DNA from: a virus
Taxonomy: Duplodnaviria; Caudoviricetes
DNA length: 24,743 nt
Strand: one strand, 5' to 3'
IMG/VR virus record: IMGVR_UViG_3300025653_000247
Location: 1-24,743 of that record
The position numbers and the translations under genes are program-made. A model generated the notes under the pieces. That model was not told the origin of the DNA. It searched no databases and saw only the letters and a list, made by a program, of their open reading frames with translations. Each line of letters starts with the position of its first letter. The first letter of the stretch is position 1. Below, piece by piece: positions 1 through 24,743 of this stretch.

Positions 1-3000
1 AGTTATAGAAGTCCAAGTAATACCATCAGTTGATGTAGCTCCAGAGGTAGTGTTATCTGCTGTGGCAATAAACTTGTTGTCGTAATAACTGATTCCAGTC
101 CAAATCTGGCTTGATGGAAGAGTTGCTGCATTCCAAGTAATACCATCTACTGAGTAAGCAGAAGATTCTGATGCTGAAAGATTAGAAAGTAATCCTCCGT
201 ATGCCACAGCAACAAATCGACTGTCTTCTGTTGAGCTATTGCTTCCAAACGCTACAGCATTATATGTAATTTGGCTTGTGGTAGTATATGGCATGGAGTT
301 ACCAATCCAAATGGTTCCGTTATAGGAATACATAAGGCTTACATAGGTATGATTTGTTAAAGATCCTACTCCAACTGTAATATCTTGTCCACCAGTAGTT
401 TTTCCAGACGTTCTGCCAAGGATATAGGGAGTTTTGGAAGGGGCCTGCATCGTGCTTGTATTAGTCCAAGAGGTGCCGTTTGTTGAGTAGTAAATGCTTC
501 TTGAATTATTTGGAGTGATTAGGGTAAAGACATTATTAAAGTGTTCTAGTGAATAAGTACTAACTGGTGTAGACGCATACGTCCAAGTAATGCCGTCAGT
601 TGACAGTGCTCCTTGAGCGTATTGTCTTGAAGCAATAAGGTATTTATCAGATCCGTTAAAGGCGATGTACCTATCATAATAACTTTCTATTAACTTCGAT
701 GGTAAGCCATTACTTATCTGCCAAGATACTCCATCAGTAGAATAAATAACGTTAGCACTGTTTGGTCCTACAGCAATAAACTTACTAGAGTCGTGCAGTC
801 CATCTGTCCATGTTCCACCTATAATAGAGGTGCCAGAACTCCAAGTAGTGCCGTCTGTTGTAAATGCTGATGTTGAGCTATCACCTAGAGTAACAGCAGT
901 TACTGGTTCAGCAGGAACTGGTACTGCTGTCTTTGGTGTATAGTCTTGGTTTTTAGATATGAGCGTTTTGTTTGCAGCGTCATCAGACAGAGTTATAGAA
1001 GTCCAAGTAATACCATCAGTTGATGTAGCTCCAGAGGTAGTGTTATTTGCTGTGGCAATAAACTTGTTGTCGTAATAACTGATTCCAGTCCAAATCTGGC
1101 TTGATGGAAGAGTTGCTACATTCCAAGTAATACCATCTACTGAGTAAGCAGAGGATTCTGATGCTGAAGGATTAGTAGGGTATCCTCCGCTTGCCACAGC
1201 AACAAATCGACTGTCTTCTGTTGAGCTATTGCTTCCAAACGCTACAGCACTATATGTAATTTGGCTTGTGGTAGTATATGGCATGGAGCCACCAATCCAA
1301 GTGGTTCCGTTATAGGAATACACAAGGCTTTGATAGCTAGAACTTGCCAAAGATCCTACTCCAACTGTAATGTCTTGGCCACCAGGAGTTTTTCCAGACG
1401 TTCTGCCAAGGATATAGGGAGTTTTGTTATAGGCCTGCGCCGTGCTTGTATTAGTCCAAGAGGTGCCGTTTGTTGAGTAGTAAATGTTATATGCAGAATT
1501 TGGAGTGATTAGGGTAAAGACATTATTAAAGTGTTCTAGTGAATAAGTACTAGCTGGTGTAGACGTATAGGTCCAAGTAATGCCGTCAGTTGACAGTGCT
1601 CCTTGACCGTATTGTCTTGAAGCAATAAGGTATTTATCAGATCCGTTAAAGGCGATGTGCCTACCATAATAACTTTCTATTAACTTCGTTGGTAAGTCAT
1701 TACTTATCTGCCAAGATACTCCATCAGTAGAATAAATAACGTTAGTACTGTTTGGTCCTACAGCAATAAACTTACTAGAGTCGTATAGTCCATCTGTCCA
1801 TGTTCCACCTATAATAGAGGTGCCAGAACTCCAAGTAGTGCCGTCTGTTGTAAATGCTGATGTTGAGCTATCACCTAGAGTAACAGCAGTTACTGGTTCA
1901 GCAGGAACTGGTACTGCTGTCTTTGGTGTATAGTCTTGGTTTTTATATATGAGCGTTTTGTTTGCAGCGTCATCAGGCAGAGTTATAGAAGTCCAAGTAA
2001 TACCATCAGTTGATGTAGCTCCAGAGGTAGTGTTATCCGCTGTGGCAATAAACTTGTTGTTGCAATAACTGATTCCAGTCCAAATCTGGCTTGATGGAAG
2101 AGTTGCTACATTCCAAGTAATACCATCTACTGAATAGGCAGAGGATTCTGATGCTGAAAGATTAGAAAGTAATCCTCCGTATGCCACAGCAACAAATCGA
2201 CTGTCTTCTGTTGAGCTATTGCTTCCAAACGCTACAGCATTATATGTAATGTTGCTTGTGGTAGTATATGGCATGGAGCCACCAATCCAAATGGTTCCGT
2301 TATAGGAATAGGCAAGGCCTAGCAAGGAAGAACCTCCTTGATATCCTGTGCCAACTGTAATGTCTTGGCCACCAGGAGTTTTTCCAGACGTTCTGCCAAA
2401 GATATAGGGAGTTTTGTTATAGGCCTGCGCCGTGCTTGTATTAGTCCAAGAGGTGCCGTTTGTTGAGTAGTAAATGTTATATGCAGAACTTGGAGTGATT
2501 AGGGTAAAGACATTATTAAAGTGTTCTAGTGAATAAGTCCTAGCTGGTGTAGACGCATACGTCCAAGTAATGCCGTCAGTTGACAGTGCTGCTTGATATT
2601 GTTGGCTTGAAGCAATAAGGTATTTATCAGATCCGTTAAAGGCGATGTACTTATCAGAATAAGTTGCCATTAAAGTCTGTGGTACGTCATTACTTAACTG
2701 CCAAGATACTCCATTAGTAGAATAAATAACGTTAGCACTGTTTGGTCCTACAGCAATAAACTTACTAGAATCGTGCAGTCCATCTGTCCATGTTCCACCT
2801 ATAATAGAGGTACCAGAACTCCAAGTAGTGCCGTCTGTTGTAAATGCTGATGTTGAGCTATCACCTAGAGTAACAGCAGTTACTGGTTGAGCAGGAACTG
2901 GTACTGCTGTCTTAAATGTATAGTTTTGTGTCGTTGCAGCAACGTCTTCCCAAGACTGGTTTTCTGACAAGGTTCTTGAAGTCCAAGTAATTCCATCTGT

Positions 3001-3475
3001 TGAAATTGCTCCAATATTTGAATTTTTTGATACAGCAACAAAATTGTTTCCTGAGAATGCAATTCCAGTCCAAATCTGGCTTGATGGAAGAGTTGCTACA
3101 TTCCAAGTAACACCATCTACTGAATAGGCAGAGGATTCTGATGCTGAAGGATTAGTATAGTATCCTCCGTATGCCACAGCAACAAATCGACTGTCTTTTG
3201 TTGAGCTATTGCTTCCAAACGCTACAGCATTATATGTAATGTTGCTTGTGGTAGTATATGGCATGGAGCCAGCAACCCAAGTGGTTCCGTTATAGGAATA
3301 GGCAAGGCCTGCTAAGGAAGAACCTCCTTGATATCCTGTGGCAACTGTAATGTCTTGGCCACCAGCAGTTTTTCCAGACGTTCTGCCAAAGACATAAGGC
3401 CCATTGTTCGGGGCCGCCAGCACGCTTGTATAATTCCAAGTGATGCCGTTTGTTGAGTAGTAAATGTTTCCTGAA
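1..3475. repeat. 990-nt (330-aa) intragenic tandem repeat: three near-identical units plus a partly conserved N-terminal unit
   Basis: agttatagaagtccaagtaataccatcagt recurs at 1, 991 and 1981; the 3065-3475 segment also aligns at the same period. Confidence 0.97.
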
Positions 3476-3918
3476 CTACTTGATCGCGTTACAGTTATTG
3501 TGTCATTGAAAGAGTTTATTGAAGTAACACCATTTGGTATAGACATGGCAGCCCAAGTGATGCCGTCTGTTGATATAGCAGCATTAGTAGAAGAAATAGC
3601 CATGGCAACAAATTTATCATTTCCATAAGCAATATCAGCCCAAGCTTGACTTACGGGCAATGTTGAACTAGCCCATGTTATTGCATCAGTAGAGTATGCA
3701 ACGATATTAGAGGAATCTGCTATAGCAACAAATTTATTTTGACCATTAATTATTGCTTTCCAGTTTATACTGGATGGCAATGTTGAACTAGACCATGTTA
3801 CCCCTGCATCTTCAGAGTAGGAATAAATCTGTGATCCAGATGCTACTGCTACAAAATTACTTGAAAGAGAAGAAGCGACATTGGCAGCAGAAGCAAATAT
3901 TCCAAGGCCTATTCTCAT
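1..3918 (-). CDS. Large Asp-box (BNR-like) multi-beta-propeller protein, probable tail-tip adhesin; >1306 aa, 3' end outside the window
   Basis: ATG at 3918 behind an AAGGAG RBS; reads MRIGLGIFASAANVASS... and stays in frame to base 1. Seven (S/T)x(D/N)Gx(T/S)W motifs per 330-aa unit, with units joined by KTAVPVPA(E/Q)PV. Absent from the ORF track because no stop codon lies in the window. Confidence 0.88.
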   Translation of the reverse strand, partial: MRIGLGIFASAANVASSLSSNFVAVASGSQIYSYSEDAGVTWSSSTLPSSINWKAIINGQNKFVAIADSSNIVAYSTDAITWASSTLPVSQAWADIAYGNDKFVAMAISSTNAAISTDGITWAAMSIPNGVTSINSFNDTITVTRSSSSGNIYYSTNGITWNYTSVLAAPNNGPYVFGRTSGKTAGGQDITVATGYQGGSSLAGLAYSYNGTTWVAGSMPYTTTSNITYNAVAFGSNSSTKDSRFVAVAYGGYYTNPSASESSAYSVDGVTWNVATLPSSQIWTGIAFSGNNFVAVSKNSNIGAISTDGITWTSRTLSENQSWEDVAATTQNYTFKTAVPVPAQPVTAVTLGDSSTSAFTTDGTTWSSGTSIIGGTWTDGLHDSSKFIAVGPNSANVIYSTNGVSWQLSNDVPQTLMATYSDKYIAFNGSDKYLIASSQQYQAALSTDGITWTYASTPARTYSLEHFNNVFTLITPSSAYNIYYSTNGTSWTNTSTAQAYNKTPYIFGRTSGKTPGGQDITVGTGYQGGSSLLGLAYSYNGTIWIGGSMPYTTTSNITYNAVAFGSNSSTEDSRFVAVAYGGLLSNLSASESSAYSVDGITWNVATLPSSQIWTGISYCNNKFIATADNTTSGATSTDGITWTSITLPDDAANKTLIYKNQDYTPKTAVPVPAEPVTAVTLGDSSTSAFTTDGTTWSSGTSIIGGTWTDGLYDSSKFIAVGPNSTNVIYSTDGVSWQISNDLPTKLIESYYGRHIAFNGSDKYLIASRQYGQGALSTDGITWTYTSTPASTYSLEHFNNVFTLITPNSAYNIYYSTNGTSWTNTSTAQAYNKTPYILGRTSGKTPGGQDITVGVGSLASSSYQSLVYSYNGTTWIGGSMPYTTTSQITYSAVAFGSNSSTEDSRFVAVASGGYPTNPSASESSAYSVDGITWNVATLPSSQIWTGISYYDNKFIATANNTTSGATSTDGITWTSITLSDDAANKTLISKNQDYTPKTAVPVPAEPVTAVTLGDSSTSAFTTDGTTWSSGTSIIGGTWTDGLHDSSKFIAVGPNSANVIYSTDGVSWQISNGLPSKLIESYYDRYIAFNGSDKYLIASRQYAQGALSTDGITWTYASTPVSTYSLEHFNNVFTLITPNNSRSIYYSTNGTSWTNTSTMQAPSKTPYILGRTSGKTTGGQDITVGVGSLTNHTYVSLMYSYNGTIWIGNSMPYTTTSQITYNAVAFGSNSSTEDSRFVAVAYGGLLSNLSASESSAYSVDGITWNAATLPSSQIWTGISYYDNKFIATADNTTSGATSTDGITWTSIT

Positions 3919-3928
3919 TCTATTCTCC

Positions 3929-4579
3929 TTATACTGTTAAATCTCCAAAAACAACCCACTCATCTGTATCCTTTTTATAAATTGTTGCTGCAGAATATTG
4001 AGAGGTAAGTTTTAATTGTTCATTTTTAGATCTTAATACTACACCCGCACTTTCTCCAGCAATTTCTGTTTGTCCAGAACCATATTGAACAATATCAATT
4101 GTTGTTCCTATAGGGAATGCTTTTGTAGAATTTAACGGAACTGTTAAAATATTTGCGCTTGCATAATCCATTTCAATTATTTCTCCAGCGTCTGCAAGCT
4201 CTAATTCATAGGCAGATGCTGATACTGAATTAATGGTGACCCTTTCAATTGCATTTTGAACATAACCTGTTGTTGCAATTTTATTTGAATCATCATCGTA
4301 GTCTGCTGTAGGTGCTGTTGGAGTTCCAGTAAGTGATGGAGAATCAACTACGGCATCAATAGCACGCTGATCAGTAAAATAAAGGTTACTAGAGCCTTCT
4401 GTCAAGTCATCGGTATTAGTAAGAGAGATGTATGCCAAAGAGTTCCAGTTTGTAGAGCCATCACCTACTTTAATTTTTGATAGATCTGTAACTAGTGCAA
4501 GTTCACCAGAGGAAAGAACTGGGTTGGCAGAAGACCATTCAGACGCAGTTCCTCTTCTAATTTGAATTTTTGTCGCCAT
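3929..4579 (-). CDS. Tail-fibre protein: Mtd-N-like N-terminus plus C-terminal adaptor domain
   Basis: KIQIRRGTASEW...NPVL..GE......KIKVGDG..W..L.Y is the major-tropism-determinant N-terminal motif. Also TDDLTEGSSNLYFT, SPSLTGTPTAPT, and a C-terminal TVP.N...AFPIGT.I...Q.G.GQ...WVVFGDL domain. Confidence 0.85.
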   Translation of the reverse strand: MATKIQIRRGTASEWSSANPVLSSGELALVTDLSKIKVGDGSTNWNSLAYISLTNTDDLTEGSSNLYFTDQRAIDAVVDSPSLTGTPTAPTADYDDDSNKIATTGYVQNAIERVTINSVSASAYELELADAGEIIEMDYASANILTVPLNSTKAFPIGTTIDIVQYGSGQTEIAGESAGVVLRSKNEQLKLTSQYSAATIYKKDTDEWVVFGDLTV

Positions 4580-4595
4580 ACTGTCTCCTTAAAAT

Positions 4596-4604
4596 ATTAT
4601 ATCA
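4596..4604 (-). promoter_or_regulatory. Extended -10 promoter TGATATAAT
   Basis: TGATATAAT-attttAAGGAGacagt-ATG; the same 9-mer precedes four other genes. Confidence 0.75.
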
Positions 4605-4621
4605 TAAGCTTTTATTTAATT

Positions 4622-7429
4622 TTATACAGATCCATTATCAAGTGATCCGACAAATACTGATGTTGACGGGCTTCCACCTTCATAAACTTGATCAAATGAG
4701 ACTGTACTGGCTGAACCACCATCAAATGATCCATCTGTGACATATGCAAATTCTTTCCATATAGAATCAAAATAAATTGCTGTTCTGCCATTAGTTGTAT
4801 TATAGAAAAGATCTCCATTTGTTATGCTGGATGTTGGATATGCAGAGCCAGAAGTTAAAGATGCCCCGCCTCCACCAGCACCACTTGCCTCTAATAATAT
4901 TTCATTGTTTGCATCATCATATGTTGCTACAATGTTTGTATGATTAGAATGAGTAAATAGTGGTGCAATTGCATCTTGTATTTCTTCATCTGTTAAAGAT
5001 GTGACAGAACCAGAGGAAGATCCAACAATATCTAATGTGTTTGTAGAATCATTATATGTAACAGAGATATTTGTATGATTACCATTTACAATCATTTCTG
5101 CTGCAGCATCTTGTGCTCGTTCATTTGTGAAATATAAGTTTGTTGAACCCTCTGCTACATCGTCAGTCTCTAGGGCATCTGCATGTGCTACAGCGGCAGC
5201 AGAGGCAGAAGCAATAACTCCTGCTGTAGCATCAAGTGCACGCTGATCAGTAAAGTAAAGGTTGGTGATGCCCTCTGCTACATCGTCAGTCTCTAGGGCA
5301 TCTGCATGTGCTACAGCGGCAGCAGAGGCAGAAGCGATGACTCCTGCTGTAGCATCAAGTGCACGCTGATCAGTAAAGTAAAGGTTGGTGATGCCCTCTG
5401 CTACATCGTCAGTCTCTAGGGCATCTGCATGTGCTACAGCGGCAGCAGAGGCAGAAGCAATAACTCCTGCTGTAGCATTAAGTGCACGTTGATCAGTAAA
5501 GTAAAGGTTGGTGATGCCCTCTGCTAAATCATCTGTTTTCTTAGCTGAGAACGTGGTATCAAAATCTACTAAGTCGTAGTATGTAGATCCGTCATTGGTA
5601 AATTGCCATACATCAGATGTTTCATTCCACTTGATATATACATTTGATGCGCTACCTCTTTGTACCTCAATACCAGCATCTAGAAGTGGTGCAGAAGCAC
5701 TAGAATTAAGGGTAACAATATTATCTTCAATCAAAAGTTCTGTAGTATTTACATAAGTAACAGAACCACTTACTGTTAGATTTCCTACTACAGTTAAATC
5801 ATTTGAAATTGTTACGTCATCAGGGAGTCCAACGGTATAAATATTGCTAGCAGAAGTTACTTCTACTTCATTTGTTGTACCTTGAACATCTGCAACAGCA
5901 CCGACAACGTTAAAGCTTAGAGAATTAGCATTGTCATCATAGTCAATAGTTAGATTGGTCTGTGTTCCATTAGAAATCATGGTAGCGATAGCGTCCTGTG
6001 CTCGCTCATCAAAACTTTCATTCATCCACAATGAGGATGCAGAATTGTAAATTGCTATGTCACCATTAGACAAACTTGTTAGCTTTACATCTGCTTCTTC
6101 ACCAAATTTATGAGAGTTTATCATTCTGGCATAAATTCGACCACTATTTTGATGTTCTCTAAGAACAATGGCAACGGGTGTGCGAATATCTGGTGCTTCT
6201 CCTGCACTTGCAGACAATGTTCCTGCAGAAGCAGAGTTAGGATAAAGAGTTGTTCCAACAGGCCAGCCTTGGGTATTTACATTAGTAATTGTTCCATTAA
6301 TAACAACAAGTCCTGTTTCTGAACCGTTTTCAATATTTTGTGCAGCAAAACCAATCATATATTCTGGATCTACAGATCCATCTGTTACTGCCTTAGCAAT
6401 AGTAATTCTTTCCCCTTGAGCACCTGTTGCCATAACAAAAGAACCCTTGGGAATGTCTACACCACTATTATTTTTTGTTGGCGGCATAAATAATTTCATG
6501 CCTATAGAATGAAGAACGTCGTCACTCATTCCAAGATCTAGGGTGTTTTCCTCTGAATTCCAATATAATGTTCCAGGTGATACAGCAGAGGGGCTAGCAG
6601 ATACATCAAAGTTAATACCACTAATATCAAAGGTGCTATCTGTATCTCTAGAAACTAGAGCAGAGGCGGTATTTAGTGGAGTAGCATTAGTAGAAATATC
6701 AATGGTATTAGATCCAGAACCAGATACTAATATACCGTTGCTTTCTGAAATAGTTAGAGTATCGTTATAAACGGTTGCTACTGGATCAGTCCCTGAAGGC
6801 AAATCAATAGTAACAAAAGCTTCTGTTACTGCTTCTACAGCAGTTTCAAAGTCTGTAATATTTGAGGCAACGTGATTATGTGAGTTATCTGCAATAGAAG
6901 TAGAAATATTTATACTTGCAAGATTTGTTACTGTGGCACTTCCTGAAACATCACCAGATAGTACAACATCAAAATTATTAATATCAAAGTCTAAAGTATT
7001 ATCAACATCGTCATATGTAACAGAAATTCCATTTTCAATATTAGAAGTTACCATATTCCCAACAGTATCTGCTACTGCTTCAGCAAAATCTGTAATAGTA
7101 GACGACGTATGATTATGAGAGTCATCCTGAATAACTACTGTAACGCTAGCACTTGAAAGGTTTTGTATAGTTGTGCTACCAGAGGCATCACCAACAAGAG
7201 TTATGTTAAAATCTTGTACATCAAAGTTTAATATATTGCTAGTGTCATCATATGTTACTGATATGCCATTTTCTGTATTCTCATTGACCATATCACCGAC
7301 AGTATCGGCAATAATTTCTCCCAAGTTATTGTCAATATCCTCTGCTAAAGACTGAATATCTCCAGCGAAGTCTACTGGATCTGTATCCTGTGGATAAGGG
7401 AATCCATAATTATTTGTGGTTAATGCCAT
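4622..7429 (-). CDS. Long tail-fibre/structural protein (935 aa) with internal repeats
   Basis: Acidic and S/T/A/N-rich; repeated (E)RAQDA/ADTVG..M....NGISVTYDD, SHNH and DDxAEGxTNLYFT motifs; GNLTVSGSVTYVNTTELLIEDNIVTLN fibre motif. Confidence 0.85.
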   Translation of the reverse strand: MALTTNNYGFPYPQDTDPVDFAGDIQSLAEDIDNNLGEIIADTVGDMVNENTENGISVTYDDTSNILNFDVQDFNITLVGDASGSTTIQNLSSASVTVVIQDDSHNHTSSTITDFAEAVADTVGNMVTSNIENGISVTYDDVDNTLDFDINNFDVVLSGDVSGSATVTNLASINISTSIADNSHNHVASNITDFETAVEAVTEAFVTIDLPSGTDPVATVYNDTLTISESNGILVSGSGSNTIDISTNATPLNTASALVSRDTDSTFDISGINFDVSASPSAVSPGTLYWNSEENTLDLGMSDDVLHSIGMKLFMPPTKNNSGVDIPKGSFVMATGAQGERITIAKAVTDGSVDPEYMIGFAAQNIENGSETGLVVINGTITNVNTQGWPVGTTLYPNSASAGTLSASAGEAPDIRTPVAIVLREHQNSGRIYARMINSHKFGEEADVKLTSLSNGDIAIYNSASSLWMNESFDERAQDAIATMISNGTQTNLTIDYDDNANSLSFNVVGAVADVQGTTNEVEVTSASNIYTVGLPDDVTISNDLTVVGNLTVSGSVTYVNTTELLIEDNIVTLNSSASAPLLDAGIEVQRGSASNVYIKWNETSDVWQFTNDGSTYYDLVDFDTTFSAKKTDDLAEGITNLYFTDQRALNATAGVIASASAAAVAHADALETDDVAEGITNLYFTDQRALDATAGVIASASAAAVAHADALETDDVAEGITNLYFTDQRALDATAGVIASASAAAVAHADALETDDVAEGSTNLYFTNERAQDAAAEMIVNGNHTNISVTYNDSTNTLDIVGSSSGSVTSLTDEEIQDAIAPLFTHSNHTNIVATYDDANNEILLEASGAGGGGASLTSGSAYPTSSITNGDLFYNTTNGRTAIYFDSIWKEFAYVTDGSFDGGSASTVSFDQVYEGGSPSTSVFVGSLDNGSV
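5148..5526. repeat. 123-nt (41-aa) tandem repeat, three copies plus a partial copy
   Basis: ccctctgcta at 5148, 5271, 5394 and 5517; unit DDVAEGITNLYFTDQRALDATAGVIASASAAAVAHADALET. Confidence 0.95.
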
Positions 7430-7446
7430 TAATTTTCACCAGTTTT

Positions 7447-7455
7447 ATTATATCA
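7447..7455 (-). promoter_or_regulatory. Extended -10 promoter TGATATAAT
   Basis: Intergenic, 17 nt upstream of the 7429 ATG. Confidence 0.75.
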
Positions 7456-7465
7456 TTATTAGACA

Positions 7466-7497
7466 GACTAATCCCCGCTCAATGGCGGGAATCAATC
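7466..7497 (-). terminator. Stem-loop after the holin, likely terminator of the enzyme operon
   Basis: GATTGATTCCCGC-cattga-GCGGGGATTAGTC, 13 bp including G-U pairs; weak U-tail. Confidence 0.55.
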
Positions 7498-7504
7498 TAT
7501 AAAA

Positions 7505-7717
7505 CTACTCTGCGTTCTTTCCCCAACGATGATCGCTAGGGTCAAGGGCAGTAAGAACTAGTGGAATAACAGAGGCTAGGCCAGCTGCCAACCAGGATCT
7601 TATATCTGTCATATCAACAGCAAATACATCTGCTCCGTCAGCAAGAAACATGCCGAGAACTACAGAAATAAAAACCTTGACATAAGACTTTATTAAGTTT
7701 ACATACTTAGTATCCAA
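7505..7717 (-). CDS. Putative holin / two-TM membrane protein
   Basis: TTG start with GGAGG RBS; two hydrophobic segments; ALDPSDHRWG C-terminus resembles small actinophage holins. Confidence 0.6.
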   Translation of the reverse strand: MDTKYVNLIKSYVKVFISVVLGMFLADGADVFAVDMTDIRSWLAAGLASVIPLVLTALDPSDHRWGKNAE

Positions 7718-7748
7718 TTTGCACCTCCAAACTAGGTAATATTGTACA

Positions 7749-8414
7749 CTACTTTCTACTATTTATGTGGTTCACTTCTAAATAATTTATGTTCACATGG
7801 CTTGGCAACTCAGATATCCAATATATTATTTCAGCCATATCTTTACCCGTTATTGCAGACTCCCTTTTTTCTCCTTCTACCGTGTCTATGGTTCCTGGAC
7901 ATAATTCAACTATCTTTATTCCATATTGTGGATATTCAAGCCTCATCGTATCTACTAGGCCACCTATACCTCTTTTTGCATTTGTATAATTGCCACCTCC
8001 TGGATAGGCAAATTTTCCACCGAGGGACGATACAAAAATTATTGTTGCATTATCAGACTTTTCCATATTGTTTGTAAATAGTTTAGAAAGATACATCGGT
8101 CCACTTACATTTAAACTATATGCATAATTAAAGTTTTCTGGCCTTTCATTTATTATTTGTGTTGGGCTTGCTCCCCCACCAGCATTATTAACAAGGAGGT
8201 CTAACTTTATATCTTTATATTTTTCAAAAAATTTTTCTATTTCTTGAAAATTGGTTATGTCCATTTTATATGTCTCTATATTTTCAGACTGTAGAGGAAT
8301 CATTTTATCTATATTTCTAGAGACAGCTATTACCCTGTATCCATTTTCAGATAGAAATTTGCAGGTTTGATAGCCAACCCCTTTGCTTGCCCCTGTTACA
8401 ATAGCAGTTTTCAT
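7749..8414 (-). CDS. Short-chain dehydrogenase/reductase (classical SDR, YdfG-like)
   Basis: TGASKGVG, LVNNAG, catalytic Ser and YTNAK; C-terminal LPSHVNIN. Confidence 0.93.
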   Translation of the reverse strand: MKTAIVTGASKGVGYQTCKFLSENGYRVIAVSRNIDKMIPLQSENIETYKMDITNFQEIEKFFEKYKDIKLDLLVNNAGGGASPTQIINERPENFNYAYSLNVSGPMYLSKLFTNNMEKSDNATIIFVSSLGGKFAYPGGGNYTNAKRGIGGLVDTMRLEYPQYGIKIVELCPGTIDTVEGEKRESAITGKDMAEIIYWISELPSHVNINYLEVNHINSRK

Positions 8415-9097
8415 TAGCTACGATATTCTTTAACATGATCGGGGTTATATGGATCATAACCCTCAACAAATATAAATGAGGTTGACATATATTTTTCACC
8501 AGAGATTATTGGGTGCGATTGATGAAAGTACGGATAGGTTGATGGAAATATTATTGCAGATCCAGGTTCTGGCTTTACCCAAAAATCTATAGCAGGGTCT
8601 TGTATATTTGTTGTGGGCCTTCTCTCATCTTCATTAATTGCGAAAGATATTTGACCACCCCTATAATTATCATTGAAGTACATTACGATAGAATACATCA
8701 GGCTTCTATCTCCATCTAAACCATCATAATGTGGTCCAAGATTTCCACCCCTTGTATATTTGCACATGTCAAGGAATGGAGATATGTTTGGCTCAATGTC
8801 TAGTTCCCTATCTTTTACAAAAGAGTAGCATATTCTTTCTACGCCTTGCCTCATTGTCTCTATTACCTCAGAAACTAGCCGATTGTCTACAGAGTCCTTA
8901 TTACGATAGTAGAGATCTTTTTTTTCACCGAAGCAATCTTCATTATTATTGCTGGCAAGCCATGGGTACCACTTTGTTATCGCTGAGTATGTTTGCTCAT
9001 CATCATCTAATGAGTTTAACGAATCTATTATCCATTGAGGGTTTTCAAATACATTTGTATAATAATAAACATTTTCATGAAGCCTTGTTAGTTCCAT
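8414..9097 (-). CDS. 2OG-Fe(II) oxygenase, prolyl 4-hydroxylase-like
   Basis: HYD...YFNDNYRGGQISF...KPEPGSAIIFPS...FHQSHPIISGEKY (HxD...H...K). Confidence 0.9.
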   Translation of the reverse strand: MELTRLHENVYYYTNVFENPQWIIDSLNSLDDDEQTYSAITKWYPWLASNNNEDCFGEKKDLYYRNKDSVDNRLVSEVIETMRQGVERICYSFVKDRELDIEPNISPFLDMCKYTRGGNLGPHYDGLDGDRSLMYSIVMYFNDNYRGGQISFAINEDERRPTTNIQDPAIDFWVKPEPGSAIIFPSTYPYFHQSHPIISGEKYMSTSFIFVEGYDPYNPDHVKEYRS

Positions 9098-9834
9098 TAC
9101 GATACTTCACCCATCTTATATTTTCTACCTTGCTGATCTATTTTATATCCTTTTTTCAAAAGACTCTGCCACTCTTCTTTTTCTACCCTTTGCTGCTCTC
9201 TGGTCTTTTCCATTTCCTCTTTCCAACTCTCTTTTAATTCTTCTGGATACGCTGATTCATCTCTATCATCCCAAAAAGATCCGATTGTATATCTTACGCC
9301 AGACTTTAGTAATGTTACTTCATGCATATTTTCAAAGCTTCCAGAAAATGAAGCAAGTAGTCCAGTTTTAGGGGGTATTTCTATATTTTGCTTTACAAAT
9401 CTTAAAATGCCGCCATCAAAATCATCATTTAAATATAAAAAGGAGGCATATCTGCTTCTTTCGAATGCTCCAAAATTACCCATTTCGTCAGTATTATCTG
9501 AATGTGGCCTAGCATAAGCTCCTGGCTCCCATTTTTGAGTATGGAATCCTATTTTAAATATGGTTTCTACTTCTAGATCATGTACCTCTGCAACAGTTTT
9601 TTTCATTTTGTCTTCTAAAATTTCAAAATAATTAGAAGGCAAATCAAGTTTTTCTAGCTCCTTGTCTTCTTTTGGCAAAGAAGAAGAGTATGATTCATAA
9701 AAAGATATTGGCATCCACTCCATCTTTTCGGATTCCGCTTGATTGTCTAGAAACTTTATGACAGAATCACACTCTCTCTTGGAGATAAAATTATCATATG
9801 TGATAATGTCTTTTGTATATCTATGCATCTCCAA
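9097..9834 (-). CDS. 2OG-Fe(II) oxygenase, prolyl 3-hydroxylase-like motif set (start may be ATG 9828)
   Basis: HSDN...YASFLYLNDDFDGG...SFSGSFENMHEV....SGVRY (HxD...H...R); charged helical C-terminal tail. Confidence 0.88.
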   Translation of the reverse strand: MEMHRYTKDIITYDNFISKRECDSVIKFLDNQAESEKMEWMPISFYESYSSSLPKEDKELEKLDLPSNYFEILEDKMKKTVAEVHDLEVETIFKIGFHTQKWEPGAYARPHSDNTDEMGNFGAFERSRYASFLYLNDDFDGGILRFVKQNIEIPPKTGLLASFSGSFENMHEVTLLKSGVRYTIGSFWDDRDESAYPEELKESWKEEMEKTREQQRVEKEEWQSLLKKGYKIDQQGRKYKMGEVS

Positions 9835-10483
9835 GCTCCTTTATTGTCCAAAAAAACGGACAGGTAAATCTAACTCCACTCTTTATTTCTGTAACTCCAT
9901 GTATATAATTCATATCTCCAGGGAAGAAATAAGCAGCACCACGCTTCGGTTTAAACTGAATACCTTGTTTAGGAAAATAAAGCTCGCCGCCCTCATAGTC
10001 ATCATTTAAATAAAATAGGCTGGCTAGATCATAATATGGAAAATCATTTGGCTTCCCCGCGTTTTCTCCTTCGTGCAACTCTTTATCTGCATGTGGGTGT
10101 TGATATTGACCTGGCAACCATTTAACTATGGTTGGTCCAGTTGCTTGTATTTTTACATTAAAATGTTCTTCAACTGGAACCTTTAATCTATCCATCATTT
10201 TTGTAATCATCAGAGGTATTTGTGGATTTACAGATCTTAAAGTTTCAAAAGTAGCAACCCTGTCTTTCCAATATTCTGACTCATATATCACAACGCCGTC
10301 CTCATCATAATGTGTTTCTGTTTGATCCCAGGTTGTGAGATTTTTAGCAAAGTTTGATAACGTGTCTAATTCTTTTTCTGTCATAAAGTTTTCTAGCTCA
10401 ACAATATTGCTTGCGTCCATACCAAAATACCCAGAGGGTGTTATAGATACTGGTTTTTGTAAATTTTGAGGATTGGTAATCAT
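9821..10483 (-). CDS. 2OG-Fe(II) oxygenase, prolyl hydroxylase-like
   Basis: HADKE...LASLFYLNDDYEGGELYF...IHGVTEIKSGVRF. Start placed at ATG 10483, 6 nt after TACAAT (leaderless). Confidence 0.9.
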   Translation of the reverse strand: MITNPQNLQKPVSITPSGYFGMDASNIVELENFMTEKELDTLSNFAKNLTTWDQTETHYDEDGVVIYESEYWKDRVATFETLRSVNPQIPLMITKMMDRLKVPVEEHFNVKIQATGPTIVKWLPGQYQHPHADKELHEGENAGKPNDFPYYDLASLFYLNDDYEGGELYFPKQGIQFKPKRGAAYFFPGDMNYIHGVTEIKSGVRFTCPFFWTIKELGDA

Positions 10484-10497
10484 GACAAAATTGTACC

Positions 10498-11265
10498 TTA
10501 TTTGTAAGATCTTCTCTTCCAAATTTTATTCTTATACACCCCACCATTTTTTACTCTAAATCTAAGGGTGTTAATCATATTTTTTGTGTACATTCTTTCT
10601 GGGTTTTCTATTTTTATGTCTGATGACCAGTTTTCTCTTTTGAATGGAAAAAGCTGAGAATACGGTGTTCCAGCAGGCAAAACTCCAGTCCACCCTTTAA
10701 ATAGAAAGAACGGAATGGTTCCAGCAATAAGCACCTTATCACTATCAACCACACCACTTGTAGTAATAAATGGAAGATCAAACCTGTTCATAGGGTGTGT
10801 GTACAAAACACTATACCCTTCTGGTACAGTCACGGCCCAATTCATCCACCAAGCAAAATGGTTGTCATCGTACCCCATGGGGGTTACAAACTGGGGCATT
10901 GGAGATCTTTCATCAATAAAGTCTTTGTTTTGTTTATCTAAAACTTTGGCTCTAATCCTATTATTGTCGTAATAAAATTCTATGTCACAAGGCGTTCTTA
11001 AAACGTAGCCTGAAGACATAACATCTAACAATGCAGGACACGACTTCCATGTAGGTATTTTCCCACCATCTTGTGGATCAATATATGGCTTATTTGTTTG
11101 TGGATCAATCGCATATATGTCTGCATCTTTATACCACTTAGGAATCGTTTTTACGGAAGAAACTGGACATGACGGATGATTTTCTGTTAGATGATGCCTA
11201 TTAGATGTAAAGATTATGCTTTTATCATTCACTTTTTGTTGTAAGCTTGATTGTTCTTGATTCAT
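10498..11265 (-). CDS. DUF6065-like / dUTPase-like beta-clip protein
   Basis: PKWYK...TWKSCPALLDVMSSGY...PEGYSVLYTHPMNR.DLPF...SGVVDSD...PAGTPYSQLFPFKRE. Confidence 0.65.
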   Translation of the reverse strand: MNQEQSSLQQKVNDKSIIFTSNRHHLTENHPSCPVSSVKTIPKWYKDADIYAIDPQTNKPYIDPQDGGKIPTWKSCPALLDVMSSGYVLRTPCDIEFYYDNNRIRAKVLDKQNKDFIDERSPMPQFVTPMGYDDNHFAWWMNWAVTVPEGYSVLYTHPMNRFDLPFITTSGVVDSDKVLIAGTIPFFLFKGWTGVLPAGTPYSQLFPFKRENWSSDIKIENPERMYTKNMINTLRFRVKNGGVYKNKIWKRRSYK

Positions 11266-11920
11266 GACTTCCCACAGACTCCCCTCTACTATTCTCTGCT
11301 TTTCTATAAAGGTTTGTAAATTTTCCTAGTTTGCTAACTTTTTTATAAAATTCAAAGTCTTCCTTAACTTGCTCTTTATTAATTGGATAAGGCTTATTTT
11401 GTATTTTTACCTCAAACTCTTGCAGAGCACCTAATGATATTGGAACAATGGTGGCAACAGGCGTACCTGCTGGTATTATTATTTCTACATTGGGCTTTGT
11501 TATCCTCCATGCGATAGGAATAGATGACTTAAAAAATGAGGTACTTATTAGGTTAGTAAAGCATTGAGCATTTTCATTAAATTCATTTGGAACGGGCATT
11601 ACTAAAGTAGTAACACTTTCTTCTGTTACAACAGTAAGATATGTATTAAAGCTTATAGTAGCATTGCCTCTAGATGTAAAACAATACTTATTTCCGCTTA
11701 TTACCTTAACGTGATCTGCGGTTGTATCACAAATTCCGTCCCAAATAAAGGATATGTCCTCTGGAAAAGATATTCCCCATCCCAATGAGTTTGCCAGGGA
11801 TAGGGGCATACATTGATATGCATGTTTGTTTGGCGTTTCATCCATCCATAATCTTTTTACTTGTAGCTGTTCTATATTGGCAGATTTATCTATTTCTTTA
11901 TGAACATGTATTGATCTCAT
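11225..11920 (-). CDS. DUF6065 family protein
   Basis: RLWMDETPNKHAYQCMPLSLANSLGW...WRITKPN....PAGTPVATIVP matches the recalled DUF6065 pattern; distant paralog of the next gene. Confidence 0.75.
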   Translation of the reverse strand: MRSIHVHKEIDKSANIEQLQVKRLWMDETPNKHAYQCMPLSLANSLGWGISFPEDISFIWDGICDTTADHVKVISGNKYCFTSRGNATISFNTYLTVVTEESVTTLVMPVPNEFNENAQCFTNLISTSFFKSSIPIAWRITKPNVEIIIPAGTPVATIVPISLGALQEFEVKIQNKPYPINKEQVKEDFEFYKKVSKLGKFTNLYRKAENSRGESVGSHESRTIKLTTKSE

Positions 11921-12606
11921 GACCCTGTTTCCTGATAAAACTCTGGGCTATGGAACTTGTCTGAATAATCAAGCATTGTTACTAGTGAATATTTAGTTCC
12001 ACTAATTACTGGCATAGCTCTATGAGGATACATAAAGTTTGATGGGAAAACAAATAGATCCCCCGCTTCTGGCTTTACCTGTAGGTTTTGTAGTCTAAAA
12101 GATATTTCTCCACCTTCATAATTATCATTTAAATAAAGAACAAGAGATACTGTGCAGTTATATGAATATCCATGGTCGTGATGATATTCAAAGTGCTCTC
12201 CAGGGCCGTACTTAACAAGATTCATTGCCTCCCAATATCTAAGCTCCCCGATGTTGTAATGTTTGGCATAGTCTTTTACAGGCTGCAACTGTCTATAGTG
12301 TAGTTCTGAATATATTTGGTTTATTGTCTGAACACCTGGAATATTTTCTGGTAATTGACCAGGCTTATATTTAAAGTCATGGCAATCTCTGTATTCAGGC
12401 ATAAGCTCCTGATATCCCACATATGCTGGCATCCAACTTAGTGATGGGTTCCATGACCTATCTAAAATTTTTGAAATCTTTTCTACTATTTCATTTCCGT
12501 TACTTACAACGTTTTTATATACCCATATTCCATCTTTTAGTTCTTCAGAATCTGTCCAAGTTTGTTCTTCAATTTCGTACCATGGACCTTGTGTTATTTT
12601 TTCCAT
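11917..12606 (-). CDS. 2OG-Fe(II) oxygenase, prolyl 4-hydroxylase-like
   Basis: HHD...VLYLNDNYEGGEISF...KPEAGDLFVFPSNFMYPHRAMPVISGTKY; ATG 12606 behind GGAG. Confidence 0.92.
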   Translation of the reverse strand: MEKITQGPWYEIEEQTWTDSEELKDGIWVYKNVVSNGNEIVEKISKILDRSWNPSLSWMPAYVGYQELMPEYRDCHDFKYKPGQLPENIPGVQTINQIYSELHYRQLQPVKDYAKHYNIGELRYWEAMNLVKYGPGEHFEYHHDHGYSYNCTVSLVLYLNDNYEGGEISFRLQNLQVKPEAGDLFVFPSNFMYPHRAMPVISGTKYSLVTMLDYSDKFHSPEFYQETGS

Positions 12607-12627
12607 TAATGCTCCAATCAAAGGAAA

Positions 12628-12636
12628 ATTATATCA
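12628..12636 (-). promoter_or_regulatory. Extended -10 promoter TGATATAAT, internal to the enzyme cluster
   Basis: Overlaps the stop codon of the upstream gene; identical to the structural-gene promoters. Confidence 0.7.
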
Positions 12637-13236
12637 CAGCAGAATTGGCATCCATTTTTGAGGATATTGATCAGGTATTCTACTCAGGGTAGATAGATTA
12701 AAGGATATTGCTTTTTCTATATTCCTAAGTTGTATGTCTACTCCCGACTCAAACACTACTATAGTTCCAATAACTACCTCTGTTTCAGTTGAGTTTATTT
12801 TTATGCTAGCATCTTCATTTGCCTGTAGTATCCAGTATCCAGAAAATGAAGGGGCACCACCTCCACCTGTGTCATATAGTACATCATCTCTAAAAGATTC
12901 TTCATACTCAGATGTTAAATAGTACTTATTTTTTACTGTATTAATTTCTCTCTTACCACTAATTATTGATAACAGAGACACTACCTCTTTAAAACAAAGA
13001 TACACAGATTCGTTATAAAGCTGAAAATAATTAAAAGATAGGTCGTTAACACATGATCTATCATAAACAAAGCTTGCTCTATCTCCACCATTAAAAAGAT
13101 AAACTTCCTCTTTGCTATTTCTTATAAAATCAATATCTTCTATTACATTTTTTGGAATAATTTCAGAGGTTAAAACAAGATTGCTGCGCTTTATTTTTTC
13201 AAACAAAACACTCTCTTTATGAGCATTAGTTTTCAT
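12634..13236 (-). CDS. Hypothetical protein, possibly a degenerate double-stranded beta-helix (oxygenase-like) fold
   Basis: LYDTGG...SFSGYWIL...GTIVVFESG...ISFNL resembles a DSBH strand order, but the metal-binding His residues are absent. Confidence 0.55.
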   Translation of the reverse strand: MKTNAHKESVLFEKIKRSNLVLTSEIIPKNVIEDIDFIRNSKEEVYLFNGGDRASFVYDRSCVNDLSFNYFQLYNESVYLCFKEVVSLLSIISGKREINTVKNKYYLTSEYEESFRDDVLYDTGGGGAPSFSGYWILQANEDASIKINSTETEVVIGTIVVFESGVDIQLRNIEKAISFNLSTLSRIPDQYPQKWMPILL

Positions 13237-13774
13237 TTTTTATCCTTTTAGAAATTCTGTTATTTTGCCATGAATAAGGAAATGCTGGATCTCTAGGCAT
13301 CTCCTCATCTGGATAATCCATCCTACCATTATTTTTTGTTTTTAATTCTTGACCAATACCCTTTGTAGCTTTTTGATAAAAAGATTCCATTTTAGTATTT
13401 CTGTCGGGGGTAACATCTACATGAATACCAAATGTTCCCCACATAATAACTCTTGTCATATATCCATACCATGTCCACCACTTTTTACCACGATGTATTG
13501 GATTGATACTAGCCCTCTCACCATAATATATTCCATCTTCATTAGGACGGGAATATACGGAGTATACGTCTGGATACTTATGATACATATACGGAGAAGA
13601 AATTACTGTCCCTGCAGGAAAATCTTGATTGTGATACATAGAAATAAAGAAAGAATGAAGGCCACCACTTTTAAATTTGTGAGTAAATATCCAACTGTCG
13701 CCTAACTCTATTGGAAAACATTCAAAGTCTGCAGTAGCGACACCATTATCATCCTTTGCTACAAAGCTTGTCAT
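13226..13774 (-). CDS. Hypothetical protein, possibly GNAT-like acyltransferase
   Basis: ATGA overlap with the Hint gene; ERASINPIHRGKK resembles GNAT motif A, followed later by N..MESFYQK. Confidence 0.5.
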   Translation of the reverse strand: MTSFVAKDDNGVATADFECFPIELGDSWIFTHKFKSGGLHSFFISMYHNQDFPAGTVISSPYMYHKYPDVYSVYSRPNEDGIYYGERASINPIHRGKKWWTWYGYMTRVIMWGTFGIHVDVTPDRNTKMESFYQKATKGIGQELKTKNNGRMDYPDEEMPRDPAFPYSWQNNRISKRIKNEN

Positions 13775-14697
13775 TCGTAACCGATGTTTTCTATCTCGCG
13801 CATGGAATGACTGTCATGTACCAGCATGTGTTCTGTAAAGAACACATCATATGGCTCTACGTTAATACAAACTACCTCATGTGGTGATTCTATAAACTCA
13901 AGAAGCGTTATCTCTTCAAATGAGGAAGTTTGATATGAATAGATAAGGTCTGTTTCTACAACATTAAGAACTTCAATAAATTTTGCCTCACCGTCTCTCA
14001 TTACAAGGATAAAGTGGGTGTCAGAAAATATGTCATCGTTGATTACAATTGCCCACTCTGTAGTTCTGGTTACTATTCCAACAACTGTTGATTCCTTATA
14101 AGTTATTTGTGGATCTTCACTCGTCCAATCAAGTGCCTGTTGATTTGATTCTTCCGTCCACATATACGGGAATCCTTCAATTTCTGCAGAAATAAGGGTG
14201 TCTCCATACTCTAAATCGCCTGCAGCAACAAGACCGTCTGGTGTCCTAATTAGTGTGTCAACTCCAACGGATTTGTAGAGGTGATGGGGGGGAGGCTTGA
14301 AATATGGTGGGAAGAACGGTGGGAAGAACGGTGGGAAGAAAGGGAACGATGGTGGGAAAAACGGTGGGAAGAAGGGGCCAAAAGATGGTGGGAAGAAAGG
14401 GAACGATGGTGGGAAAAACGGTGGGAAGAAGGGTGGGAAGAAAGGAGCAACATATTGATAGTAATTATAGTCAACAGCACCGCCTGGGGTAGTTTGTTCA
14501 TTTGCTAATGGGTTTTGACTAATAATTTGTTGATCCAAGCTAGTATTTGTTGTCGTTGTGGATGTTTCTGTGCCAACAACAAGACCAGCTTCATTTAATT
14601 TTGTTGCTGCATTTGTTCTAGTTTGTCCAATAATATTTGGAACAAATTTTCTAATTCCTCTACCGATGGGACCGAATATGTCAGAAAGAAATGCCAT
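13771..14697 (-). CDS. PASTA-like domain + Pro/Phe repeat + C-terminal Hint (intein-like) domain protein
   Basis: aa 18-80 VPNIIGQT...A...L..AGL.......QQIISQNP..N...PGGAVDY (PASTA); aa 85-137 (PFFP)n; aa 143-295 SVGVDTLIRTPDG...SDTHFILV...VVCINVEPYDVFFTEHMLVHD/S (Hint blocks A, B, F, G). Confidence 0.85.
   Translation of the reverse strand: MAFLSDIFGPIGRGIRKFVPNIIGQTRTNAATKLNEAGLVVGTETSTTTTNTSLDQQIISQNPLANEQTTPGGAVDYNYYQYVAPFFPPFFPPFFPPSFPFFPPSFGPFFPPFFPPSFPFFPPFFPPFFPPYFKPPPHHLYKSVGVDTLIRTPDGLVAAGDLEYGDTLISAEIEGFPYMWTEESNQQALDWTSEDPQITYKESTVVGIVTRTTEWAIVINDDIFSDTHFILVMRDGEAKFIEVLNVVETDLIYSYQTSSFEEITLLEFIESPHEVVCINVEPYDVFFTEHMLVHDSHSMREIENIGYE
14287..14445 (-). repeat. 12-nt-unit coding repeat for (Pro-Phe-Phe-Pro)n, with a 57-nt internal duplication
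   Basis: 53 aa containing 25 Pro and 22 Phe; PFFPPFFPPSFPFFPP occurs twice, 19 aa apart. Confidence 0.95.
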
Positions 14698-14705
14698 GTT
14701 ATTCC

Positions 14706-15458
14706 CTAAAAATTAAGCGAGGCTTGGGCCAAGACTGTCCAAGAGCTTGACTGACGGATAAGAGTAAAGCTAAAAATATCAATTTTATTAGCTGTTGGTG
14801 TAGGGGTGATGCCTGCAACCCATCGTATAGTTTGTGCTGAACCATTTATATTAAAAGCAGATGGGATTCCTCCTGTACTCCCCTGAGTTACAATGATAGT
14901 TATATTAATGACTTTATCATTATCTAGTGGAACATTGATTGCATCAATGCTAAAGTTCGCACTTGGAGAAGAAAGAGATACATTAGCTCCTGTTGCGTAA
15001 TCAATTGTTAAAGTTCCAGCAGATAATAGTTCTGAAGATAGTGATTCCCTGACTGATTGAACATCAAAGTCTCCTGTGACATTAATACTTTCTGTTACAT
15101 TAAAAGTGCCCGTGACATTAAAATCCCCAGTAACTGTTGAAGTTCCAGTAATTGTTGGAGAAGAAAGTGTTGCAGAAGAAAGTGTTTTATTTGTCAATGT
15201 TTGAGTGGATGTTGTTCCTACAAGATTACCTGATTCTACTCCGTGCACTCCAGTTGTCGATGATGCGTGAGTAGAAAGGTCTTGTTCTATCCCAGCAAGG
15301 TGGCCTTCCATACCTCCTGGATCACCATTGCCATCATAGTCTGCACCATAATGATACTCTGTAAAGGCTTGAATAATGTTGGCAACATCTGTTTGCTCAG
15401 GAACACCTACGTCATAGTTTGTAGTAAAGTTATTGGTGTCTGATATATTTTGTGCCAT
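14706..15458 (-). CDS. Tail-fibre protein with C-terminal adaptor domain
   Basis: H.SSTTGVHGV....LVGTTSTQTLTNKTL motif; C-terminal WVAGITPTPTANKIDIFSFTL...W domain; ATG 15458 behind GGAG. Confidence 0.8.
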   Translation of the reverse strand: MAQNISDTNNFTTNYDVGVPEQTDVANIIQAFTEYHYGADYDGNGDPGGMEGHLAGIEQDLSTHASSTTGVHGVESGNLVGTTSTQTLTNKTLSSATLSSPTITGTSTVTGDFNVTGTFNVTESINVTGDFDVQSVRESLSSELLSAGTLTIDYATGANVSLSSPSANFSIDAINVPLDNDKVINITIIVTQGSTGGIPSAFNINGSAQTIRWVAGITPTPTANKIDIFSFTLIRQSSSWTVLAQASLNF

Positions 15459-15474
15459 TTTTTTCTCCACTTTT

Positions 15475-15483
15475 ATTATATCA
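15475..15483 (-). promoter_or_regulatory. Extended -10 promoter TGATATAAT
   Basis: Intergenic, upstream of GGAG and ATG 15458. Confidence 0.75.
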
Positions 15484-16089
15484 TCAAGCGAGCAATGATA
15501 TTGTTATGTGATGCTTTGCTGATGAATCTGTTAGGTCTAACCATTGTGCAGATGCTGAATTATAGTATAAAGAATAAAAATCAACATTTATAAAGTTTGT
15601 TATATTATTTACTGATTTTGTTTTAAGACTGGTAACTACAGGAGCGTCTTCAAATTCAGTAGAGATTTGAATGCTTAGATTATTTTCAGAAATAGAGGTT
15701 GCGCTATATTCAGAAAAAGCCTCCGCTATACTAACCCCATATGTATAAATACCCCCGCTTGCACTAATATTCCCTACACTAGCACTTAATGATGCAACGT
15801 CACTATAAATAGATGGCTTTAGTGAGCCAATTTTTTCCCATTGAAATCCACCAGCACCATCAGATAAGTATTGATATAGATATCCTTCTGTCTGTCCCTG
15901 GCTTTCTCTAATAAATAAGTCATTTAAAAGAATACTAGCGTCTGGTGGAGCTACGTTTGGATCATCAAATCCACTAAATATCTGACTACCCCTTTGCCCT
16001 GTAGCACCAACATCTAATTGTATATCTATAGTAGCAGGAGGGCCAATGACAGATATTTCTGGAGTATTTAGCAACACCTCTATGCTCAT
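15484..16089 (-). CDS. Minor tail/baseplate-appendage protein
   Basis: N-terminal beta-strands then GATGQRGSQIFSG..DP; ATGA overlap with the upstream gene. Confidence 0.7.
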   Translation of the reverse strand: MSIEVLLNTPEISVIGPPATIDIQLDVGATGQRGSQIFSGFDDPNVAPPDASILLNDLFIRESQGQTEGYLYQYLSDGAGGFQWEKIGSLKPSIYSDVASLSASVGNISASGGIYTYGVSIAEAFSEYSATSISENNLSIQISTEFEDAPVVTSLKTKSVNNITNFINVDFYSLYYNSASAQWLDLTDSSAKHHITISLLA

Positions 16090-16445
16090 GTTATTCTACC
16101 GCTAATATCATTAGTCACTGTTATTGTTCCTGCAAGTAAGGTATAAACATTGTCATCATTCTTAATCTCTACGTCATAAACATACGATGTGCCCTGTGCT
16201 AAATTCTCACCGTCCTCTGGAGCAATGACACAACTGATATATGATTCTGCAGAGTTAATTGTTATATCTCCGTTAAAAACAAAAGTATCTGTTCCCCCAG
16301 ATCGTGATGCTATGGTAAATGTTGCACTTGCAGACAAATAATCTGATAAATCAAATGCTGTTCCATCAGCATTTTTGGGCTGAACAACAAACTCAAAAGA
16401 GTCTCCACGATAATATGAGAAGTTATAAGTTGCAGGAAAAGCCAT
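16086..16445 (-). CDS. BppU-N-like Ig-fold baseplate/fibre attachment protein
   Basis: YRGDSFEF...KNADGTAFDLS.Y...YVYDVEI......TLLAGTITV; paralog of 17628-17969. Confidence 0.75.
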   Translation of the reverse strand: MAFPATYNFSYYRGDSFEFVVQPKNADGTAFDLSDYLSASATFTIASRSGGTDTFVFNGDITINSAESYISCVIAPEDGENLAQGTSYVYDVEIKNDDNVYTLLAGTITVTNDISGRIT

Positions 16446-16451
16446 ATCTAG

Positions 16452-16460
16452 ATTATATCA
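16452..16460 (-). promoter_or_regulatory. Extended -10 promoter TGATATAAT, leaderless
   Basis: Only 6 nt before ATG 16445 and no RBS. Confidence 0.75.
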
Positions 16461-16469
16461 TGTAGGACT

Positions 16470-17285
16470 TTAGTTTCCTGTATAGTAATATGGTATTTTT
16501 ATTTCGTTTCCACCAACATCGGCCAAAAGATAGCCATCGGGACCGTTTTGAAACTCTAAATATGTTGCACTAGCCGCAGATGCTGTATTTAAATTATTAT
16601 AGTTCAAATATCCATCAACACTTAGGTCACCAGCAATTGTTACATCGTCAGGTAAGCCAAGGGTGACTGATCCAGCAGAAGCTGAAACATTTACCTCATT
16701 AGTTGTACCTGCAAGAGAAGTAACACCTGTATTTGTTACCTCAACAGATGCTCCCTCTCCTGTTCCTGTAACAGAAATGCCTGCTCCAGCAGTTACATTA
16801 GCAACGTAATCACCCGTTGTATCTGTGCCTAATGCAACAGAATCTGCTGCTACTGCATTTGCTGTTCCAGCAGTTACAGCATATGTTGCACTTGCTGCTG
16901 TTCCTGAAATATCTACTGCTACTGTACTAGGCAAGCCAATAGTTACTGCTCCAGCAGAAGCAGAAACGGTAACCTCATTGCTTGTTCCTGTTAGGCTTGT
17001 AACGCCTGTATTTGCAATAGTGAGTGAATTTCCATCATCATCATAATCAACAGAAATTCCTCCACCAGCGGTAATTAGACCATTGATGTAGTCTTCAATC
17101 TCTTCTTGTGTATTGCCTACGGTAGTCCAAGATGCTCCGTTGTAAACTTTCAACTTTGAATCATTTGTGTTGTAGTAAATCTGTCCTGATGCGGGGCTTT
17201 CTGGATCAGTAGCAAGATTCTGAATAGCTGCGTTTTGCAGTTCTAATTTGTTCAGATTGATAGGCGTAAGAAAATTTCTTGCCAT
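16470..17285 (-). CDS. Tail-fibre/structural protein
   Basis: FLTPINLNKLELQNAAIQNLATDP.SP..GQIYYNT; repeated NTGVTSL.GT.NEV.VSASAG.VT.GLP; SVALGTDTTGDYVA. Confidence 0.8.
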   Translation of the reverse strand: MARNFLTPINLNKLELQNAAIQNLATDPESPASGQIYYNTNDSKLKVYNGASWTTVGNTQEEIEDYINGLITAGGGISVDYDDDGNSLTIANTGVTSLTGTSNEVTVSASAGAVTIGLPSTVAVDISGTAASATYAVTAGTANAVAADSVALGTDTTGDYVANVTAGAGISVTGTGEGASVEVTNTGVTSLAGTTNEVNVSASAGSVTLGLPDDVTIAGDLSVDGYLNYNNLNTASAASATYLEFQNGPDGYLLADVGGNEIKIPYYYTGN

Positions 17286-17301
17286 TATTTATCTTTTCCT
17301 T

Positions 17302-17628
17302 TCATGATAAATACGCCTTTCCAGAGAGAGGTACTGAAAAGCTTGCAACCACAGTATTTGCATCTGGGTAGTTATATGACCCCTCAACGACTGTTCCTGC
17401 TGAATCTACTATAGTTATGCCTGGTATAAATTTAAGTCCGTGTGTTATTGTCCAAGTATTTGATGCAACAGATTGTGTATGAACATAAGAAAGATCAGCA
17501 AATAAAACTTCTCCATCTTCACCTTTTGGACCTTGTGGGCCAGATGTTCCAAGATCAACGGTAACCTTGTCATCTGTAGTTTCTATAGATGCAACACTTT
17601 CTATAATTTCTACAGTAACATCTGCCAT
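17302..17628 (-). CDS. Minor tail protein with short collagen-like linker
   Basis: GTSGPQGPKGEDG followed by YVHTQSVASNTWTITHGL...GKAYLS. Confidence 0.8.
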   Translation of the reverse strand: MADVTVEIIESVASIETTDDKVTVDLGTSGPQGPKGEDGEVLFADLSYVHTQSVASNTWTITHGLKFIPGITIVDSAGTVVEGSYNYPDANTVVASFSVPLSGKAYLS

Positions 17629-17969
17629 TACCTAGTCACCTCTGGGGTTACAGTAAATTTACCTTCTACTAGTCTTGTTACCGTGCTGCCAACTACTAAC
17701 TCTAAGTCATAAACATAACTTCCTGGAACTAGATCTTGGGTAGTAGTTGCATCAATAACAATGTCAATTGTTCCTGCGCTGCCACCAAGCGTAATGCCAT
17801 CGTTATCTGTAAGATTAACTACAAAATCATCTGAATAATGATATTCACGAACCTGGAGCCTTGCTTCATACCCTGTCAAATCCACAGGGGAGTCATCAAT
17901 TTTATAAGTAAGAGTACGAGTAAACGTGCTTCCCTGGGGACATAAAAAATTAGCTTTGCCTGGGGTCAT
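17628..17969 (-). CDS. BppU-N-like Ig-fold baseplate/fibre attachment protein
   Basis: QGSTF...PVDLTGYEARLQVR...YVYDLEL......RLVEGKFTVTPEVTR; TAATG overlap with the next gene. Confidence 0.8.
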   Translation of the reverse strand: MTPGKANFLCPQGSTFTRTLTYKIDDSPVDLTGYEARLQVREYHYSDDFVVNLTDNDGITLGGSAGTIDIVIDATTTQDLVPGSYVYDLELVVGSTVTRLVEGKFTVTPEVTR

Positions 17970-18001
17970 TTAGCGGCACTCCTATTTATATTTCTAATTA
18001 G

Positions 18002-18010
18002 ATTATAACA
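18002..18010 (-). promoter_or_regulatory. Extended -10 promoter TGTTATAAT
   Basis: Variant of the TGATATAAT motif, upstream of AGGAG and ATG 17969. Confidence 0.65.
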
Positions 18011-18289
18011 TTAGTTATCAAGGTGCCATTGAATATGGTCGTCTACTTTTTCCCTGATGTTCTTAGCATCATCTTTAATTTCTTCTTGAGCTTTCTCAAT
18101 TCTATTGATAGCATCTCTCATAGAAGACCCACCATTAGGATGAAGTTCTTGATTTATTTTTTCTAACTTATCTGCCATTTTTTTAAAGAATAATTTATAT
18201 GCAATGGCCCCAACGCCTGAGATTGCAATGATTGCGGCAGATATTTGGCCTAACATTATTACCAGATCGTCTATTTGCGGCGTATCCAT
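18011..18289 (-). CDS. Single-TM coiled-coil membrane protein (actinophage lysis-region type)
   Basis: N-terminal TM helix; ELHPNGGSSMRDAINRIE; C-terminal DDHIQWH. Confidence 0.7.
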   Translation of the reverse strand: MDTPQIDDLVIMLGQISAAIIAISGVGAIAYKLFFKKMADKLEKINQELHPNGGSSMRDAINRIEKAQEEIKDDAKNIREKVDDHIQWHLDN

Positions 18290-18419
18290 ATTCAGTTGTA
18301 AATTCTCCCCAAAAGATTTATAACTATTTTATCACATTGTTAAATGTATTGACTATGTTATGCAACGATGGTAAAATATATTTATTGCAGGCCGCTGTTA
18401 AATATGGATGGGAGTAAAA

Positions 18420-18638
18420 ATGAAAACTATGGAAAAACAAAAAACTCGGACACTCAGTATACAAGATAGGTGTGATCGTTGCAATGCCCAGGCTTGGGTG
18501 GAAGCAAAGGGTATAGAAGGAAGTCTATTATTTTGTGGCCATGACTTTACAAAGCATGAGGAAGCCCTGTATAATTGGGCATACGAAATTGTAGATGAAA
18601 GAGAATTTATAAACGAAAAGTCCCAGTCAAGTGCATAG
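18420..18638 (+). CDS. Small Zn-binding protein of a family conserved in Actinobacteria
   Basis: LSIQDRCDRCNAQAWV.......LLFCGH....HEEAL; GGAG RBS before ATG 18420. Confidence 0.75.
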   Translation: MKTMEKQKTRTLSIQDRCDRCNAQAWVEAKGIEGSLLFCGHDFTKHEEALYNWAYEIVDEREFINEKSQSSA

Positions 18639-18650
18639 GTCGTAAGACCT

Positions 18651-18722
18651 TGGCGTGTGGCGCAATGGCAGCGCAATCGGCTGTTAACCGATGGGTTGTA
18701 GGTTCGAATCCTACCACGCCAG
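18651..18722 (+). tRNA. tRNA-Asn(GTT)
   Basis: Acceptor TGGCGTG/CACGCCA; anticodon arm ATCGG-CTGTTAA-CCGAT; GGTTCGAATCC; CCA not encoded. Confidence 0.95.
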
Positions 18723-18725
18723 CTA

Positions 18726-18770
18726 GGGGAGGCAGCGACTCCACCCACCACCCATCCCCGCTGTCTCCCC
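18726..18770 (+). other. 12-bp GC-rich hairpin with 21-nt C-rich loop between two tRNAs
   Basis: GGGGAGGCAGCG-actccacccaccacccatccc-CGCTGTCTCCCC, with one G-U pair. Confidence 0.7.
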
Positions 18771-18774
18771 GTTC

Positions 18775-18846
18775 GCCTCAATAGCTCAGGGGTAGAGCAC
18801 TCGCCTTGTAAGCGAGCGGTCAACAGTTCAAATCTGTTTTGAGGCT
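18775..18846 (+). tRNA. tRNA-Thr(TGT)
   Basis: Acceptor GCCTCAA/TTGAGGC; CTCGC-CTTGTAA-GCGAG; AACAG-TTCAAAT-CTGTT. Confidence 0.95.
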
Positions 18847-18857
18847 CAGGAGGAGAT

Positions 18858-19040
18858 ATGCCAACATATACATATTCCTGCAATAAATGCGGGGTACAAG
18901 AAATATATCAATCTATAACTGAAAATAACTTGACAAAGTGCCCCATATGCGATAGCATACATTTCAATAAAATATATAATGCTGTTGGAGTACAATTCAA
19001 GGGTAAAGGATTTTACTCCACCGACACAAGAAAGAAGTAG
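18858..19040 (+). CDS. FmdB-family zinc-ribbon protein
   Basis: MPTYTYSCNKCG...CPICDS...VGVQFKGKGFYSTD. Confidence 0.9.
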   Translation: MPTYTYSCNKCGVQEIYQSITENNLTKCPICDSIHFNKIYNAVGVQFKGKGFYSTDTRKK

Positions 19041-19043
19041 GGG

Positions 19044-19238
19044 ATGGATAAAGAAATATATTACGAAGTAATTACCGCCTTAGAAAAACTCAATGAGGTA
19101 TATGACCACATTGATAATGCTATGAATATGGCAAAAGCAGGATCTTTTCTTCAAGACACCCTTCATGTTGCACAACGCAATATTGCAACAACACATATTA
19201 AATTAGAAGTTGCTAGAGATCTAACAGAAACTATATAA
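19044..19238 (+). CDS. Hypothetical helical protein
   Basis: Fills the gap between the FmdB gene and tRNA-Arg, co-oriented. Confidence 0.7.
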   Translation: MDKEIYYEVITALEKLNEVYDHIDNAMNMAKAGSFLQDTLHVAQRNIATTHIKLEVARDLTETI

Positions 19239-19246
19239 TGACACTT

Positions 19247-19319
19247 GCCCTTGTAGCTCAGAGGATAGAGCGTCGGACTTCTAATCCGTTGGTCGCAGGT
19301 TCGACTCCTGCCAAGGGCG
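19247..19319 (+). tRNA. tRNA-Arg(TCT)
   Basis: Acceptor GCCCTTG/CAAGGGC; CGGA-CTTCTAA-TCCG; GCAGG-TTCGACT-CCTGC; TATAAT just upstream. Confidence 0.95.
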
Positions 19320-19323
19320 CGTA

Positions 19324-19488
19324 ATGCCTAAAAAGAAAAGGAAGATAGAAGATGATTGGCCGATTCCAACGCCTGAAAGACAACTTACTACCCCCTCAGG
19401 ATGGTGTTCTACTGGGCATCATAGTGATTGTAGGTACAGTTTCTCTTTTGGAAAATGTGGTTGCACCTGCCATAAGAAGAATGTATAA
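19324..19488 (+). CDS. 54-aa Cys/His-rich small protein (below the ORF-track cutoff)
   Basis: MPKKKRKIEDDWPIPTPERQLTTPSGWCSTGHHSDCRYSFSFGKCGCTCHKKNV. Confidence 0.7.
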   Translation: MPKKKRKIEDDWPIPTPERQLTTPSGWCSTGHHSDCRYSFSFGKCGCTCHKKNV

Positions 19489-19499
19489 TGGTAAATGAC

Positions 19500-19762
19500 G
19501 GGGCCGAATTAGATTCGATTTCGTTGGAAGACTATCTTGGCAACTAACTAAATATAAACGGCAAGACACAAAACGCCTACGCACTAGCTGTATAAACAAG
19601 TCGCAGAAGTGCCGCCTTCTAGACAGGTGGGAACAGAAGTCTAGGTTGGATAATCCAGCAATTGCAGGTCGGAAACCAAAATTGCTACAAACAAATTAAT
19701 ATGGTTGTATATCTAAGATAGAGGGAAAACGAAAGACCAGGGTGCAACTCCCTGCGGCTCCA
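19500..19762 (+). ncRNA. ssrA: tmRNA, tag (A)GKTQNAYALAV* at 19560-19595
   Basis: GGGGCCG/CGGCTCC-A acceptor with G3-U wobble; GATTCGA; T-arm CAGGG-TGCAACT-CCCTG; ATAAAC before the resume codon; YALA motif; TATAAT upstream. Confidence 0.92.
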
Positions 19763-19778
19763 CAACAGAAAGGTAGTA

Positions 19779-20471
19779 ATGAAAAAAGTATTAGATCATG
19801 GATATGTTCGCACAGTAAACACCATGGGTAGTGATTTAGATGTTGTTAATGCTGCCCGTGCCTCTTTTGATAAAGAAATTCAAGAGTTAGATAGTAGAGA
19901 TCAAAAGCTTATTGGTTTTCTTGTCAAGCACAAGCATGATTCAGTATTACGACATTGTGCCATGACATTTGAAGTCTATGCACCGTTGATGATTGCTAGA
20001 CAATGGTACAAGCACGCTGTTGCCTCTACTCACCTTGACGATCAAATGGGGTGGAATGAGTCCTCTCGTAGGTATGTCACAGAAAATGAAGAGTTTTACA
20101 TCCCTGGCGTTAATCAATGGAGAAGTTCGCCTGAAAATCGCAAGCAGGGCAGCGGAGAACCCGTAGAAGACTTTCTTGGTGCAAAATATACCAGAAGAAT
20201 GCAAAAGCTTGTCCAGGAGGCTCACGACCTTTATAGAGAGGCAATGATGGATGGTGTTGCTCCAGAGCAGGCACGGCTTCTTCTTCCTGCCTACGCCATG
20301 TACGTTAGGTGGCGGTGGACAGCAAGCCTTAACTCACTTCTTCACTTTATATCATTACGAATGCACTCAGAAGCACAGTCTGAGATTCAGGCTTATGCAG
20401 ATGCAGTATTTATAGAGGTGCAACAGGCATTTCCTATTACAACACAAGAATGGTTGGCACACAGAGTTTAG
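19779..20471 (+). CDS. thyX: Flavin-dependent thymidylate synthase
   Basis: VLDHGYV, VVNAARASF, IARQWYKH, WNESSRRY, PEQARLLLP, LR....AQSEI. Confidence 0.96.
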   Translation: MKKVLDHGYVRTVNTMGSDLDVVNAARASFDKEIQELDSRDQKLIGFLVKHKHDSVLRHCAMTFEVYAPLMIARQWYKHAVASTHLDDQMGWNESSRRYVTENEEFYIPGVNQWRSSPENRKQGSGEPVEDFLGAKYTRRMQKLVQEAHDLYREAMMDGVAPEQARLLLPAYAMYVRWRWTASLNSLLHFISLRMHSEAQSEIQAYADAVFIEVQQAFPITTQEWLAHRV

Positions 20472-20761
20472 GCAACTCTAAACGTACCTGATTTTTCTGC
20501 AAGCATTCTTAGTTCGGCATCAGTAAGCCTACCCGTAATCGGGGTATCAATATCTTGCTGAAACTTCTTAACAGCCTTTTCCATAAATACATCGTAGCTA
20601 TAATCATCCTTATCATTAGGATGGGGGTACATGGAATGCAACACATCTTTCACAATCTTGACATGATAATTCTCTTTGCCAGGTTTAATATTAATAAGCT
20701 TAACCTGATCTAATTGTTGCCTTTGATAATTTTTAAACTCTAATGGCTCAAATGTACTCAT
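20468..20761 (-). CDS. Stand-alone peptidoglycan-binding-like (PGBD) protein
   Basis: IKPG....HVKIVKDVL...YD...EKAVKKFQ.......TG.L. Confidence 0.65.
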   Translation of the reverse strand: MSTFEPLEFKNYQRQQLDQVKLINIKPGKENYHVKIVKDVLHSMYPHPNDKDDYSYDVFMEKAVKKFQQDIDTPITGRLTDAELRMLAEKSGTFRVA

Positions 20762-20769
20762 TTAGTTAA

Positions 20770-20907
20770 TCATCCTTTACGCAGCTCTTTCGCGGCGGGT
20801 GAAATAGTACCCTTATCCATCTCCATCTTTCTTTCCTCTTCACACTTTGCACATCCATACGACTTATTAAAGTCCATATGTGCACATGTGTAGTTTATTT
20901 CCTTCAT
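20770..20907 (-). CDS. 45-aa hypothetical protein (CxH...CxxC)
   Basis: GGAG RBS then MKEINYTCAHMDFNKSYGCAKCEEE... Confidence 0.55.
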   Translation of the reverse strand: MKEINYTCAHMDFNKSYGCAKCEEERKMEMDKGTISPAAKELRKG

Positions 20908-20929
20908 GATTTCACTCCATTCAATTCCT

Positions 20930-21388
20930 TCATAAAATCTCTCCAAACTCATTTTGATAGGGGGTATCTTTGACAAGGCTTTGTATGGGGTCTGGCATGG
21001 GATCTGGCACGGGATCTGGTACAACTTCTGGTACAAGATCTGGTACAACATCTTTAATGGTTATATCGTCTAGACTCATTTGACCTTCTAGTTGTTCCTC
21101 GGACAAAGCTTCAATTTGTTCTTCTATAAAGTCATTGATATCTTCTGCAGGTTCGGGGGTAGAAATGGGGGTATTGTTAGATTCTTCAATATGTCTTGGT
21201 GCATCCTGTGAATTTTTCATTGTTCGTGAAATAGATTCACATAATAAAAAGATATTAAGACGAGTGTGTTCTTCAGGGGACATTCCACCTGTATTCATAC
21301 CCTTTTTTTGGTAATATTTCTTTACCTTGTCGTGTTCGGCTTTAATTTCATCAGCGATGAGATTACGCCAATAGCGTTCTTGGTTCAT
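20930..21388 (-). CDS. Hypothetical protein with acidic linker and (V/M)P(D/E)x repeats
   Basis: GAGGGG RBS; VPDLVPEVVPDPVPDPMPDP from 12-nt repeats at about 20990-21050. Confidence 0.75.
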   Translation of the reverse strand: MNQERYWRNLIADEIKAEHDKVKKYYQKKGMNTGGMSPEEHTRLNIFLLCESISRTMKNSQDAPRHIEESNNTPISTPEPAEDINDFIEEQIEALSEEQLEGQMSLDDITIKDVVPDLVPEVVPDPVPDPMPDPIQSLVKDTPYQNEFGEIL

Positions 21389-21422
21389 TTTTTACCCCTC
21401 GTTTCTATAGTACCATTGTACT

Positions 21423-21608
21423 ATGGATGATTACACCGATATTGAAAAGTCTATGGAGAACTACTATCGCCAGCTAATAGCTGACGATATTGATAATTCT
21501 TTATACCGTCGCAATAGCCCTGAATCTATATCAGATGAACAGATCTATTGGTTTAATAATGGAATGCGTATGGCTGCAATGATTGCTAGATATGGCGATT
21601 TTGAATAA
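21423..21608 (+). CDS. Hypothetical protein
   Basis: YYRQLIADDI...GMRMAAMIARYG; shares a motif with the divergent neighbour. Confidence 0.65.
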   Translation: MDDYTDIEKSMENYYRQLIADDIDNSLYRRNSPESISDEQIYWFNNGMRMAAMIARYGDFE

Positions 21609-21711
21609 ATTTTAATAATTTTTTGTGGAGCCTATTTTTTGTATACCCCGCATTTCCAATTTTGAGAAAATTTTAATATTTTGGAGATGTGTACGGTGCG
21701 GCATACAGTAA

Positions 21712-21737
21712 GAGCGCACTTTTTTATTAGTGCGCCC
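21712..21737 (-). terminator. Hairpin closing the right-hand minus-strand gene block
   Basis: GGGCGCACT-aataaaaa-AGTGCGCTC, 11 nt after the stop at 21749. Confidence 0.45.
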
Positions 21738-21748
21738 ATACCATAGTT

Positions 21749-21964
21749 TTACTGCAAAGGTTGCCAAGTGTAAAGATAGTCACCATTCTTATCAATAAAT
21801 GGGCAATCATTTCGTAATGCCAATTCCCAATCTTGTGATGCTTGATAGTCTGCACAAGTTGGATTGGGTTGTGTTTCTATTGCACCCGCGATGCCAATCA
21901 GTGCAAGCAAGCAAAGCACAAAGAAAGTACCGACAACAAACTCACCACGCTTGGTTAGTTTCAT
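21749..21964 (-). CDS. Small membrane protein
   Basis: MKLTKRGEFVVGTFFVLCLLALIGIAGAIE; TAATG coupling places the start at 21964. Confidence 0.75.
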   Translation of the reverse strand: MKLTKRGEFVVGTFFVLCLLALIGIAGAIETQPNPTCADYQASQDWELALRNDCPFIDKNGDYLYTWQPLQ

Positions 21965-22221
21965 TAGACTAGACCCTTCTGCATGAGATCGAATTCGATA
22001 TCTACCGCTGCATTCTCCCAAGTGTCAGGGACTAGAACGGTAACCATTTCATCAACGGGAATGTTGATAACTTGATTGTCTTTGATTGACTTTGCATACA
22101 CATAGTCAAGATCCCAATCAACAATCTCGAAAGGGTATTCAGTAGTACCCACGCGAACATCGAAAGTATCGGGAAGGTCGATAGCCTTCATGGTCTTGAT
22201 TTGCTTTACTGATTCGATCAT
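21964..22221 (-). CDS. Hypothetical protein (small beta-barrel-like)
   Basis: Directly downstream of a repeated promoter motif and a purine-rich leader. Confidence 0.75.
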   Translation of the reverse strand: MIESVKQIKTMKAIDLPDTFDVRVGTTEYPFEIVDWDLDYVYAKSIKDNQVINIPVDEMVTVLVPDTWENAAVDIEFDLMQKGLV

Positions 22222-22249
22222 CTTTCTATCTTTCTACTAGGTTAGTTGG

Positions 22250-22271
22250 ACAATACCATGGGGGTCTGACA
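22250..22271 (-). promoter_or_regulatory. Repeated early-type promoter, copy 1
   Basis: TGTCAGACCCCCATGGTATTGT. Confidence 0.8.
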
Positions 22272-22409
22272 CTACCCCCGATGGGGGCAGTATTGAGGAT
22301 CATGCCTATTCAGACACCCTGAGCAGTAGGTGGTGTCGAAAGCCTCTTCGACAACCTTTGCGTAGTTGGCAACCGCTAGGGCGATTGCGTTTGCTTTGCG
22401 TGTAGCCAT
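22272..22409 (-). CDS. 45-aa Cys/His small protein
   Basis: MATRKANAIALAVANYAKVVEEAFDTTYCSGCLNRHDPQYCPHRG, after an AGGTGG RBS. Confidence 0.7.
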   Translation of the reverse strand: MATRKANAIALAVANYAKVVEEAFDTTYCSGCLNRHDPQYCPHRG

Positions 22410-22442
22410 TGTGACCACCTAACCTTTCTTTCTATGTCTCCG

Positions 22443-22464
22443 ACTCTACCATAGGGGTCTGACA
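22443..22464 (-). promoter_or_regulatory. Repeated early-type promoter, copy 2
   Basis: TGTCAGACCCCTATGGTAGAGT. Confidence 0.8.
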
Positions 22465-22536
22465 TTGGGCCTCGCTAGAATACCTACAAATACTACCAAT
22501 TCGGACATTTGCGAATGTCACAGTATTGTCGCAAAG

Positions 22537-22580
22537 ATATCCACAAAGTTATCAACAGTTGTGGACAAGGTTGTGGATAA
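22537..22580. promoter_or_regulatory. Cluster of four DnaA-box-like 9-mers
   Basis: ATATCCACA (+, 22537), TTATCAACA (+, 22549), TTGTCCACA (-, 22560-22568), TTATCCACA (-, 22572-22580). Confidence 0.75.
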
Positions 22581-22663
22581 CGCCGCGCCCCATCGTTACC
22601 CTATTGTTACGAAGGTTACGAAATATCCTGGGTTTTTTTGGAAAGCTGAAAAACCCTTTATTA

Positions 22664-22942
22664 TCAACGGATTTTCGATACCGCGTGGTGCGTTAGAAAG
22701 TTTGCTAACACTTCCTTGGGAATGTAGCGATAGACTCTTGTCTCCCCTGCCTCTGGCTCTGCGTAAGGCTCAAACTCTCCCATGAGATCCGTTACCCACT
22801 CACCCTCAAAAAAGAATGCAGCCTCATAGTGATTGGTGTCTAATGGTTCGATGAAGAAACTAATCTCGTCTGCTTGCACATGATCCAAGCGGGTACGGCG
22901 TGGGTTACCAATGTATCCTAACTTGCCAAAGTTCTCAGACAT
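22664..22942 (-). CDS. Hypothetical protein
   Basis: MSENFGKLGYIGNP...VYRYIPKEVLANFL; overlaps the upstream stop. Confidence 0.7.
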   Translation of the reverse strand: MSENFGKLGYIGNPRRTRLDHVQADEISFFIEPLDTNHYEAAFFFEGEWVTDLMGEFEPYAEPEAGETRVYRYIPKEVLANFLTHHAVSKIR

Positions 22943-23165
22943 TTGCGCTCTCTCTCTTTGCTTTTGCCTTTGCACGACGAACCTCGTTTCGTGCTGATGG
23001 TGGGCGGTATCCGTTGCGACTACGTTCTAACCTTGCTGCATATGATGGAAGGCTCTTGTAGCAATTTTTGCACCAAATATCTAGGCCAAATGGCTTTGAC
23101 TTATTCTTCCAGAATTCGCTAACAGGAAGATCCTCGCCGCAATGCTGGCAATTATGCGTCAGCAT
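22935..23165 (-). CDS. Zinc-finger, basic protein
   Basis: CQHCGEDLPVSEFWKNKSKPFGLDIWCKNC, a phage CxxC...CxxC motif; GAGGAGAAGG RBS. Confidence 0.75.
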   Translation of the reverse strand: MLTHNCQHCGEDLPVSEFWKNKSKPFGLDIWCKNCYKSLPSYAARLERSRNGYRPPSARNEVRRAKAKAKRESANV

Positions 23166-23388
23166 ATTCCTTCTCCTCAAAGTAGTAGTCAATGAAGTTT
23201 ACAGCAGCATCTAGAAAGTCTGCCATGTTGGGATTGTTCTTCTCCCATGCGAAGGAGAACTCATCTACAATACGTCCCCCGCCGTTGTAGCAGTAGGCAT
23301 AGTGGGTCTTCTTGAGCCATTCGATATGCTCACCAAAGGGCAACCCGTGAATGGTAACGGTGTCGCGGTCTGTGGTCATTGTCAGCAT
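23152..23388 (-). CDS. Hypothetical protein
   Basis: AAAGGA RBS and ATG 23388 directly behind promoter copy 3. Confidence 0.75.
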   Translation of the reverse strand: MLTMTTDRDTVTIHGLPFGEHIEWLKKTHYAYCYNGGGRIVDEFSFAWEKNNPNMADFLDAAVNFIDYYFEEKEYADA

Positions 23389-23411
23389 GTGCTTTCCTTT
23401 CGTTTGATCTG

Positions 23412-23433
23412 ATCCTAGCATGGGGGTCTGACA
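23412..23433 (-). promoter_or_regulatory. Repeated early-type promoter, copy 3
   Basis: TGTCAGACCCCCATGCTAGGAT. Confidence 0.8.
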
Positions 23434-23438
23434 CTCGC

Positions 23439-23576
23439 CTAGTGGCGGGTGCAGAATGAATGCCCACGGCGGCACTCAAAGTATTCATCGCACATTTCGC
23501 AAATGTTGCGGTAGCCATACTGAGGAACGAACTCCTTCTTGCAATGAACGCAGAAGCCCTTGTTATCGTTGGTCAT
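23439..23576 (-). CDS. 45-aa Cys-rich protein
   Basis: AAAGGAG RBS; MTNDNKGFCVHCKKEF...ICEMCDEYFECRRGHSFCTRH. Confidence 0.7.
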   Translation of the reverse strand: MTNDNKGFCVHCKKEFVPQYGYRNICEMCDEYFECRRGHSFCTRH

Positions 23577-23608
23577 CGTCGCCAACTCCTTTCGATTTCG
23601 ATACCCCG

Positions 23609-23650
23609 ACCTTATCATATGGGTCTGATATTTGTCAAGACTATTTGACA
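23609..23650 (-). promoter_or_regulatory. Repeated early-type promoter, copy 4, with TTGACA -35 inside a TGTCAA-N6-TTGACA palindrome
   Basis: TTGACA-aa-TATCAGACCCATATGATAAGGT, giving an 18-nt spacer. Confidence 0.75.
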
Positions 23651-23698
23651 TATTTATTGTAACAATTTGATAACGGGGCGCGGCCCTTTCAGCTCTTG

Positions 23699-23860
23699 TT
23701 ACGAATGGTTACGAATTTCCCTGAGTTTCCAAATACAATCTGCAAGGTCTGACATGATTGCAAGTGTTTCGTTGTCATGTATTTCGAACAATGCTCTGAT
23801 TGCTTCATCAATGTTGTTGATTGCAATTCTAAGATTTGCGTCCCTGTTTATTTCTTTCAT
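23699..23860 (-). CDS. 53-aa hypothetical helical protein
   Basis: MKEINRDANLRIAINNIDEAIRALFEIHDNETLAIMSDLADCIWKLREIRNHS; ATGA coupling. Confidence 0.65.
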   Translation of the reverse strand: MKEINRDANLRIAINNIDEAIRALFEIHDNETLAIMSDLADCIWKLREIRNHS

Positions 23861-23955
23861 ATTTGTCTCACCGCCTCCACAAAAAACAAAATAAAAATAA
23901 TAATAGAGGGTACAAGAACAAGCATGTAGATAAAAAAGTTTGGATCGTCGTTCAC
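23857..23955 (-). CDS. 32-aa single-TM microprotein
   Basis: GTG start; MNDDPNFFIYMLVLVPSIIIFILFFVEAVRQI; coupled by GTGA and ATGA overlaps on both sides. Confidence 0.6.
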   Translation of the reverse strand: MNDDPNFFIYMLVLVPSIIIFILFFVEAVRQI

Positions 23956-24101
23956 TTGTTCACCTTATACATACACTCCAACACTTCACCTACACATGCC
24001 TCAACATGATTGTAATCACCATCAGACAATGCAAGTGCAGCACGCTTGAGATTATTCATTGCAATAAATTCATAGTCATTTAGTTCTAGATTAGATCTCA
24101 T
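23952..24101 (-). CDS. 49-aa hypothetical protein
   Basis: AGGAGG RBS before ATG 24101 (MRSNLELND...). Confidence 0.65.
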   Translation of the reverse strand: MRSNLELNDYEFIAMNNLKRAALALSDGDYNHVEACVGEVLECMYKVNK

Positions 24102-24213
24102 CTGGTAATTCCTCCTGACATTTAGAACAATACACTTGATACCCTTCCCAATAGGCAGGGCGACCGCAATGTTGCCATGAAACATCGCCGTCAATCATTT
24201 CCCATTTAGACAT
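24091..24213 (-). CDS. 40-aa zinc-ribbon-like protein
   Basis: MSKWEMIDGDVSWQHCGRPAYWEGYQVYCSKCQEELPDEI. Confidence 0.6.
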   Translation of the reverse strand: MSKWEMIDGDVSWQHCGRPAYWEGYQVYCSKCQEELPDEI

Positions 24214-24364
24214 TGGTAACTCTTTCAGTAAATTCATATTGATCTTCATTTACATCTGCCCCGCATTCTACACACACTTGCAGTTCGCAGGTATCGCATT
24301 CATCGCAATCAAGCCAACGAACAAATGCGTTGCAACATTCTGAGATTAGACCGTCAATGATCAT
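24206..24364 (-). CDS. 52-aa Cys-rich acidic protein
   Basis: SECCNA...CDECDTCELQVCVECG; TAATG coupling. Confidence 0.65.
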   Translation of the reverse strand: MIIDGLISECCNAFVRWLDCDECDTCELQVCVECGADVNEDQYEFTERVTNV

Positions 24365-24513
24365 TAGAAAGGAACCTCCGCATAGGTGACCATCTTGGAA
24401 CCGTTCCACAGTTGGATAGTTCCATCATTGTCGTTGTAGAAAGGCTTTCCAACATAGTCGAAAGCGTTATCGGGGAAGGCTGCGTACACGCTCGCCCATG
24501 CATCATTCAGCAT
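24364..24513 (-). CDS. 49-aa hypothetical protein
   Basis: MLNDAWASVYAAFPDNAFDY...AEVPF; TAATG coupling at both ends. Confidence 0.6.
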   Translation of the reverse strand: MLNDAWASVYAAFPDNAFDYVGKPFYNDNDGTIQLWNGSKMVTYAEVPF

Positions 24514-24734
24514 TAGTCCATCATCTCCATCATGCGTTCGTAGTTGCAATCTGCACATAGCGGTTGTCCAGAGGTGGACACGCTCCAAGCCTTGCGGCCT
24601 TCCACAAGCATACGCTCACGGGTATCACATACAATGCAATCATTTACCATGGTGCTAACACTAGCATAGGGGTCTGACACTCCCCCGAAACAATCATTGA
24701 CTACACGGGTGTAGTTGGCGATGGCTTGAGCCAT
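24513..24734 (-). CDS. Cys-rich small protein; may start beyond the window edge, or at the leaderless ATG 24650
   Basis: CIVCD...PLCADC; the frame is open to the window end and reads through promoter copy 5. Confidence 0.55.
   Translation of the reverse strand: MAQAIANYTRVVNDCFGGVSDPYASVSTMVNDCIVCDTRERMLVEGRKAWSVSTSGQPLCADCNYERMMEMMD
24658..24679 (-). promoter_or_regulatory. Repeated early-type promoter, copy 5
   Basis: TGTCAGACCCCTATGCTAGTGT, 7 nt before ATG 24650. Confidence 0.75.
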
Positions 24735-24743
24735 TGGATTAGA

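Follow-up and report, generated by a model that had tools for sequence, protein, structure and literature searches.

A Pro/Phe-tract protein and co-inherited prolyl-hydroxylase-like genes in the adhesin slot of an uncultured freshwater phage

Decoration of phage structural proteins by enzymes of the same phage has been described for mycobacteriophages, where glycosyltransferases act on the capsid and tail tube (Freeman et al. 2023, as cited in the available part of PMC12619734). At the locus described here, the enzymes are oxygenases and the candidate target is a fibre-tip stalk. The array of Synechococcus phage Syn9 shares with it several unrelated 2OG-Fe(II) dioxygenases and a protein with a conserved Cys and a dUTPase fold, the fold of ours being predicted. 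The Syn9 array also encodes a JmjC protein and tryptophan halogenases, both absent here, and in the sections available the authors name no substrate and suggest small-molecule synthesis (Iyer et al. 2010, PMC2938197), whereas at our locus the enzymes are co-inherited with a repeat protein. Chlorovirus PBCV-1 likewise encodes a P4H-type enzyme, active on Pro-containing peptides, but according to the accessible text this is a lone algal-virus enzyme lacking both a P3H-like partner and a linked substrate gene; no hydroxyproline was detected in PBCV-1 virions despite the active viral P4H, which counts against virion hydroxylation here (PMC7019647). The collagen P4H and P3H1 pathway also combines Lys-type and Arg-type prolyl-hydroxylase-like enzymes with a Pro-Pro-rich repeat, P3H acting on Pro-4Hyp-Gly (PMC11012932, available in part). 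The tract of our locus is built on Phe-Pro-Pro-Phe with about 1% Gly, so that no collagen triple helix is expected, and the enzymes are only distantly alike. Finally, the bacterial intein-like Hint of PDB 2lwy shares a C-terminal Hint position, an N-terminal nucleophile and a block-B His. That type has Cys1 and a His-Asn end; ours has Ser1 and a His-Asp end, and it caps a phage tail-region protein at some loci only.

No description of a tract and hydroxylase system was found in the literature searched, in which subscription papers were thinly covered. The same search returned nothing on DUF6065, on BIL/Hint domains in phage tail fibres, or on a phage prolyl hydroxylase with hydroxyproline in virion or tail proteins. 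Phage oxygenases are treated only generically in the available parts of PMC12801897, PMC10611076 and bioRxiv 10.64898/2026.02.18.706586.

The tract protein in its adhesin slot

The window analysed (24,743 nucleotides) derives from an uncultured freshwater phage. The record behind it is 23% complete, and the rest of the genome is thus unseen. The tract gene occupies a swappable adhesin slot behind a fibre gene; nine genes follow it on the minus strand, encoding a GNAT-like protein, a degenerate oxygenase-like protein, four 2OG-FeII_Oxy_3 proteins, a DUF6065 protein with a distant paralogue, and a short-chain dehydrogenase/reductase (SDR). The initial annotation had described a PASTA domain, a 53-aa tract with 25 Pro and 22 Phe and a Hint domain followed by nine genes, with overlapping stop and start codons (ATGA at 13771 and 11917, TAATG at 9097 and 8414); all of this was borne out.

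14706..15458, minus strand: fibre-like protein, 250 aa, upstream partner of the tract gene; PHROG virion structural/unknown matches
13771..14697, minus strand: Pro/Phe-tract protein, 308 aa, PASTA, tract and Hint
14473..14643, minus strand: PASTA domain, aa 19-75; Pfam 31.1 bits, above cut-off
14287..14445, minus strand: tract, 53 aa, aa 85-137, proposed substrate
13813..14271, minus strand: Hint (BIL-like), aa 143-295, with Ser143, His228 and terminal His294-Asp295-Ser296

Within 53 residues the tract holds 47 Pro or Phe, a number that never exceeded 24 in 2000 shuffles of the 308-aa protein. An artefact or wrong frame was ruled out: synonymous codons are mixed, there is no DNA microsatellite, and the pattern recurs at the protein level in 80 distinct tracts. 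Open reading frames on the plus strand across the tract (14281-14508 and 14297-14458) were rejected as shadows. Over the tracts, composition is 47% Phe, 44% Pro and about 1% Gly, FPPF being the commonest Pro-Pro unit; length ranges from 22 to 144 aa and the units are irregular. In many relatives fibronectin-III (FN3) domains occupy the PASTA position, and these N-terminal domains are structural and interchangeable.

Taken singly, the Hint region of 13771..14697 falls below the Pfam cut-off. A profile built from 23 family Hints matched the BIL domain 2lwy (E 2e-11). Ser or Cys stands at position 1 in 23/23 rows, which were hand-picked, and the block-B His is present in 10/10 Ser rows, so that profile match, nucleophile and His are all present as in BIL/Hint domains. 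The C-terminal His-Asn for splicing is absent; its place is taken by His-Asp-Ser, common to 16/26 aligned relatives. A Hint-sized tail was found in 18/59 tract loci and its presence required 14 changes on the cassette tree. The Hint is thus optional, and self-cleavage, which had been put forward as a defining property, does not appear essential.

These observations bear on the idea of a RiPP-like precursor, from which the tract would be excised, possibly with cyclisation by way of the Hint ester, to give a free modified peptide. The layout of a precursor followed by enzymes, the conserved Hint nucleophile, the repeated cores and the co-inheritance of tailoring enzymes all suit such a precursor. 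Against it, 41/59 tract genes have no Hint, the Hint would cut only behind the tract, tract length and units vary as described, and the N-terminal domains are structural. RiPP precursors are short, with a conserved leader and core; this protein has 308 aa and an interchangeable PASTA or FN3 N-terminal part. We therefore regard a RiPP-like precursor as very improbable, and the released antamanide-like peptide proposed earlier was not borne out, the nine genes including neither peptidase nor exporter.

Display on the virion, the other outcome initially proposed, fits the position of the tract gene in the adhesin slot, and from this position we infer a virion location for its product. Relatives sharing the C-terminal domain of 14706..15458 continue with other adhesin-like genes. 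In the same slot an oxygenase accompanies 8/9 other Pro-rich adhesins, versus 5/49 tract-less and 0/4 Thr-rich ones (near-duplicates included); the Thr-rich adhesins carry a PF11397 glycosyltransferase instead.

The block had also been said to share the promoter motif of the fibre modules. The motif TGATATAAT occurs in five copies versus 0.73 expected, all on the minus strand and just ahead of genes. Its presence ahead of the fibre and tract genes upholds the claim, to which an extra copy inside the block must be added.

15475..15483, minus strand: TGATATAAT preceding the fibre and Pro/Phe genes
12628..12636, minus strand: internal TGATATAAT ahead of oxyA, over the stop of 12634-13236
7447..7455, minus strand: TGATATAAT opening the next fibre module, just past the block

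Among relatives, TGnTATAAT lies between the tract gene and oxyB in 34/59. RNA contigs from four freshwater metatranscriptomes touch 23-28 of 30 bins, from which neither level nor strand can be read. They stop at 4572-4574 (four studies) and 16427-16429 (three studies), just past two TGATATAAT motifs, where a DNA contig continues; this is a weak hint that the motifs are real promoters. A single RNA contig ends at 15463, a weak observation, and one spans the internal motif at 12628.

The enzymes behind the tract gene

13226..13774, minus strand: G2, GNAT-like (weak), accessory
12634..13236, minus strand: G3, degenerate oxygenase-like fold without iron ligands, travels with G2
11917..12606, minus strand: oxyA, 2OG-Fe(II) oxygenase, P4H-like, H142-D144-H195-K205, core
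11225..11920, minus strand: D5, DUF6065, invariant Cys37, core
10498..11232, minus strand: D6, invariant Cys65, predicted dUTPase-like fold; belongs to the tract-linked clade within a phage family that is widespread
9821..10483, minus strand: oxyB, P3H1-like, H131-D133-H195-R205, core
9097..9825, minus strand: oxyC, P3H1-like, H108-D110-H168-R178
8414..9097, minus strand: oxyD, Lys-type, H123-D125-H192-K202
7749..8414, minus strand: SDR, general small-molecule type, accessory

In all four oxygenase clades the iron and 2OG ligands are at least 95% conserved. The residue following HxD..H, which we take to bind 2OG, is Lys in oxyA and oxyD and Arg in oxyB and oxyC. The best solved match of oxyA was the B. 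anthracis P4H (E 2e-7), PDB 5c5t, the PBCV-1 enzyme, being also among the matches; a PDB search with the single oxyA sequence was swamped by designed repeat proteins. For oxyB and oxyC the best solved match was human P3H1 (E 3e-7 and 1e-10), aligned over about 70-80 residues only. Judged from sequence, two of the oxygenases thus resemble prolyl 4-hydroxylases and two prolyl 3-hydroxylase, a distant likeness with modest PDB matches. In the alignment oxyA has Cys/Thr where BaP4H has its substrate-contact Arg, on the strand that follows HxD. The pairing of P4H-like with P3H-like enzymes fits the Phe-Pro-Pro-Phe units of the tract.

The enzymes may instead act on the tract protein mainly through other chemistry, such as Phe/Tyr hydroxylation or Cys-dependent D5/D6 reactions. 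Phe is as prominent as Pro in the tracts, a single residue type would hardly seem to call for four or more distinct oxygenase clades, and two aromatic-Pro tracts of other sequence occur with intermediate D5 or D6 scores (L148, 164 bits; L175, 231 bits). But the top solved matches of the oxygenases are all prolyl or lysyl hydroxylases or PKHD types, and oxygenases also accompany non-aromatic Pro tracts; we consider such chemistry improbable.

Two genes had been called DUF6065-like. The name holds for D5, whereas D6 falls outside Pfam DUF6065 and is a distant paralogue (phrog_7084; hhalign 88%), the two sharing only Cys-x-Pro. The D6 model (pLDDT 93) gave listed fold matches that were all dUTPase or dCTP deaminase, the best with E 4e-3 (TM 0.25-0.31 by query). 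D6 has an invariant Asp163 and Gln193, presumably dUTPase motifs 3 and 4, and D5 has neither. PDB sequence searches with D5, D6 and G2 returned no credible match. No D5 relatives were found in the bacterial and archaeal genomes searched. Members of the D6 family are also present where tract and oxygenases are absent (up to eight matches per genome), some of them amid primase-, helicase- or polymerase-like genes, and in 49 halovirus records. Together with the predicted fold, the two invariant residues and a weak Tet_JBP match of oxyB, these paralogues might suggest that D6 is a nucleotide enzyme and that the oxygenases modify DNA bases. We find this highly improbable: the Tet_JBP score of 20.2 bits is below the cut-off of 34.9, D5 lacks the Asp, the block contains no methylase or base-modifying partner, and the tie to a peptide tract is strict.

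G2 is found only directly behind Ser1-Hint tract genes. Its family matches Acetyltransf_1 weakly (2/14 members, E 0.03), three relatives have an RKxGxG motif-like stretch, and its model is poor (pLDDT 52). Atlas look-alikes of G3 belong to 2OG-FeII_Oxy clusters at 0.94-0.96, although HxD..H is absent from G3.

Co-inheritance of tract and enzymes

The enzyme set was expected to be gained and lost with the tract. This holds for the core: a tract gene was present at 41/41 oxyB loci whose upstream DNA spans 5.5 kb or more (59/80 over all loci). An unrelated gene was used as independent anchor, by which 43 phage records were picked. The tract pattern occurs in 7/43, and the same seven hold the oxyB, D5 and D6 clades, with scores of at least 296, 338 and 358 bits, respectively, versus at most 82, 164 and 231 in the others. 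Four complete genomes of the anchor set lack the tract and all three clades; 14/36 negative records stop less than 17 kb beyond the anchor. The seven positive records need four changes, in four separate places on the anchor tree, a single clade being rejected (p-AU 0.0002).

Slot-1 tract genes have no adjoining enzyme in 10/11 cases. Where a tract gene lacks its own cassette, a cassette lies about 8-10 kb off behind a second tract gene in 6/6 testable records (out of ten). On phage-like contigs with oxyA and oxyB at an identity of only about 40%, tract, oxyA, oxyB and DUF6065 are kept together in four loci. The tract pattern was also found at 22 loci in bacterial or archaeal genomes; four, which combine oxygenases with DUF6065, resemble phage contigs within MAGs, two come from two of the same MAGs, and 16 are without cassette. 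No cultured phage with the cassette was found: D5 had no match, D6 matched only haloviruses, and oxyB matches were at 26-36% among the 30 listed of 58 records.

The cassette core is two oxygenases (oxyA and oxyB) and the DUF6065 protein D5, whereas G2, G3 and the SDR are accessory. A dedicated nine-gene operon was an overstatement, since the SDR occurs in 23/80 loci (many loci end early), G2 and G3 in 2/80, the D6 family is widespread without the tract, and the block has a promoter motif of its own inside it. Of the proposed arrangement of a substrate with its tailoring enzymes, co-inheritance of the core stands and the dedication of all nine genes is not supported.

Such co-inheritance could arise if the enzymes were hitch-hiking cargo, with small molecules or host proteins as their substrates, that lies beside the tract gene only through block-wise swapping of the slot. 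The block does move as one piece, and joint gain and loss are partly linkage: in another sample 7643-14357 recurs at about 99% identity with the flanks absent, and in locus L004 the cassette is 94-99% identical while the flanks are at 53-84%. Elsewhere the slot carries many unrelated genes, among them those for sulfotransferases, epimerases and carbamoyltransferases. The SDR belongs to a general small-molecule type, the D6 family is scattered, and secondary-metabolite synthesis was proposed for similar cyanophage arrays (Iyer et al. 2010, PMC2938197, in the available text). Yet cassette order and accessory content vary and both ends of the tract protein are swapped while the tract persists at every testable oxyB locus, linkage extends down to the 40% identity level, and enzyme type follows stalk composition. 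Agreement among the cassette genes in a Mantel-type comparison is moderate (Spearman 0.26-0.60). Hitch-hiking thus seems unlikely to us. The joint gain and loss of tract and hydroxylase-like genes suggests instead that the enzymes likely hydroxylate the Pro/Phe stalk.

A proposed stalk-hydroxylation kit and its meaning

We favour the reading that the block is probably a phage kit for post-translational hydroxylation of the Pro/Phe stalk of its own fibre-tip protein. The tract protein would dock on the fibre through its N-terminal part. The Lys-type enzymes oxyA and oxyD may form 4-hydroxyproline on Pro-Pro pairs, as collagen P4H does, and the Arg-type oxyB and oxyC 3-hydroxyproline, as collagen P3H does; collagen-type recognition is an analogy, because the tract contains almost no Gly. 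Hydroxylation would stiffen, solubilise or protect a very hydrophobic polyproline stalk. The Hint would excise itself at Ser143, so that the protein would end in the tract, as it does from the outset in Hint-less relatives. D5 and D6 would be Cys-dependent helpers, and G2, G3 and the SDR optional add-ons.

More tentatively, freshwater actinophages may possess a general modular system for tailoring low-complexity fibre-tip stalks, with enzyme sets matched to stalk chemistry: a glycosyltransferase for Thr stalks, a hydroxylase with or without a glycosyltransferase for Pro stalks, and 3- and 4-hydroxylases with DUF6065-type Cys enzymes for Pro/Phe stalks. Here it would possibly yield an aromatic polyproline fibre, free of Gly and with dense 3,4-hydroxylation, at which a Hint unmasks or ligates the C-terminus; DUF6065/D6 would then be a new peptide-modifying class on a dUTPase fold.

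In aquatic viromes, genes of the prolyl-4-hydroxylase-like kind rank with the commonest 'auxiliary metabolic genes'; they occur at 62% of Baltic water stations, and the purpose they serve has been called cryptic (PMC9301287, available in part). The locus offers a concrete candidate substrate and a minimal set (tract, oxyA, oxyB and DUF6065) that lends itself to tests in E. coli. If the proposal is right, small stand-alone P3H-like enzymes would be gained together with a function for DUF6065, many phage P4H-like genes would serve virion assembly rather than host metabolism, and lake actinophages may rely on modified fibres to recognise their hosts.

Source and layout of the block

The virus, whose linear record is about 23% complete, was detected in freshwater metagenomes. 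WhiB, a mark of actinobacterial phages according to the literature passages available to us, was present in 4/5 records sharing the structural gene 16086-16445 (hereafter the anchor) and in 5/5 cassette-bearing records. Because it was not found in the gene content of the window itself, we infer an actinobacterial host only from these relatives. Tail-fibre-type genes occupy the minus strand from 3.9 to 18.3 kb. The initial annotation had described there one gene encoding PASTA, a Pro/Phe tract and Hint, with nine genes after it: GNAT-like G2, degenerate oxygenase-like G3, the oxygenase oxyA, two DUF6065-like genes (D5, which is DUF6065, and D6), oxyB, oxyC, oxyD and an SDR. This description, including the gene junctions, was borne out in full. 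The sequence TGATATAAT occurs in five copies in the window versus 0.73 expected, and one copy lies within the block, at 12628, so that the block probably comprises two units, fibre-tract-G2-G3 and then oxyA to SDR. The tract gene and other genes of the region are as follows.

13771-14697 (-): tract gene, 308 aa
7505-7717 (-): hydrophobic ORF of 70 aa, holin-like by appearance, without match in a family search
4622-7429 (-): fibre of 935 aa with three near-identical repeats of ~43 aa, in a region that varies among relatives
3929-4579: fibre of 216 aa
1-3918 (-): open-ended protein (>1306 aa) containing several long, nearly identical repeats, lying behind the 216-aa fibre as a second fibre-plus-adhesin pair

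The tract protein and its Hint domain

In the product of ORF 13771-14697, PASTA (aa 19-75) precedes a tract of 53 aa, 25 of them Pro and 22 Phe (shuffles of the protein reached a Pro+Phe maximum of 24), and the Hint domain starts at Ser143. Among the 120 relatives listed, of 255 found, the N-terminal part was PASTA or fibronectin-III. The domain after the tract, scored in 59 loci, was Hint-sized in 18, a Cys-rich tip in 9 and a short tail in 32; on a FastTree built from 66 cassettes, Hint presence changed 14 times. The protein of distant phage-like contigs terminates three residues past the tract. Tracts ranged from 22 to 144 aa, with 47% Phe, 44% Pro and FPPF as the dominant unit. Since both flanking parts vary, the tract is the constant part of the family.

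Position 1 of Hint was Ser or Cys in 23/23 hand-picked rows; among these, the block-B His was kept in 10/10 Ser1 rows and replaced by Gln in 9/13 Cys1 rows. The domain therefore looks able to perform the first step of self-processing. Its C-terminal end in the window reads His-Asp-Ser instead of His-Asn, which, from general intein chemistry, suggests N-terminal cleavage. Such cleavage would leave the tract on PASTA, ending a few residues later, like the Hint-less forms.

Some short tails directly after the tract (loci L082:1-192, L097:629-1429, L100:5306-5899 and L103:4133-4906) match S[DS]xR[LFY]K, the motif at which intramolecular chaperones of tail fibres (peptidase S74) cleave themselves; they are possibly a second, remnant means of capping the tract. 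Tract variants with Pro/Tyr/Asn units (proteins P0013-P0024 and locus L175) are followed by a Ser1 Hint of the same type or have a related D6 next to them.

Distribution of tract and enzyme genes

On the enzyme side, we analyzed the best 80 of 600 oxyB loci, in which cut contigs make all gene counts lower bounds. The tract gene lay upstream of oxyB in 59/80, the other 21 loci being cut before that point, and in 41/41 of those with at least 5.5 kb upstream. The same 80 loci carried oxyA in at least 71, D5 in at least 73, D6 in at least 75, SDR in at least 23 and G2/G3 in at least 2, both of the latter from the window's own strain.

On the anchor side, the best 80 of 589 loci were used, and whole-record searches covered 43 anchor records, each at least 20 kb. 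The tract pattern was found in 7/43, two of them near-copies, and the oxyB, D5 and D6 clades in exactly the same seven (these counts are not independent); a wide gap in oxyB, D5 and D6 scores separated these from all other anchor records. Tract and clades were absent from all four complete genomes of the set. When only the 29 records were kept that were complete or continued beyond the anchor for at least 17 kb, the table read 7/0/0/22. The seven records fell at four places in the anchor tree, a single clade being rejected. Across the 43 records these enzyme clades track the tract.

Behind the anchor sits a swappable fibre-adhesin-cassette slot, with a recognisable adhesin in 73/79 loci. Thr-rich slot adhesins were accompanied by a PF11397 glycosyltransferase and no oxygenase (4/4), Pro-rich non-Pro/Phe adhesins by an oxygenase in 8/9, and tract-less adhesins by an oxygenase in 5/49. 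Pro/Phe slot adhesins had no enzyme alongside in 10/11; in 6/6 testable cases the cassette was found 8-10 kb off, following another tract gene. Apart from adjacency, the strongest argument is that the enzymes present match the type of stalk. Thr-rich stalks were paired with PF11397, a radical SAM protein and an epimerase (loci L121, L123, L134, L135), and Pro-rich stalks with an oxygenase and PF11397 (L144, L148, L196); these sets are candidates for O- and hydroxyproline-glycosylation of adhesins.

Enzymes and probable function of the module

HxD..H is kept in all four oxygenases, and the 2OG site has Lys in oxyA and oxyD and Arg in oxyB and oxyC (conservation at least 95%). The closest solved structures, all modest matches, were B. 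anthracis prolyl 4-hydroxylase for oxyA (2e-7), which lacks that enzyme's Arg after HxD, and human prolyl 3-hydroxylase P3H1 for oxyB and oxyC (3e-7 and 1e-10). As prolyl 3-hydroxylase works on Pro-4Hyp-Gly, according to the part of the source available (PMC11012932), hydroxylation of Pro-Pro pairs at 4, then 3, would be a coherent scheme. D5 and D6 are distant paralogues with one common Cys; the D6 model was confident, and its structural matches were solely dUTPases and dCTP deaminases, all weak. G2 is weakly GNAT-like and G3 is oxygenase-like with its iron ligands missing. Both directly follow a Ser1-Hint tract gene in 8/9 loci, the ninth being cut; further Ser1-Hint tract genes occur without them. 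Glutathione-peroxidase-like and TauD-like genes lie within distant tract cassettes (L209, L215, L221, L223).

The likeliest function, which we consider moderately probable, is a fibre-tip stalk self-decorated by prolyl hydroxylases. The RiPP cluster initially proposed shares the pairing of a repeat substrate with tailoring enzymes, but fails on precursor form and release machinery. Our literature search found no description of the module in the texts available, the Syn9 array being closest: the accessible part of its report (PMC2938197) presents a Cys-bearing dUTPase-fold protein, a kind that D6 resembles, and no substrate, whereas the window module has a repeat substrate candidate. Chlorovirus PBCV-1 has an active prolyl 4-hydroxylase, but hydroxyproline was not found in virions, according to the accessible part of PMC7019647.

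Other findings weigh against self-decoration of the stalk. The block was transferred as one piece, run X13 having 7643-14357 at ~99% identity with the flanks missing. Genes of the D6 family are widespread where there is neither tract nor oxygenase, haloviruses included, with as many as 8 matches in one genome, and in a different phage group oxygenase and D6-like genes stand behind a tract-less adhesin. Locus L115:6295-9584 has an oxygenase and two D6-like genes behind a Cys-rich tract-less adhesin, and a further gene that looks like a flavin halogenase. In the sets G029 (L199-L204) and G034 (L205-L206), some D6-family genes lie amid primase-, helicase-, SSB- and polymerase-like genes, as labelled from sequence.

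The module is real and widespread, and the cassette was not found in any cultured phage among the database matches listed. Halovirus D6-family genes neighbour adhesin and nucleotide genes; in the cultured haloviruses HF2 and HRTV-11 the D6 homologue (L110:5857-6741 and L111:5854-6741) faces a tail-fibre/adhesin block, and these viruses are a tractable place for testing the D6 family.
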